A stretch of 64,000 bases of DNA, taken from contig CAVSBL010000002.1 of the NCBI GenBank assembly GCA_963726255.1, positions 32,001-96,000 of the forward strand, in the 5' to 3' direction. The notes beneath the pieces were generated by a model. It made no database searches, was not told where the DNA came from, and saw only the letters and a list, made by a program, of their open reading frames with translations. Made by a program: the position numbers and the translations under genes. The stretch comes from Candidatus Bathyarchaeota archaeon. Lineage in GTDB: Archaea; Thermoproteota; Bathyarchaeia; 40CM-2-53-6. Shown piece by piece: positions 1 through 64,000 of this stretch (the stretch's first letter is position 1; the number at the start of each line of letters is the position of its first letter).

Positions 1-228
1 CTTGAGCTCCAGGCATGCTGCGGAACGGCGTTTACTGTCAGGTTTCTTTCCCCATTCGTCGATGAAGAACACTATCCACTTTCCCGTTCTGATTCGCCGT
101 TTCTTAGCCCATCTCGTGAGTTGGTTGAATTCCCTGCGCCACATGTTCGGGCCGGTATATCCACCAATACGGATTATGTAAGCGACTTTGTAGCTCGGCG
201 CAACTTTGATGCTGAAATCAACCGCCAT
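1..228 (-). CDS. GyrI-like small-molecule-binding domain protein (runs off the window edge)
   Basis: Manual translation from ATG at 228: MAVDFSIKVAPSYKVAYIIRIGGYTGPNMWRREFNQLTRWAKKRRIRTGKWIVFFIDE..., resembling the GyrI-like pattern. Confidence 0.55.
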   Translation of the reverse strand, partial: MAVDFSIKVAPSYKVAYIIRIGGYTGPNMWRREFNQLTRWAKKRRIRTGKWIVFFIDEWGKKPDSKRRSAACLELK

Positions 229-623
229 TAAGGCTCACTTTGACGCTATCCATGAGTTCTATGTTCTCACTAATCTTGCTTTCGAGACGTTGATTTTTCA
301 TCGGTTGAAGTTGACCAGTCGCAGGGTGGCCATGGCCTGGTCACGTTGAGTTTCAAGGTCCACTTGACGCACTGTTGTCTTGTGTCTTGCGTATGGTCCC
401 GTCGATTGTAGTGCATTTGGCTCGGGTATTATTCGGATTGCAATTGTTTTCATAGTGAAGGCCAAGGAATCGATCATCTTCGCCCAGTTGGGGATTCTTT
501 CACTTAACATTCTATTCATCTCCGAAGCGATCGTTATCGGATCTCCAATTAAAGGGCAGGGCACGTTTCAGGATTACAATTTGCACTCACAAGATGTGAG
601 TTCTTCCGATGGCAAGAGTCGGT

Positions 624-956
624 TTAATCTAAGAAGTCCATCGGTGTACTGGGCCGTCGAGGTTCTGTGTCTAGGTATGTGATTAGATCCTGTATCTTCT
701 TGTAGGCCTCGAGGTATTCCATCCCCTTTCTCGTAATGCCATAGTACTGGCGCTGGTTAAGGTTCCCTTGCAAGGGTAATCCCAGGACGTGGATCCTGAT
801 CAATTCATATCGACTCAGAGTTTCAAGCATTGGCTTCATTCTATCGATGGGTAGTCCAGCGCCGTAGGAGAGCCTTGTAACTTGACAACCGTCTGGGTGG
901 CGTTTCAGGTACTCGAGAATATCGGCGTAGATATCTAGCCGAGAACGCTTCTTCAA
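624..956 (-). CDS. winged helix-turn-helix protein (ArnR1-like/HTH_45 type)
   Basis: KKRSRLDIYADIL...TRLSYGAGL...YGITRKGMEYL pattern. Confidence 0.8.
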   Translation of the reverse strand: MKKRSRLDIYADILEYLKRHPDGCQVTRLSYGAGLPIDRMKPMLETLSRYELIRIHVLGLPLQGNLNQRQYYGITRKGMEYLEAYKKIQDLITYLDTEPRRPSTPMDFLD

Positions 957-1120
957 GAACTCTCCTCAGCGATCCTCGAGGCTCCTTACAATCTTAAGTT
1001 GAATTATAGGTTGCGGCTGGGTGAGGTTGCATTGTTCTCTGGCCATTCCACTGCGATGCATGGCCAGGGGATTCTAACTGAGCGCTAAACGCACACGCTG
1101 GAAGAGGAGGTGCTTATTAA

Positions 1121-2074
<954 letters not shown>

Positions 2075-2137
2075 CGTTAGTGTTACCTAAGGTAACGCTT
2101 ATATGATGATTTTCCCCAACATATTACCTGAACGAAG

Positions 2138-2890
2138 ATGCGTCTAGAATTACTCCCATCATCCCGAAAACGCCGAGTCCTACCTAGGCACGTAGTGAAC
2201 TACACGGCGTTTCGTGAAGACTTTCGCATGCAAGAGGACGAGAGCGAACTTCACCTCCTAGAGAAATTCCACGCCGCGAGGGTTCTTTCCAAGAACGGAG
2301 ATGTTGATACCTTTGTCGAACCAGTTCTTTACGACTCCGAGAAACATTCGCACAGGTTCACCTCAGACCTGGTCGGAATTGAAGGCGCTATCTTAACGGC
2401 GGTTTTCTGTGAAACAAAGCAACCGAGCGAATCGCTGCTGAAGGATCTGGGGGTAGTAGATGAGGCGGAGAACTCAAAAGCCGTTGTCGTTTACCCGTCG
2501 AAAGTGAACTCTAACCAAATAAGTTCCTACTTCCCCGAGGCCGTTGACTCAGGCAAATTCGTAATCGAGCATCTCAATTGGCGGGACCGAGGGCTGGAGC
2601 GGGCTTTTCGAGAAGCACTGGAACTCATGGACTTGCTCTGCAACGAAACACGTGTGAAAATGCTTCTACCGCTGTTGGAGCATCCGCAGGGGAAGAAGAA
2701 TTTCAGGGAAGGAATAAACCCTAAGCTCATCTATGAAAATGTCCCCTTGCTTAGAGCACATAAACTCATAGACGAGCTATCGGATGACCTGTACGACCTT
2801 ACTCCGATTGGCAAAACGATCCTCGGCGAGTACCTGGCATTCGTCGAGAAGGTCAGGGATCTGCTCGAAAGAGCGGACAAAGAAGAATAG
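2138..2890 (+). CDS. hypothetical protein with C-terminal winged-helix domain
   Basis: 250-aa ORF; C-terminus NETRVKMLLPL...YDLTPIGKTIL resembles a wHTH. Confidence 0.6.
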   Translation: MRLELLPSSRKRRVLPRHVVNYTAFREDFRMQEDESELHLLEKFHAARVLSKNGDVDTFVEPVLYDSEKHSHRFTSDLVGIEGAILTAVFCETKQPSESLLKDLGVVDEAENSKAVVVYPSKVNSNQISSYFPEAVDSGKFVIEHLNWRDRGLERAFREALELMDLLCNETRVKMLLPLLEHPQGKKNFREGINPKLIYENVPLLRAHKLIDELSDDLYDLTPIGKTILGEYLAFVEKVRDLLERADKEE

Positions 2891-2916
2891 GCCTGGGGCT
2901 GAGAAAGACGGGTACA

Positions 2917-3396
2917 ATGGTTGAACGCCTAGACGCTTCCCGTGACTTTGGCGACGTTTTCGAGGTTGTCAAGAAATCTGCGGAGCATTCCCTGGGGCGT
3001 CGTAGAGCAGGCCTAATGCTGTATCTGGCTAAGCTGCCCAGGCACATTGGTGCGTTTCACACCATGGGGACAAACGGCATCGTCATGAATAGAACTATCC
3101 TCGACATGGTGACGCATGGCGCACGGTCACTTCGCGAAATCAATTCCTACGTGTATTCAATCCTGCTACACGAGTATTTGCATGCGCTCGGCTACGTGGA
3201 AGAACAGGACGTGCGAAAGCTGGTGTACGATGTCTCATTGCAAACATTCGGCCCAGAACACCCCGCCACCCAAATAGCCTCAAGAGGTCCAGGCGCCATG
3301 TTCCCCGAAATCTCACTTCATGATGCGCCAACAGAGACGCCTGACATTGAAGTAATTCCAGACCTCGAGAGAAGCAGCCAGCGGTACATCAGCTAG
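2917..3396 (+). CDS. zincin-like (HExxH) metallopeptidase-fold protein
   Basis: ILLHEYLHALG motif in a 159-aa ORF. Confidence 0.7.
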   Translation: MVERLDASRDFGDVFEVVKKSAEHSLGRRRAGLMLYLAKLPRHIGAFHTMGTNGIVMNRTILDMVTHGARSLREINSYVYSILLHEYLHALGYVEEQDVRKLVYDVSLQTFGPEHPATQIASRGPGAMFPEISLHDAPTETPDIEVIPDLERSSQRYIS

Positions 3397-5704
3397 CTAC
3401 CGTGTAAGATATTCGTCTATCCACAATTCTCTTCTTTGCTTCAGGCCAAAGCGTGAACGGCAGCAGACCGTACGATGAACGACCTAGGTGCGTGGTCCTG
3501 TCTGAGCCGCAATTGCTGCATTTCGGTGTGATTCCAAGGTCGGTGTGGTTGCAGACGCTGCAGGCTGAATAGTTCGCTGTATACGTCAAGAACTTGCAAC
3601 CATATTCAAACGCTCTCTCGGTGAGCTTCAAAAGAGCGGGCGCCGTGGAATCAGGGGAGATACAGACCACGCTGAGATGTCCGCCAGGCGTCGCTGATTG
3701 AAACCCCGATTCCATATCCAACCTGCTGTCGATAGTCATTTTCGTTGTCAAAGGAATGGTCGGCAAGTCGGTGTAGTACAAGAGGCCCCTAGATCCGTCT
3801 GCTACAATAACCGCCCTCCCATATTGCTCCATGTCCAATTCCGCGAGCCTACCCGCGGCTTCGTCCCCGGGCCGTTGTGAAACCAGAATGCGCAGCTCCG
3901 ATTCATCTGAGGCGGACTTTAGCAGGTTCGAAGCCTCTTGCAGGATTCTTAGGCCGAAATCAGCTGCCGCTTTGTCCCGTTCCATCCTGAGTCCGGTATG
4001 GGCGTCGACGGCTTCGTTCAGGCCAATAAATGAGAGATTGTAGGAAGAGTTCTTTTCGTAAAAGTAGGGTGAGGCGCCACCCTCCCCAGCCAAGAGAGGG
4101 AGCAGCGGTTGTTTCAGACGTTCGCTGACGAACTTTTTCTTGACTTTGAAACCTTCCACAGTTAACGCGACAGCCTCGCTAAGTAATGCTAGGAATTTTT
4201 CGTCGTTCTTCTTGGCCTCGTACGCTATTCGAGGAAGATTTATGAAAATAGTGTCCATGCTACCTGTTCTGATACAGTCCGCGTCCCAATGATTCGTCCA
4301 CTCATCGCCTAACCTAAGCCCCGTAGCCGAGTAACTGCTCTTTTCTTCGTCGCCAATTAGTTCGAAGAAGGGGATGCTGCGTTCTGCGGCCAGTTGGTGG
4401 GCTTTCTCAAGAATCAGTCTACCCTGCGCGTCACTCAGAGCCTTGCGCCTAACTTTTACTACAAGATGGGGCAAAACCGGCGGGCGTGACTGTGACATTT
4501 TCTGAAAAGCTTCGATTGTCGCACCGGCCAGCCGACTGCTTTCATCCGAGAAATCTGAATATTTGCCGGCGCTTTTGCCACCTGGACCGATCGCATTCTC
4601 CTGCGAAAGGAACGCTGGCATCGCCAAGTCAACTGAGACTGATATCCCTGCTAGAGGAGTGCTTGAGGGGATATCTTTCCGCAATGAAGTGAGGAAGTAG
4701 TAGATGCCGTTAGAAATGTCCTCCGCCGATCTTCCTTGGATGTATGGGGAGAGGAAAATGTTGAAGAATTCAAGCGTCTGCTCTCCTGAGACCTCGCCGG
4801 CCCCGAGTTCCAATACTTGGCGGACCAGTGCAAGCGCCGCTTCGAAAGTGTCGGGTGGTGATATTCCCGGGAGACTGTTCTTTAGGAAGTAACGGATGTC
4901 GTGAACAACTTCGTTTGGGGAAAGAATCCAGTTTTCCAAGTTAGCTATGTGAATCTCGCCCGAAAGGTGCGCATCCGCGAGTTTGTGAGGTAGGCAGTTG
5001 AGCAGAACATATTCCGAGAGAACCGACCTCGCCGACGAACGTTGAACGTAACCAGCGCTAAGCTGCTTCTCGCCCGCAGTTTTGATGAGTTGGGCCACAT
5101 CGTAAACTGGCATTCCAAGCCTTGTGAGCTTGTGGCGGTACTCCTCCAGTTTCTTCTCAATCAAAATCGCATTGACGAATTCGCGAATTAGCGGCGCAGT
5201 AAGGTAAGTCGTCTTTAATCTGACGAGCCTATCCTCAGCCTCGGCTGCTATCTCGTCTGCGATTTCTTGTGGGACGCCCGCTTCAACTACGAGTGACCTC
5301 GCGATCTTGTTCCTGTGGAATTCCTCTATTGCAAGCCTTGAAGATCTCACGTAGAGTTTGCCGCGCTTGACATTAACGTACTCGTCCAAGTCTCGAGCGA
5401 AGGATACGATCATTCGGCCGAGTTCAGTGACCTCGTACCGCTTTGTCTTCTTTTCAAGGGTCACTAGGCCTATGTCGGTTAGGCTTCGGAGATGATAGAC
5501 AAATTTGCCAGCGTCCCGCACAGGGTCAAGTTTGAGCTGGAACATTATTTCCGTATACTGGAGGGGGCCTTTGGTTGATAGAAGTCGTAAAATTTGTAGC
5601 CTTACGGGGGCAGACGCGGCGTCGAAAATGCCGGCGCCGACTCTCTCCGATGAACGAAGCAAGTGATTACCGCCTAGAAGATGGCTCGCAACCACCATAA
5701 GCAT
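3389..5704 (-). CDS. wHTH + ATP-cone + class III (anaerobic) ribonucleotide reductase-like fusion, catalytic residues apparently missing
   Basis: N-terminal ArsR-like HTH (RLQILRLL...AGKFVYHLRSL...YEVTELG); ATP cone (VRSSRLAIEEFHRNKIARSLVVEAG...LTAPLIREFVN); NrdD body (ADAHLSGEIHI, INLPRIA, IGLNEAV, GGHL, CSVC...CSNCGS). Confidence 0.85.
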   Translation of the reverse strand: MLMVVASHLLGGNHLLRSSERVGAGIFDAASAPVRLQILRLLSTKGPLQYTEIMFQLKLDPVRDAGKFVYHLRSLTDIGLVTLEKKTKRYEVTELGRMIVSFARDLDEYVNVKRGKLYVRSSRLAIEEFHRNKIARSLVVEAGVPQEIADEIAAEAEDRLVRLKTTYLTAPLIREFVNAILIEKKLEEYRHKLTRLGMPVYDVAQLIKTAGEKQLSAGYVQRSSARSVLSEYVLLNCLPHKLADAHLSGEIHIANLENWILSPNEVVHDIRYFLKNSLPGISPPDTFEAALALVRQVLELGAGEVSGEQTLEFFNIFLSPYIQGRSAEDISNGIYYFLTSLRKDIPSSTPLAGISVSVDLAMPAFLSQENAIGPGGKSAGKYSDFSDESSRLAGATIEAFQKMSQSRPPVLPHLVVKVRRKALSDAQGRLILEKAHQLAAERSIPFFELIGDEEKSSYSATGLRLGDEWTNHWDADCIRTGSMDTIFINLPRIAYEAKKNDEKFLALLSEAVALTVEGFKVKKKFVSERLKQPLLPLLAGEGGASPYFYEKNSSYNLSFIGLNEAVDAHTGLRMERDKAAADFGLRILQEASNLLKSASDESELRILVSQRPGDEAAGRLAELDMEQYGRAVIVADGSRGLLYYTDLPTIPLTTKMTIDSRLDMESGFQSATPGGHLSVVCISPDSTAPALLKLTERAFEYGCKFLTYTANYSACSVCNHTDLGITPKCSNCGSDRTTHLGRSSYGLLPFTLWPEAKKRIVDRRISYTVAS

Positions 5705-5855
5705 GCGCTGACGTTTAAAAAATTGTAGTTACCGCTATACCCCCATTATGGGGTTCAGAAATTCCCCATTCACAGCAATTGAGAATCTTTATTTTGGTTC
5801 GGCATGCGAGGAAGCGCCTCACAATGTAGGTGTTACGCGAGTGGATGAAGTGCGA

Positions 5856-6356
5856 ATGCGGGGAGCGGATTACAGTACCCTGGCGAAACTTGAAGAGGCC
5901 TTCGAACGAAAGGACCTTTCATTCTTCAAAACGTTCCTGCAAAACTCAAAGGGGCTCCCCCTCCTACTCCGAGTTCACGCAGTTTGCATGCTCGAGCACA
6001 TTGGAAACGAGGAAATGGTAGAGCCATTGTGCAAGGTCCTTGCGGAAGACCCTAGTCCCCTCACACGGCACGAAGCTGCGTTCACCCTTGGCCAGTTGGG
6101 TCACAGCTCAGCCGTGCCGGCATTGGTAGAGGCGATGCAACATGACGAGAGCCCAATCGTTCGACATGAGTCGGCCGTAGCACTGAGCTCCATAGGCGAC
6201 GATCGTGCAGTTCCTGATCTGAAGAAAGCAATCGAGGATAGCGATGAGGACGTCAGCAATTCAGCACTGATTGCTTTCGAGTATCTAGACTACTTACACC
6301 GAAGAAGAGAAAATGCTTCCGATAGGTTCGCGGTGAAACCGAAGATTAGGCTGTGA
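5856..6356 (+). CDS. HEAT/PBS-lyase repeat protein with two His-Glu motifs (DOHH-half-like)
   Basis: LTRHEAAFTLGQLG and IVRHESAVALSSIG repeats; in-frame ATG at 5856 preferred over the ORF-track start at 5748. Confidence 0.8.
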   Translation: MRGADYSTLAKLEEAFERKDLSFFKTFLQNSKGLPLLLRVHAVCMLEHIGNEEMVEPLCKVLAEDPSPLTRHEAAFTLGQLGHSSAVPALVEAMQHDESPIVRHESAVALSSIGDDRAVPDLKKAIEDSDEDVSNSALIAFEYLDYLHRRRENASDRFAVKPKIRL

Positions 6357-6392
6357 AGCCTTTTAGCTAGTGCCGCGTCCCTACTGGGCTTA

Positions 6393-6567
6393 GGGGCGGT
6401 GGTCCAGGCCACGAGTCTACCCATCGTGGGGACAACTTGGTCTAAGATAGCATCCACTTGCCTTAAAACCGGTCTCGGGACCTAAAAAATGCCGAACAGC
6501 GAGTACACCGGTGAGCGAGGGTTCAAAATGACCTCCCATGGTCAGGATATTCCCTCCCGCCCCACCA
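6393..6567 (+). tRNA. tRNA-Pro(CGG) with four introns: 15/16 (6408-6435), 25/26 (6449-6467), 37/38 (6480-6505), 59/60 (6528-6550); CCA encoded
   Basis: Removing the four inserts gives a 79-nt cloverleaf GGGGCGG TG GTCC AGCTTGGTCTA AGAT A CCGGT CTCGGGC ACCGG TGAGC GAGGG TTCAAAT CCCTC CCGCCCC ACCA; junctions form BHB/BHL motifs. Confidence 0.9.
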
Positions 6568-6624
6568 AACGATCCTTGCTCTTCACGCGAGCATTTTAGC
6601 GATATCGTATCGGTGTCAATTCGC

Positions 6625-7044
6625 CTACTTTCGTTCTAAAAGTTCTATCCAGATTCCATTTGGATCTTTGATGTACGCTTCTGTCCATCCGATTTCCGAT
6701 CCGATCGCATATGGTTCGACGACAACGTCGACGCCTCGTCGTTTCAGCTCTTTGACGGCACCTTCCAGATCTTGAACATCGAAGGCTATGTGGTCGAGGT
6801 CTTCACCGTTAACGTACGCCGAATTGAATGGGCTGTCTTCTTCGTAATGGTTGAGTTCTAGAACTTGTCCCGAGCTTGGGCTCTTGAGTGTAACCACACT
6901 GCCTTTGGTTGGTGTCATCTTCTGAAGAGGTTCCGCGATGATCATCCCTAGTACGTCCGTGTAGAACTTCAGTGATTCTTCCATGTTTTTCACTCGAATT
7001 CCGGTATAAGTGAAACGAAATCCAAAGGACATAGGCGATCGCAC
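6625..7044 (-). CDS. VOC/glyoxalase family protein
   Basis: TGIRVKNMEESLKFYTDVLGM, LELNHY, DHIAFDV, KDPNGIWIEL. Confidence 0.9.
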   Translation of the reverse strand: MRSPMSFGFRFTYTGIRVKNMEESLKFYTDVLGMIIAEPLQKMTPTKGSVVTLKSPSSGQVLELNHYEEDSPFNSAYVNGEDLDHIAFDVQDLEGAVKELKRRGVDVVVEPYAIGSEIGWTEAYIKDPNGIWIELLERK

Positions 7045-7318
7045 TCAATAGTTCATGGATATGCGTTAAAGGCTTAAGGCGATTGTTCTGGTGGGACCAG
7101 AAATCGTGTATTCAGAACACCTCAAAATGAAGCCAACTGGAATCAATTGGCTTGGTGCACCATGAAGCTCCCTCCCGCCCCACCATACCATTACGATGAT
7201 ACCAGTCCCGTTGCGATAAACTCAGCAATTTCTCTGCAGGAGTCATCCTCGATGATACAATCACGGTGAATAATGGTTTTGTTTCCGGAATGTCCGCGGT
7301 CATCAAACGGGATTTGGA

Positions 7319-8107
7319 TTGATGAAAGTACTGGTCGCCCTGCTGTTATTGTCGACGTTATCGTTCCCAATCGGTGTCAACGCTCTTGCGACGCCGCAGG
7401 CTCAGGTTCAGGAGCCTGCTTTGTTTCTCTCATCATTGAACGCAACGCGGCCTATGGGCTACTATGCTGGGAGTCTTGTGTCCTCCTTGAACCATGCAGG
7501 ATACAACGTTACATACCTGGCTGACGACGCCGTTACAATCAACCTTCTGTTGACTAGGATGAAGAATTACAGTGTCGTAGTCTGGCGCACGGACAGCTTC
7601 ACCCAGAAGAACGCAACATATTGGTATGTCGGCGAGAAACCCAGCGATGCGGCTGAACAGAGGTACGGTTCGGATTTTGCTGCGGGTCGGATAACAACTA
7701 GTACGGGCATGGTCGCAGTTAGTAAAGACTTCTTCACAAATCACTTCGGGCCTTATGCCCTGCAAGGGATCAAACTGCTGATCTTTGTGTCGAGTCATGG
7801 TAATGAATTAGCGCCGATTTTTCTTGCAGCAGGGGTGACGTCAGTAGTTTTCTCTAGCGGAGCCATCACACTTCAATTCGGCCTGGTGGATGACTTAACT
7901 GCCCAACTGGTCGGGTTCCTGACTCAGGGTGAGACTGTTTACAATGCCGTGTACGATACAATTTCTCCATTCAACCAGGGAGAAAACCTGAAAGACCCCC
8001 TCGATTCAACGTTCGGAATAATCTTCTGGTACCTCGGCGACGGTACCGCTACGATAGCGCCCACAATTCATTCAGTTCCTTCCGCACGACTTCCCAGGCT
8101 ACCCTGA
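7319..8107 (+). CDS. secreted hypothetical protein
   Basis: N-terminal signal peptide MKVLVALLLLSTLSF; 262 aa. Confidence 0.7.
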   Translation: MMKVLVALLLLSTLSFPIGVNALATPQAQVQEPALFLSSLNATRPMGYYAGSLVSSLNHAGYNVTYLADDAVTINLLLTRMKNYSVVVWRTDSFTQKNATYWYVGEKPSDAAEQRYGSDFAAGRITTSTGMVAVSKDFFTNHFGPYALQGIKLLIFVSSHGNELAPIFLAAGVTSVVFSSGAITLQFGLVDDLTAQLVGFLTQGETVYNAVYDTISPFNQGENLKDPLDSTFGIIFWYLGDGTATIAPTIHSVPSARLPRLP

Positions 8108-8232
8108 ATCATTCGTATTCGTATCGGGTTAGACTATTTCTAGTGGAGCGGAAGCTAACAGCATCCAAGCGCTGAACTTGCTACATGTCGAAAACTACCC
8201 ATTGCGACAGCATTGCCAAAGTCGGGCCCTGG

Positions 8233-8985
8233 TCACTTCTCGTATCCCGCATGCATGAATGTGTGCGGCGCGCCAAAGGATGGGATAAAGATGTCCTCAT
8301 ATCGAACATTAGAGAGGTACCGCCTGCTCGCACTTAATGCAGCATCTCTAAACCGCCGATTGTAAGCTAGCTCGACCGATGACCCGACGTATTGACTACA
8401 GCGTCCTCTGCATTTTTCCTTGATGTCAGCGTATAGTTGGTTAAGTGTCTTCAAATTGCTCTTAATTCCAAAAGGCTTCTCGGTAAGGTCGATTATGGTT
8501 GCATCAAACTCTTCGCTCGTGGAATAAAGAAACCTGAAGGCATCGCCTATCAAGATTCTAACCCTCCGGTCTCCGAAGGCTCGGCCTACGCCCTTGATGT
8601 ATTTCTTACAACACTCGACAAGCAGGGGGTCGATTTCGACGACAGTGACGTGCTCGATTGTCGGAGAGTCGAGTAGTGCTAGCAAGGTCTGTCCGCTACC
8701 GCCCCCAAGCACAAGGACTTCGGCGCAGCTATTTCTCTTGGCAGGGCCACAGAGGGCTTTGTTGAAGATTCGCGAATCATAGGCAGTATGCTGAACATTA
8801 CCGTCAAGAAACAACATTCTACCATAGGCATCGTTGTCGATTATGTCGATTTCTTGGTATTTTGACCGTCCTGAAAAGTAGAATTTCTTGGCATGGTATG
8901 CCAGATGTAATCCGGGGTAGGGTTCGTACACGATGTATTCAGATTTCGGAAAGCACACTTTGCGGCCGTTCGACATATGCGTCAT
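8233..8985 (-). CDS. speE: spermidine synthase-like aminopropyltransferase
   Basis: RSKYQEIDI, YGRMLFLDGNVQ, VLVLGGGSG, VVEIDP, IGDA, IIDLTE, IPSFG. Confidence 0.8.
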   Translation of the reverse strand: MTHMSNGRKVCFPKSEYIVYEPYPGLHLAYHAKKFYFSGRSKYQEIDIIDNDAYGRMLFLDGNVQHTAYDSRIFNKALCGPAKRNSCAEVLVLGGGSGQTLLALLDSPTIEHVTVVEIDPLLVECCKKYIKGVGRAFGDRRVRILIGDAFRFLYSTSEEFDATIIDLTEKPFGIKSNLKTLNQLYADIKEKCRGRCSQYVGSSVELAYNRRFRDAALSASRRYLSNVRYEDIFIPSFGAPHTFMHAGYEK

Positions 8986-9036
8986 GAGCTAGCTCAAGAA
9001 TAATGTATAATAGACCTCCGTAGCGCATTCGAACTA

Positions 9037-9822
9037 ATGCGCCGACCGCTCTACCGTCAACTTGTCTCTTACTACGAGCTCATCGAGGGTCGGGACTGGA
9101 AGAGCGAGGTCGGGCTCATCACTTCAATTCTGCGAGATCACGGTTCCAAATCCTTAGTCGACTTAGGATGTGGAACTGGATACCACGTGAGAGCGCTAAC
9201 GAAACTGGGCTTCGAGGCGACGGGAATTGACATCTCGAAAGAGAATATTCAATTCGCCAGAAGAAAAGCCGCTGAGGAGAAAATACACTCGCGCTTTGTC
9301 GTTGGTAGCTATTATGATTATCACCACCATGCGAGGTTTGACGCCGCTGTATGCCTGAACTGGTCTATCCCGGTCAGAAATGACGAGGTGAAACGCTTTC
9401 TTGATAACACGTACGCCCTGCTTCGACCTGGGGGGTTGTTGATTCTTGATTATGAAAGAGTATCGCAGATCGTATGGTCTGATGTCGGAAAGGCAATAGT
9501 ACAGTCATGGGAGCAGAAGAACCAGCTTATTGTAAGAGTCTCCCTTGGCAAGGTAGCCTCAAACGTGTTGTATTCAAGGGACGTTTACATTATCTACCCA
9601 AGGCTTCAGAAACTGATAGTGCCGAGCGAAAGGTCAAGGTACCAAGCCGATGAAAGAAATAGCCGTGTTCAGGTGTATGTCGATAGTTCATGTGTGCGTT
9701 TCTTCTCGATGTCAGAGATCAGAGACTTCGCACGCAGATCTGGGTTCAGGGTCATTAGCAATTTCGTTTTGCCGAGGAATGATTACAAGCGAAACTATGT
9801 TGTCCTAGAGAGGGTCAACTGA
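9037..9822 (+). CDS. class I SAM-dependent methyltransferase
   Basis: LVDLGCGTG, GIDIS, LRPGGLLILD. Confidence 0.9.
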   Translation: MRRPLYRQLVSYYELIEGRDWKSEVGLITSILRDHGSKSLVDLGCGTGYHVRALTKLGFEATGIDISKENIQFARRKAAEEKIHSRFVVGSYYDYHHHARFDAAVCLNWSIPVRNDEVKRFLDNTYALLRPGGLLILDYERVSQIVWSDVGKAIVQSWEQKNQLIVRVSLGKVASNVLYSRDVYIIYPRLQKLIVPSERSRYQADERNSRVQVYVDSSCVRFFSMSEIRDFARRSGFRVISNFVLPRNDYKRNYVVLERVN

Positions 9823-9891
9823 CCCACATGTTCCCCCGTTCGCGTTGTGAAGGCTTTGGTGTGACCCGATGATTGGACGATTTCCTTTAGC

Positions 9892-10569
9892 CTAATGAAG
9901 GCGTGTTCCGCACCGGTCGCAGAAGTTTGCGCCAGGCTGGTTGGGAGCGCCGCAGTTAGCGCAGGCGACCGGTCCAAAAGGCGTTGGTTGTGGGGAAGCT
10001 TGTGGGTAGTAGGGTTGTTGGACGCTGGGTTGGGGATAAGGTGATTGAGTTGGAGGCACGTACGGCTGACCTACCGGCGGCGGGACCGGCGGGCGCATCA
10101 CAGCATATCCGCCCGTTCGCCCGAAGAATGCCCGAACGTTTCCCGAATTCAAGTAGACTAGTATGATGAGGTAAAACACGATTGTGCACACTATGCTCGC
10201 AAGGCTCTCGTAAAGCCCACTTCCTTCCACGAAACCTACTGTGATAGTCATGATTCCAAAGATGATTCCTAAGATGATCCCGATGATTGCGCCGATCAGG
10301 GTGAGGGTCCAAGCCCAGCCCTTGCCAGTCCAAAGGCCGTAAGCCATTATGAAAGAAAATATCCCCAAGGCGATGACAACAAAATCCAGCAAGAACAACA
10401 GGGTTACGAGAGCCCCACCGATTAGGGCGCCAGCGAGGACTGCCAAGATGAGCAGTACCGCTCCGATAGTTATGTCTCCGAGACCGCTTAGGATTTGTAG
10501 TATGGTGAGAACGGCTACCCCCACAGGCCGTGGGGGACGGGTCATGTTGGCCGCGTACAACGGATTCAT
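9892..10569 (-). CDS. membrane protein with Pro/Gln-rich linker and C-terminal zinc ribbon
   Basis: RPVGVAVLTIL plus 4 hydrophobic segments, GLWTGKGWAW, CANCGAPN...FCDRCG. Confidence 0.85.
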   Translation of the reverse strand: MNPLYAANMTRPPRPVGVAVLTILQILSGLGDITIGAVLLILAVLAGALIGGALVTLLFLLDFVVIALGIFSFIMAYGLWTGKGWAWTLTLIGAIIGIILGIIFGIMTITVGFVEGSGLYESLASIVCTIVFYLIILVYLNSGNVRAFFGRTGGYAVMRPPVPPPVGQPYVPPTQSPYPQPSVQQPYYPQASPQPTPFGPVACANCGAPNQPGANFCDRCGTRLH

Positions 10570-10666
10570 CCTCCTGTCTCAATTGGACTGAAGGGTATTA
10601 TGAAACCTCCGGAAATGCGTTTCCGGCCTTAGCACGCCTACATAGTGCGAGGCTAATAACTTAGAT

Positions 10667-10814
10667 TGGTAGCGGGGGGTGGATGTTCGGGCTTTTCGCC
10701 TTTCGAACCACCGGTTGAGGAGTTTTTTCGACTCAATCTCAGGGTTTCTCGCCAGGATATGAGCCCTCCGCACGGGAAGGTTCTGCGGGTTAAACCTGGC
10801 TACCCCACCCCGCT
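10667..10814 (-). tRNA. initiator tRNA-Met(CAT) with four introns: 29/30 (10766-10782), 37/38 (10746-10757), 47/48 (10714-10735), 59/60 (10684-10701); CCA encoded
   Basis: Spliced 79-nt sequence AGCGGGG TG GGGT AGCCAGGTTTA ACCC G CAGGG CTCATAA CCCTG AGATC GGTGG TTCGAAT CCACC CCCCGCT ACCA; A1-U72 and three G-C pairs (29-31/39-41) mark an initiator; BHB/BHL at every junction. Confidence 0.92.
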
Positions 10815-10910
10815 AGCAGGAAACCAAAATCGGGTCGCGGTCTTTTAGGTTTACTTGTGGTTGTCTGACAGGTGTTGGTGTTGTGTTTTGATTGGTGACC
10901 TTCATTGTTT

Positions 10911-12206
10911 CTAGCTTGCTTGGGGGATTTCGTGCACTGAGCCGATGGGGCTTACCAAGATCAGGAGCACAGGGAGCAGGGAGATTAATCCGCCGATGAT
11001 GATGGTCTGCGTAATTCCAAACTCTGTACCGAAGATTCCTCCGATGAAAGCCCCAACTGGCAGCGCTCCCCAGACTATTGCACGCATGGTGGCGTTCATC
11101 CGGCCCTGAAGCCTGTCGGGCACAATCGCCTGACGAAGGCTGATCTGGGTGATATTGTAGATCGTTATTCCAACCCCAGAGACCATCCAGAGCGCCGCTA
11201 ACACTGGTACTGAGGGACCGTACATAGCAAGGGGGATTGCAAGGAGCCCGAAGCCGACAAGAGATAAGGCGGTGGCAAGGGTAGGAGCGAGCCCGAATCT
11301 CTGCCCGATCTTAGGCGCGATGATTGCACCAATCAAAGAACCCACGCTTCCGATTCCGAGTACGACGCCCGCCAATCCAGGGGACAGTCTCAACTCGTTG
11401 TACATGAAGAGAAAGAACACGGCTGAGAAGATGCTGCTTCCGAGATTCAAAGTTGTGGTCGTCGCTGCGAGGCTTCGGAGCCATGGATTGTGAAAGATTA
11501 CTTCAGCGCCTTCCCTGACCTCCCTAACGAAGTTGCGGTCTGCTTTTGAACTGTATGTGTTTTCAGTCTTCTTGATTGAGAAGATGGCTAGGGCGGCGAA
11601 CAACGTGGTGAGTGCGTCCGCTGTGATAGCTATGGCGGCTCCAGTGAGTTGTATGAGGAAACCGGCCAGCGCAGGGCCAGCGATCTGTGAGGTTGATTCG
11701 CTGGTTGTGAGCTTGGAGTTTCCTTCCACTAAATTCTCCCTATCAACCAGCGTTGGTAGATAGGACTGGTATGCGACTTCGAAAAACACAGTGGATATTC
11801 CCATAACCGCGGCAACGGCGAACAAATGGTAGAGGTTGAGTTTGCCTAGGAGGAACGCGATTGGAATTGTTCCAAGGGTGATGACCTGTACAATATTCGC
11901 CAGAACCATCATTGGGCGCCGCGGCCACCTGTCACCCATCACACCCACGAAGACCCCTAGAATCGGAAAGGCAAGGTAGCCCAAGGCGTTTAGAACTCCA
12001 ATATCGAAAGCTCCAGCCTTTAGAGCGAAAATGGCGATAGTCGGCAACGCCAAGTAGGTTATTTGACCTCCAAACCACTCGACAGTTTCGCCAACCCATA
12101 AACGCATGAAATCCCTATGGTGCCACAGCCGTCCTGACAAAGCAAACTTCAAACTAGCATCCTCTTCCATCCCCCAGGACGGTCGCTCTTTTGCCGTGAC
12201 GAACAC
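10911..12206 (-). CDS. MFS transporter
   Basis: DFMRLWVGETV, GVMGDRWPRR, PDRLQGRMNA; about 12 hydrophobic segments. Confidence 0.92.
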   Translation of the reverse strand: MFVTAKERPSWGMEEDASLKFALSGRLWHHRDFMRLWVGETVEWFGGQITYLALPTIAIFALKAGAFDIGVLNALGYLAFPILGVFVGVMGDRWPRRPMMVLANIVQVITLGTIPIAFLLGKLNLYHLFAVAAVMGISTVFFEVAYQSYLPTLVDRENLVEGNSKLTTSESTSQIAGPALAGFLIQLTGAAIAITADALTTLFAALAIFSIKKTENTYSSKADRNFVREVREGAEVIFHNPWLRSLAATTTTLNLGSSIFSAVFFLFMYNELRLSPGLAGVVLGIGSVGSLIGAIIAPKIGQRFGLAPTLATALSLVGFGLLAIPLAMYGPSVPVLAALWMVSGVGITIYNITQISLRQAIVPDRLQGRMNATMRAIVWGALPVGAFIGGIFGTEFGITQTIIIGGLISLLPVLLILVSPIGSVHEIPQAS

Positions 12207-12284
12207 GGCAGGCGACTTGGACTTGAGTAGTACCGAGTGAAAGTCAGCAAGTTCGCACTAGACACATAACATCCAATGCGTGTC

Positions 12285-13445
12285 CTAAGCGCTAATTCCC
12301 ACATTCTCTATTTTCTGCAGCTTAGAAGAACACTTCTCGAAATCAACAACCCATCCTTTCTCGTCGTCAAAGAGTTCTTCTGATATCGTCTGACCCTGTT
12401 TGCTTACAAAGTCAATTCTTACTGAAGAATATGAATTTAGGATGCCGGCTCTAGCCATCTGTGAGAAGAAGGCGAACATCTTCGGCAGTTGCGATTCCAA
12501 CATCCATGTTTGAACCATGAACGCGTTCCGGCGCAGAAGCTTGGCTACGCCTAATACGAAAAACATCTTAGGGACGATTGAGTAGAACCTGTCCAAATCC
12601 TCCTTGCTATTGAATTCAAGCATAACCTCATGATACGCAGAAACCTCCATGGGGTATGGATGAACTCTGAACTGGATCGGGTCAACTACCCCCAGAGCAG
12701 TCAGCTTCTCGTAATGATACTTCACACCTTGCGGTGTCATTCCCACCGTTTTCGCGATGTCGGCGAAGCTTGTGCGAGCATCCATTTCCAGCTGCCATAT
12801 TACCATTAGATCTGTCTTATCGACCTTCATCTCATAGCTCTGAGGGTCATCAATCGTAACGTCGTTACGTTCCTCACCGAGTGAAGCGCGCCAACCTTCC
12901 CAATCAAATTTCCATCGGCTTTCGGTTGAGTCATAGTAGTCGAAATCAGGGAAGTTGGGGACATAATCCCCTGTGTAGATCAGGCTGAAGGACCGGATTA
13001 ACTCGCTATCAGCAAGCTGTTGGACGTAAGACCTGAACTCTTTAAGGTATTTCACTGGGACGAGTTGAACCGAGATGTGGGTGAAGTTGCCTTCGCAGAA
13101 ACCCACTGAACGCCAAAGGTTAGGGGCCTTGAGTGCGGCAGTGACCTCATCCTCACGTCCCGGTGTAGCTGATGCTAGAATGACGACTCTAACCATGCCT
13201 AGTTTTGAGACCGGGGGGACAAGGGCAGCGACTTCCTGTGACTTAGCCTCTATCTTGGCAATTCTATGGTAGACCGAGGTAAACGGTATCCCTGTTCGGC
13301 GGGATACTTCGAGTAGATTCCTCGGACCATACTTCCACATAGCTGAGAAAATTCGTATGTTGGGTCCATCAAGGTGTCTAGCGATTTCCTTGTACTGCAT
13401 CTTCTTGAAGTGGTCGTAGAGACTGACCCACTCGGTTCTCAGCAA
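12285..13445 (-). CDS. Lrp/AsnC-family regulator with two HTH modules
   Basis: GPRNLLEVSRRTGIPFTSVYHRI and DKTDLMVIWQLEMDARTSFADIAKTVGMTPQGVKYH. Confidence 0.8.
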   Translation of the reverse strand: MLRTEWVSLYDHFKKMQYKEIARHLDGPNIRIFSAMWKYGPRNLLEVSRRTGIPFTSVYHRIAKIEAKSQEVAALVPPVSKLGMVRVVILASATPGREDEVTAALKAPNLWRSVGFCEGNFTHISVQLVPVKYLKEFRSYVQQLADSELIRSFSLIYTGDYVPNFPDFDYYDSTESRWKFDWEGWRASLGEERNDVTIDDPQSYEMKVDKTDLMVIWQLEMDARTSFADIAKTVGMTPQGVKYHYEKLTALGVVDPIQFRVHPYPMEVSAYHEVMLEFNSKEDLDRFYSIVPKMFFVLGVAKLLRRNAFMVQTWMLESQLPKMFAFFSQMARAGILNSYSSVRIDFVSKQGQTISEELFDDEKGWVVDFEKCSSKLQKIENVGISA

Positions 13446-13455
13446 CGTGATTCAA

Positions 13456-13713
13456 CTAGGCTTTGGCTAAGTATCGCTTAGGTGCTTGAGAGATGGCCAC
13501 AACTTCAAAAGGCGTATCTGGGGAAAACGCAGTGGCCGTCGATGTTCCTCGTTCACCGTGCAGCTCGTTTGTTACTCTGCCCATGATAACTCGTGAGACT
13601 TTCGAACCGAGTAGGTCTGTCAGAACGTTTTCCATTGCGCGGCAGTGGTCACACACTATGGTCATCTCGCTAAAGGCAGCGTCGTCGTCCTCCGGGATAA
13701 AAACCTCTACCAA
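13456..13713 (-). CDS. small hypothetical protein
   Basis: 85-aa ORF ending 10 nt before the Lrp-type gene on the same strand. Confidence 0.4.
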   Translation of the reverse strand: MVEVFIPEDDDAAFSEMTIVCDHCRAMENVLTDLLGSKVSRVIMGRVTNELHGERGTSTATAFSPDTPFEVVAISQAPKRYLAKA

Positions 13714-14526
13714 ACGCGTGGGTAATTTAGGTAAAAACCAAAGCTACCGCTAGGCGCCCCTTAGCACAATCATGTCTATGCCAAGCAGGCGAAACTCACG
13801 AAATAAGTTCGATTTCTACACAAACGAAACTATTTAGCCACCCGAGCGGCCGCCAGTATCATGACCCATCAATTCACCCCCAATAAATCACGCCTTACAA
13901 GGCGAGAGAATGATGCACGCATTGAAGATATTTAACTTCCGCAAATGAAGAACTTAGTTTTCCCTTTGCATTTGACAAAACCGCCTCCCATCTGCGGTAA
14001 CGCTTCTTACTAGGGTCATTTTGCACTGTTACGCCGCAGGAAAGCAGATTACGACCTTAAATCGCCGTCTTGGAGCGCCTCTAGCCACTTATCAACAGAA
14101 AGAAGCCTCACTTGTCCTTGTTGTTGCGATCTTGACATCATCTCGGCGAGAACCGCTAACTCATTCTCGAAGATATCAATTTGCCGAACCTCACGATAGT
14201 GTTCGTGGTCACCTCGAGTCCAGTTAGACAGCAGGATTCTTCGCTGCTGGAGCTGAGGGCGCATGCGATTCACGTCTAGATCATTCTCGGTCTAGGTGGC
14301 ATTCTGCGCGCCGCATCTCTTGCAGTGTCTTCCTGTCATTGCAAGCTTGATAGTCAGAGGTCAATGACGCTAATTGTTTGAAAAGCGTCCACAACTTTCG
14401 TGTTTACATTCTTCTGCGAAACTGAACAACCTGCCGTTCGGGTTTTGCTGTGAATGTCGACACCCCGAGGGCACCAGCGAAGTAAGCCTTATTCGTTGTT
14501 ATTCAAGCGGGTGTTGGTGATTGGAC

Positions 14527-14754
14527 ATGTCTTACTATTGCGTTCCGAAACCACCTTTGACTGCCACTTGCTATGTTCCCGCGCCGTGTCTTGTTCCTCA
14601 GCCGCCGGAGGTCTACTATCAACCCCCTCCACAAGGCTACGCGTACCAACCGCCGCCAGTAAACTACGTGTACCAACCGCCACCGGTGCCATACTCCGTC
14701 TTGCCTCCAGCGCAGTACTATTGGTATCAGCACCCCGCAGTCAGGGTGCAATAA
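14527..14754 (+). CDS. small Pro/Tyr/Gln-rich repeat peptide
   Basis: GGTGA RBS-like motif at 14516-14520, ATG at 14527, YQPPP x3 plus YQHP. Confidence 0.5.
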   Translation: MSYYCVPKPPLTATCYVPAPCLVPQPPEVYYQPPPQGYAYQPPPVNYVYQPPPVPYSVLPPAQYYWYQHPAVRVQ

Positions 14755-14891
14755 TCCCCTTTTTCCGCAGACGACCGGCTCAGGCAAATCTACAGCTCGG
14801 CGTCAGGGCGTGGGTGCCGTGCGCCCGGCGTTAATTTTTTCGTCGTGTGAATGATGATGCCTTCTCTGAAGTGTTCCTGTGCATTAGGTTC

Positions 14892-16237
14892 CTATGGGTC
14901 GTGCCAATTGCCGAAAGGAGAGCTATGGTCACGAGTTTTCTTTTCAAGTCCATAGCGGGAGAGCGGCTTAGTGAGATGTCTCTGCGCTTTCCTATCGGGA
15001 ACATAGAGACCTTCTTCCAATGCTCGGTCTCTGCGCGTCAACTTCTTCTTTGCAGATGGCGCTCGGAACGAACATCTTGAGCATCTGAAGCCCTGCGCTT
15101 TGCCAGCCGATTTCAAGTGTTTCTTACATTTTGGGCAAACTGGGTTCTCAATGCTAATCGATTCCCCCAACCGGTGGATCTGAAGTTTCTCCAAGTTCAA
15201 GACCAGCGGTAAGTCCCGCGTTTCTTCAAGCCACCAAATACTGTCACTTCGTCACCAGGGATCAGTCTCGCCACGATTTCTCGAAACCTGCCGGTCGGTT
15301 CGAAAGCGGCGCAGCGCAGACTCGACCCATTGTATCTGAGCGTGAAGAATACGTGGCCTCCCCTGATGCGTTCTGGTTTCTCCGCGACGACTCCTTTCAG
15401 AACAAGAGGCCTGAAGGGCCTTACTCGGGTGCTCAAGGGCGAAGCGTTAAGATGCGCATCTGTTCCATGATTAGTCCGAAATATCACCCATCGTTCGATT
15501 GGTTCCCCTATCCTCAGCATGCGGAACGCCTTCAGAAGGATGTGGGGATTCTCTCCCCGAATCCCGAGGAGGACAGGGTCCGGACCGTGTGGCGTAATGA
15601 GCGTTCGCCTATTGTCGAAATCGTAACTATTGAAAGTCCAGGGTGCGGTACGTCGGTCCATTCTCATTACGGATCTTTCTTCGACCCGCCTTCTTGTTCC
15701 CCAGTTCTTCCTCTCTCTATATGCGACAAGCTCATACGTGTGGTCATTCTCCAAACATTCTCCAACAGCGGACAAGGCGCCTACCAAACCCAATCGGGAA
15801 CCGTAAGCTAGCGCGGTTATTTTGCAGCGAGTGATTGTTTCTTGGGCTTCATGTTCACTTACGATATCTCTAAGAGCTTTCCGGGCCAGCCTCCTGACCA
15901 TGCCCGGAGGCTTCCCGTTTAGAAAGACAATCGCCGGGTCTGTCCCTGCGCTGCCAATCCGGCTGTTTGCCTCTACCTCTTCGATTGCCGCCTCCTGAAC
16001 GGTGCCGTAAAAGTTGGCTGGAATCTTGAGCCGCAAGGCTACTGCTGCATTTCCACGTGTCTTGTACGGAATGTTCGGGTTCAGCCTTATGATGTTGGGG
16101 TAGTCGATGAATTGGGCGCCCAGTTTACACAATTTTTCGACTAGCCGAGCTGCGATGTAGGTGGTGCAGCCGCCTGCCTTCGAGTCTGTATCATCAATTC
16201 CTATGTGCAGTTCGGTTCCGTTAACTTGTTGGCTCAT
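14892..16237 (-). CDS. tiaS: tRNA(Ile2) agmatinylcytidine synthase, split by an apparent 1-nt frameshift near 15200-15225
   Basis: HIGIDDTDS, GGCTTY, RLNPNIPYKTRGNAA, TPHGPDPVLLGIRGE, FRTNHGTDAHL in 15197-16237; NPVCPKC...SAGKAQGFRC...RHLTKP in 14892-15200. Confidence 0.9.
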
Positions 16238-17402
16238 GGAGCCTCAACTCGTTAACTCGCTTCCATCGACTTTCAGGATTACCGATTGCCGAGGGTTCCT
16301 GTACCATCGCTTCAACTGGAAGCGCGCCGGCCCTGAACCTCAGGGCTCTCGCCAGAATATTTCTGGCGGCGTTTACGTCTCGGTCAACTGTGAATCCACA
16401 CGATTGGCACTTGAGTTGTCGGTTCTCTTCGGGTTTCATTCTTGACCCACATATCGAACACTTCACTGAAGTACCCCTCGGATTCACATAGATGATTGGC
16501 ATGCCTTCCCACTTGGCTTTGTATTCGATTTGGCGCTGCAGTTCAAAGTAACTCCAGCTGTTCATCATCCCACGGTAGCTTCCTCCCTGCCAGTTACCTT
16601 TACGGTAAAGCTTCCTTATGCCTGTCAGCTTCTCCATGACGATGCCGAACTGCTTGCGTTTCGCGTCTAGGATAATCTGTTTTGAGGCGTGGTGGAGGAT
16701 CTGTTTCACCTTCTCGCGTTGCTTACGCCCGTACTTTCCAGTGACCCGTTGGCGTATGCGCAGGTCGTTTCGCCGCATATGCGAACGAATCTCACGGTAC
16801 ATCGCTTTAACTTCCGTTGCCTTAGCCAAATTCCGCCTTTTCACCTGCCCATCTGAGTCTGCCGTCGTCAAATTGTTGAGGTTTCGGTCGATGGCAATTA
16901 GGCCTCGCGGTTGAATTGGTTGAATTTCCTTCGCGTATGAGATGCTTAGCTCTTTGTTCGTCAATGTGACGGAACGAACTTGGATGCCCGGTTCAGAGAG
17001 GACGCGGAGCGTGTGTGCGTTCAACGGGATGGGTAACCGTTGCTTAGGTTTGAATGGCAGCAAGAGCATTCCTGGTTTCGCTCTAATTTTGAAACCATAA
17101 CAGGTTGTCAATTGCGGGCCTCGTGAATAAGGTTCCCTTGCTTCAGGATTCTTCTTTCTAGCCTTACGATAGTTCCGTAAGATGCCGGTGGCTTTGCTGA
17201 TTGCGCAGAGCTTGTAGTAGCTCATGATGTTGTAGGTTGCGAGTTGATGGTAGGTTTTCGTGGAGAGTGATTTGAGGCTGGTCACGTCCTCGGCAAGTCC
17301 AATCCGTACGCAGTCGTTGAGCATCTGAGGAAATTCATCAAGCATCCGTAGAATCTCGCAGCTGGGCGTGTAGTGTTGTTGAACTGATTTGACCGCCCGC
17401 AT
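16221..17402 (-). mobile_element. tnpB: IS200/IS605-family TnpB RNA-guided endonuclease (no adjacent tnpA; IS1341-like)
   Basis: RuvC I IAIDRN, RuvC II IVMEKL, IEYKAKWEG, TSVKCSICG...CQSCG zinc finger, RuvC III DRDVNAARNI. Confidence 0.93.
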
Positions 17403-17551
17403 AGCTTAACCTAAACTTTCATCCTCTTTTAGGCATGAGAGATAAGTGAAAAACAAGGACCCGACAAGTTAACAGAGCCTGCAGTTCCACAAGCAGAAAC
17501 CCAGTCGGTATTTCGCCTGTACCGACTCTTCTGGTGAGGTCGTTGGGTTGA

Positions 17552-17788
17552 TTAGGTTCCTTCTACGACGATCATTGTGAGCGTGGAGCGGACCTTGTCG
17601 AGTCTGCGTATCTTCCACGTAACAATCTCTTTCAGCTTGTCCATGGAATCGGCTTCGACTTTCGCAACAATGTCATATACGCCGTAGACGACGTATGATT
17701 CCTTCACGTTCCCTATCTTGCGCAGTTCTCCGGCTACTTCATCTTCAGATCCTATTTCCGCATTAATCAGGACGAAGGCAAGTGGCAT
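17552..17788 (-). CDS. stand-alone Lrp/AsnC ligand-binding (RAM) domain protein
   Basis: AFVLINAEIG...VYGVYDIVAKVEA...IRRLDKVRSTLTMIV. Confidence 0.92.
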   Translation of the reverse strand: MPLAFVLINAEIGSEDEVAGELRKIGNVKESYVVYGVYDIVAKVEADSMDKLKEIVTWKIRRLDKVRSTLTMIVVEGT

Positions 17789-17861
17789 TACGAAACCTCG
17801 TCGTAGCCTTGATGTTCAGAGTGTCGCTAAAAGCATTTGCCTAGCTCATTGCCGAGGCCAA

Positions 17862-18083
17862 TCAGGTTATGGCTATTTCTTTCGCCTTATTAGTCGGGAA
17901 AATCTTCGTGGCAGACCCGTTTTCGTCAAGAATGGCTACCGTATCAACCACCCAGTTGTCAGAGAGCGCACTTGACTCGATTGTTCGACGTATTTGCTCC
18001 ACCAACTTATCTGGTGGCAAGACGTCATGAGTGGAACCGAGAACTAGGGTGACAAGTGCGAACTTACCCGTAGCGTACACCAA
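17862..18083 (-). CDS. small hypothetical protein
   Basis: 73-aa ORF co-oriented with and upstream of the RAM-domain gene. Confidence 0.45.
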   Translation of the reverse strand: MVYATGKFALVTLVLGSTHDVLPPDKLVEQIRRTIESSALSDNWVVDTVAILDENGSATKIFPTNKAKEIAIT

Positions 18084-18292
18084 CTACAATAGGCTGTGAA
18101 ATCTGAATATATGGTTTGCCAAGTACGTCTTACGTCATGTCAACCCGCCTAAAAACTGCCGAGAAAGCGCTGAACTGCACTCAAAATCATTTCAACGTTG
18201 AGCTACTGCTCCAAAAACAAGTTGCCGTGTTGAATTCAACGGTTCAGCTCTGTAGCCCACAACTTTTACCGGACCGCTCGGATTAACCACCC

Positions 18293-19840
18293 GTGACAAG
18301 TTTGACTTTCCTAAGTTACCCGCTAACATCCTTGGAAACGATGATTCTAGACAAGAATTCAGAGTACCTAGGCGTGTCCACACTGCAACTAATGGAGAAT
18401 GCAGGCCGTTCCGTAGCGGATGAAATTACCGCCCGGTTTGGGACGGGCAGTTCCGTTGTGTTGTATGGTGGAACCGGTCGAAACGGGGGAGACGGAATGG
18501 TCGTTGCGCGCCATCTCGCGGGAAGAGGCTTTAACGTATCTTACAAGCTTGTAGGCAGCAGTGATGCAATCTCAGACCCAGCCGCAATTCTGAACTGGCG
18601 TGCCCTCAAATCGATGTACTCCACCGTCAAGGTCGAAGAGTATCATGACTCATCGTCATTATCCGAATCCGAATCGGATATAGTGGTTGATGCGCTTCTC
18701 GGGACTGGTGTTAAAGGGAAACTTCGCCAACCCATCCTCAAAGCAGTAGAGGCGGTCAACGGCTCTCGCGGTTACAAGGTCGCAGTGGATGTCCCCACAG
18801 GGATAGACTCGGATACAGGCGAGGTGTTGGGTGCAGCTGTTCGGGCAAATCTAACGGTAACCCTTCACGCGACGAAGAAGGGGTTTGCGAAAGCGAAAGA
18901 GTTCTGCGGCGAGATCAAAGTTGCGGACATCGGAATACCGCCAGAAGCCGCCGTCTTTGCCGGGCCTGGAGATGTGGAAGCTGCAGTTGTTCGAAGGCTT
19001 CCTGAGGCACACAAAGGCCAATTCGGCAGATTAATCGTAATTGGTGGCAGCGACGTTTTCACCGGGGCACCGACCTTCGTCGGCCTAGCCGCATATCGAA
19101 CTGGCACCGATTTAGTGTTCGTAGCCGCACCGGAAAGAACGGCGCAAGCAATCTCAGCAATCTCGCCGAACTTAATGACGATCAAGCTCCCTGGAACGAA
19201 CCTAGCGCCAACGCACATCCGCATTCTACGAGAACATTTGGAGAAGGCGACCGCTGTGGCCATTGGCCCTGGCCTGGGCTTGGATAAGCAGACGGTCTCT
19301 GCGGTTCGCAAAATCGTCCTACTGGTACGCCAGCTCAAGATACCGCTTCTCCTGGACGCTGACGCTTTGAAGGCACTCGGTGTCGTAAGAAAGAAGATAT
19401 TCGACAGTTCAACCGTTGTGACCCCGCATGCGGGCGAATTTCAAGCGATTTCCGGAAAGGCTCCATCTCGAGACATGAGTGTGCGGCCGCGCGAGGTGAA
19501 GGCCCTCGCTTCTAGTAGTGGCGCTGTTGTCCTTCTCAAGGGACATACCGACATCATCTCCGACGGAGAGAGGGTGAAGCTGAATGACACGGGCAACCCA
19601 GGCATGACTGTGGGCGGGACCGGTGACGTTCTGTCCGGAATAGTTTCGGGTTTGATGGCGCAGGGCGTCAGCGGTTTCAGGGCGGCTGTTGCGGGAGCTT
19701 TCGTGAACGGAGCAGCAGGCGACCTTGCCCAAGAACAATATGGCTATCACCTAACCCCAACCGATTTGATCGGCCACATCGCCAAAGTCTTGGACGACCC
19801 TATGTGCCACAAAGTTATTCATGACAAGAGGCTTCAGTAA
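18293..19840 (+). CDS. nnr: bifunctional NAD(P)HX epimerase/dehydratase
   Basis: LMENAG, GTGRNGGDG, VVDALLGTG, AVDVPTG, HKGQFG, IGPGLG, LDADAL, TPHAGEF, GGTGDVLSG. Confidence 0.95.
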   Translation: MTSLTFLSYPLTSLETMILDKNSEYLGVSTLQLMENAGRSVADEITARFGTGSSVVLYGGTGRNGGDGMVVARHLAGRGFNVSYKLVGSSDAISDPAAILNWRALKSMYSTVKVEEYHDSSSLSESESDIVVDALLGTGVKGKLRQPILKAVEAVNGSRGYKVAVDVPTGIDSDTGEVLGAAVRANLTVTLHATKKGFAKAKEFCGEIKVADIGIPPEAAVFAGPGDVEAAVVRRLPEAHKGQFGRLIVIGGSDVFTGAPTFVGLAAYRTGTDLVFVAAPERTAQAISAISPNLMTIKLPGTNLAPTHIRILREHLEKATAVAIGPGLGLDKQTVSAVRKIVLLVRQLKIPLLLDADALKALGVVRKKIFDSSTVVTPHAGEFQAISGKAPSRDMSVRPREVKALASSSGAVVLLKGHTDIISDGERVKLNDTGNPGMTVGGTGDVLSGIVSGLMAQGVSGFRAAVAGAFVNGAAGDLAQEQYGYHLTPTDLIGHIAKVLDDPMCHKVIHDKRLQ

Positions 19841-19920
19841 CAGCCGACCGAGAGCTAGCCTTTCGCCCCGGCACTGGCGGGCAGCGGAAGACGGAATTGA
19901 ACCGATGACCTTGCCCGGTT

Positions 19921-20160
19921 TTGTCTTTTCCATCTGCTTTAATTGCCCAGCCATCGGACCAGCATTCAGTGGTCCACGTGGATTGGAGGAAGATGAGGCC
20001 CGAGGAGAGGGTAAGGGTCACCCTAGAGATGGTGGACCTAGTAACTAGCATCGCTGCGGGCAGCGAGAGGGCCAAGAACCCTGGGATTACGGAGGATGCT
20101 CTAATTTCCCGTATGCGGCGCAGGTGTCAGCAAGGACGGAGATTCCCCTTAAGGCGATAA
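19921..20160 (+). CDS. small protein, putative antitoxin partner of the downstream nucleotidyltransferase
   Basis: WRKMRPEERVRVTLEM...NPGITED; stop codon abuts the next start; true start uncertain. Confidence 0.55.
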   Translation: MSFPSALIAQPSDQHSVVHVDWRKMRPEERVRVTLEMVDLVTSIAAGSERAKNPGITEDALISRMRRRCQQGRRFPLRR

Positions 20161-20709
20161 GTGTTGGAAACCTTTTCCGGCCTCGTCAGACGGGTCGCAA
20201 GGTCCCTCAACCGCAGTACATTGCAGTATATGTTCACAGGAGCAATAGCTTCAAGCTTCTATGGCCGCCCGCGAACGACACTCGATATTGACATCGTTGT
20301 CGCGGCCCAGCAAAAGGAGCTTGAAAGGCTCGCAAAATCGCTAAAGCAAGCCAGCCTAATAGTTAGCAAGAGAAAGCTCAAGATTGCATGGAACTCGGAT
20401 TATCGGATTGCCACTCTCGAAGACAAGAAGAGTCCATACACAGTCGACATCATATTCACTGACCAAGAACTGGACCGAATTGCAGGGCGCATCTCAGGCA
20501 TACCCACCTATTACGAAACCGCAGAATCACTCATACTTGCAAAGCTGAGAATGCTCAAGGTCACAATCCAACCCGAGAGGGCCGCAACCGATCGCCAGGA
20601 TATCATAGCGATGCTCAAGATTACCAAAATTGATCTGAAATCATTGCGAAAGAATGCGGAAAGAGAGACCACCGCCAGAATCTTGGACGACTTGATGAGG
20701 GAATCCTAG
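20161..20709 (+). CDS. nucleotidyltransferase-fold protein (DUF6036-like)
   Basis: YMFTGAIASSFYGRPRTTLDIDIVV, ESLILAKL, DRQDI. Confidence 0.8.
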   Translation: MLETFSGLVRRVARSLNRSTLQYMFTGAIASSFYGRPRTTLDIDIVVAAQQKELERLAKSLKQASLIVSKRKLKIAWNSDYRIATLEDKKSPYTVDIIFTDQELDRIAGRISGIPTYYETAESLILAKLRMLKVTIQPERAATDRQDIIAMLKITKIDLKSLRKNAERETTARILDDLMRES

Positions 20710-20755
20710 TGCATGGAAATAGCTGAGCGAGGCGCCGACGATTTCCGAGCCTAAA

Positions 20756-21250
20756 TTGTACGTTTTGCTAATGAGGCAGGACGACCCGGCCAAATGTACC
20801 GCGGCAAAGTTAGCTCGATTCAGGCTTGCAATCCCACTGCATCGGATACAGCAAATCCCGCGCAGGTCCTTGGTTTTGAACCCTTTCGCAAACCAACGCC
20901 TTCTGCCAGCGGACAAGATCCAAGCCGTACAGCATGGATTAGTGGCTATCGACTGCTCTTGGGAGAAAGTGCAAGGGGCATTCATGATCCGCTTGCCTGG
21001 TCTTGGTAGACGCCTTCCAACATTCCTTGCGGCCAACCCCGTCAACTACGCCAAGCCGCACAAGCTGTCGTCAGTCGAAGCGCTTGCAGCTGGGCTCTGC
21101 ATAATTGGTTTCAAAGAGAAAGCGAGTCAACTGCTATCGCTCTTCAAGTGGGGCCCAACCTTCTTGACACTGAACGCTCAGCCTCTCGAAGCTTATTCAG
21201 CGGCGAACAGCGAGGATGAGATGGCGAAAGCAGAGGCCGAGTTCTTCTGA
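20756..21250 (+). CDS. tsr3: 16S rRNA aminocarboxypropyltransferase (DUF367)
   Basis: QDDPAKCTAAKL, AIDCSW, RRLPTFLAANPVNY, LSSVEALAA, FKWGPTFLTLN. Confidence 0.93.
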   Translation: MYVLLMRQDDPAKCTAAKLARFRLAIPLHRIQQIPRRSLVLNPFANQRLLPADKIQAVQHGLVAIDCSWEKVQGAFMIRLPGLGRRLPTFLAANPVNYAKPHKLSSVEALAAGLCIIGFKEKASQLLSLFKWGPTFLTLNAQPLEAYSAANSEDEMAKAEAEFF

Positions 21251-21372
21251 GCATTACATCAAAAGTAAGTTACCAGAGCCAACTGACGACAAGTTTAGGA
21301 TATTAGAAAATCTAGCCGCCAAACGAAACGTAACAGCCAAAATCATCCAGCTAACTCAACAGAAAGCCATAA

Positions 21373-21765
21373 TTGAACGAAGGATCATCAAACTCAGTAG
21401 GGGTTCATTTGTTAACCGCCGACGATGTTTTTCGCCTTCATCCGAAGATTAGATGGGTGGCTCTGTCAACAGATCCTACTACCGTGGTTTTCTCTGAAAT
21501 GCGGCCGGGTGTGAAGAGTTACACGCCTAACTCAGAGGATAGAGCATTCATGGAAATGGGCCCCTTATTCATGACCGGTGTAGCGGAGCGGTTGACGCCT
21601 CAAGGCACGGCTGGAAAACTAGAGTGCGTCATTGCATGTTTCGAGAAAGACTGTGTTCTCATGGCTAAGGTGCCAGATGGCCACCTGGCTCTGTCAGTAG
21701 ACGCCCCCCACGCATTATCCGTATTTCAAGAAATAATGCCTCAAATCCGCAAACTAACAGCTTAA
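21373..21765 (+). CDS. hypothetical protein (possible roadblock/profilin-like fold)
   Basis: PKIRWVAL...EMRPGVKS...GKLECVIACFEK pattern. Confidence 0.55.
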   Translation: MNEGSSNSVGVHLLTADDVFRLHPKIRWVALSTDPTTVVFSEMRPGVKSYTPNSEDRAFMEMGPLFMTGVAERLTPQGTAGKLECVIACFEKDCVLMAKVPDGHLALSVDAPHALSVFQEIMPQIRKLTA

Positions 21766-21998
21766 CGACCCATTCTGTAGGACTACTACTGATACTTCAC
21801 TGAGCGAGTCCACTCCATATTCAACTGTGGATAATGGCAGATGCTGAAGCGGAGTACTTCTAGAGTGATTTGAATGCAACGGGACTCGCGCCTTCAAAGT
21901 GCGGTGACAATTATGCGCACAGAACCGGCGCATCTGTGACTTTCAGGACTTGAGCTGGGTAACACAATGGAATTCACTGACGTAGCCTTCAGCCCTGT

Positions 21999-22238
21999 AT
22001 GTTGAGAGCGTTACGAGGCGAATGGCAACTTAATCATAAATATGCCTTGGTGAGTTTTGTTTTGGTGGTTCATCAGAGCTTGAGTTCAAAATCCGAAGCC
22101 GACAGTTGCCCAGTCTGTTCCCGTCAGCGTGAGGCTCTGAGAAAACTCTGGACTCAAGTCGCCGATCGCGCTCGCCCAACTGTGTTCAATTGGCACTGCT
22201 CTATGTGTGGCCAGGAACGAGAGCTAGTCATTGACTAG
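21999..22238 (+). CDS. small zinc-ribbon protein
   Basis: CPVC...HCSMCG; true start probably downstream (about 22080). Confidence 0.5.
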   Translation: MLRALRGEWQLNHKYALVSFVLVVHQSLSSKSEADSCPVCSRQREALRKLWTQVADRARPTVFNWHCSMCGQERELVID

Positions 22239-22313
22239 AAGCGTGATCCTTCGAATGGGAGTGTGACATTGGATGACGGCCAATTGGCCGAGATACCCGA
22301 TTTGTATTAGCCT

Positions 22314-24350
22314 TCAGGGGCGGTGTTTTCTTCTTCGTGTCGAGATTGTGGCGACCGCCCAGATTAGCAGGGCTATGGGTATTAGTGCTCCTATTATGCC
22401 TGCGATAATCAGCCTCTGCGTTTGAACCCTCGGGGATTGGATGACTTTGAGGTTATATGCGTCCGTTGCGATTCCATGGTTTCCAAAGCGGTCGTTGGCG
22501 CTGAACGAGAAGGTTAGGTTTCCCTCCTCGGGTACAGAGAAATACATGTGCCAAGCGCGTCCGGTGTCGTTGTAGGCTAGCGGCAGCGTGAAGACGCTAC
22601 CCGTAGAGTTAGCGTAAGAACCAGTCACATTACCAAAACCGTTCGTCAGCGTCGTACCGTTAGGATACCTGACCGTTACGTTCAGGTCCAGATTGCTTAG
22701 GGCGCTCATGGTTGAATTATTAGATGGGAGCGTGAACCTGAAGCGTGCCGGGATCACGATCGATGTGGATGTGTAGTTTCCTCCGTTGCCGTACGAATCG
22801 TGCGTCGCCCAGGTGATATTGTAGGGGCCGAGGGTTGCATTCTGCACAATGTAAAGCGAACCAGACCACACTAGAGTCGTTGAATTGATACTGAGTTCCG
22901 GCCTCCAGGTCAGATTTCCATGAGAAATCAGCAAGGTAGCCGTTGAATTCATCGGCGTTCCGTCTGGGTAGTACATCGTGTTCGTGACGTTCAGGGATGT
23001 TGTTCGCTCGGTAGTTGGGGGGGTTTGGAGTTGGAAGGTTGGAGAGGCACGTTGAACTTGTATCGTGGACGCGTCTGAGCCTGAATTGCCCCAAAGGTCT
23101 TGAACATTGTAACTTAGAGTCCAATTGCCAAGTGACGCGTTGACTGGGATTGTGTAGCGTGCAGGCACAAGCGTGCCATTCGCCGAGGCTGGGAGAGTGA
23201 TTTTCTCACCATCGGTTCGGGTGACGATCACGCTGGCCTGAGTTACGTTTGCGGCGTTGGCTCCGGTATGATATTCTGCTGAAATTGCTACTGTGATTGT
23301 TTGGGTTCGTTGCAGAGTTGGTTCTGATTGGATGATGAGTTGGAGTTTAGCGGGAACGACGTTGAAGTCTGTTGAGGCAGCTGGGCGACCTTGCCCTGTA
23401 TTTCCGTAGGCGTCGGTGAGGGTTTCTGGGTCGACTTGGAAGCGGTATGTGGTTGTGGTGTTCGCTGAGGGCGGGGGCACCCATGTTGCTCGCCATTCGC
23501 CTGTTGTTGAGTTAACAAGTGTGAGTGGGACGCTGGATACTCTCTGGCTTGATGTGATGATGTCCGCGGTGGCGTTTAGGGCTGTTGCGGGGGAATGGTC
23601 GGGGTATGAGAGCTGGTACGTGGCGTTCACCTCAGCGGTCCTCTCAACCTGTTTAGCTGGCGGGCTGAGGGCTTGCACGCTGATTGTTGTAGGCCTAACT
23701 ATGAAGAAGGAGCTGGTTCTGTCGGTTTGGTGTGCATCGAAGGTCAGCCCGGACAGCGTCGCGTTGAGAGTTCCGGTCACTGCCGATGGTGAGAGTTTGA
23801 AGGTGTAGGAGAACTCTCCGTTCGCTTGAGTAGCAACGTTTGTGGGGAAACCGGAGACGGATCGGTTGCTGGATCTTATGTCTAGGATGAGTGAGGAATT
23901 TGAGGCGAAGCCTCCTCCCGCGATTGTGACGCTTTTGGTTCTCTCGTAGCTAAGCGAGTCTGTTCCTATGATTCCGAAGTGCACGACCGCCTCTCTTGTG
24001 TCGGATATCGCGGACTTTGACAAGCTAAGGACGTAAGTCCCCGGAGGGTCGCTCGGTGATATCGAAATCACTATCGGAGCCTGAGTGGTGCCATTTACAC
24101 CTTTGAACGGTGTGCTAACTGGGTGGGCGAGGATCTGCTTGGGATTTTGTAGCCAGAGAGAATAAGTGACATTCGTTTCGAGATTCTCGGCCGTAACCTT
24201 GATTGTTCCCCCGATTTGCCATATCGGATAGATGGCCTGATCAGTTGTGAGTGTCCCCGACGCGGCTTGGACCTGGTGACTGTTTGCAAGCAAGCAAGTA
24301 GCATAGACGAATGCAATAAGGCAGACTGAGGCAGCTCTCATTTTCTTCAT
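22314..24350 (-). CDS. secreted, C-terminally anchored multi-Ig-like surface protein
   Basis: Signal peptide; repeated YPDG/DxxGN beta-sandwich motifs; many NxS/T sequons; C-terminal TM helix plus basic tail. Confidence 0.8.
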   Translation of the reverse strand: MKKMRAASVCLIAFVYATCLLANSHQVQAASGTLTTDQAIYPIWQIGGTIKVTAENLETNVTYSLWLQNPKQILAHPVSTPFKGVNGTTQAPIVISISPSDPPGTYVLSLSKSAISDTREAVVHFGIIGTDSLSYERTKSVTIAGGGFASNSSLILDIRSSNRSVSGFPTNVATQANGEFSYTFKLSPSAVTGTLNATLSGLTFDAHQTDRTSSFFIVRPTTISVQALSPPAKQVERTAEVNATYQLSYPDHSPATALNATADIITSSQRVSSVPLTLVNSTTGEWRATWVPPPSANTTTTYRFQVDPETLTDAYGNTGQGRPAASTDFNVVPAKLQLIIQSEPTLQRTQTITVAISAEYHTGANAANVTQASVIVTRTDGEKITLPASANGTLVPARYTIPVNASLGNWTLSYNVQDLWGNSGSDASTIQVQRASPTFQLQTPPTTERTTSLNVTNTMYYPDGTPMNSTATLLISHGNLTWRPELSINSTTLVWSGSLYIVQNATLGPYNITWATHDSYGNGGNYTSTSIVIPARFRFTLPSNNSTMSALSNLDLNVTVRYPNGTTLTNGFGNVTGSYANSTGSVFTLPLAYNDTGRAWHMYFSVPEEGNLTFSFSANDRFGNHGIATDAYNLKVIQSPRVQTQRLIIAGIIGALIPIALLIWAVATISTRRRKHRP

Positions 24351-24429
24351 AGAGATGACAACGTGCCCGGAGCGGTGAAGGACTACTTATATTTGGCGTG
24401 ACCAATTCGAACCAAAGAGAACACCACGA

Positions 24430-25605
24430 ATGCCTTCTAGAGCGCCCTCTACCGATCCATTGGGCGAAATCGAGACGTTAACTCGCGAGATTGCTAGCCT
24501 TGAGACTCAATTTTCGAACCGTAAACTGAGTCGGGACCAATTTGAGTCGATGTCTGAGCAACTCAAGGAGCGAATCTCGAACGCAGAATCGATGGCATAT
24601 GGGATGGCGAAGGCAGACGAATCCATCGCGAAACGAATGAGGGCTCGAACCTACAGCGAGATAGGCGTCCAGCAGGTATGCAATCATTTCATTTACGGTT
24701 CCAAGAAATCGTTGGAGCCTGAGTTTGGCGTGGACCGTGTCCCACGATATTTACTCGAGATTGAAGGTGGACAGAGGCTGCCAGTTGACACCGCACTCCT
24801 CGAACGACTCGCCAACATTAGGCTGCTCACGGCTACGCTGTTCGAGAAGATGCCCTTCTGCCCAAAATGCGGCACCCCATCGAACGTGTATGCGCGGTTC
24901 AAATGCACCCAGTGTGCGTCCATCGATATCACGATTAACCGTATGATTGAGCACCTGGCTTGCGGAACCATTCACGAGGAGAGGGCGTTTCGGCTTGGTG
25001 AGAATTTGGTGTGCCCTTCCTGCAAGAAAGTTCTCCAGAAGCCTGACGAGCAACGTTTGATCGGCCTAGTTTGCGCCTGTAACAAGTGCGGGGCGCATTT
25101 TGAAGACCCGTCCCAGAGTTTCTTCTGCAGAAAATGCGACGTTGACTTCAACCTTACAAGCGGCCTCATAACAGACGTTTACACTTACAACATCAACGAA
25201 AAGGTACTCCCCGAGATTCGCTCTCACATCGGTATACCTGCGATTGCGAAATTGCTTCAGAGCAACGGATTCGAGTTAACCATACCCGGAATCATCGAGG
25301 GCGCAGGGAAGCAGGCCCAATTCTCAATCGTCGCGCAGAAAGGGCCGAAAGTCATTGTAATAGATGTCGGCACGAGCGATGCTGAGGTCGAAGTAGAGCC
25401 GGTCCTAGAACTCTACGTGAAACTTCTCGAAGCCAAACCGGACGTGGCAGTTTTCGGAGCCATACCACGATTGTCGGCCACAGCCCGAGACGTGGCATCA
25501 AAGCATGGTATCTCAGTTGCTGAAGGTTCAACGCCCGACGAGGTTGCCCGCAAGATTTTGGAAATTACTGAAGCGGATATGCCGTCCCCCAAGATGCGAA
25601 CATAG
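24430..25605 (+). CDS. TackOD1-like multi-Zn-ribbon protein with C-terminal restriction-endonuclease-like domain
   Basis: CPKCG...CTQC...MIEHLACG...CPSC...CNKCG...FCRKC; C-terminal alpha/beta domain. Confidence 0.7.
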   Translation: MPSRAPSTDPLGEIETLTREIASLETQFSNRKLSRDQFESMSEQLKERISNAESMAYGMAKADESIAKRMRARTYSEIGVQQVCNHFIYGSKKSLEPEFGVDRVPRYLLEIEGGQRLPVDTALLERLANIRLLTATLFEKMPFCPKCGTPSNVYARFKCTQCASIDITINRMIEHLACGTIHEERAFRLGENLVCPSCKKVLQKPDEQRLIGLVCACNKCGAHFEDPSQSFFCRKCDVDFNLTSGLITDVYTYNINEKVLPEIRSHIGIPAIAKLLQSNGFELTIPGIIEGAGKQAQFSIVAQKGPKVIVIDVGTSDAEVEVEPVLELYVKLLEAKPDVAVFGAIPRLSATARDVASKHGISVAEGSTPDEVARKILEITEADMPSPKMRT

Positions 25606-25619
25606 GAGCAAGCACACAG

Positions 25620-27116
25620 ATGGTAGCCACACCCGTTAGCGCTCAAAGGGCGGAGCTGCAAGGCTCGATTGGACACGTAGCATATGATGAGGGTTTTCCC
25701 AGCGGCGAAAGTCAGTACTGCCGCGTGGAATGTGAAGATGCGAAGCCCCCGCGTGGCATGTATGTACGCATAGCCGACCCGTCGGGGGAATCTTTCGTTG
25801 CGCGAATCATTGATGGGCCGTTCTTCACGAAGGGTTCGCGTTCAACCTTCTACAGCCTCGAGCTTGGCGCCATGATTGTTGAGGAGCGTAAGACCGCGCT
25901 CCGAAGCCGACCCCAACCAGGAAGCCCAGTTACGTTGCTCGACGCTAATGCTACCCAAGATTACTTGGGACTCGCAGGGGACCTTAGACTTGGCCAGCTG
26001 CTGGGACAACCTGACGTCGTAATTTCCTTAGACTCCGGAACGTTGGTCCGGCACGTAGGGATATTCGGTACAACGGGCAGTGGGAAATCTAACACGCTTC
26101 AAGTAATCGCCGAAGAGGCCAGAAAGGGCGGCCGTGCGATCGCATTGTTTGACATTGAAGGCGAGTTTGTGCGGATGAACGAACCGACCGAAGACCTTAT
26201 CCCGCTACTCGCGGAATTCGGCGAGAAACCGGGTTCCATCGAAGACCTTCACGTTTACGTTCCCGCACCCAATGGCAGCCTCAACCCCAAGGCGAAAAAA
26301 TTCGGAATTCCATTCCAAGACCTTGATTTGGAGATTTTCGCCGATGTTCTGGGATTAACACCATTCGAACGCGTCTATTTGCTCGATGTCGCACGAAAGG
26401 CCAAAGACATGTCCGGAAGCCTTCAAGCGTATGATTTGAGTAGTGTAATGAACACCCTTAGGAGGAGGATTGAGGGCCAGGTTGACAGGACATCCGTACC
26501 TGAGATGGTTGCTGAAGCCCACATGGGCTTATTCACGAAGCTTTCCGTGGCTCAACGCGCAGCCATAATTGATGCACCATATGAGAAAGTCACACCTGAA
26601 GCACTGTGCGTCCCTGGTAGAATATCGGTGATTGATGTAAGCGAGTCTTCGGATGTCCTTCGTAACCTTTGCGTAGCCCACTATCTCCGGGACATTTTCA
26701 GGTACAAGACGCACCACCCAGAATCATCACCCCTGATGCTTTTCGTCGAAGAGATTCATACTTTCATTAGCAAAGGGAAGAGCAGTAAGATGATCGCCAC
26801 AATCACTATGCTCACCGAGATGGCGCGGCAAGGGAGGAAGAGGGGGCTTGGGTTGGGCATTGTATCGCAGCAGCCAGCCCTGCTGCCGTCTGAGCTAATT
26901 GAGCTCTGTAATACACGCTTCATTCACAAACTAGGTTCAACACCGAACCTCCAAGCCTTGCGGCAATCGACGGGCAACGTGCCCGATTCGCTGTGGGCGC
27001 TCTTGCCGTCGCTGGGAAAGGGAGAGGTGTTGGTATCCTCGCCCAAATTCGAACAGGCGATCATGGCTAAGATCAGGCCTAACACATCGAAAAGATTGCG
27101 AACTGAATTTGGATGA
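25620..27116 (+). CDS. HerA-like (DUF87/DUF853) ATPase
   Basis: RHVGIFGTTGSGKSN, FDIEGEF, FVEEIHTF, ARQGRKRGLG...SQQP, LGKGE. Confidence 0.9.
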   Translation: MVATPVSAQRAELQGSIGHVAYDEGFPSGESQYCRVECEDAKPPRGMYVRIADPSGESFVARIIDGPFFTKGSRSTFYSLELGAMIVEERKTALRSRPQPGSPVTLLDANATQDYLGLAGDLRLGQLLGQPDVVISLDSGTLVRHVGIFGTTGSGKSNTLQVIAEEARKGGRAIALFDIEGEFVRMNEPTEDLIPLLAEFGEKPGSIEDLHVYVPAPNGSLNPKAKKFGIPFQDLDLEIFADVLGLTPFERVYLLDVARKAKDMSGSLQAYDLSSVMNTLRRRIEGQVDRTSVPEMVAEAHMGLFTKLSVAQRAAIIDAPYEKVTPEALCVPGRISVIDVSESSDVLRNLCVAHYLRDIFRYKTHHPESSPLMLFVEEIHTFISKGKSSKMIATITMLTEMARQGRKRGLGLGIVSQQPALLPSELIELCNTRFIHKLGSTPNLQALRQSTGNVPDSLWALLPSLGKGEVLVSSPKFEQAIMAKIRPNTSKRLRTEFG

Positions 27117-27141
27117 TGAGAATGAAAGAGTGTGAGATGGT

Positions 27142-27879
27142 TTGAGTACGGTTGCTAGAGCTAAGACTGGAATACCCGGCTTAGATGAGGCCTTAGAGGG
27201 AGGCCTCCTGAGGAACCACGTGTACTCGGTCATTGGACCCCCAGGCGCCGGAAAGACGATCATGGCGGCCCAATTCATCTTCAGAGGCGCAACCCAATAC
27301 GCCGAGAACGGTGTTTACGCTTCCCTGGAGGAGGCACCGCACTCAGTCGCTAACAGCGTGATGCCTTTCAACTGGAACCTCTTCGACCTGGAAAGCCAAG
27401 GAAAAATCGTGCTAGTCGACGCGGCACCGTTTCAAGAGCGTCCCGGCTCGGAATTGAAGATTCGAGGAGGCGTTCTAAGTTCTGAGGCTTTCGATTTAGA
27501 CGGCCTGCTGGGCGTGATCGCCCATGCGCGTAAGAGGGTAGCAGCAAAGAGGTGTGTAATCGACTCCTTGGACGCCATGGGCGGAGTTTACAGGACCGAA
27601 TTCGAGTTTCGATTCAAACTTCTCCAATTTTTCCGAGCGCTCTCCCAGCTCGAACTGACTACGCTCGTGCTGACTGATGCGCCAACGCCTACGGTCGAGA
27701 AGTTCGGCGTCGAATCCATACTTGCGAGCGGATGTTTCATTCTCCACAACTCCACCAAAGAAGCACCGTCCCAGACTATGGAGATTCAAAAGATTCGTGG
27801 CATTAAAACACCGAAGCGGGTTATGGCATACAGGATTACGCCAGACGGGTTCGAGGTTAGACCACAAGAATCCGTATAG
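27142..27879 (+). CDS. KaiC/RadA-like (RecA superfamily) ATPase
   Basis: KTGIPGLDEALEGG, GPPGAGKT, SLEE, VIDSL, IQKIRG. Confidence 0.92.
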   Translation: MSTVARAKTGIPGLDEALEGGLLRNHVYSVIGPPGAGKTIMAAQFIFRGATQYAENGVYASLEEAPHSVANSVMPFNWNLFDLESQGKIVLVDAAPFQERPGSELKIRGGVLSSEAFDLDGLLGVIAHARKRVAAKRCVIDSLDAMGGVYRTEFEFRFKLLQFFRALSQLELTTLVLTDAPTPTVEKFGVESILASGCFILHNSTKEAPSQTMEIQKIRGIKTPKRVMAYRITPDGFEVRPQESV

Positions 27880-27893
27880 GACGTGGGACGAAC

Positions 27894-28910
27894 ATGACTG
27901 TCGCGAGCCAGGTGAAAGAAGACGCGCCGACCGGAATATATGCCAACACGGAGGCGAGGAAGATACTCCAATATTTGCTTGGGCACACCCAGACCGCCTT
28001 AGAGCCAAGTTTCCTAGCAAACGATGAGCTAAGCTACGGGCTGGTGGATACGATTCTAGGGAACGTACAGCTGAATGTCTCTGACTTGCTAAACGAGATG
28101 GTTTCGGCTGGCGCGCTGACTTCTGAACTTGTTGATACGGCCCCATCATGCCCCGAATGTGGCTCAAAACAGCTGAGCACAAGGTACACTTGCCCCAAGT
28201 GCTCAGCATACGACATAAACCGCACCTACCTCTTCGAGCACTTAAAGTGCGGCAAGATGGGGAATGAAGACAGTTTCAAGAAGGGCGGCGAGATCATTTG
28301 TCCGAACTGCCAGACAGTGCTGCACAACTATGCTGTTGAATACCGCGCGCTTGGCGTCTGGTACGAATGCAATAAATGCGGGAATTCATTCAACACCCCA
28401 AACCACTTGCACTTTTGCAGGTTCAAGCACCATAAGTTTTCGCCGGACCGCGTAAATCTCGTTCCAATCTACAGGTACGACCTAAACAAGAAGGCGATTG
28501 AACAAATCCGGAAGGAAATCCTCGTCTACGCAGAGGCGATAACATTCTTCGAAAATCTTGGGCTGAACGTGAAAGCACCCCACAGCTTACCGGGAAAATC
28601 TGGCGAACCTCAGCCTTTCGATATCGTTCTGGTGTTGCGGAAGAAAGGTTGGAGAGGCGAAGAAAAGCTTGTTGCAGTCGATGCGATAGTTGGCAACTCA
28701 GCGGTGGGAAACGATGCGGTAAAGAGCTTCGCTGGAAAAGTCAAGGAGGCGAAACCCTCTGACAGCTACCTGATCGCTGTCCCAGGATTATCAGAAGAAG
28801 CCCGCACGGTCGCTAAGAATCTGAGAGTAGACTACTTTGAGAGCCCGACGCTGAGCGAAGCTATGCAGGCTTTTCAATCAAAGAGCATAATCAAAGATTA
28901 CGTAAGATAG
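27894..28910 (+). CDS. TackOD1-like multi-Zn-ribbon protein with C-terminal restriction-endonuclease-like domain
   Basis: CPECGS...CPKC...LFEHLKCG...CPNC...CNKCG; LPGKSGEPQPFDIV; paralogue of 24430-25605. Confidence 0.75.
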   Translation: MTVASQVKEDAPTGIYANTEARKILQYLLGHTQTALEPSFLANDELSYGLVDTILGNVQLNVSDLLNEMVSAGALTSELVDTAPSCPECGSKQLSTRYTCPKCSAYDINRTYLFEHLKCGKMGNEDSFKKGGEIICPNCQTVLHNYAVEYRALGVWYECNKCGNSFNTPNHLHFCRFKHHKFSPDRVNLVPIYRYDLNKKAIEQIRKEILVYAEAITFFENLGLNVKAPHSLPGKSGEPQPFDIVLVLRKKGWRGEEKLVAVDAIVGNSAVGNDAVKSFAGKVKEAKPSDSYLIAVPGLSEEARTVAKNLRVDYFESPTLSEAMQAFQSKSIIKDYVR

Positions 28911-28966
28911 CTTCCTGGCCGCACCGTTCTCGCACCCATTTACGGCAGGCAAAGCGAGCCAGGTGA

Positions 28967-29551
28967 TTAGCGAAGCCCTACGCCAAGAGCCTGAATACAA
29001 GAACTATAATCGGGACCATTCGCGGTGGAGTCAATCTTCCTTTCTTCCCGGTCAATCATGCTTCTAATTCTTGCAACATGCTCATTGAGGCTAAGGTTCG
29101 GGACATCTACGAATTCCAAACCCAGCGTATCGTATAGTCTGTTGGCAATGCGTTTTTCGAGCGTCGCGGCACCTCTTCCGAGAGTCTTTACCAAGAGTTC
29201 GGAGAATTCATCGATGTGTGCTGGTATCTCTTCTTTCGCGAGGGAAGAATGACGCGCTAGATAATCGTAAATTGCCACTTTTACCTTTCCGCCGAGTAGG
29301 TCAGTTATGACTGCGTCAATGCAGTCCAGGAGGAGTTGGTCAGGTTGTCTGCGTGCAGCACTGCCTTGTATCGGTTGCCCAGAACACTGGTTCTCTAGTC
29401 GGCGAGTATTCCTGGTGAATAGGTTGACTGACATATCGGGAATCGACACATAGATGTGCCGTAAGAGGTATATTAATGTTCCATGATAGCCGGGATTGAT
29501 GGTTCGGTATGACTCAGCATTTCCATCCAAAGAGCTACGTGCGTTGGCCAA
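28967..29551 (-). CDS. NitrOD5/DUF3227-like small helical domain protein
   Basis: LLDCIDAVITDLLG...IYDYL...EEIPAHIDEFSELL...GRGAATLEKRIANRLY; true start likely downstream of 29551. Confidence 0.6.
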   Translation of the reverse strand: MANARSSLDGNAESYRTINPGYHGTLIYLLRHIYVSIPDMSVNLFTRNTRRLENQCSGQPIQGSAARRQPDQLLLDCIDAVITDLLGGKVKVAIYDYLARHSSLAKEEIPAHIDEFSELLVKTLGRGAATLEKRIANRLYDTLGLEFVDVPNLSLNEHVARIRSMIDREERKIDSTANGPDYSSCIQALGVGLR

Positions 29552-29649
29552 GAATCTGAGCGGAGGCTTTGAATGAGGTACGCTGGTCCAAGTGACACAA
29601 TCTTTTCAACTAAACAGCATAATCAAAGATTACGTAGGTAAGCTCCCAA

Positions 29650-30111
29650 TTGCACCGATCCTTATCGAGCCGCAAAGGTGCTTCTGAAGTCATAGCCGCA
29701 TTGCTCTTGATATTAATAACAGTGGCTGCAGCAGTTCTCCTGTACGGCTATGTCTCGGGCCTTATGGGCGGTCTGCTAGGGGGCGCCGTTCAACAACCGT
29801 ACCTGGAACAGGTTACACTGGACTACTACGACTGGACAACCCTCTCCGCACTGAAACTCACCATCCGAAACGTGGGGGTGACGAAGTTGAATATCGTGGC
29901 AGCAGACTACTTCATTAATGGCCAGCTAATCGCGAGCCCGACTATAGCATGTGGAACATTCACTGCAAGCGCACTTATCCCGCAAGGTTCTTGCCTGGTA
30001 ACATTGACTAGCCCGTCTGGACTTATCAGCGGTGTTGCTTACAGCGTCAAAATTGCTACGAAAGAGGGTGCTATTTTTTCCTATTCTTGTATCGCAGGCC
30101 AAGCAGCCTAG
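29650..30111 (+). CDS. archaeal type IV pilin
   Basis: Class III signal RKG|ASEVIAALLLILITVAAA; IRNVG motif. Confidence 0.9.
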   Translation: MHRSLSSRKGASEVIAALLLILITVAAAVLLYGYVSGLMGGLLGGAVQQPYLEQVTLDYYDWTTLSALKLTIRNVGVTKLNIVAADYFINGQLIASPTIACGTFTASALIPQGSCLVTLTSPSGLISGVAYSVKIATKEGAIFSYSCIAGQAA

Positions 30112-30157
30112 GGCTTCGGCATAGGTATACGCGACCTCTATGAAACTACTCCCAAGC

Positions 30158-31423
30158 TCAACATGAATATCGTATCCATAGCCCAGGCGAAAGAGCCACG
30201 CCGCCGACGAAACTTGTATCCTTCGTATTATCCGTTAGTGACATGGAGCCCCAAAACATGACTGCCGCATCCGAGGGGAGGCCAGTATCACCCGTACTCA
30301 GTTGCAATAGAGTGACTCTGAATATTGCGTAGAAACTCTTACCCACCGCGATGGTTTGTGTTGAACCTATCGGATAGAACTGTCCCGGAGCTGCACCGTA
30401 GTACATCCCAATTAGGTATCCAGTGATGTGACTGGAACCGTACCAGGTTAGATCTAATGTTCCCCCGGCGACGGCATACGGTGTGTTCCCTGTGTTTGTA
30501 ATATTTACGTAAATATAGAGCGTCGTGTAGTTCCTCCCCGAGTAACCTGGATAAGAACTACAACTACCGGAGTTGCAGGCCGACACGAAAATTGTCTGAG
30601 TCACCCACGGGTTGACGAACCATAATACGCCCGAGTCCCCAACGTTGGGATAATTAATTCCTGTAAGTTTTTCGGCATAACTCGACCCAGCTGGATACGG
30701 TTGCGAGGACTCTGAGTGGCAATATCCTGCTTGCACGCTGCCTCCACTGCCTCCTGCCACTGGGCCAGGCTCATTTCTGCTGTCGTATCCTGGCGACGTT
30801 CCCTGATATGCGACCTTCACTGTTCCCACGGAAAACGCTGATTGACTTTGACCGCCGATTTGAATTTGGAACGGCCATTGAAATGAGAAAACGTTTCCTC
30901 CACTTGTAACGATGAGAATCGTGTTCTGGGAAGCGGAAGCACTTGGCAGATAGACGGTGTTCGGCAAATACAGGAGTACCGCATGATTTACCTCACCAGG
31001 GTTGAGGAACTGTGTTGATTGCTTAAACGCGGATGAAGTAGAAGTGGGAGTGGAGCTCGATGGGTTGAGTATGCAGAGGGTTGTGCAGCCTGACCCTGTG
31101 GAAGTTACGTAGATTCTTGCGATCTGAACTCCAACCCCTCCTAAGTTGCTCAAGCTCATATTGTACATGTTGCATCCCCCGCAACCGCTCCAGGATGGGT
31201 TAGCCTGTAGGCCTGGGGAGTTGGCTACAAGATTCTCTGACTGTGCTTGGTCCCGGCTTTGGGCCATTTTGTTGGCTGTTTGTTGGTATTGGTCGTATTG
31301 CTGCGAAACGAAAACCATCGTCCCAAGCGCCGTTAGTATGAGTGATAGTATTATCATCCCGCCAACGATGGTACTAACCGCACGGCGCCGGCTAAGTCTG
31401 AAGAGGAGAAGCCTAAACATCAT
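30158..31423 (-). CDS. large minor pilin/adhesin, paralogue 1
   Basis: RRRA|VSTIVGGMIIL class III signal; Ser/Gly/Cys-rich beta domains. Confidence 0.85.
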   Translation of the reverse strand: MMFRLLLFRLSRRRAVSTIVGGMIILSLILTALGTMVFVSQQYDQYQQTANKMAQSRDQAQSENLVANSPGLQANPSWSGCGGCNMYNMSLSNLGGVGVQIARIYVTSTGSGCTTLCILNPSSSTPTSTSSAFKQSTQFLNPGEVNHAVLLYLPNTVYLPSASASQNTILIVTSGGNVFSFQWPFQIQIGGQSQSAFSVGTVKVAYQGTSPGYDSRNEPGPVAGGSGGSVQAGYCHSESSQPYPAGSSYAEKLTGINYPNVGDSGVLWFVNPWVTQTIFVSACNSGSCSSYPGYSGRNYTTLYIYVNITNTGNTPYAVAGGTLDLTWYGSSHITGYLIGMYYGAAPGQFYPIGSTQTIAVGKSFYAIFRVTLLQLSTGDTGLPSDAAVMFWGSMSLTDNTKDTSFVGGVALSPGLWIRYSC

Positions 31424-31476
31424 GACGCCCTCCCTTCGCGAATGCCGATCGTAATATCCAAGCTATGCACAACTCC

Positions 31477-32823
31477 TCAGCATGAAGATGATGATGCTTC
31501 GTATCGGACCCAGAATCCAGAAAGAAGGACTGTGGCGGAAAAGTAACTTTGGTCTTCGGCATTGCCGGGATTGCTTCCAGACCCATTTGTGATTGACGCG
31601 TCGCCCCAGAGCATGACAGAACCTGACGGCATAGCACCTAGGGAGGAGGAGGGAGGGTTAGTTAGTTTCATGTAATTCATTTTGTATATTGCGTAGTAGT
31701 TCGTACTTGGTGTAATCCTTGGCGCGTTAGCGGCCCCTCCGAACGCGACGGCCGGGTAGAATGCTCCTTCGTAGTACACGCCAAGAAGCGTCCCGTCGAG
31801 GTGATTTGCACTGTACCAGCCTAGATCTATCGAACCCGCAGTAGGGGTATACGCTGTTTGCCCTGTGTTTATGATATTTACGTAGATATACATCTGTGTT
31901 TTCGCTGTTCTCCCTGAGTTAATTGTGGACCCCAGAACCCCCGCGTAAGAACTAACATACGTAACCCACGGGTTTACGAAGTACAATGTGTTACCGGTAA
32001 CGGTACCGGTAACGGTACCCCCAGTCATTCCCGTGAGTGCTTCCGCATAATTAGACGCAGCCGGGTAGTTCTGTAAGGGCTCTTTGTGACAATATGTTAG
32101 ACCGCCCGTTCTCGATGTGCCGGATATCCCAGGCTCATTTTTGCTATCGTAACCTCCCGATATTGATTGGTATGCGACTTTCATTATTCCTGAGGAGAAT
32201 GCTGATTGACTTTGACCGAAAACCTGAAGCGGAACGGGCCACTGAAATGAGAACACGTTCCCCCTACTTGTGGCGATGAGGATCGAGTTCTGGGGAAAGG
32301 CAGGGCTCGGGTCTGGCAGGGTAACGGCGAATGGCAACGCCAGCACCACAGCATGATTTACTTCGCCCGGGTTAAGGAAACGGTTTGCTTGGTTGAAGGC
32401 GTAGGGAGCGATTGTGCTGGTTGGGTTCAGTATGCAGGGTGCCGGGTTGGGGGATGAGCAACCTGACCCTGCGGGCCCTGTGGAATTTATGTAGATCCTT
32501 GCGACCTGAACTCCAACCCCACCTAAGTTGCTTAAGCTCATATTGTAGCAGTTGTATGTGGTCGTGCAACCGCTCCCCCAACCGGAAATAGTGGCAGAGG
32601 TTAGAATTGTCAGACCTGGGGAATTGATCACTAGTTTTTCTGAGAACTGTTGACTATCTTGTTGCCCCATCTTCTTGACCAATTGTTGGTATTGGTTGTA
32701 TTGCTGTGAAACGAAAACCGTCGTCCCAAGCGCCGTTAGTATAAGTGAGAGTACTATCAGCCCGCCAATCATCGTACTAACCGCGTGGCGTCGGCGAAAG
32801 CCCAAGATTAGGGGCCTAAGCAT
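31477..32823 (-). CDS. large minor pilin/adhesin, paralogue 2
   Basis: ATG at 32823 (MLRPLILGFRRRHA|VSTMIGG) matches the paralogues; the ORF-track start at 32958 overlaps the upstream gene. Confidence 0.85.
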   Translation of the reverse strand: MLRPLILGFRRRHAVSTMIGGLIVLSLILTALGTTVFVSQQYNQYQQLVKKMGQQDSQQFSEKLVINSPGLTILTSATISGWGSGCTTTYNCYNMSLSNLGGVGVQVARIYINSTGPAGSGCSSPNPAPCILNPTSTIAPYAFNQANRFLNPGEVNHAVVLALPFAVTLPDPSPAFPQNSILIATSRGNVFSFQWPVPLQVFGQSQSAFSSGIMKVAYQSISGGYDSKNEPGISGTSRTGGLTYCHKEPLQNYPAASNYAEALTGMTGGTVTGTVTGNTLYFVNPWVTYVSSYAGVLGSTINSGRTAKTQMYIYVNIINTGQTAYTPTAGSIDLGWYSANHLDGTLLGVYYEGAFYPAVAFGGAANAPRITPSTNYYAIYKMNYMKLTNPPSSSLGAMPSGSVMLWGDASITNGSGSNPGNAEDQSYFSATVLLSGFWVRYEASSSSC

Positions 32824-32866
32824 TCTGGTAGCCTCTTCGCTTTTGGTACTAATCGCTACTTTCAAG

Positions 32867-34186
32867 TTATGTGCACGGGCTTGTTGATGATGGTTCGTAT
32901 CGTATCCATAGTCCGGAACCAAGGATTGTGCCGGAAAAGTAACTTTGGTCTTCGGCATTACTGTTCAAGCCATTCGTGATTGACGCTGCACCCCAGAGCA
33001 TGGCTGACGGGGCTCCAGGCTGCACATCCCATGGGGTGTTTGTTAAGCCAAAGTATTTGATTAGGAATATTGCGTAGTAAAATGCACCAGGTGCAATAAA
33101 CGGCGGATTCGATGTAGGATAGAATGCGCCATTGTAGTAAACGCCGATTAGATAACCGTCAATGTGGTTGGACCCGTACCACATTAGGTCTATTGTTCCG
33201 GCGTCGGGGTTATAGGACGTGGTCCCTGTGTTTACCACAACCATGTAGATGTAGAGCGTTGTACTGCCCGCGAGCGCGCCGGTGCTAGTCACGATTGCCT
33301 TACTATTGCCCCCGGTGATCCATGGGTTTACGAACCACAGTACGCCCGAGTCCCCGGAGGGCAATCCAGGTATATTTGTGAGTTTTTCCGCGTAACCGGG
33401 ACCTGCCGGATATGGTTGCGAGGACTCTGTGTGGCAATATTTGGATCCGGTTCCCCCACTATTGCCTCCACTGCCTCCTGCCACTGGGCCAGGTTCATTC
33501 TTGCTATCGAATCCCGTTCCCGTGTATGCGATTTTCATATTTCCCTGGGAATATGCTGATTGACTTTGACCGAAAACCGAAGCCTGAAGCGGCCATTGAA
33601 ATGTGAACACGTTCCCCCTACTTGTTGCGATGAGGATCGTGTTCTGGGGAAAGGCAGGGTTCGGGTTTGGCAGGGCAACGCCGATAGGTAACGCGAGGAT
33701 CACCTGATGATTTACTTCGCCCGGGTTAAGGAAACGGTTTGCTTGGTTGAAGGCGTAGGGAGCGATTGTGCTGGTTGGGTTCAGTATGCAGGGTGCCGGG
33801 TTGGGGGATGAGCAACCTGACCCTGCGGGCCCTGTGGAATTTATGTAGATCCTCGTGACCTGAACTCCGACGGTTCCTAGGTTGCTTATGGTAGCATTGT
33901 AGCAGTTGTATTTGTTGACACCACTACCATCACACCCGCTCCCCCAACCGGAAATAGTCGAGTTTACAATTGTTAGGCCGGGGGATATGGCTACGAGGTT
34001 TTCTGACCATTGTTGATTACGGTATTGGGCCATTTTGTTGGCTGTTTGTTGGTATTGGTCGTATTGCTGCGAAACGAAAACCATCGTCCCAAGCGCCGTG
34101 AGCAGGAGGGTTAGAACTATCACCCCGCCGATTATCGTGCTAACCGCACGCCGACGCCGAAGCCTGAAGATGAGGGTCCCAGACAT
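32867..34186 (-). CDS. large minor pilin/adhesin, paralogue 3
   Basis: RRRRA|VSTIIGGVIVL class III signal; extensive identity to paralogues 1 and 2. Confidence 0.85.
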   Translation of the reverse strand: MSGTLIFRLRRRRAVSTIIGGVIVLTLLLTALGTMVFVSQQYDQYQQTANKMAQYRNQQWSENLVAISPGLTIVNSTISGWGSGCDGSGVNKYNCYNATISNLGTVGVQVTRIYINSTGPAGSGCSSPNPAPCILNPTSTIAPYAFNQANRFLNPGEVNHQVILALPIGVALPNPNPAFPQNTILIATSRGNVFTFQWPLQASVFGQSQSAYSQGNMKIAYTGTGFDSKNEPGPVAGGSGGNSGGTGSKYCHTESSQPYPAGPGYAEKLTNIPGLPSGDSGVLWFVNPWITGGNSKAIVTSTGALAGSTTLYIYMVVVNTGTTSYNPDAGTIDLMWYGSNHIDGYLIGVYYNGAFYPTSNPPFIAPGAFYYAIFLIKYFGLTNTPWDVQPGAPSAMLWGAASITNGLNSNAEDQSYFSGTILGSGLWIRYEPSSTSPCT

Positions 34187-34731
34187 TATGGCGCCCTCGC
34201 GGTGTACGCCACCTGGTTACCTCTCGCTGAGGCGACGACAATGTAGAAGATGTTCCCCGTAACCCAGGGGCAAGTATTTGGGGGACAGGCGCTGTTCGGC
34301 CAATTCAAGCTAAACTCACAGACTGACCCGACTCCCAGACTGGCGGAGGTTCCGGAAAAGGAGCACCATCCGTGGTTCGCTCCGGAAACAGGTGTGAGTG
34401 ATGTGCCGTTTACGTAGATGGCGCCAATGTTGATGTTTATGGGTCCGACGTTCCGGACGAAGACAAAGATTTGCTGGGGACTGGCCGTCCTGTTGAAGAA
34501 GACTTCTTCGATAACGAAATTCTCTTGGAGCGCCTGGCCGCGTTGGGCGAAGAAGACTTGTGTTCCTCCCGTGAACGCTCCATAGCTTGTGCCTGCCCAT
34601 GCGACTAAGATTGCTGCGAGAGAAAGTGTAATCGAAATCATTAGCATGTTTGCTATTACGGTGCTGACGCCGAGTCTACTTTTCCATCGCTTCATCCTTC
34701 TACGCCCTCCATACGAATAGAAAGAACGCAA
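34186..34731 (-). CDS. type IV minor pilin
   Basis: KSRLG|VSTVIANMLMI, VRNVG, VASARGN; start probably at MKRWKSR. Confidence 0.85.
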   Translation of the reverse strand: MRSFYSYGGRRRMKRWKSRLGVSTVIANMLMISITLSLAAILVAWAGTSYGAFTGGTQVFFAQRGQALQENFVIEEVFFNRTASPQQIFVFVRNVGPININIGAIYVNGTSLTPVSGANHGWCSFSGTSASLGVGSVCEFSLNWPNSACPPNTCPWVTGNIFYIVVASARGNQVAYTARAP

Positions 34732-35584
34732 GGAATGTGATAAGCAAAAGCAGCAGAGTGTGTTTGAGCCCTGCCCCCATCTTGGCTTCGCTCATTTTCC
34801 CGGCGATGAGCCCACCGAAAATTCCTTCAATTATCGTAGCGTGAAACAGGATGCTCTTCAGAAGTGCAATGTCGACTTTGCCTGCGCCACCGAATACGCT
34901 CCCACCCCCCCCAGCAGTTTGAAGCACTTGATTCTGCAGTTGTTGTATCTGTGTGAAGAATGTCTGAATCAGCAATATATCGGTGAAAAGGAATACTCCG
35001 AAGGCAATGTAAACCACGACTGCGTATGGCCGCATCTGCGCATACCTTTCCCGGTCGATTGACTGTAGTTCGCCGATGTGTCGGTTGACTTGTTCCATGA
35101 TTTCCTGCGTGTCGCCTCCTGAGCGTGCGACTTCAGTTATCAGGGTTGCAGTTCTCTGGGCTAGTTTCGTTCTCGCCCGGATGGCGAAGGCTCGAAATGC
35201 TTCTTCGAGGCTACTTCCCCACGATATTTGCGCCAAGAGACGCTTCAACTCAGGGGTCAGTGGGCCGTAGTCTCTGTCTGCGGACACTTCGATGGCTCTG
35301 GTCAGCGTTAGGCCAGTTCTTCCAGATTCTGCTATTTCGCGTAAGAGCCTAGGAATATTCTTGTCGATTCCACGCTGCCACCTCAAGTCCAGATACTCAA
35401 CAGCCGCTGGAGGAAACAGCGATATGATAAGGCCCACCACAATCAGCCGGTCCCATTGCAGCGGCAGGCTCAGGCGCATCACGAGTTGGCCTACGACAGC
35501 CGCTACGGTCATGGAGACACATATGGCGGCGGATACGGCCGCAACTATTCGCTTCTCATTAGGTTCGATTTTCGGCATTTTCAA
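34700..35584 (-). CDS. T4P/T2SS F-family membrane platform protein (TadC-like)
   Basis: IPRLLREIAESGRTG, DYGPLTPE, SGGD, GGLIAGKMSE...GLKH. Confidence 0.92.
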   Translation of the reverse strand: MKMPKIEPNEKRIVAAVSAAICVSMTVAAVVGQLVMRLSLPLQWDRLIVVGLIISLFPPAAVEYLDLRWQRGIDKNIPRLLREIAESGRTGLTLTRAIEVSADRDYGPLTPELKRLLAQISWGSSLEEAFRAFAIRARTKLAQRTATLITEVARSGGDTQEIMEQVNRHIGELQSIDRERYAQMRPYAVVVYIAFGVFLFTDILLIQTFFTQIQQLQNQVLQTAGGGGSVFGGAGKVDIALLKSILFHATIIEGIFGGLIAGKMSEAKMGAGLKHTLLLLLITFLAFFLFVWRA

Positions 35585-36501
35585 TCCTCCACAAGCATAG
35601 AATCCAGCATAACCAAAACGACACCAGCTGAAAGCGGGACAATTCCGTAAGTTACCAGCGACATCATTGTGGTAACTGAGAGACCTCCCAAGCCTCCGCC
35701 GATGAGTGCCATGACTGAGAACATTACGATGATAAGCAACGGAAATACGACCAACAATGTCACGTAGATATCCGCGAAGGTCGCGAGACTCTCAATCAGT
35801 TGCTTGGCGGCGACTCGTCGGAGGTCCATCATCATCCTGGTCGAGTCCTGAAGGTAACCCTTCATGTTCCCTCCAGAACGGATCGTTGCCACTAGCCCTT
35901 CGAGGACTTCAGCAAAGACGCTCGAAGGTGACCGCATCCTCTCAGCTTCTAGGGCTGTTATGATATCATCGCCCAGTATCTCTACGTCTCTAACCACCTC
36001 GTTAGCTTCGGAAGCAACTTCTGGCGTCGTACGAGAATCTTCGAGAAGCTTGAACATGCGTGCAGGCGGCATCCCTGCTGCTGCCAGAATTGACATGTGC
36101 GTCGTTACGTATGGTAGCTCAAGGTCCATTCTCCTCCGGCGGCTAGTTGCCAGCATGCTCGGAATACCATAGAGAACTCCGAAGACAAGAGCGCCTAAGA
36201 GAATGCTGACTCCAAACGCGAACAAAGCGGTCAAGATCACTGGCATGCCGAGAACGAGCGCGACGGCGATTGTAGCTGAAAGGCCCGCGGCAAACGACAC
36301 TGCCGACAACATTACCATTAGGCTGACGTAGGAGTGAAGGCCGATCTTCAAACCCGCCTTCTGGAGATTTAAACCGAGGTCGGAGAAATATGGAAGATAC
36401 TTCTGTACTCTAACCCCCAAGTATTGAAAAGCAAGTAACCAAGGCGCCTTGAAAGCAGAGAGAGTGCCGTCATGGGCTGCTTTCTTTGAAATCTTGGTCA
36501 T
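35581..36501 (-). CDS. T4P/T2SS F-family membrane platform protein (TadB/C-like)
   Basis: ELPYVTTHMSILAAAG, DVEILGDDIITAL, SPS, TIRSGG. Confidence 0.92.
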   Translation of the reverse strand: MTKISKKAAHDGTLSAFKAPWLLAFQYLGVRVQKYLPYFSDLGLNLQKAGLKIGLHSYVSLMVMLSAVSFAAGLSATIAVALVLGMPVILTALFAFGVSILLGALVFGVLYGIPSMLATSRRRRMDLELPYVTTHMSILAAAGMPPARMFKLLEDSRTTPEVASEANEVVRDVEILGDDIITALEAERMRSPSSVFAEVLEGLVATIRSGGNMKGYLQDSTRMMMDLRRVAAKQLIESLATFADIYVTLLVVFPLLIIVMFSVMALIGGGLGGLSVTTMMSLVTYGIVPLSAGVVLVMLDSMLVED

Positions 36502-38102
36502 GTTCCCTCACTCAGCAGGGATAACCTTGCCCGTTCGAATGTTTTCGCCGGATCAGCATAGTAGTCTCTGATGACCCCACCGACATCGTGATATCTGCGA
36601 ATGTTCTTCTTCACCATGTAATCCAAGACGGTTTTTCGCCTGAGGAGTTCTTCTCTCACTGTATCCGCCGCCGCTCCCGCCCTCTCCGCGAGTCTTTCAA
36701 TCGTTTGGCTTCGGCCAGAGTACGTGAACGAATCCGTTCGAGCATCCCATCTGTAAACATCGTTAAGGTCAATCTCACCAGAGCTCGGATCGATGCCGAG
36801 GACTTCAGTCAACTGAACCAATCTGCGCGCGGGTCTGCCGTTGATTTTCAGTCGTGATTGTACGCCGATCAGATGAAGCGTTGGCAGAAGAGTTCGTGGG
36901 ATATTCAGTGGTGCAGATTCGAGTCTTCGAATGGCCGCCCTGACCGAATCAGCGTGCAGGCTGGATAAGCCTCCGTGGCCGGTTGCCATCGCTTGAAACA
37001 GAGTGAATGCTTCCTCGCCCCTCACTTCGCCGACTATGACGTAGTCTGGGCGTTGGCGCATGGCTGCCTTCAATAGGTCGAATGTGGAAATTTCGGCGCT
37101 ACTTCCTATCGAACCGAATCCGACGCGTGCGATTGATGATATCCAGTTTTCGTGGGGAATGTTCATTTCAGGAGTGTCTTCAATCGTGATGACTTTGTCG
37201 TCAGGCATGATGAACATGGACACGCAGTTTAGTAGGGTGGTCTTTCCTGAAGCCGTGCCGCCCCCAATTAGGATGCAGGCTTTTTTCTCGATCGCATACC
37301 AGAAGTAAGCGCCGATCTCCGATGTCATGGTGTTGAAAGAGATCATATCAGTTATTGTCAGCGGGTCGGCCTTGAATCGTCTTATGGTGAAGCTGCTGCC
37401 ATGGCGCGTGACTTCTTTTGCGTAAGTTAGTTGGATTCTGCTTCCGTCGGGAAGCCCGCCGTCAACCATCGGCGAAGCGATTGAGACATGTTTGTTGCAG
37501 AGATAGGCTAGTTTGACAACAAAATTGTCCAGTTCTTTGGTGCTGTCGAATCTGATGTTTGTTGGAATTGACTCGTATTGGCGATGCCAAACGTAGAGGG
37601 GCACACCCGGTCCATCACAGCTTACGTCCTCAATCATATGGTCGCGCATTAGCGGCTCTATGCGGCCTAGGTTGACGAGATCTCTTGAGAGATAATACAT
37701 CAGCTTGTCGAGAGTCTCTGCGGCGATCTTCAGCTTGTAATCCTTAACAGTGGCCTCAACTCGTCCTCTCAGGAATTTCGCGGCTTCCTCTAACGACCCG
37801 ATTTTGCGAACGTCGACGTCAAGTTCTTCCACAAGGATGCTACGGATCTTGGAGTAGAGCGTCTTCTCCTCTTCGAGAAGGGTCGGTTCGATTACGTAGT
37901 AAAGCATGCCACCTGTCTTTGGCTCCTTAGCTATTGCCGCGTAAGCGTAAGGTTCGATTAGTAAGTAGACTTCCTTGAAACTGGACGGGACCTCGGCTGG
38001 CGAGACGACCGTAGGCTTTACAAGCGCTGCCTGTTGAGCAGGGGCGTGGGCCTTACCGTTGCGAGGTCTGCGCAGTGATTCTTTGAGGCCCATCGGAGAC
38101 AC
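36498..38102 (-). CDS. type IV pilus assembly ATPase (VirB11/ArlI-like)
   Basis: IEDVSCDG, LPDGSR, GGTASGKTT, TIEDTPE, RQRPDYVIVGEVRGEEA, AMATGH. Confidence 0.96.
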   Translation of the reverse strand: MSPMGLKESLRRPRNGKAHAPAQQAALVKPTVVSPAEVPSSFKEVYLLIEPYAYAAIAKEPKTGGMLYYVIEPTLLEEEKTLYSKIRSILVEELDVDVRKIGSLEEAAKFLRGRVEATVKDYKLKIAAETLDKLMYYLSRDLVNLGRIEPLMRDHMIEDVSCDGPGVPLYVWHRQYESIPTNIRFDSTKELDNFVVKLAYLCNKHVSIASPMVDGGLPDGSRIQLTYAKEVTRHGSSFTIRRFKADPLTITDMISFNTMTSEIGAYFWYAIEKKACILIGGGTASGKTTLLNCVSMFIMPDDKVITIEDTPEMNIPHENWISSIARVGFGSIGSSAEISTFDLLKAAMRQRPDYVIVGEVRGEEAFTLFQAMATGHGGLSSLHADSVRAAIRRLESAPLNIPRTLLPTLHLIGVQSRLKINGRPARRLVQLTEVLGIDPSSGEIDLNDVYRWDARTDSFTYSGRSQTIERLAERAGAAADTVREELLRRKTVLDYMVKKNIRRYHDVGGVIRDYYADPAKTFERARLSLLSEGT

Positions 38103-38116
38103 CGCTTGTTATAGAA

Positions 38117-38362
38117 TCACTTGGTGCGTGCTGTGGTTGCTACCTTTTGGTCAGCATATACAACAGGAGGCTGATACGGTAAACTTGTCCTTGCCTTGCG
38201 AATCGCATAGATTAGGAAGAACTCCTCTCCGGCATCTTGGAGCCTTAGAGTGACATCAGTCTCGCCCTCTATTCCAATGAGGTCCGCAATATCATTAGGA
38301 ATTCTGACGTAGATTGATTTATTCAGCCTAACCGGCCTAATCTTGAGCGCCAACCAAATCAA
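38117..38362 (-). CDS. AbrB-like DNA-binding protein
   Basis: VRLNKSIYVRIPNDIADLIGIEGETDVTL. Confidence 0.7.
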   Translation of the reverse strand: MIWLALKIRPVRLNKSIYVRIPNDIADLIGIEGETDVTLRLQDAGEEFFLIYAIRKARTSLPYQPPVVYADQKVATTARTK

Positions 38363-38756
38363 CTGGAAGGCTGGTTTAGCTTATGCTTTGGATATTCTTG
38401 GTGTCCTCTTAGCTGTGGCATAGTGGTGACAGAATTCTTTCAGTAGCCCGCTAAGTTCACTCTGACGGGAAGCTCAAGCGACTGTACCCAACACAGTAGG
38501 TCCTGCTATCGGAAGGGGCTCGTCTCTACGTTAAAGGGACGCTAATCGAATCTTCGCAATGACAATCGGTGCTATGTCAACTATACTTCTACTTCCTCGC
38601 CGATCTGTACGCCTTTCAATACTACACTGTTACCTGACGCGAACTCGCCGTCCTCGCCAAGTCTTGTTTACCAAAGATTAAGCAGAGGACTCCGCCATTA
38701 ATCACGCTAATGATAATTGAGAAAAGAAAGGAAGGGGAGGGGAGTTTGAATTGTGC

Positions 38757-39245
38757 TTAGCTGGTCTGTCCTGCTATTGCTGAGTAGGAGAAGACTCCGC
38801 CGTCTGGCAATACAATTTTAACTGGGTACGCTGCCCCGGCCGTGACATCTCCAGCGGCAGTGCCAGTTGCCGGCACTGTAAGGCTCACTGAGCACGCTCC
38901 TGATCCGGGCGCTAGAGTTGCAGTGCAGGCAGGAGCCGTGCCGCCAGTACCAGCCGTGACTAAGTTTCCGGCGACAAAAAACGAAGCTCCCAGAACGTTA
39001 AGCGAGGAAGAGCCAACGTTTTGGAGGTACAGAATAAGCTGAGTAGAAGTACCCCAATTATATGCCGCCATTATTAATTGATCTTTGGTTTGTTGTCCTC
39101 CGCTGCTGCCTAAGCTTCCCATTAATCCGATTGAGAACACGTAGAGCAACACGGCGGCTGCTACGGCGATGGCGATCAGGAGGAGCGCTGCTATAATGAC
39201 TGAAACTCCGCGCTTGCTGAATTGTTTGCCCATGATGGTCATCAT
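38757..39245 (-). CDS. archaeal type IV pilin (likely major pilin)
   Basis: KRG|VSVIIAALLLIAIAVAAA, LQNVG; strong GGAGGTGA RBS upstream and a pyrimidine tract downstream. Confidence 0.9.
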   Translation of the reverse strand: MMTIMGKQFSKRGVSVIIAALLLIAIAVAAAVLLYVFSIGLMGSLGSSGGQQTKDQLIMAAYNWGTSTQLILYLQNVGSSSLNVLGASFFVAGNLVTAGTGGTAPACTATLAPGSGACSVSLTVPATGTAAGDVTAGAAYPVKIVLPDGGVFSYSAIAGQTS

Positions 39246-39524
39246 TTCGATGTTTCACCTCCGCATCGCGTTGACGAGCTTAGCAAATGCTAAGCGGCCC
39301 GTAATGGTTGTGTTGTAACCGAGTTTACCTATCAGGGGTTACGTCATTCTATTCCGGCGTGGGGAGGCAAACTGTTACTGACATGGATTATCCACGCGAA
39401 ACAGCCGAGCCGATTTTTCCTCTTCGTAATCCGTTGGCCTTTTCACAGCGTTCTGAGAATCGAGTGAGGCAACGCCTACGCGGGTGTTTCGCGATTAGGA
39501 TACCATCGTTTCGGAGGAAGTCCT

Positions 39525-39785
39525 CTAGTCTCGTCGCGTGACCAAGAGGCCCAACGCCAGTCCCACGCAGAAGGTGACAAACATTAGCACAAAGAGCGAC
39601 TTGAGAAGCATCGTTGCGTCCATGGTCCAGTCTGAGGCCCCGTTAGTGTAAATATTCAGAACCACAAACTGACTGTGCAAAACAAACTTAGTCAGAGTTA
39701 GCGCGGTCAGCACTAGACCAGACATAATTCCTACGGATAAGGCTCCAACGATCCTGTTAAGTCTCAAGAAACTCAAGTGGCTCAA
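39525..39785 (-). CDS. small two-TM membrane protein
   Basis: Two hydrophobic segments in 86 aa. Confidence 0.5.
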   Translation of the reverse strand: MSHLSFLRLNRIVGALSVGIMSGLVLTALTLTKFVLHSQFVVLNIYTNGASDWTMDATMLLKSLFVLMFVTFCVGLALGLLVTRRD

Positions 39786-39972
39786 CCGAAGATTACGTCA
39801 CTGGTTTGCCTAATATGATTTTGCAAAACTTCTCCAAAACAACTTCCAGCCGAAGCCCACCAACCCCTCAACATCGGTTCCGCGACTGTAACCTGCTTTT
39901 GAGGGCCAGGGTTACATCACACTATTCACGAATGAACCGCCCACTAGCTAGTTCTGTGGAGAAACCACGCGA

Positions 39973-40239
39973 GTGGATTGGTGTAATATGGCGGCGCGCA
40001 ATTCAGCGAAAGAAAAAGTTCGGGAAGTACTGAAAGCATCACCAATCCCCATGGACGTTGAAAATGTTCGGTCGAGGGCAGGCCTAAAGAACTGGGAATC
40101 AACAAAATCGATCCTACTGGAGATGGTTCTTCAAGGTTCGATTCTCGGCCAAAAGACAACAAAGTCATGGATATTCTGGATCAACACGCCAGCCGCACTA
40201 GTCCAACACCCGAGGCGCGGGCGCCGCGGAGGAGGCTAA
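39973..40239 (+). CDS. small winged-helix protein
   Basis: KEKVREVLKASPIPMDVENVRSRAGLKNWESTKSILLEM...GQKTTKSWIFW. Confidence 0.65.
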   Translation: MDWCNMAARNSAKEKVREVLKASPIPMDVENVRSRAGLKNWESTKSILLEMVLQGSILGQKTTKSWIFWINTPAALVQHPRRGRRGGG

Positions 40240-40267
40240 TGACCGATGGCATTTCTCGCGAAGGCGT

Positions 40268-40936
40268 TTACAAACGTAGCAGGACCTCGATCACAGCAGC
40301 GGCTAGGAGGCCTATCAAGCTGATGAAAAGGATATTCAGATCTGCTCGCAGGAACCCCACTATCCGATTGCCGCCTATTCGATTCAACACTATCCTCAAT
40401 GGTTCGGCGACACACATCAAGACAAACAAGAATTCCAAGGGCGCATGTAGCCAGGAAGCCGCAAGCAAACGATTCAACATTGCCGGCCCTCCGACTTCCG
40501 AAACGAGCATCAGAGTTGCGCCGAGATTAAAGAAACCGATCAGGCCACCTGTCAACAATGAAAAGCCAGTCAGCAGAAGATTCCTAGTAGAGCCACGAAT
40601 TGGCGGAGTCCATCGAACTTTCGCAATTATCAAAGGGTACACGAAAGAGAGTACAACTGGAACGCAATTATTCGCAAAGACGAGTAACATGACCGCCACG
40701 CCACCTAACGCACTCGCACCACGGACTGGGGCAATAGCCCGCGCATTCAGTAAGAAGGTCATTTCTTCCCGAAACGTCAAGGATGAAGCGGTCAATAGTG
40801 CTCCGGCAAGCGAGCCGATGATGAAGGCCAGTGCAGTGGCTCCGAATGCTAGATCAATGAACTTCATTACCACACCTTCTGCTGGGGCGAGATTCATTTT
40901 CGGAGGGGGGTTCAGCAGGATTGGCGTTTGATCCAC
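40268..40936 (-). CDS. SpoIIM-like membrane protein
   Basis: VFANN, LHAPLEF, LLAAAVIEV motifs. Confidence 0.8.
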   Translation of the reverse strand: MDQTPILLNPPPKMNLAPAEGVVMKFIDLAFGATALAFIIGSLAGALLTASSLTFREEMTFLLNARAIAPVRGASALGGVAVMLLVFANNCVPVVLSFVYPLIIAKVRWTPPIRGSTRNLLLTGFSLLTGGLIGFFNLGATLMLVSEVGGPAMLNRLLAASWLHAPLEFLFVLMCVAEPLRIVLNRIGGNRIVGFLRADLNILFISLIGLLAAAVIEVLLRL

Positions 40937-41670
40937 TTCTCACCGCGGTAAACCTTCTATCCGTCATAGCCACCGCGGCTTTGGTGTTTTTGACTTCGAA
41001 GCCCTGCCGCGCCTCAAGCGTATCATACCTGCTTGCCATTCCGGCTGGGTTCGGTCTCATTACAATTGCCTTCCTAGTTCAAGTTCTTGAACCATTCCTT
41101 GTCTCAGGTTCACCAGTGCTTGGTCTACCCGTAACGGGCCTATCGTTGCTAATACAAACCTATGGTACACTATTCCTCGTATTCGCATACGCCCGACGAA
41201 CGAGGCTTCGCCTTCTCGGGGAATCAACGACCGCCGAACTCCTGACAGCCGTTCTAGTTACGTTGGCATTTTTCGGTTCAATATTCGCGACGCAAGCACT
41301 TGGGACGGCCCAAGCGGTTCCGATAGCAGCCGAGCTCTTTCTTAGGACCGTGATAATCGCGGCCACAATCTACCTTATGTACGAAACCCTACGGAACTGG
41401 AATCTAACCCATAGGGCATCGGAGGGCTTCGTCACCATCGGCTTCGCATTCTTCCTCGTCGAACAATTAGGTTTCACCTTAGCGCTGGGCTATCTAGGCT
41501 CAGTTGCAACATTTCTGGCATACGAAGGCAGAACTCTAGGACTTTTTGTACTCAACGCGGTACTCATAGTAGGCGTCAAGAAGGGAGACCTGGTTGTCGT
41601 GATGAAAAGGCTCGGCTTAGGCGCACCCGCCCACTCTCGGGCGGTATCCCTGACGCTGCAAAAACAATGA
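40921..41670 (+). CDS. seven-TM membrane protein (possible sensor)
   Basis: About 7 hydrophobic segments, no soluble domain. Confidence 0.7.
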   Translation: MAFDPLLTAVNLLSVIATAALVFLTSKPCRASSVSYLLAIPAGFGLITIAFLVQVLEPFLVSGSPVLGLPVTGLSLLIQTYGTLFLVFAYARRTRLRLLGESTTAELLTAVLVTLAFFGSIFATQALGTAQAVPIAAELFLRTVIIAATIYLMYETLRNWNLTHRASEGFVTIGFAFFLVEQLGFTLALGYLGSVATFLAYEGRTLGLFVLNAVLIVGVKKGDLVVVMKRLGLGAPAHSRAVSLTLQKQ

Positions 41671-41726
41671 GATTTATTGCGCATCGGTGGCCTGGAATTT
41701 CCCTAGGAGGTCCTATCGATTTAGGC

Positions 41727-41950
41727 CTAAACTTCTGGAAAGTAGCGTTTCATAATGCCGATTATCGCTTCATTCTGTCGCGGGTTGAGGGAGACTTGCA
41801 GGCCGTAGCTGGTTGGCTTTAGAACGATCAGCCCAGCGCGCACAAGCTCCCTAGCCATTTTCTCAACTCTCTTGAGGCCCCCTTTCCAAGCTCGCTCTCT
41901 TTGAACCCCTTCTTCAAGTTCTCGAGAGCTCTTGCAAACTGTGCACTCGT
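41727..41950 (-). pseudogene. frameshifted small wHTH-like gene fragment
   Basis: ENLKKGFKESELGKG / GLKRVEKMARELVRAGLIVLKPTSYGLQVSLNPRQNEAII...; frame break in the G-run near 41878-41882. Confidence 0.5.
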
Positions 41951-42090
41951 ATCAGAAATCAATTTACGCGCTACTCTGAGTAGGTTAGCTCCCTTACAGG
42001 AAGTGCGACAGGAACTGGGTGAATATTTTCTGACAAGGCATCTAGGAAACCTATTTATTGAACTAGTATGAAAGTTATACTTGTTGGACG

Positions 42091-42378
42091 TTGGAAGAAC
42101 CTGAGGTTGCAGTCGTAGGGACGAAAGGCCAAATCGTCATACCACGGCAAATGCGCACCAAGTTGAATATCCGACCAAAGACAAAGCTAGCAGTATACCG
42201 TAGCGGAAACAAGCTTGTACTTGCGAAACTATCAATTCCATCATTAGGCGAGGAACTCAAAGAATTATTCGGAGAGATTGACAGCCGCTACAAAAAGAGC
42301 CGGAGACCATCTGAAAAGGAGATACTAGAAGAGATTCAAGCATACAGAACGGAGAGGCGGCAATCAAAGGTCGCCTGA
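42091..42378 (+). CDS. AbrB/MazE-type antitoxin (VapB-like)
   Basis: VVGTKGQIVIPRQMRTKLNI. Confidence 0.88.
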   Translation: MEEPEVAVVGTKGQIVIPRQMRTKLNIRPKTKLAVYRSGNKLVLAKLSIPSLGEELKELFGEIDSRYKKSRRPSEKEILEEIQAYRTERRQSKVA

Positions 42379-42379
42379 G

Positions 42380-42799
42380 ATGGTAACGGTTGTTGTCGAC
42401 ACAAACGTCCTAATCTCCGCCCTTCTAGGCCATGGCAAACCCAGGCGTCTGGTTACCCGCCTCCTCGAAGAACACGGGCTGATCACCTCAAGGGAAATGA
42501 TGACCGAGCTTATCGATGTTCTTACGAGGGTGAAGTTCAGCGGAATCAAGAACCGTCACCTTAACCGGTTCCTGTCAATCCTTGCGAGCAAAGCGAAAGT
42601 TGTGAAAGTTCAGGAACACCTCAACGTTATCGCAGAAGATCCGGACGATAACATTATACTTAGCACCGCTCACGAAGGAAATGCAAACTATGTAGTCTCG
42701 GGAGACAAGCATCTGTTAAACTTGAAAGAGTTCAGAGGCATCAGAATAGTTACCGTTAAGGAAATGCTCGAACTGCTGGACAACAGCCACACTGCTTGA
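42380..42799 (+). CDS. PIN-domain toxin (VapC-like)
   Basis: VVVDTNVLISA, DPDDN, VVSGDKHLL. Confidence 0.92.
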   Translation: MVTVVVDTNVLISALLGHGKPRRLVTRLLEEHGLITSREMMTELIDVLTRVKFSGIKNRHLNRFLSILASKAKVVKVQEHLNVIAEDPDDNIILSTAHEGNANYVVSGDKHLLNLKEFRGIRIVTVKEMLELLDNSHTA

Positions 42800-42902
42800 T
42801 TACTAGAACTTTGCCGTGCGCAAATAACCCCTAGAAGTTACCATTCAACCTGCCGCAGAATCATTCACGATTTCGAAACAAGAACCCGATAGGCCTAGGC
42901 AA

Positions 42903-43439
42903 TCATCTTATGTAGAGATGAGTCCAGAAGTGTCCTGTTTTATGCTTGGCTTTTTCCGGGAAATTGAAAGTGTGATCTGCTGACAAAATTCTGGTACCTT
43001 CTTTCAGCTCCTTGCGCAGTTTCGGTTCAACCATGTCGTTGATTTTTTGGGAAAGGTAGGCGGTGACAACGGACGCTTCCGACAAATCCTGCCCAAAGAA
43101 ATCTGCGTTCACAATTCGGACTTTATCTTCCAACCTGTTCTTTCTGATCGCTCTTTTGCTTAGCCAGGCGAGAAGCTTGCTCCTTTCTATGCCCACCGCC
43201 CTTATTCCATATCTCTTGGCTGCAGCGATCACAACTCTTCCATCCCCGCTGCCCAAATCAAACAGCACATCGTCAGGCCTGATATCGGCCATTTTCAGCA
43301 TGTTGTCAATCGTTTCCTGCGGCAACGGAATGAAGACCGCTTCGTTCCTTGCAAGTAGGATGAGAAAATAAATCAGGAGTGCAGCGGCCAGCCCAGCGAT
43401 AACAGTCAGAGGTATGGGCAGCGCTTCGGTCAATTGCAT
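42903..43439 (-). CDS. membrane-anchored class I SAM methyltransferase (protein-lysine MTase-like)
   Basis: N-terminal TM helix; AVFIP, LFDLGSGDGRVVIAAAK, ASVVTAYL, ELKEGTRILS. Confidence 0.85.
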   Translation of the reverse strand: MQLTEALPIPLTVIAGLAAALLIYFLILLARNEAVFIPLPQETIDNMLKMADIRPDDVLFDLGSGDGRVVIAAAKRYGIRAVGIERSKLLAWLSKRAIRKNRLEDKVRIVNADFFGQDLSEASVVTAYLSQKINDMVEPKLRKELKEGTRILSADHTFNFPEKAKHKTGHFWTHLYIR

Positions 43440-43551
43440 CGTAACTCTCAGCGTTCTCTAAACGGATAAACGGATACTTGGGTTGTGATATCAGGGACTG
43501 GAAGCTTAACTAGGCTTTTGTTAGGTGACAAACGTTCCAATTCAGTGGGTC

Positions 43552-43846
43552 TGGACAGGTTGGTGCCAAACCTCCAGCTCGCGGCTGAATTGCCTATCAT
43601 TGAAGGGTGACAGCAGCTTCTTCTCCGGGGTACACCTATTTGGGTGGTCGGAGGACCAGATTTGGCGCGAAAATCACGAAAATTCGGTGAAACTGCGGCT
43701 TATGGGTCAAAGAACGAGAAATCACGGTCCTGCGGCGCCGGGGGCTCACAGAGTACGGGCCCTCCATCTATTTGGTGCTAATCAAAATGGGCCCAATATT
43801 CAACGGCACCTCCAAGACCATCAACTATTGTACTATCACTGCCTCC
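43552..43846 (+). pseudogene. internally deleted duplicate of the trmB-family gene and its upstream region
   Basis: Upstream similarity to 47799-47920 (shared TCATTGAAGGGTGACA); encodes VKEREITVLRRRGLTEYGPSIYLVLIKMGPIFNGTSKTINYCT versus VEEREIVALRRLGLTEYESRIYLVLIKMGQI...DASKSINYCT. Confidence 0.8.
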
Positions 43847-43890
43847 AATGAATGGGCGCAGGTGTAGCCCAGCCTTAGGAGCCGCGAAGC

Positions 43891-46800
43891 GTGGGCAAAC
43901 GATGCTTGGGCGAAAGCAAACGCCAGCTCAGAGCATCGATTCTGTCGGCATTACTCATTACGCTGATTCTCAGCGAAGTCCTCGTTGGGCTTCCAGTCTC
44001 TTTGCCTCTCGTTCACGCGCAGTCCTCAAGCGGTTCATCCACGATCGCCCCAACCAGTACGTGGGGGCCGCTCATGGGGACGTCAGGTGACGTTCAAATC
44101 GACATAGACCACGCTGGAATCGCGGTTTGCGTGGAAATCCCAAGGGAATTCCTACAAGGGGTCATATCAAATGATAACGACACAAGCTTCATCCAATCCG
44201 ACATTAGGAACGATTATTACTACTACAGCGTCATCGATGAGTCGAATCGTTGGACGTATGGATGGAGAGGGTTCCCCAGCGATGGGCCATGCTTCAAACC
44301 AAACTTCTCCCTGCGCGACCCCAACGCCCCATGGTGCGTAGAAATATGGAACTACTTGAACGGAACCTTTCGCACCTTCACCCCACCAAAGTTCATCAGA
44401 TTCCGTAACTTGAACGCGCCTTCAATCTCGGGTAGGTACAATTTCACCGTGTTCGTCGCAAACCAAACGAATACCCAAGGTTACCCTAACCTCTGTGACC
44501 CAGCCGTGAATCCAAGTGTGAATCCGCCCCCAAACTTCTGTTCATTCCCAGATTTCGTTCACGCCTGGAACACGACGCTTTTCGTTCCGGTCAGCATGCG
44601 GGACCGGCCTGCAAGTATAGCAGGCACAATCTGCGACAATTGGTTCAGCACCAGTATAACCTGCGGGGGCGACAACATCATCTTGGGAACTAAGGGTGTC
44701 GCCTACGCCAAAGACTTGGCTACCAACCAAATTGTGGGCAGAAGTTACGTGAATGAGACGACTGGGGAATTCAACATAACTGGGCTAGCGCCGAATACAC
44801 CGACCACACCTCATCAATACCAAATACTAGCGTCTGCCGGTTTCGACCCGACCTACGATACAGCTTATTCACTGACTGCCTATCCGTTGTCAATCACCGT
44901 CGGGGCAGGCGAAAACAGGGGGGGAATAGTGGTTGCGCTGGATAGGGCGCCGCAGGTGTGCGGCAGCATAGAATATGAGCTGAACGGTGCGTCGCCCCCC
45001 TCATACCATTCGCTCACAAGTCACCCATACCTACCGAAAAGCGGCCTCAACGTTCTGAATGTTACTGTTGAGGCGGTTGACTCACAACAACATGTATACC
45101 GCAACATCACCCTATCACAGAACACTGGCTCCGACGATTTTAAGCTCATCACGGGTTCAAACGTGACCTACGTGGGAACAGACCCTTATGGTACAGAATT
45201 CGCGGGCCTCCCGCCTGCTAGTCCCAGTAGCCCCTACGTTTTGAATTTGAACGTATGGATCACGGGCTACGTGCAAGTCTTTCCCAATGGATCCCCTGAA
45301 ACAGTCACGGTCACGGTTAGCAGTTCACCACAATCCGGCACCTCAACCCCTTGCGCCACACCCTTTCCGAACCCCATACCCATGCAAGTGGGAGGCGTAA
45401 TATCAGGAACAATTCAACTCTGGAACGGCTTCACGCCTGAAACTCCGAATCAAGCAGAAAGGTCACTTCCTCTCCCACTCCCGCCCACGGACGCACTTTT
45501 CGGCGGGAATATTCTGATTCAAGCCTACGATCACTCAGGAATCCTTCGGGCCGTCAACGTCATCAATGGAACCTACGCGAACGGGACAACTACTTACAGG
45601 GACAACTCGTCAATACCGTTCATTCTCTACGGGTTCAATGAATACTTCAATCACACATGGTCAGGGGTGTGGGATGAACATGATTACGGGCTTCCCCCCG
45701 ACTCGGGCTATTCGATTCGGGTATACGTTAGAGGCTATGAACTTCAGACAATTAGCCCGATTTCAGTCTTCCTGGGCGCGAATGCGACTGCAACGGTCAA
45801 AATGCTTAGGGGAGGAGCGTTTCAGGTCGGAGTCTTCTCCTACGATAACCGATTCGGAACAAGGGCAATACAGGCGCCCCTGATGTTCAAGTTTCTAAAT
45901 CTCTCCATCCCTGTGAGGGCGCGAACATATTTCTACGCCTCCGGGTTTACAGTTGGTTACGTGGAATGCATCATCAGGCTCGGGGTCCAGCAGCCAGATC
46001 GACTATGCCGAAAAATGGAACCAACAACTTTTACAATCCTCTTTGCAGGCCAAAATTGGAATCTCCACGAGCTCTGGTTCTCCGGCGACATACCCACTCA
46101 CGTAACGAACGACACGTACACAATCAAAGCATACACGCTGGGGTACGTATGGCAATACGGTCCCTCGCAATCTCAAAACTATCTCCTAGGTTTTTCACAG
46201 TTAGCCATACCGCTCCTTTTTGGGGATGAGTTAGATATCACAGGTCCAGTGTTCGTAGACGGCCGTATTCTGGGGTCTTTGCCTGAGAACGAATACGCGA
46301 TCGGGCAGGCGTTCGCCGGCTCTTTGATGGGTGCAATGCCAGCGAACTTGACTGAAGGAACACCCACTCTCTCGTTACCGATTTTCGGTTTCGGTGGTAT
46401 GACTAACAGTACAGGAAAGCTAGAAGGCAATGGTCACTTTTTCTACGTCGCCCCGGACGGGGGTCTACACTTCGATTATGGCCTTGACAATGCCACCTAC
46501 ACGGCGCAGGTGCCGGAGTTCGGTTTTGATTACCACTTCATGCAACCTTTCGCACCTTCGACAGTAACGTTCAGCGACCTGTTCCTTCAAACTGGTGTCG
46601 TGATGGATGATTTTGAAATGGCTAGGGTGGGTTTCGGCCAATTAGTTACGGGCGATACTTCCTCTTGCAGTGGATGCACTTTTGATGTCGCACCGTTGTC
46701 GTGGGTACAGGTGACTGCATCTAACTCGACGTTCCAGCGGACAGTTACAACACTGGACGGGCAGTTTGATGGTCCCGGGGCCCTATTTCTGCCAGCAGGC

Positions 46801-46941
46801 AATTACACTATCACGTATTCCCAAACGGCATACTATCTTTCCCAGACTCAGGTCTTACAAGTTCAATGGGGTGGCACTTATGTCTCCAGCCCACCCAGCG
46901 GTTCACTATGTCCAATCCTTCCGCCCGCGACTACCTGCTAA
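43891..46941 (+). CDS. large secreted multi-domain (Ig/carboxypeptidase-regulatory-like) surface protein
   Basis: Signal peptide ending in VHAQ; 1016 aa; beta-rich; GEFNITGL and LFLPAGNYTIT motifs. Confidence 0.8.
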   Translation: MGKRCLGESKRQLRASILSALLITLILSEVLVGLPVSLPLVHAQSSSGSSTIAPTSTWGPLMGTSGDVQIDIDHAGIAVCVEIPREFLQGVISNDNDTSFIQSDIRNDYYYYSVIDESNRWTYGWRGFPSDGPCFKPNFSLRDPNAPWCVEIWNYLNGTFRTFTPPKFIRFRNLNAPSISGRYNFTVFVANQTNTQGYPNLCDPAVNPSVNPPPNFCSFPDFVHAWNTTLFVPVSMRDRPASIAGTICDNWFSTSITCGGDNIILGTKGVAYAKDLATNQIVGRSYVNETTGEFNITGLAPNTPTTPHQYQILASAGFDPTYDTAYSLTAYPLSITVGAGENRGGIVVALDRAPQVCGSIEYELNGASPPSYHSLTSHPYLPKSGLNVLNVTVEAVDSQQHVYRNITLSQNTGSDDFKLITGSNVTYVGTDPYGTEFAGLPPASPSSPYVLNLNVWITGYVQVFPNGSPETVTVTVSSSPQSGTSTPCATPFPNPIPMQVGGVISGTIQLWNGFTPETPNQAERSLPLPLPPTDALFGGNILIQAYDHSGILRAVNVINGTYANGTTTYRDNSSIPFILYGFNEYFNHTWSGVWDEHDYGLPPDSGYSIRVYVRGYELQTISPISVFLGANATATVKMLRGGAFQVGVFSYDNRFGTRAIQAPLMFKFLNLSIPVRARTYFYASGFTVGYVECIIRLGVQQPDRLCRKMEPTTFTILFAGQNWNLHELWFSGDIPTHVTNDTYTIKAYTLGYVWQYGPSQSQNYLLGFSQLAIPLLFGDELDITGPVFVDGRILGSLPENEYAIGQAFAGSLMGAMPANLTEGTPTLSLPIFGFGGMTNSTGKLEGNGHFFYVAPDGGLHFDYGLDNATYTAQVPEFGFDYHFMQPFAPSTVTFSDLFLQTGVVMDDFEMARVGFGQLVTGDTSSCSGCTFDVAPLSWVQVTASNSTFQRTVTTLDGQFDGPGALFLPAGNYTITYSQTAYYLSQTQVLQVQWGGTYVSSPPSGSLCPILPPATTC

Positions 46942-47735
46942 CGCTTCAGAAGCAGAAAGATGCCGGCGAAAACCGGGTCTCCGAAAATCAGTGCAATCAC
47001 CACCCCGACAAGTATGAAGACAAGCATAGGCAAACCAGGGGTAACCCACACCCGGCTTGGCGAACCTATCTTTCGCAACGAATCATTGAACTTTGAGAGA
47101 ACCTCTTGTCTGTCAACATCAGCGTTGGAGTACATTTGAAGCGTTCGACGCGCCCCTTTCTCGTCCTCGACAACGTTCTCCATTGGGTAAAGGTAGAAAG
47201 TTGACTGCAAGTGCGTCGGTTGGGTTGGAAAGCCAGTCACGAAGGCCAACATTTTCTTCCACGCCGGTTCCTGTTCCAATCCGTCGAACATATGCGACTT
47301 GAGTCTCGTCCATAGGATCGTGTTCTTCGCCATCATCCATATGGCCACCGAAAATGAGCACAGGTAACCAGTAACTAAGGCGACGATAGGGAAGAAAGGG
47401 TGAACGAAACCGAGAACTGGGGGTATGATGCTCGGGGGAAGCGGCAGAGCCAAGCCGAGGCAGATTAATGCCTTCGCATCGGCTCCTCCAGACAAGCCGA
47501 AGAACACTAATCCAAAGGCGACCAGAATTGAGAGCGCTATTGAAATGGCAGCCAGTAGAAGTTGGGATGGGTCGAAGTAGATTCTGTAGGCGGTAAGTGC
47601 TGCGCCTACTGGGCCGTACAGCGCCCACACTTTGTCTGGCACCTCGCGTGTGCGCAGGTCATAGTATGATGCAATCGTTAGGCAGAGGAGGGTAAGGCTG
47701 ATCGGTATGTAATTCGAGGCCTGTAGCGGGTCCAC
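46938..47735 (-). CDS. pibD: A24 prepilin/preflagellin peptidase (PibD/FlaK)
   Basis: ASYYDLRTREVPD, GGADAKAL, VWVTPGLPMLVFI. Confidence 0.92.
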   Translation of the reverse strand: MDPLQASNYIPISLTLLCLTIASYYDLRTREVPDKVWALYGPVGAALTAYRIYFDPSQLLLAAISIALSILVAFGLVFFGLSGGADAKALICLGLALPLPPSIIPPVLGFVHPFFPIVALVTGYLCSFSVAIWMMAKNTILWTRLKSHMFDGLEQEPAWKKMLAFVTGFPTQPTHLQSTFYLYPMENVVEDEKGARRTLQMYSNADVDRQEVLSKFNDSLRKIGSPSRVWVTPGLPMLVFILVGVVIALIFGDPVFAGIFLLLKR

Positions 47736-47934
47736 CGATTGTTCCTCCGGCTCACGCCTGTCATTTTTGAGAGGGGTAGGTTAACTAGTTGGAAGTATTG
47801 GACAGGTTGATGACAAACCCCAGTCTTTCGGTGATTTGCATTTCATTGAAGGGTGACACCACTCACGGGGACTTATTTATGGGGCAATGGTGTGATTTTA
47901 CGCGAAAATACGGAGAACCAGGTGATTCGGTGCC

Positions 47935-48750
47935 TTGTCGGTCGAAGAACGCGAAATTGTTGCATTACGGCGCCTCGGGCTCACCGAATATGAATCCAGA
48001 ATATACCTGGTGCTGATTAAGATGGGCCAAATCAAGGCCAGTGAACTGAGTTTCTTCGGCCAAATTCCGAGGACGAAAACCTATGGTTCAATCAAAGAAC
48101 TAGAACGAAAAGGGCTACTTCATGTAATTCCCGGCAAGCCTGAGGCATACGCGCCCTCATCACCAAGCGAGGTTCTGATGCCGTTAGTTACCAAACTGAG
48201 CCGTGAGCTAACCGATGCCGAGGTTGTTGTCCAAGGCCTGGCGCTGGCATATGAATCAAGGAGATTTGTCAAACGCCAATCACCAAAAGAGTCTGAAGAA
48301 TTCTGGGAACTCGAGGGCAGGCCAGGTATAATCAACAAGATGAATCAGATATTTCGCGACGCGTCAAAGAGCATCAACTATTGTACAACAGCGGCAGGCT
48401 TGGTCCGAGCGTACAAGGCTCATTGTGAGATACTGGAGAAGGTCAAGAAAAAGGGGACCAACGTTCGAATCCTCTCCCCAGTAAACGCCGAGAGCACCGC
48501 CGTCGCTCAAGAAATGTCTGAGGTGCTTGAATTCAAGGTCTTGGACAAACCGTTTGGTGAGAATTTTGTCACTGTCGATGGTCACGAATTGGTTGTAATA
48601 GAAACAAAGCCAGATGATCTGCGAACTGACCAAGGTGCCGATAAGGCGGTTTGGAGTACAAACAGGCTTCTTGTTGAGCTACACGACCAACTCTTTGATA
48701 GAGTTTGGAACATGCTCCCGAGAGCAAAGCTTGCCAGACAGGTAGCTTGA
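47935..48750 (+). CDS. TrmB-family transcriptional regulator
   Basis: LRRLGLTEYESRIYLVL, IPRTKTYGSIKELERKGL, GTNVRIL. Confidence 0.93.
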   Translation: MSVEEREIVALRRLGLTEYESRIYLVLIKMGQIKASELSFFGQIPRTKTYGSIKELERKGLLHVIPGKPEAYAPSSPSEVLMPLVTKLSRELTDAEVVVQGLALAYESRRFVKRQSPKESEEFWELEGRPGIINKMNQIFRDASKSINYCTTAAGLVRAYKAHCEILEKVKKKGTNVRILSPVNAESTAVAQEMSEVLEFKVLDKPFGENFVTVDGHELVVIETKPDDLRTDQGADKAVWSTNRLLVELHDQLFDRVWNMLPRAKLARQVA

Positions 48751-48820
48751 AGCGGTTCATCGCGGCTGTTGGATTACGGTTTATGTTTTGAGATGAACTC
48801 AACGGTTTTGCGACGATTTT

Positions 48821-49579
48821 CTAGATAACAATCTCTTTGGAGTAGACTTCAATTCCTTTCGCAGTAATCGCGTAAGGTCTAGGTTGGCGGTCGATCTGTG
48901 TTTCTCGCATCTTCTCTATTTGGATAACTCGCTCCATGCCGCGCCGCTCCTTGCCTGCAATAAGTGTTTGCATTAGAATGACCCCATGAACCAAGTACTC
49001 CTCAATCTGAAGGTTACGCCCCCTTATTCCCACTCGCTGCAATTCCGATGAGAGGATGCAGGTAGCACCTGTTTCCGAAAGCGCCTCAACTAGGTCCAAC
49101 AAGACCTTCCTTCTCTCCGATTCCTTGGGATACTGAAACATCAGCAGCGAGACGGGGTCAACAACTATCCTAGTAGCTCCAATGGTTTTGGCGCTGTTCC
49201 GAATCACTTCTATGAGGCTGATCAGTGAGAAATCTTGTTTACCAATTGTCAGGTTCCCGATCTTGATTTCCCCAGGGATCGACCTTATCGGGGAAGCGTC
49301 TACGAACGCAAATTCTCCACGTTTCTCTGCGTCGGCGAAGTCCCAGCCGAATTGACTCATCTCCCTATCGTAATGGTTCCTGTCCTCCTCCATGCTAACG
49401 AAGAGGCCTTTTTCACCATACTTGCTTATTCCGGTTGCAAGAAACTGCGAGCACGCGATCGTTTTCCCTGATCCTGGTTCTCCCAACACAAGGAGGATGC
49501 GGCCTTGAGGAATTCCTCCCCCGAGCATTTCATCAAGTCCTGGGATGCCGGTGGGTGTGCGGGCGACCGTTTTCTTCAA
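48821..49579 (-). CDS. KaiC-like ATPase
   Basis: PTGIPGLDEMLGGGIP, GEPGSGKT, SMEE, RIVVDPV, EEYLVHGVI, IEKMRET. Confidence 0.93.
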   Translation of the reverse strand: MKKTVARTPTGIPGLDEMLGGGIPQGRILLVLGEPGSGKTIACSQFLATGISKYGEKGLFVSMEEDRNHYDREMSQFGWDFADAEKRGEFAFVDASPIRSIPGEIKIGNLTIGKQDFSLISLIEVIRNSAKTIGATRIVVDPVSLLMFQYPKESERRKVLLDLVEALSETGATCILSSELQRVGIRGRNLQIEEYLVHGVILMQTLIAGKERRGMERVIQIEKMRETQIDRQPRPYAITAKGIEVYSKEIVI

Positions 49580-49647
49580 ACTATTTCCCTTCAGTCAATA
49601 CAAGCGCGATGAATAAATGATTTCGCTACCACCATTGGGCTTAGGAA

Positions 49648-50604
49648 TCAACGAGAGAAGGGGTCGACTAACGTCCCGTCGTCACCGATATCGTATCTTA
49701 TCCAAGACATCAAATGCTTCGTGCCGATCATTCGAAGTACCCTCAACTCCCTGGCGTTCCCTTCGGGTGTCTCATCGATCTTCATCTCGATGACCCCATC
49801 TACGATGTCCTGGGCTGAGGCAATTATGGCCTGGTGAAATGCCCTACGATTCATCGTCACCAAGGACAAAGCTCCGGCTTGTCTCGTGCGTGCGACAAAC
49901 ACTCGGAGGAATTCGACCGCAGAGCGAACTCCACGATTTCTTATGAGCGTGTTGAACGAGTCTAATACCAACATGGATATTTTGCGTTTGGTCATAATGT
50001 CTGAGATTGTGACACTGATTTCTGAAAGATTTTCTGCGTTAGGCGTGTAGTCTTCGTTGCTTTCAAGTCCAACCGCCTTGGAGTAGCAGTCTATGAGGAT
50101 GAGGGGTGACCAGTCCAATTTGTCTTTTGAAATGTATGGCCCGACTAATTGCCTTATGTTGTCTGGGAAGTTGTCTAAGGTGACGTAAAGTACCGATTTT
50201 TGTGCTGCAATTTGACGGCCTACAAAGTAGCCGAGCATGTGTTCATGCCCTGCACCTGGGTCGGCTAAGATTAGTATATTGCCTACATTTGGCATGCCTG
50301 AGGGCAAGGCTTTGTCCAGGACTGGAATTCCTGTCGGTGACCTTGAGATCTCAGCTGAGACACTAGCTTCGGCCTCGGTCGTCTCACCGAGGATAAGCTG
50401 CTTTGAGATCGCATCCTGAATCTCCTTGTTCCTATCCTGTACGAACGTGTACACTTCGTCCTTCTTCAGTATCCCAAGTTCGACTAAGTCTACAATTTCC
50501 TTCTGGGCCTCGGCAGGCGTGCATCTGATTCTCTTCGCAAGTCCTTCCGCTGTCTCAGCCAACTCGGAATTGTTATTGAACAGTGTCAGAATGTCTGCTT
50601 TCAC
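49648..50604 (-). CDS. HTH + KaiC-like ATPase with degenerate Walker A
   Basis: N-terminal HTH (AETAEGLAKRI...DLVELGIL), PTGIPVLD, ADPGAGHE (no GKT), LIDCYS, VDGVIEM; the frame is open upstream to about 50652. Confidence 0.85.
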   Translation of the reverse strand: MKADILTLFNNNSELAETAEGLAKRIRCTPAEAQKEIVDLVELGILKKDEVYTFVQDRNKEIQDAISKQLILGETTEAEASVSAEISRSPTGIPVLDKALPSGMPNVGNILILADPGAGHEHMLGYFVGRQIAAQKSVLYVTLDNFPDNIRQLVGPYISKDKLDWSPLILIDCYSKAVGLESNEDYTPNAENLSEISVTISDIMTKRKISMLVLDSFNTLIRNRGVRSAVEFLRVFVARTRQAGALSLVTMNRRAFHQAIIASAQDIVDGVIEMKIDETPEGNARELRVLRMIGTKHLMSWIRYDIGDDGTLVDPFSR

Positions 50605-51042
50605 ATCGGTATCAAGGAGTAGCTCGAAGAGTTTCGTGGAACGTTTCGTCAGGGGTTAGCCCTTCTAGGCCGAATAAGAGAGAAGCGTTGGAGACCCGAT
50701 TTTAACCTCATGGCGTCGGTTTGCACGTTCAACGCTAAACGCTGCTTACCTCAGCATCTGTTATGAGAAGTCTATGCGTAGAGCATGTGAAATCTAATTG
50801 CATGTTGAGTTGTGCGTTCTAGCTCTCGAAAGGTAAGCTCCAAGCATGCAGCGACCCGAACAGGCAGGAAACCTTAGCCATGAGTCATAGGGCGAAACAT
50901 GAGTACTGTAACTAGGCTATCGGGTTGGAGCAAATACATCTCCACACACCCAACTCACAGCGACACAAGCGATATGAAACGACATGAAACACGAATAAGC
51001 CCTCGGCTTTATCTGGTTCAGGGCACCCACTTTCGGAGTAAG

Positions 51043-51705
51043 CTATGGATTCCTTCTCTTGTGCAGGACATCGTCGAGGGCTTCAACGAGGTGGTGAGAC
51101 GGTCTTTCGTCTCTTGAATAGTTGAACGTGGTCCTGCCCATCTCCTGTTCAATCTGGTGAAGGATCATCCTAGTAGTCTTCTCACCAGCTAATACGGTAA
51201 GGCGGTCGAGGATTGATTTCACAAGTTCTCGGTAAGTTGATGCGGCCAGGTCCGATTCTGTTCTTGGAGTTATCGGTTTTGTCGAAGCTGGTTCAGCCGT
51301 TTTGGGTACTTCGTTTCCTGATGTGTCGGGTGCGCCGCGAATCGTGTAGGTTATGATTAACTCAGGCATTATTGGCTCAGTTGTTAGCGGCTCGGCGGTC
51401 GGCGTTTTTGTTGGCTTTGTGATATCATTCCCATTATTCCGTTCGAAGCTTCGCCATGACCGGCCGAGGGCGGCGCCGGTTAGCGGTCGCATGGATTTGA
51501 TTCGTAGATAGTCCGAGTTATGTGATAGTTGCGGGTATTCACGGTAGAAGATTCGCATGTTATCTTGGTAGGTTCCTTTCGTGTCTAAGTGCGTCTCAAA
51601 ATCGATTAGGTCCTCGCTGAGTCCGACGAATCGCGCTCTCTCACGTATTTTATTCCTAAACAGTTCGCACAGTCCGGGGTTTGCTTCGAAAGTGTCACGT
51701 ATCAT
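51043..51705 (-). CDS. hypothetical protein, possibly C-terminally truncated
   Basis: 220-aa ORF with Pro/Thr-rich linkers. Confidence 0.5.
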   Translation of the reverse strand: MIRDTFEANPGLCELFRNKIRERARFVGLSEDLIDFETHLDTKGTYQDNMRIFYREYPQLSHNSDYLRIKSMRPLTGAALGRSWRSFERNNGNDITKPTKTPTAEPLTTEPIMPELIITYTIRGAPDTSGNEVPKTAEPASTKPITPRTESDLAASTYRELVKSILDRLTVLAGEKTTRMILHQIEQEMGRTTFNYSRDERPSHHLVEALDDVLHKRRNP

Positions 51706-52026
51706 GTGGCAAACCTTGTTCTATACTGGCTGGTGACCGGTAAGTGGTCAAACAGTTTGCGGCCGTTTGGCGCAGCTAACCTCAGAAGCCAGCGAGGCCG
51801 CCATATAGGAATACGCACCAATATTCAGGTAATTCTGCGGCCAATAACCAAGAATGCTAGCGCGAACCTGCTTCAGCAACTATCAAGGGTTGCAGAATGT
51901 CAGAATACAAAAAAAGCGCGTTCGGGTTCACAAGTGGCTAGATGAAGAATCGTTTCATCGACTTCCCGTGCGGGAACCGTTTCTATAAGCCCTAACTTTT
52001 TTAGCTCGGGCGTATTGGCGATAAAC

Positions 52027-52506
52027 CTACATGTCCTGAACGCCGTTCTTGGTTGCATCTGCAAAGTCAGAGAACGAGAACTGCGTTCCGCCGGAAAAGT
52101 TCGAGCCGAGTTTACGGTAGAATCGTGTTAGTATGTTTTTTTCTATCGCCACGGCGGCCGGTCCAAAGGTTTCTTGCATGCATTCGTGAAAATCGTCCAA
52201 CCTTTCAGGTATGTCTTCCCTGTCCAGTGCTCGCCTATTCGCCAAGTATGCGTACCATGCATTCTTGACGCGGTGCCCTAGCAAGTCAGCGAAGCTTTCA
52301 TCAATAGACTCCATCAGCAGCTCGTCCCTACGCACAGGAGCCAAAGCCGCACTCGCGTAATCCCCCGTAGAATCCGGTCGGTCTTGCACAGCTAACCACG
52401 CCATCAAGACTCTCTGCGGCGCATATAGCGGAATGTGGAAAGATTCCATTGGAAGGCATGAAAGTGGAACATTTCCTACCGCCACGCATAACGAACTGTT
52501 CCACAA
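52027..52506 (-). CDS. NitrOD5/DUF3227-like protein
   Basis: LLMESIDESFADLLG...REDIPERLDDF...FGPAAVAIEKNILTRFYRKLG; paralogue of 28967-29551; start probably near 52404. Confidence 0.6.
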   Translation of the reverse strand: MWNSSLCVAVGNVPLSCLPMESFHIPLYAPQRVLMAWLAVQDRPDSTGDYASAALAPVRRDELLMESIDESFADLLGHRVKNAWYAYLANRRALDREDIPERLDDFHECMQETFGPAAVAIEKNILTRFYRKLGSNFSGGTQFSFSDFADATKNGVQDM

Positions 52507-52896
52507 GCATCAGACTAGCATGTTTCGACCTTCAGCCAACCACCCAATCTCGAAAATCGCAATCTGATACGCTCAGGTCGGCAGCCGCTGAAGATCAGCA
52601 TTTCGCCACTAGCCGTCGGGACGAGTAACACGTTTCCCCACAATCCTACAACACAAATTGAACCACACACCCACGCCCGCGCGGGAAGCCGCCCCAGAAA
52701 AATGGTGCCTAACATATGCTATACACCCACAGCAGGCGAGAATCGCGAAATCGCCCCCAAACGGCTCACCCTGCTTTTCTCGTGCCAGTTTCGTTTTCTT
52801 GAAACCGCTGGACCTCTCTAGCCTTACTGGCCCCTCGCATCCCCTCGATTCCGCGTCGTGTGAAAGCGGGTGTGGGGTTTTGAACCCATGAGGCGC

Positions 52897-53118
52897 CTAT
52901 AGAAGTTTCAGTAACTCATTCTTCGTGAGCTTGGTCTGGCTCAATATATCCATAAGGGTTGACTTGTTGACTTCTTCGTGTATCGGAACAACTGTACGTC
53001 TTCCGTCGGGATGTCGCATGAATACGTGACTCCCTTTCTGTCTGAGCGGGACAAACCCGACTTTGCTTAGGGCTTTTATGATTTCATTGCCGGAGAGAAT
53101 GGGGAGTTTTTCAGACAA
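52897..53118 (-). CDS. hicA: HicA toxin
   Basis: LSKVGF...RQKGSHVFMRHPDGRRTVVPIH. Confidence 0.93.
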   Translation of the reverse strand: MSEKLPILSGNEIIKALSKVGFVPLRQKGSHVFMRHPDGRRTVVPIHEEVNKSTLMDILSQTKLTKNELLKLL

Positions 53119-53335
53119 CTATTGGAATCAGCTTGCCGCCTTCTTTCTTGGCTTCAGCCTCGTACTCTTCGAGCACCAGCTCGATCGCTTCCTTGATGTT
53201 GGATAAGGCCTCCTGCTCTGTCTTACCTTGACTGATGGCCTCAGGTAATTCCACACATCTCACAGCATAGTGCCCAGAATCCTTGTCCTTCAGAAGGCGA
53301 ACTGTAAACGTCCTTTCAGCCATGGTCAGTTTCAC
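53111..53335 (-). CDS. hicB: HicB antitoxin
   Basis: CVELPEAISQGKTEQEALSNIKEAIEL. Confidence 0.93.
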   Translation of the reverse strand: MKLTMAERTFTVRLLKDKDSGHYAVRCVELPEAISQGKTEQEALSNIKEAIELVLEEYEAEAKKEGGKLIPIVV

Positions 53336-53554
53336 ACTGAGTGCGATAACGCAATGTTGCGTATTAGGCTTCGTTTCAGCGCCGGTGGTAGGATTTGAAC
53401 TCGCAGCCTTACAGAAAAGCCCTCAGCATCTTCTCCACCGGCCTTAGGGGCGAGTAACATGTCTTCCCCATAAAACTACACCACATATGGAAACACTCGA
53501 CCGATATGCCACGGCTTGCCGTGTGGGTTCCACGCCAAGAGGAGCACTAGCGAG

Positions 53555-53989
53555 TTACACGGCATGTATCGTTAGCTTGCGGCGGCCATGCTCAACTCTG
53601 CGTAGCCGAATCAGTTCCTTATCGAATGTTACGAACTCTGGAACAGAAGGGTTGACAAAGTTCGCCAAAATTAACGCGTCCCTGCCGCCGAGTCCATATC
53701 TTTCTGCGAACTTTAAGCCAGTCTTGGTCGTGTCCTTAGTCTGATTTAGGAATAGGACATGGTTGTCGTCGAGCATCTCCGTGAGGACTTCCGCAGCATC
53801 ATCTGATGCCCATTTCATCTTGAAAACCAGGGTATGGTAAGTTTCATGCACGACTGCTGGATTCAACGCAACTCTACGAGAGGCCAATGAACTTACTTTG
53901 CTATGCTGAGGGTGCTCTCGGTCAATATACGCGACCAGAACGTTTGAGTCTACCGCCAGATGTTTTTGATCTCTGTCGGCGTGGGCCAT
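53555..53989 (-). CDS. vapC: PIN-domain toxin (VapC)
   Basis: AVDSNVLVAY, VVHE, GGRDALILA, VTFDKEL. Confidence 0.9.
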   Translation of the reverse strand: MAHADRDQKHLAVDSNVLVAYIDREHPQHSKVSSLASRRVALNPAVVHETYHTLVFKMKWASDDAAEVLTEMLDDNHVLFLNQTKDTTKTGLKFAERYGLGGRDALILANFVNPSVPEFVTFDKELIRLRRVEHGRRKLTIHAV

Positions 53990-54219
53990 TCTGGTCTACC
54001 GGTTCTTTTAGGTGTTAATCCGCAAAGCTGCTTCCAGGTTCTCTTACCCTTGCGAACAGGTTTGATCACTATACCCTCTTCTTGCCTCTCAACCCTAACA
54101 ATAGTTCCTTCTTCAAGCCCGGCGCCTTCCCTGACATCCTCGGGAATGAGTACTCTGCCACGTTGATCGACAACAGTCTGAGTCATACATATTCCCACTG
54201 AATAAGTGGGAAACACCAT
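53950..54219 (-). CDS. AbrB/MazE-type antitoxin
   Basis: MTQTVVDQRGRVLIPEDVREGAGLEEG; start probably ATG at 54186. Confidence 0.88.
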   Translation of the reverse strand: MVFPTYSVGICMTQTVVDQRGRVLIPEDVREGAGLEEGTIVRVERQEEGIVIKPVRKGKRTWKQLCGLTPKRTGRPEWPTPTEIKNIWR

Positions 54220-54359
54220 AAAGGTTTTCCCATCAAGAACCCATTGATCAATGGTGGTGGATTGAGGAAATATGGCTTCACTCTACAGAAAGATGCGGCA
54301 ACCCCTCAAACATTTGATTGGGAAGAGGCGTTATCATCGAAGGGTCCCCATAGAGGAAC

Positions 54360-54802
54360 TTGAAGAGAAGATTGAGCGAAGATAAGGAACGTTACTACGT
54401 CGGTAGCAACGTTTTCTTTTACGCCAAGATAATGGACCGAGAGTACGGCCCTTCCTGTGCCGAGGTCATCAAGAGCATACATGGGTGTAGAATTCTTGCT
54501 GCAACGTCTACTCTTGTCGCATTAGAGGTTGCCAATGCGCTTCGAAAATTCGGACTGAGCAGGGAGGTCAGGCATACAGTTGATTCGATCTTTTCGCTCA
54601 GAATGCAAGTTGCAACCTTTGAACAATCCGACCTCAGGAACGCGATGAATACTTTCCACAAGTACCTGATAAGTCCTTACGACTGCGCCCATCCAGTCAT
54701 GATGAAGCGCATAGGGCGCAGGTCATAATCTCCGCCGATAAAGATTTTGACAAGGTCGCAGAAATCAAGCGGAGAGATCCCAGATTCTTCATAGATGATT
54801 AA
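54360..54802 (+). pseudogene. degenerate, frameshifted PIN-domain toxin
   Basis: YVGSNVFFYA (catalytic D appears replaced by G), ISPYDCAH, then a frame change near 54715-54720 to QVIISADKDFDKVAEIKRRDP. Confidence 0.75.
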
Positions 54803-54915
54803 CAATACGACCCAACTTGGTCGGCCCGCCTAGAAAATGGAGTTCTCCACCGCCATTAGGGATGAGTAACATGTCTTGCTCCTAAACTGGCGACACCCCC
54901 CCTTAGGGGAACAAA

Positions 54916-55224
54916 TGGGTCGACGTGTTGGCCGTAACCCACCTTCTGTTTTAGGCGACATTCATCTAGTCGGGATACCCGCGCCTCAGGCGGTTTTCAC
55001 GGGCGCCTATTATCCCTTTCACAGCGTGTGTAGGCATTTCACCCTTACCGCCAGCCTCCTCAACGCAAGCGCATCATAGTCGTCGGCTGGTGGAGGTTTT
55101 TTTCTGCGCCTTAACCCAACCTCTCGGCTGGCACTTCACAGTGCCACGCTTCCGCCATGTGGGTGGAGTTTCCTCAAGCCCAATACGCATAGGGCCCGGA
55201 GTCGCTCACCAACTCGCCAACCCA
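54916..55224 (-). ncRNA. rnpB: archaeal RNase P RNA
   Basis: On the minus strand, GAGGAAACTCCACCC (CR-I) and AAACAGAAGGTGGGTTA (CR-V) form P4; terminal P1 TGGGTTGGCG/CGTCGACCCA. Confidence 0.92.
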
Positions 55225-55295
55225 CTAATGCCCACCCGTCTGCAATACAGAAATGTTTCGCAATTGGGTGCGTGTGAAAAATTCACTTAAATAAG

Positions 55296-55943
55296 GTGTC
55301 AAATCAATCGAGTTCAACCTTGGACTTCGGTCGTTACGGTTACGGGAGGCAGGGCAGTCTCTTTTCCTCGCCTACGATTGTCCTGATACTCGTGAACGTT
55401 CTCGTTTTCATAGTAATGTTGATCAGCGGGGACGCGGGAGATTGTTCGTCCTCCACCTGTCAGTTTCTAGCGCAGGAGAACTATCTTGTGTTGGCGGGCT
55501 TCTATTGGCAGTTGTTCACTTCAATGTTTGTTCACTTTGGCTTCACCCACATAATCTTCAATATGTTTGCATTGTACTATTTCGGGCGGCTTAACGAAAC
55601 CGCATTCACGGCTCCGAAATTTCTAACAATTTACTTGGCATCCGGGTTACTCGGTAGCGTCATGTCACTGGTCTTGTTGCCGGCTGCAACGGTTTCCGGA
55701 GGCGCTTCGGGGGCCATCTTCGGTCTCGTAGGTTCATACGTGGCTGTTGCAAGGAGGGCGCAACACATGGGTGTCGCTTTGATTTACGCAGTTATACTGT
55801 TCGTTCAAAGTAGCCTGTTGCCAGGTGTGAACATCTTCGCACACCTGTTCGGTCTAATCGGGGGCCTCGTACTCGGCTTGGTCCTCTCAGTTGGGCATGA
55901 GCCGTCAGGCTACAATGTCAGTTACAGTTACCCTACCTCTTAG
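55296..55943 (+). CDS. rhomboid intramembrane serine protease
   Basis: WQLFTSMFVH, HIIFNM, GASGAIFG, AHLFGLIGG. Confidence 0.95.
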   Translation: MSNQSSSTLDFGRYGYGRQGSLFSSPTIVLILVNVLVFIVMLISGDAGDCSSSTCQFLAQENYLVLAGFYWQLFTSMFVHFGFTHIIFNMFALYYFGRLNETAFTAPKFLTIYLASGLLGSVMSLVLLPAATVSGGASGAIFGLVGSYVAVARRAQHMGVALIYAVILFVQSSLLPGVNIFAHLFGLIGGLVLGLVLSVGHEPSGYNVSYSYPTS

Positions 55944-55951
55944 TGGCAGCT

Positions 55952-57610
55952 TCACTTCAGCATCGGCATCTTGATTTTTTTGTCTCTTGCCACCTTGATT
56001 GCCGCATCGTATCCCGCGTCAGCATGCCTCACTACGCCTATACCAGGGTCTGTTGTGAGGACACGCTCAGCCCGCTTCTCAATTTCCTTAGTTCCATCCA
56101 GGACGAGACACATGCCTGCGTGGATGCTGTAGCCGATGCCGACGCCGCCGCCGTGGTGGACGGAAACCCAGGTTGCGCCCGCAACTGCGTTAAGCAACGC
56201 GTTCAGTATGGGCCAGTCAGCAATCGCATCCGACCCGTCCTTCATGTTCTCCGTTTCCCTTCTGGGGGATGCGACGCTACCAGTATCCAAATGGTCTCGC
56301 CCAACCCAGATCGGGCCGGATAGTTTTCCCGCGGCAACCATGTCGTTGACGATCTTGCCAAACTTTGCTCGCTCGCCATACCCCAACCAGCAGACCCTTG
56401 CTGGTAGCCCTTGGAATTTCACTTGGCTACGCGCCTTATCGATCCACCTTACAAGCTCCTTGTTGTAGCCGAACTCTCTCTTCAGCATCTCATCGATGGT
56501 GAAGATATCCTCCTTATCGCCTACCAGAGAAGTCCAACGGAAGGGGCCTCGACCTTCACAGAACATGGGGCGAATGTATTCGGGCACGAATCCTGAAAAG
56601 GCAAACGCTTCCTTGAAACCGGCGTCATAGGCTTGCTGCCTTATGTTGTTGCCATACTCGAAAGTAATGGCGCCCCGCCGCATCATCTCAAGCATTGCTT
56701 TCACATGCACCATCATGCTTTCTTTGGCGCGCCTGACGTACTCTCGAGGGTCGGCCTTCCGAAGTTCATCAGCTTCCTTCACGCTCAGCCCCGCCGGGTA
56801 GTATCCGTTCAGTGGGTCATGGGCGGAAGTCTGATCTGTTACAATGTCAGGGATGACGCCCCGCTTAACTAATTCAGGATGGATCTCCGACGCGTTACCG
56901 AGGAGTCCAACACTCAGACTCTTCTTTGAGTCCTTCGCAGTCTTCACGATCTGTATTGCTTCATCTATATCGTCAGTCCACTTCTCTAGGAATCCATGCT
57001 TGAGCCGCCTATCAATTGCGGCTTTGTTCACTTCGACAACTAAAGCGATGCCATCGTTCATAGTCACGGCTAAGGGCTGCGCGCCACCCATCTCTCCAAG
57101 TCCCGCAGTGAGGACGAAGCGTCCTTCGAGGGTTCTGTTGAAATGGTTCCTAGCGACCGAGGATAATGTTTCGTAAGTGCCCTGGAGGATTCCTTGCGTT
57201 CCTATGTACGCCCAAGAGCCGGCGGTCATCTGCCCATACATTATCAGGCCCTTCTGCTCCAACTCGTAGAAGTAGTCCCAAGTAGCCCACTTCGGCACGA
57301 GCATTGCATTGGATATTAGGACGCGCGGAGCCCACTCATGTGTTTCAAAAACTGCGACTGGCTTCCCGCTCTGAATCAACAACGTTTCATTCGGTTCAAG
57401 CGCCTGAAGCGTTTGAGTAATCTTCTCAAAGCACTCCCAGGAGCGTGCGGCTCGGCCAGTTCCACCGTAGACGATAAGGTTGTCAGGGTCCTTGGCAACT
57501 TCTGGGTCGAGAACATTATGTAACATTCTGTAGGCGCCCTCTATCTGCCAATTCCTGCAGTGCAGTTTCGTCCCCGCAACGGCCGCAACCGACGGCTTCA
57601 GCTTCAACAA
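55952..57610 (-). CDS. hutU: urocanate hydratase
   Basis: [54 protein letters not shown]. Confidence 0.98.
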
Positions 57611-57660
57611 ATCTCGTCGCGTAGTACTGGTTTGTTAACCGATTTTAACTTTAGGCAATT

Positions 57661-58932
57661 TCAAGTGAGGCGGCCGTTCCGTGCAGCGATTTTGCCGTTC
57701 TTCACGGCGGTCTCTACCATGTTCAAACCGAGACGGTATGCGAGGAATCGAAAGTCAGGGGCGTTGAGAACCAAGATGTCTGCCTTCTTTCCGGGCTCGA
57801 TGCTTCCGATTTCGTTCGCTTTTCTGATTGAATGGGCTGCGTTTATTGTGGCCGCGGTGAGTGCTTCCGCTGGAGTCATTCTTAGTTTGTAGCAGGCGAG
57901 TGCGAGTAGCAGTTGATGGTTCTCAAGCCAACAGCTCGGGCTGAGGTCGCTTCCGAGGGCTACGGCAATTCCTTCAGAGATCATTCGCCGGGCGTCAGCA
58001 TACTTGTCCAACATGAGGGTTAACGGTGCGGCTGGCAAGAGTGTTGCTATGACGCCACTCTTCCTCATCTGAGTTAGGCCGGTTGCGGAAGCGTAGAGTA
58101 AGTGGTCGGCAGAGACTGCGCCGACCTCAGCTGCAAGTTCTGCGCCTCCGAGAGGATAGAACTCGTCTGCATGGATTCTCGGTAATAGTCCCGCCTCTCT
58201 CCCCGCCAATAGAATTCTTCGTGAGTCTTCCACTTCGAAAACGCCTTTTTCACAGAAAACGTCGCAGAAGGAGGCTAGCTGGTTTTTCGCGACCTCTGGT
58301 ATCCATTCTTCGCAGATTGCGGTGACGTATTCGTGAGTTTTTCCTTGGAATTCGGGTGGAACCGCATGCGCGCCCAAGAACGTAGGGATGAGATTGATCG
58401 GCCCTTCGCCGTCTAGCTGCTTGATGACCTCGAGCGACTTGATTTCATCATTCAGAGTTAGGCCGTAGCCGCTTTTGGCTTCGGCGGTTGTCGTTCCGTG
58501 CAGCAGTAGGTTGTTGCAACGCTCTCTGCAAATCCGTAACAGTTCGTTTTTTGATGCGGCGCGGGTATCGCGTACGGTTCTGAGGATTCCTCCTCCTCTT
58601 TGCAGGATCTCCATGTATCCTGCCCCCTTAATCTTCAACTCGAACTCTGTTTCGCGAGAGCCTGCGAAAACGAAGTGGGTGTGGGCGTCGACAAATCCTG
58701 GCGTGACAACTTTTCCGGTCGCGTCGATTCTTTCGGGAGCTGTATATTCGGATAGGAGTTCGTTTGATTTTCCTACTGAGACGATCTTTCCATTCAAGAT
58801 GGCTATGGAGCCGTCTTCAATGATGCCTAAATCTTCCATTTCCGGGCCGACGGCCGGTCGGTCCTGGTGCCCTTTTACGGTTATGAGTTGCTTCGCATGT
58901 TCGACTATAAGTTGGACTTCTTTTCTTGACAA
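57661..58932 (-). CDS. hutI: imidazolonepropionase
   Basis: PGFVDAHTH, EAKSGYGL, TFLGAH, DVFCE, HADE, SADHL. Confidence 0.97.
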   Translation of the reverse strand: MSRKEVQLIVEHAKQLITVKGHQDRPAVGPEMEDLGIIEDGSIAILNGKIVSVGKSNELLSEYTAPERIDATGKVVTPGFVDAHTHFVFAGSRETEFELKIKGAGYMEILQRGGGILRTVRDTRAASKNELLRICRERCNNLLLHGTTTAEAKSGYGLTLNDEIKSLEVIKQLDGEGPINLIPTFLGAHAVPPEFQGKTHEYVTAICEEWIPEVAKNQLASFCDVFCEKGVFEVEDSRRILLAGREAGLLPRIHADEFYPLGGAELAAEVGAVSADHLLYASATGLTQMRKSGVIATLLPAAPLTLMLDKYADARRMISEGIAVALGSDLSPSCWLENHQLLLALACYKLRMTPAEALTAATINAAHSIRKANEIGSIEPGKKADILVLNAPDFRFLAYRLGLNMVETAVKNGKIAARNGRLT

Positions 58933-59035
58933 AAGCCTACCACATTCTTCCTACGTGAGCTGGTGGGTGGGGCGTGTTGTTCTGCGTTGTGATTGATTAA
59001 ATTGGAACATATTCTCGATTCTTTAACATCGGCAT

Positions 59036-59046
59036 GCTTATATTAA
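59036..59046 (+). promoter_or_regulatory. putative TATA box of the rRNA operon
   Basis: CTTATATTAA about 300 nt upstream of the 16S gene in an AT-rich intergenic region. Confidence 0.5.
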
Positions 59047-59338
59047 CGCCGAAGGCCTACCTATAATTTGTCAACTCGTCCTTTCGATGGGTTGACTTCC
59101 CGCGATTACCCGGCGGCGGCGTCAACTTGACTTAGCAGGGCTAAAGCCCTTGGATGAAATGTTGACCTCCATTTGCGGGAACAGTAATGAAGGCCTAAAC
59201 AAACTTGGGTTCCTCACGGCTCCCATGGACGTTTAGGTCTAAGATTGGCTTGCAGTCATTCTGTCAAATTCCAGTCCGTTCAATTTCTTTAAACGGCTGT
59301 TTTCCAAAAAATCGTCCTAGCTAATCGGTCAGCTTGCC

Positions 59339-60887
<1,549 letters not shown>

Positions 60888-63120
60888 TAGTAAATTCGAA
60901 TGGACTGGAAGACAAATGAGTTGTGACTGCGAGCCAAGATGCGATAATGCAGCTTCCGAGCTAACATTCGGAAGCGAAGGGTATAGTGATCATTCACTCC
61001 GAAACGGATGATCATGATGAACACCGTGCATAGGCCTCAACGTTAGACGAGTGTGGGTTCCATAGTAAGTTCGGCATGATAAGCCACCTGAAGGATGGCT
61101 GGGCTTGGGCACTGAAGAAGGGCGTGGCAAGCTGCGATATGCTCCGGGTAGCCGCATGCAGGCTTCGATCCGGAGATACCCGAATAGGACTTCCAGCCGC
61201 GGGTGAAACCTGCGGCGCTCCGAAAAGGAGCGGGAACCTCCCGAACGGAAGCATCCAAGTAGGGAGAGGAACAGAAATCAATTGAGATTCCCCCAGTAGC
61301 GGCGAGCGAAAAGGGAACAGCTCAAACTGAACCTGCATGGGAAACTATGCGGGAATGTGGGGTTATAGGGCCCGACCGCGCCCTCGCTCGAGAAGTTGAA
61401 GTGGCCTGGAACGGCCCACCGTAGAGGGTGAAAGTCCCGTAAACATAACCGAGCAAGGTTTGGGTTGGTGTCCCTGAGTACTACGCCCCGGATTGGGCGT
61501 AGAAATTTGGGAGGAAGCAACTTCCAAAGCTAAACATGTCCCAAGACCGATAGCGCACTAGTACCGTGAGGGAAAGCTGAAAAGTACCCCGGAAGGGGGG
61601 CGAAAAGTGCCTGAAATCAGGTGGTAACAGTTGTGCACAGCCCGAAAGGGTAGATCCCCTCCGAAGGAAACCGCGGCAACGCGGCTGTACGCAAGAGGGG
61701 GGACCAGGGTTGTGCGTTCCGTTTTGTACCACGGGCCGGGGAGTTCATCTTCGTGGTGAGGCTAAGAGTGTGATGCTCGAAGCCGTAGGGAAACCAACAA
61801 GTTCGCAACGTCGCAAGACGCGAGGAACGAGATCTGAAAGGGTCTGAAATCACGGGGATGACACTAGAAACCGAGTGATCTAGCCTTGGGCAGGGCGAAG
61901 CCGGGCGAAAGCCCGGTGGAGGCCCGCATGGGTGATGACGTGCAAATCTCTCCGTTGACCTGGGGCTAGGAGTAAAAGGCCAATCTAACTCGGTGATAGC
62001 TAGTTCCCGCCGAAATATCTCTAAGGATAGTCTGGCCGGAGGTTGCCAGCGGGGTAGAGTACTGATTGAAAAACAAGGACTCGAAAGGGTCCACTTTTCG
62101 TTCAAACTCCGAATTCGCTGGCGCCGTAGAAGGCTGGAAACGGATGTGGGGGGTAAGCTCCCATGTCGCGAGGGGAACAACCCAGACTAGGGTTAAGGTC
62201 CCCAAATCCTGGCTAAGTGTAGAAATAGAAAGCGGTCCTCAACCACAGACAGCTGGAAGGTAGGCTTAGAAGCAGCCATCCTCCAAGCAGTGCGTAACAG
62301 CTGACCAGCCGAGGTTGGGGGCGCCGAAAACGAACGGGGCTAAGCCAGGTACCGTTACCCTAGAACACGATGCATAATCGTGTTGGTAGGCGGGCGTTGT
62401 GGCTGGGCGGAAGCTGGGTTTTGAGATCCAGTGGACCGGCCACAAGTGTAGATCCCGGTGGTAGTAACAGCCATAGAGGGGTGAGAATCCCCTCCGTCGA
62501 AGGGGCAAGGGTTCCCCGGCAATGCGTCGTCAGCCGGGGGTAAGTCGGCCCTAAGGCAACCCTTAACCGGATAAGCCGAAAGGGAAACCGGTTAAAATTC
62601 CGGTACCACGGAGGTACACGCGGCAACGCAAGTCCGCAATCTGACGCTTGGGGATAAGTTGAGTGGGGCCGTCGCCCCATTTAACCCGTCAAGGCCGGGA
62701 AGTACCATAATGGTGAGAACCGGCCGAAGCGGGAAATAGCCGCCCGTCTTAGGGTGGTTCAGCCGAGTCCTCGAGCCAATGAAAAGGAGCACGGAATGAA
62801 TCCTCCGTGACCGTACCTAAATCCGACACAGGTGCCCCTAGGTGAGAAGCCTTAGACGTATCGGGTGGAACTTAGGCGAGGGAACTCGGCAAATTAGCCC
62901 CGTAACTTCGGAAAAAGGGGTGCCTGACGTTTTGGCGCAAGCTGGAACGCCAGGTCGCAGTGACTCGGGAGAAGCGACTGTTTACTAAAAACATAGGGAA
63001 CCGCCAGCCCGAAAGGGTGTGAACGGTTCCTGAGTCCTGGCCAGTGGCGGTACCTGAAACTCGGGTTCAACCAAGCTAAGGGCCGCTAAACGCCGGGAGT
63101 AACTCTGACTCTCTTAAGGT

Positions 63121-63822
63121 AAACAGTGGTTTGCCTTAACCAAATCCGGCTATATGCTGGAAGGTCTGGCGAATGTCACACTACTCCAATCGAACCTCCA
63201 AGAAACATAAGCAACCTTGGACTACGGTTGAAGTGAAAAAGTGTTGACTGCAGATAATCAGCAGGAAAGGCTGGATCCGCGATGGGTCACGGGATTCGTC
63301 GACGGCGAAGGATGCTTCCATATCTCCATAAACAAGCAACCAAAGATGAGCATGGGATGGCAAGTATTACCAGAATTTCGAATAGTGCAACACAAACGTG
63401 ACGAAGCACTTCTCAAGGAACTTCAACGATTCTTCAAAGCTGGGAAAGTGGTTGTGAATCACGACCAGCGAAAAGAACTCAGAATACGAAAATTGAATGA
63501 ACTGACCAACGTGATTGCTCTCTTCGAAAAATATCCACTAAGGACCAAGAAAAGCGAAGATTTCGAAGTTTTCAGACAAGTCTTGCGCGCAATGAAGCAA
63601 CGCGAACATTTGACTCGTGAAGGACTCGACAGGATAGCTAACCTTTGCTGGAAGATGAATCGAAAAGTGAAGCCGCGGTATCTAGAATCCTCAGAGACTC
63701 TACGCCGGAAATCGCTGAAGTGCGATTAAGATATAGTCCGACCCCTGTAGCGATGCAGGGAGGTTTGCGATGTGCAAACCCGCCTACAATATTTCTGTTA
63801 GGTCACGGAAGTAACAGATGTG
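63121..63822 (+). mobile_element. group I intron (IB-like) at 23S position about 1931
   Basis: 5' exon ends in U with P1 TTAAGGT/GCCTTAA; P ATGCTGGAA, Q AATCAGCAGG (63256-63265), R TCAGAGACT (63691-63699), S AAGATATAGTCC (63728-63739); P3 CCGGC/GCCGG; terminal G at 63822; P10 TGGTT/AGCCA. Confidence 0.95.
63241..63729 (+). CDS. single-motif LAGLIDADG homing endonuclease
   Basis: WVTGFVDGEGCFHISI, FRIVQHKRD, KYPLRTKK...FEVF, HLTREGL. Confidence 0.93.
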   Translation: MLTADNQQERLDPRWVTGFVDGEGCFHISINKQPKMSMGWQVLPEFRIVQHKRDEALLKELQRFFKAGKVVVNHDQRKELRIRKLNELTNVIALFEKYPLRTKKSEDFEVFRQVLRAMKQREHLTREGLDRIANLCWKMNRKVKPRYLESSETLRRKSLKCD

Positions 63823-64000
63823 AGCCAAATGCCTTGTCGGGTAAGTTCCGACGTGCATGAATGGATCAACGACTTCTCCGCTGTCCCCGCCTAGGGCCCG
63901 GTGAACCCACAACCTGGACGAACAGTCCAAGGTCTTCCAGCGGGGCGAGAAGTCCCCGTGGAGTTTTACTGCAACCTGTCGCTGGGATGTGATTGCGGGT

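What the first reader, a model, noticed from the sequence alone, without database searches (positions are those of the whole stretch)
63121..63822. Group I intron with homing endonuclease in an archaeal 23S rRNA; the ORF runs through the ribozyme core
Seen in sequence: all P/Q/R/S elements, a U.G 5' splice site, P10 and the terminal G. The LAGLIDADG ORF sits mainly between Q and R, but it starts upstream of Q (ADNQQE is encoded by Q) and reads through R/P7, P3' and P8 (ESSETLRRKSLKCD), so these bases are dual-coding. Established knowledge: L1931 is an insertion site in Thermotoga and algal organelles, archaeal group I introns were recognised only recently, and ORF extension into the core ('core creep') is described. 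Inference: a probably still mobile element, possibly transferred between domains.
Basis: partly seen in the sequence, partly recalled or inferred. Interest (0 to 1): 0.72.

Follow-up and report, generated by a model that had tools for sequence, protein, structure and literature searches.

The report
Group I intron in archaeal 23S
A self-splicing group I intron that carries its own homing-endonuclease gene interrupts the only 23S rRNA gene of this archaeon; it is real and well formed, but this kind of element, including the gene's overlap with the ribozyme core, is already described.

Summary
Window 63121-63822 is a 702-nt insertion in the archaeal 23S rRNA gene, exactly after the base equivalent to E. 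coli U1931. Six congeneric genomes have the uninterrupted site. One congener (G017) has a 307-nt ORF-less version, which scores above Rfam's group I threshold (56.2 vs 50 bits). The window copy scores only 30.2 bits, because a 392-nt ORF-bearing loop splits P6a.

On 67 distinct relatives, 89.1% of cells pair in my P1-P10 model, against 33-41% for slid controls. 36 of 71 pairs show compensatory changes. No bulge-helix-bulge motif fits the junctions.

The 162-aa ORF (63241-63729) is a single-motif LAGLIDADG_1 endonuclease. Its first 14 codons and its last 18 codons plus the stop lie in helices P5a, P5, P4, P6, P6a, P7, P3 and P8. Third-codon positions there are far more conserved than in the middle of the gene: 0.93 and 0.72 against 0.44.

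None of this is new in kind. Nawrocki et al. 2018 list 15 archaeal introns at LSU/1931. Haugen et al. 2007 describe ORFs running through the core of a related bacterial rDNA intron (L1917). Current mobility and cross-domain transfer remain unshown.

The parts
61067..64000 (+). Host gene: archaeal 23S rRNA. It is cut by the window end; the full gene is L002 2068-5822.
   Evidence: Rfam RF02540 gives 1920.9 bits and 2712.2 bits for the full gene. It is the only 23S match in the 2.42-Mb assembly.
63121..63822 (+). Group I intron, 702 nt, inserted after the equivalent of E. coli U1931.
   Evidence: Six congeners have the site intronless, with matches abutting at query 522/1224 and the junction sequence read. 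E. coli numbering comes.
63114..63139 (+). P1: 5' exon UUAAGGU (63114-63120) pairs with the internal guide GCCUUAA (63133-63139). U63120.G63133 is at the splice site. Loop L1 is 63121-63132.
   Evidence: Coordinates. 89.1% of cells pair across 67 sequences; the splice-site pair is U.G in 56 and U-A in 4.
63127..63131 (+). P10 guide UGGUU, pairing with the first five bases of the 3' exon, AGCCA (63823-63827).
   Evidence: The pairing is seen in the sequence. Comparative support is weak at 47.3% of cells, because L1 aligns poorly.
63145..63150 (+). P3 5' strand UCCGGC. It pairs with 63704-63709 (GCCGGA).
   Evidence: 99.8% of cells pair, and 4 of 6 pairs show changes on both sides.
63155..63160 (+). 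P4 5' strand (element P), UGCUGG. It pairs with 63258-63263.
   Evidence: 99.8% of cells pair; the helix is nearly invariant.
63164..63255 (+). P5 (63164-63168 with 63251-63255) and its extension. This includes P5a (63175-63181 with 63241-63248), whose 3' strand holds the start codons GUG 63241 and UUG 63244.
   Evidence: P5 pairs in 89.0% of cells. P5a pairs in 98.9% of cells, and 7 of 7 pairs show changes on both sides.
63258..63266 (+). P4 3' strand (element Q, 63258-63263) and P6 5' strand (63264-63266). Both also encode N6-E9.
   Evidence: Every base of codons 7-9 (63259-63267) is invariant in 67 sequences. P6 pairs in 100% of cells.
63271..63281 (+). P6a 5' strand. It pairs with 63674-63685, with U63679 bulged. 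The terminal loop between the strands (63282-63673, 392 nt) holds the body of the ORF.
   Evidence: The outer 6 pairs are well kept and the inner 5 are weak outside close relatives; the helix is 76.0% paired overall. In congener G017 this loop is replaced by GAAA on a 7-bp stem.
63241..63729 (+). Homing-endonuclease ORF, 162 aa from GUG 63241 or 161 aa from UUG 63244. It has a single LAGLIDADG motif at residues 16-24. The stop UAA is at 63727-63729.
   Evidence: Pfam PF00961 at 94.2 bits against a cut-off of 23.1. 2900 homologues found, the best 120 at 66% identity or more. The codon aligned to 63244 is ATG in 51 of 67 relatives.
63674..63690 (+). P6a 3' strand (63674-63685) and P6 3' strand (63688-63690). 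They also encode P145-S150.
63694..63702 (+). P7 5' strand (element R). Pairs are G63694-C63739, then A63695 bulged, then 63696-63702 with 63732-63738. C63700.U63734 is a mismatch in this copy.
   Evidence: 97.6% of cells pair. The pair at 63700/63734 is A-U in 45, C-G in 13, G-C in 3, U-A in 3 and unpaired in 3 of 67.
63704..63709 (+). P3 3' strand GCCGGA. It also encodes part of R155-K157.
63710..63727 (+). P8 hairpin: AAUCGC, loop UGAAGU, GCGAUU. It also encodes K157-D162 and the first base of the stop codon.
   Evidence: 97.4% of cells pair, and 6 of 6 pairs show changes on both sides.
63728..63739 (+). J8/7 and P7 3' strand (element S), AAGAUAUAGUCC.
   Evidence: This is the best-matched stretch of the RF00028 alignment.
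63743..63802 (+). Peripheral 3' helices: P9 (63743-63760, GCGA loop), P9.1 (63762-63780) and P9.2 (63783-63802).
   Evidence: P9 pairs in 100% of cells with 6 of 7 pairs covarying. P9.1 pairs in 88.6% with 7 of 7 covarying. P9.2 pairs in 81.1%.
63822..63822 (+). Terminal G of the intron (omega-G).
   Evidence: All 48 loci for which one search found both flanks, with no G required by the pattern, end in G before AGC.

Best explanation
Window 63121-63822 is a group I intron of the L1931 rDNA family. Nawrocki et al. class this family as IB4. It has no P2, a long P5 extension, and P9, P9.1 and P9.2.

Inferred mechanism, from the established group I pathway:
1. The 23S precursor folds so that the internal guide pairs with the last seven exon bases (P1, with U.G at the cleavage site).
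2. An external guanosine bound next to the G63696-C63738 pair of P7 attacks the 5' splice site.
3. The terminal G63822 replaces it in the binding site.
4. P10 holds the 3' exon, and the exons are joined.

Because this is the only 23S gene in a 98.5%-complete assembly, splicing must work well enough for growth. This too is inferred.

The terminal loop of P6a carries a 162-aa single-motif LAGLIDADG_1 endonuclease gene. Its product is expected to act as a homodimer that cuts the uninterrupted sequence CTCTTAAGGTAGCCAAATGCC in intron-less alleles, so that repair copies the intron in (homing).

The ORF is longer than the loop. Its first 14 codons lie in P5a', P5', J5/4, P4', P6 and P6a. Its last 18 codons and the stop lie in P6a', P6', J6/7, P7, P3' and P8. 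In total 97 of about 310 ribozyme bases are read twice. The start codon is locked in the covarying helix P5a, so the folded ribozyme should hide it from ribosomes (inferred).
For: Structure:
- 71 modelled pairs in 11 helices were counted on 67 distinct introns. 89.1% of cells pair, against 32.9-41.2% when partners are slid by 1-3 columns.
- 36 pairs show changes on both sides. The covariation score is 0.344 against 0.133 for shuffles, with 0 of 500 shuffles as high.
- P5a and P9.2 add 11 pairs at 94.1% paired.

Family score:
- The ORF-less copy in congener G017 scores 56.2 bits on RF00028 (threshold 50, E 8.1e-14). Its ribozyme parts are 82% identical to the window's and 93% to L042's.
- Its minimum-free-energy fold gives P1, P3, P4, P5, P6, P8, P9, P9.1 and P9.2 unaided. 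The z-score is -4.16, and 0 of 100 shuffles fold as well.

Site and sporadic presence:
- The position is exactly L1931.
- Seven of 22 congeners have this 23S stretch assembled. Six are empty and one holds the ORF-less intron.

Endonuclease:
- PF00961 at 94.2 bits.
- In the PDB it matches both halves of I-OnuI-family enzymes (best E 7.3e-54) and a 170-aa single-domain entry, 5gkk (3.1e-43). The entry that its depositors call 'RRNA intron-encoded endonuclease' (3e54) is far weaker at 2.5e-10.
- G18, F19, D21, G22 and E23 are invariant in 27 homologues.
- The two-copy model supports a dimer: score 0.62, best control 0.00. That mark was reached by 20 of 30 proteins solved as pairs of one chain and by 1 of 23 solved as single chains. 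The runs agree in at least 96% of contacts and partner pLDDT is at least 79. The symmetric interface uses residues 11-23. Like complexes are solved, so this pass may reflect memory of them.

Dual reading:
- Mean pairwise identity at third-codon positions is 0.441 in codons 15-144. It is 0.719 in codons 3-14 (p 1e-3) and 0.927 in codons 147-156 (p 4e-7).
- A4, Q7-E9 and L148-T153 are invariant in the protein alignment.
- Residues 150-162 have pLDDT below 50 in the model. That fits a tail set by RNA needs rather than by protein fold.
Against: - The window copy itself is below Rfam's group I threshold, at 30.2 bits against 50. No GISSD subtype model could be run here.
- P7 carries a C63700.U63734 mismatch that 64 of 67 aligned sequences avoid.
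- The start codon is TTG or GTG where 51 of 67 relatives have ATG. The gene call on record is only 127 aa and lacks the motif (P0018).
- P10 (47.3% of cells) and the inner half of P6a are poorly supported by comparison.
- No splicing, cleavage or homing was observed.
- RNA-library contigs do show the exons joined at 63120/63823: depth 1313 in X2 and 1664 in X3, and none listed in DNA runs X1 and X5. Intron-less relatives would give the same joint, so this is not evidence of splicing.
Confidence: 0.93

Rival explanations
1. It is an archaeal bulge-helix-bulge (BHB) intron. The tRNA-splicing endonuclease would cut it out, as for the classical LAGLIDADG-bearing rRNA introns of Thermoproteales.
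For: The host is archaeal. BHB introns with homing-endonuclease genes are the usual kind in archaeal rRNA (Nawrocki et al. 2018, introduction read).
Against: - The best BHB placement at the two junctions gives 2 of 4 central pairs, 1 pair in helix A and 0 in helix B.
- Among relatives, 1 of 72 loci passes a lenient test, against 2.5% of random junction pairs.
- The group I core is supported by covariation and by RF00028 on the ORF-less copy.
- The endonuclease is far closer to I-OnuI-type LAGLIDADG_1 enzymes (E 7e-54) than to the PDB entry that its depositors name 'RRNA intron-encoded endonuclease' (E 2.5e-10).
Confidence: 0.01
2. Assembly chimera: the intron belongs to another organism of the community and was joined to this genome's 23S exons during assembly.
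For: In DNA run X1 the only contig across the intron (62875-63852) has 27 substitutions. The 26 that are listed all lie in the 5' exon (62909-63075) and none in the intron. Those exon letters resemble other families of the order: 13-14 of 26 match, against 1 of 26 in the nearest congeners. So the intron and this exon variant are not always seen together.
Against: - The rRNA operon lies about 93 kb inside a 2.36-Mb contig.
- The window's exons are 98% identical to congeners G004 and G018.
- The nearest intron (L040: 88% over the whole intron, 93% over the ribozyme) sits in exons 96.7% identical to the window's.
- Over 53 loci, exon identity and intron identity rise together (Spearman 0.64 over 1378 pairs, which are not independent). 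No pair has introns at least 97% alike in exons less than 97% alike.
- The X1 contig may itself be a de Bruijn chimera across the 45 conserved bases 63076-63120.
Confidence: 0.05
3. It is a group I intron in decline. The ribozyme still splices, but the endonuclease is no longer made or no longer active, so the element is now inherited only vertically and is on the way to the ORF-less state seen in G017.
For: - The start is TTG/GTG where 51 of 67 relatives have ATG.
- The start codon is buried in P5a.
- P7 has a mismatch.
- G017's ORF-less intron groups with the ORF-bearing L042 at 100/99 support. It sits inside a 9-row clade (97/97) whose other 8 rows, the window among them, bear the ORF. ORF loss therefore does occur in this lineage.
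- Intron and exon divergence track each other.
Against: - The ORF is full length with no stop or frameshift, and the motif residues are intact.
- The middle of the ORF shows a coding pattern: position 2 is more conserved than position 1, which is more conserved than position 3 (0.815, 0.660, 0.441).
- Nine other relatives also have TTG at this codon, so TTG may be a working start.
- Six congeners keep a perfect empty target.
Confidence: 0.35
4. The protein is kept mainly as a maturase that helps its own intron fold, and DNA cleavage is secondary or lost.
For: Hausner et al. 2014 (PMC3984707, passage read) report that the LAGLIDADG protein of the Thermotoga neapolitana 23S intron has maturase-like activity. 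That intron is 700 nt with a 162-aa protein at L1931 (Haugen et al. 2007, Table 1), the same sizes as here. A weakened P7 could raise the need for a helper.
Against: Nothing in these calls bears on RNA binding. The catalytic motif residues are conserved, which a pure maturase would not need.
Confidence: 0.15

Closest known systems
Archaeal IB4 group I introns at LSU/1931 (Nawrocki, Jones and Eddy 2018, PMC6125680, Table 1)
   Same: Same host gene and same insertion position. 15 of their 39 archaeal introns are IB4 at LSU/1931. Two are labelled Thaumarchaeota, of 281 nt and 684 nt. 21 of the 39 carry LAGLIDADG ORFs. They describe a homing-endonuclease insertion in P6 for one intron, IA3.1.
   Different: I could not run their IB4 model or fetch their records, so identity with a listed intron is untested, and none of their listed lengths is 702 nt. 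In the sections I read they do not discuss ORF overlap with the core. Their supplementary table could not be seen.
Bacterial L1931 and L1917 rDNA introns with single-motif LAGLIDADG genes: Thermotoga, Synechococcus, Simkania (Haugen et al. 2007, PMC1995217; Nesbo and Doolittle 2003, known only from the reference list and recall)
   Same: Same site. Nearly the same sizes: Thermotoga 698-700 nt with a 162-aa protein, against 702 nt and 162 aa here. No P2 and a complex P5. They describe ORFs that extend from a peripheral loop through P7, P3 and P8, and interpret this as double constraint. The nearest ESM Atlas cluster (score 0.95) has Thermotogota as its commonest labelled phylum; this is a lead only.
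   Different: The host domain differs. No sequence of those introns was available here, so homology of the ribozyme and the direction or date of any transfer are untested. Haugen et al. call the fold IC1-like, while Nawrocki et al. file the archaeal ones under IB4.
'Core creep' model of ORF extension into intron cores (Edgell, Chalamcharla and Belfort 2011, PMC3073962)
   Same: The model predicts that the length of the 3' extension varies among relatives. Here the stop falls at 14 different aligned positions, from window-equivalent 63683 to 63812. 65 of 67 lie at or beyond P3'.
   Different: The 5' end does not vary in this way. The start is fixed at one aligned codon in most relatives (ATG in 51 of 67), inside a covarying helix.
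I-OnuI family and single-domain LAGLIDADG_1 enzymes with solved structures (PDB 36of aHE15, 5esp I-PanMI, 4yit I-AabMI, 5gkk)
   Same: Same Pfam family. Sequence matches have E-values of 7e-54 to 3e-43 over residues 8-153.
   Different: Most of these are two-domain monomers of about 300 aa. The protein here is one domain of 162 aa and is modelled as a symmetric dimer. Its target is rDNA. I found no paper on 5gkk.
BHB rRNA introns of Crenarchaeota with LAGLIDADG enzymes
   Same: Archaeal rRNA host and a LAGLIDADG enzyme.
   Different: The splicing signal differs: the BHB motif was tested and not met. The enzyme is only distantly related (3e54 at E 2.5e-10).

Membership tests
Group I intron (Rfam RF00028) | The covariance-model score of the window copy reaches the curated threshold of 50 bits. 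| tested here: not met
   30.2 bits, E 1.1e-5, for 63552-63760 only. It is the only RF00028 match in the genome. The 392-nt loop in P6a splits the model alignment.
Group I intron (Rfam RF00028) | The covariance-model score of a homologous copy without the ORF reaches the threshold. | tested here: met
   L011:2012-2264 (congener G017) scores 56.2 bits, E 8.1e-14, over model positions 1-253. It is homologous to the window's ribozyme (82% identity; same clade).
Group I intron | Core helices P3-P8, including the P3/P7 pseudoknot, are kept by compensatory change. | tested here: met
   Percent of cells paired: P3 99.8, P4 99.8, P5 89.0, P6 100, P7 97.6, P8 97.4. 36 of 71 pairs show changes on both sides. 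Slid controls give 33-41%.
Group I intron | U at the end of the 5' exon pairs with G of an internal guide (P1). G is the last intron base. | tested here: met
   U63120.G63133. The pair is U.G in 56 and U-A in 4 of 67. All 48 loci end in G.
Group I intron | Guanosine-dependent self-splicing. | not testable with these tools
   This needs an in-vitro transcript. RNA-run contigs cannot tell splicing from intron-less relatives.
Group I subgroup IB4 (GISSD model, as used by Nawrocki et al.) | Significant hit to the IB4 covariance model. No P2. | tested here: inconclusive
   The model was not available. Absence of P2 is seen: only 5 bases (63140-63144) lie between P1 and P3. Haugen et al. call the same bacterial family IC1-like.
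L1931 insertion site | The intron follows the base homologous to E. coli 23S U1931. | tested here: met
   In K-12 rrlH (gene start at locus position 60) TAAGGTAGCGAAATTCC starts at locus 1985, which is gene position 1926. The T of AAGGT is therefore 1931.
LAGLIDADG homing endonuclease (Pfam PF00961) | Profile score above the curated cut-off, with the motif's conserved acidic residue present. | tested here: met
   94.2 bits against 23.1, residues 17-114. G18, F19, D21, G22 and E23 are invariant in 27 sequences. That E23 is the catalytic position is recalled from I-CreI-type enzymes, not tested.
LAGLIDADG homing endonuclease, single-motif class | Forms a homodimer through the motif helix. | tested here: met
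   Model only. Score 0.62 with best control 0.00. The mark was reached by 20 of 30 proteins solved as pairs of one chain and 1 of 23 solved as single chains. Contacts agree in at least 96% and pLDDT is at least 79. The interface is residues 11-23, 50-60 and 101-103. The pass may come from likeness to solved dimers.
LAGLIDADG homing endonuclease | Cleaves the intron-less allele. | not testable with these tools
   An empty target identical to the joined exons exists in 6 congeners.
Archaeal BHB intron | Two 3-nt bulges that hold the splice sites, separated by a 4-bp helix and flanked by helices. | tested here: not met
   Best placement gives 2 of 4 central pairs and flanking helices of 1 and 0 pairs.

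The most novel reading that the evidence does not exclude
The element may be spreading now between distinct archaeal lineages in sediment. In one DNA run the same intron (at most 1 difference in 702 nt) is joined to a 23S exon that differs from the window's at 26-27 of 246 flanking positions and resembles other families of the order. Within the host genus, all three stages of the homing cycle (as recalled from Goddard and Burt) are present side by side: six empty sites, one intron with the ORF, and one intron that lost the ORF. That would make an archaeal homing cycle, and cross-family homing at a universally conserved rRNA site, directly testable in nature.
Probability: 0.15. Interest if true: 0.5.

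Novelty: new member of a known kind. Interest (0 to 1): 0.27.

Why it matters
It adds one well-documented case to a published class: archaeal group I introns at LSU/1931 that carry LAGLIDADG genes.

- Annotation. The intron is missed by Rfam's gathering threshold, and the endonuclease is called 35 residues short. Pipelines will therefore mis-annotate both.
- Evolution. The comparative set assembled here is a clean natural data set for three questions: how RNA and protein constraints share the same bases, whether 'core creep' holds, and whether the invasion-decay-loss cycle runs in archaea. The set comprises 67 distinct introns, one ORF-less derivative and six empty sites in one genus.

None of this changes what is known about how such elements work.

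Tried and rejected
- Rfam at gathering threshold found no group I hit in the window. The hit appears only with the E-value threshold.
- An unconstrained co-fold of the two ribozyme halves of the window did not give the group I topology. I therefore built the model by hand from the ORF-less fold and tested it by covariation.
- A first MAFFT alignment of three introns misplaced the ORF-less copy. I left that copy out of alignment A2 and handled it separately.
- Host domain of related loci: two multi-source Rfam calls failed internally. Only L084 was then tested, and it is archaeal at 686.2 bits. For the other loci I rely on the flank motif.
- Cross-domain origin:
  - The genome-contig scan with the protein gave 1 locus, a MAG whose title says Nitrososphaerota.
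  - Cluster look-up of six NCBI-sourced homologues returned no names or accessions.
  - Nesbo and Doolittle 2003 is not held.
  - The Atlas row with Thermotogota is a lead only.
- No paper was found for PDB 5gkk with the terms '5GKK' and 'LAGLIDADG'.
- Host lineage: PF12942 (archaeal AmoA) was not found in the genome. The control genomes were silent too, so this says little.
- Splicing in vivo:
  - The RNA-run contigs X2 and X3 hold an intron-bearing variant at depth 6 and 25, against exon depths near 1e5.
  - They also hold exon-exon joints.
  - Summed depths and intron-less relatives make both uninformative.
  - These contigs have only 29 bases on each exon side, below the tool's 31-base rule for bridging.
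- Earlier findings of this scan: none for this genome.
Full report
**Observation**

The window's last 2.9 kb is an archaeal 23S rRNA gene. It matches RF02540 at 1920.9 bits and is cut by the window end. In the genome the gene is complete at L002 2068-5822, scoring 2712.2 bits and spanning 3755 nt against a 2987-position model.

The Rfam alignment leaves 703 bases unaligned between ...CUCUUA and G.GAGCCAA. I fixed the edges with relatives. A BLAST of window 62600-64000 against 40 related genomes found this stretch of 23S in 7 of 22 congeners; an eighth row, G020, is a 35-base weak hit. In G004, G005, G011, G013, G014 and G018 the match to query 1-522 directly abuts the match to 1224-1401. The loci on the + strand read CTCTTAAGGT|AGCCAAATGCC. 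Either 63121-63822 or the same span shifted by one base fits the DNA. Only 63121-63822 leaves U before the 5' splice site and G as the last intron base.

In E. coli K-12 rrlH the motif TAAGGTAGCGAAATTCC begins at gene position 1926, so the insertion follows U1931. A first attempt on a variant rrl copy gave 1930 because that copy is 10 nt short.

**What it is**

RF00028 matches the window copy at only 30.2 bits (threshold 50), E 1.1e-5, over 63552-63760. It is the only such match in the genome.

The reason is a large loop. Congener G017 has the same intron without it. BLAST aligns query 1-676 and 1082-1401 only nine bases apart, and the G017 intron is 307 nt (L011:2022-2328). That copy scores 56.2 bits, E 8.1e-14, over the whole model. 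It folds unaided into P1, P3, P4, an extended P5, P6/P6a capped by GAAA, P8, P9, P9.1 and P9.2. The energy is -101.5 kcal/mol, the z-score -4.16, and 0 of 100 shuffles fold as well. P7 appears in the centroid structure.

I transferred this model to the window by hand (coordinates; see the parts list). An unconstrained co-fold of the window halves did not find it.

**Comparative test**

The endonuclease has 2900 homologues at E 0.001 or better among 2933 candidates. The best 120 are all at least 66% identical and mostly 158-164 aa. A scan of metagenome contigs with a 27-sequence protein alignment (A1) found 452 encoding stretches among 596 pattern matches, and the best 80 were kept.

With two more loci from genomes (L003, L039), 74 of 82 loci had recognisable boundaries on both sides, all of the form ...CTTAAGGT | intron ...G | AGC. 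My pattern required the G. In one search, which did not require it, all 48 loci with both flanks end in G. After I dropped 8 identical rows and 1 with a short flank, 67 distinct sequences including the window were aligned (A2, 1010 columns).

- On A2, 71 pairs in 11 helices give 89.1% paired cells, against 32.9-41.2% with partners slid by 1-3 columns.
- 36 pairs show changes on both sides.
- The covariation score is 0.344 against 0.133 for shuffles, with 0 of 500 shuffles as high.
- P3 (99.8% paired, 4 of 6 pairs covarying), P7 (97.6%), P8 (97.4%, 6 of 6), P9 (100%, 6 of 7) and P9.1 (88.6%, 7 of 7) are the clearest.
- P4 and P6 are almost invariant, so they say nothing either way.
- P10 (47.3%) and the inner five pairs of P6a are weak. 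L1 aligns poorly, and the inner P6a columns are aligned by codons.
- P5a and P9.2, tested separately, give 94.1% paired cells. All 7 P5a pairs covary.

The relatedness of the sequences inflates shuffle tests. The slid controls and the number of pair types are the safer measures.

**The rival for an archaeal host**

The obvious rival is a bulge-helix-bulge intron, and it does not fit. The best placement at the junctions gives 2 of 4 central pairs and flanking helices of 1 and 0 pairs. One of 72 relatives passes a lenient test, against 2.5% of random junction pairs.

**The ORF**

The ORF spans 63241-63729 and encodes 162 aa from GTG. It matches PF00961 at 94.2 bits (cut-off 23.1) over residues 17-114. 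In the PDB it matches each half of two-domain I-OnuI-type enzymes (36of 7.3e-54, 5esp 9.6e-52, 4yit 1.9e-51) and a 170-aa single-domain entry (5gkk, 3.1e-43). The entry deposited as 'RRNA intron-encoded endonuclease' (3e54) is far weaker at 2.5e-10.

The monomer model has mean pLDDT 72.9, with values below 50 for residues 1-22 and 150-162. A two-copy model supports a symmetric dimer through residues 11-23, 50-60 and 101-103:

- The score is 0.62 and the best control 0.00.
- The mark was reached by 20 of 30 proteins solved as pairs of one chain and by 1 of 23 solved as single chains.
- The runs agree in at least 96% of contacts, and partner pLDDT is at least 79.

Similar dimers are solved, so this pass shows likeness, not binding.

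**Overlap with the ribozyme**

P6a closes at 63281/63674, so the loop that holds the ORF body is 63282-63673 (392 nt). The ORF is 97 bases longer than that.

- Codons 1-14 (63241-63281) lie in P5a', P5', J5/4, P4', P6 and P6a.
- Codons 145-162 and the stop (63674-63729) lie in P6a', P6', J6/7, P7, P3' and P8.
- The stop's first base is the last base of P8.

The signature of double constraint is clear. Mean pairwise identity at third-codon positions is 0.441 in codons 15-144. It is 0.719 in codons 3-14 (one-sided Mann-Whitney p 1e-3) and 0.927 in codons 147-156 (p 4e-7). Only 3 of 130 middle third positions are at least 95% identical, against 3 of 12 and 7 of 19 in the overlaps. In the protein alignment A4, Q7, Q8, E9 and L148-T153 are invariant, although the model gives residues 150-162 no confident structure.

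The start is fixed. The codon aligned to window 63244 is ATG in 51 of 67 sequences, TTG in 9 (the window among them) and GTG in 1. It sits in the 3' strand of the covarying helix P5a. The stop is not fixed. It falls at 14 aligned positions from window-equivalent 63683 to 63812. 65 of 67 lie at or beyond P3', and the window's TAA is shared by 13. A variable 3' extension is what Edgell et al. predict for 'core creep' (PMC3073962, passages read).

**Distribution and history**

- The genome has one 23S gene and one copy of the endonuclease.
- In the genus, 6 sites are empty, 1 holds the ORF-less intron, and the window holds the full element.
- Elsewhere in the order, 5 genomes are empty at this site (G025, G030, G034, G036, G039). 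G038 has 29 unaligned bases that I did not examine. G031, G033 and G035 have an insert starting eight bases upstream (L1923) with a roughly 30%-identical LAGLIDADG ORF.
- In an even sample of the phylum, 1 of 400 other genomes has a close endonuclease (G300, 71% identity). Many assemblies lack rRNA genes, so this is 'not found', not 'absent'.

G017's ORF-less ribozyme is 92.9% identical to that of L042, which has the ORF, and 81.8% identical to the window's. In a maximum-likelihood tree of 25 ribozymes it pairs with L042 at 100/99 support. This pair sits inside a 9-row clade (97/97) whose other 8 rows, the window among them, bear the ORF (24 of the 67 rows of A2 were used, the close ones, plus L011). 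ORF loss is therefore the simpler reading.

Over 53 loci with 400 + 170 nt of flank, exon and intron identity rise together. Spearman's coefficient is 0.64 over 1378 pairs, which are not independent. No pair has introns at least 97% alike in exons less than 97% alike. That speaks for long residence with mostly vertical or near-kin spread.

**Reads**

Twenty runs hold part of the stretch, and four were laid. All are contigs, so they show presence only.

DNA run X1 has one contig over 62875-63852. Of its 27 substitutions, 26 are listed, and all of these lie in the exon 62909-63075. These letters resemble other families of the order (13-14 of 26 shared) rather than congeners (1 of 26). This is either very recent horizontal homing or a contig chimera across the 45 conserved bases before the splice site. 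I could not tell which.

RNA runs X2 and X3 hold an intron-bearing variant with 11 differences, at depth 6 and 25. It has G at 63700, which turns the window's C.U mismatch in P7 into G.U. Exon-exon joints at 63120/63823 appear in the RNA runs and not in the listed DNA joints, but intron-less relatives would give the same joints.

**Comparison with what is known**

Nawrocki et al. 2018 list 39 archaeal group I introns. Fifteen are IB4 at LSU/1931, including two labelled Thaumarchaeota. 21 carry LAGLIDADG ORFs (PMC6125680; text and Table 1 read, supplements not seen).

Haugen et al. 2007 tabulate bacterial L1931 introns. Thermotoga has 698-700 nt with a 162-aa enzyme, and Synechococcus has 675 nt with 162 aa. 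[quoted passage not shown] They read this as double selection and add that similar features are known elsewhere (PMC1995217; passages and Table 1 read). Hausner et al. 2014 draw the same arrangement in their Figure 2 legend and report maturase-like activity for the Thermotoga protein (PMC3984707; passages read).

The element here is thus a further member of a described family, in a described host domain, with a described peculiarity.

**Verdict**

The finding is real and correctly read, but ordinary for the field. The points worth keeping are:

- the annotation traps (a sub-threshold CM score and a truncated gene call, P0018 of 127 aa);
- the P7 mismatch;
- the three homing-cycle states within one genus;
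- the unexplained X1 contig.

The host lineage was not settled. The nearest named relative of the endonuclease sits in a MAG whose title says Nitrososphaerota. No archaeal AmoA was found, though the control genomes were silent too.

Noticed in passing
G031:C4 (L005/L023), G033:C7 (L006/L019), G035:C12 (L007/L025): Three genomes of other families in the same order have a 23S insert that begins eight bases upstream of this site (the equivalent of L1923). It carries a LAGLIDADG ORF only 29-32% identical to the one here.
   Followed up: partly
G035:C12, between locus matches 311-700 and 1402-1526 (window-equivalent 62989/62990): A further insert of about 700 nt in the same 23S gene, at a third position. 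Its kind is not determined.
   Followed up: no
L043, L051, L066 (5' flank of the L1931 intron): The flank reads ...GTTG|CTTAAGGT instead of CTCTCTTAAGGT. A second intron therefore ends at L1923, leaving an 8-nt exon between two introns.
   Followed up: no
window 63346-63729 (protein P0018): The gene call on record for this ORF is 127 aa. It starts at Met36 and lacks the LAGLIDADG helix. Relatives show that the true start is the codon at 63244 (ATG in 51 of 67).
   Followed up: yes
window 63700 and 63734: P7 has a C.U mismatch here. The closest relatives have C-G, and a 98.5%-identical variant in RNA-run contigs has G.U. This copy looks like the intermediate of a compensatory double change.
   Followed up: partly
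window 62909-63075, run X1: A DNA contig joins this intron (none of the 26 listed differences falls inside it) to an exon variant with 26 listed substitutions, which resembles other families of the order. It is either recent horizontal homing or a contig chimera.
   Followed up: partly
L084, L089, L099, L104, L105, L107, L111, L113, L114, L118, L119 (alignment A2 columns 40-150): The most distant relatives (54-58% endonuclease identity) have 70-110 extra bases between P1 and P3, probably a P2 domain that the window's intron lacks. L084's flanks are archaeal 23S.
   Followed up: no
window 54923-55217 (-), 59340-60887 (+): Archaeal RNase P RNA (173.6 bits) lies about 4 kb upstream of the 16S gene. 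The 16S gene has no large insert.
   Followed up: no
L056 and L065: Two metagenome loci have exons 98.8% identical but introns only 83% identical. This is the one clear outlier from the exon-intron co-divergence.
   Followed up: no
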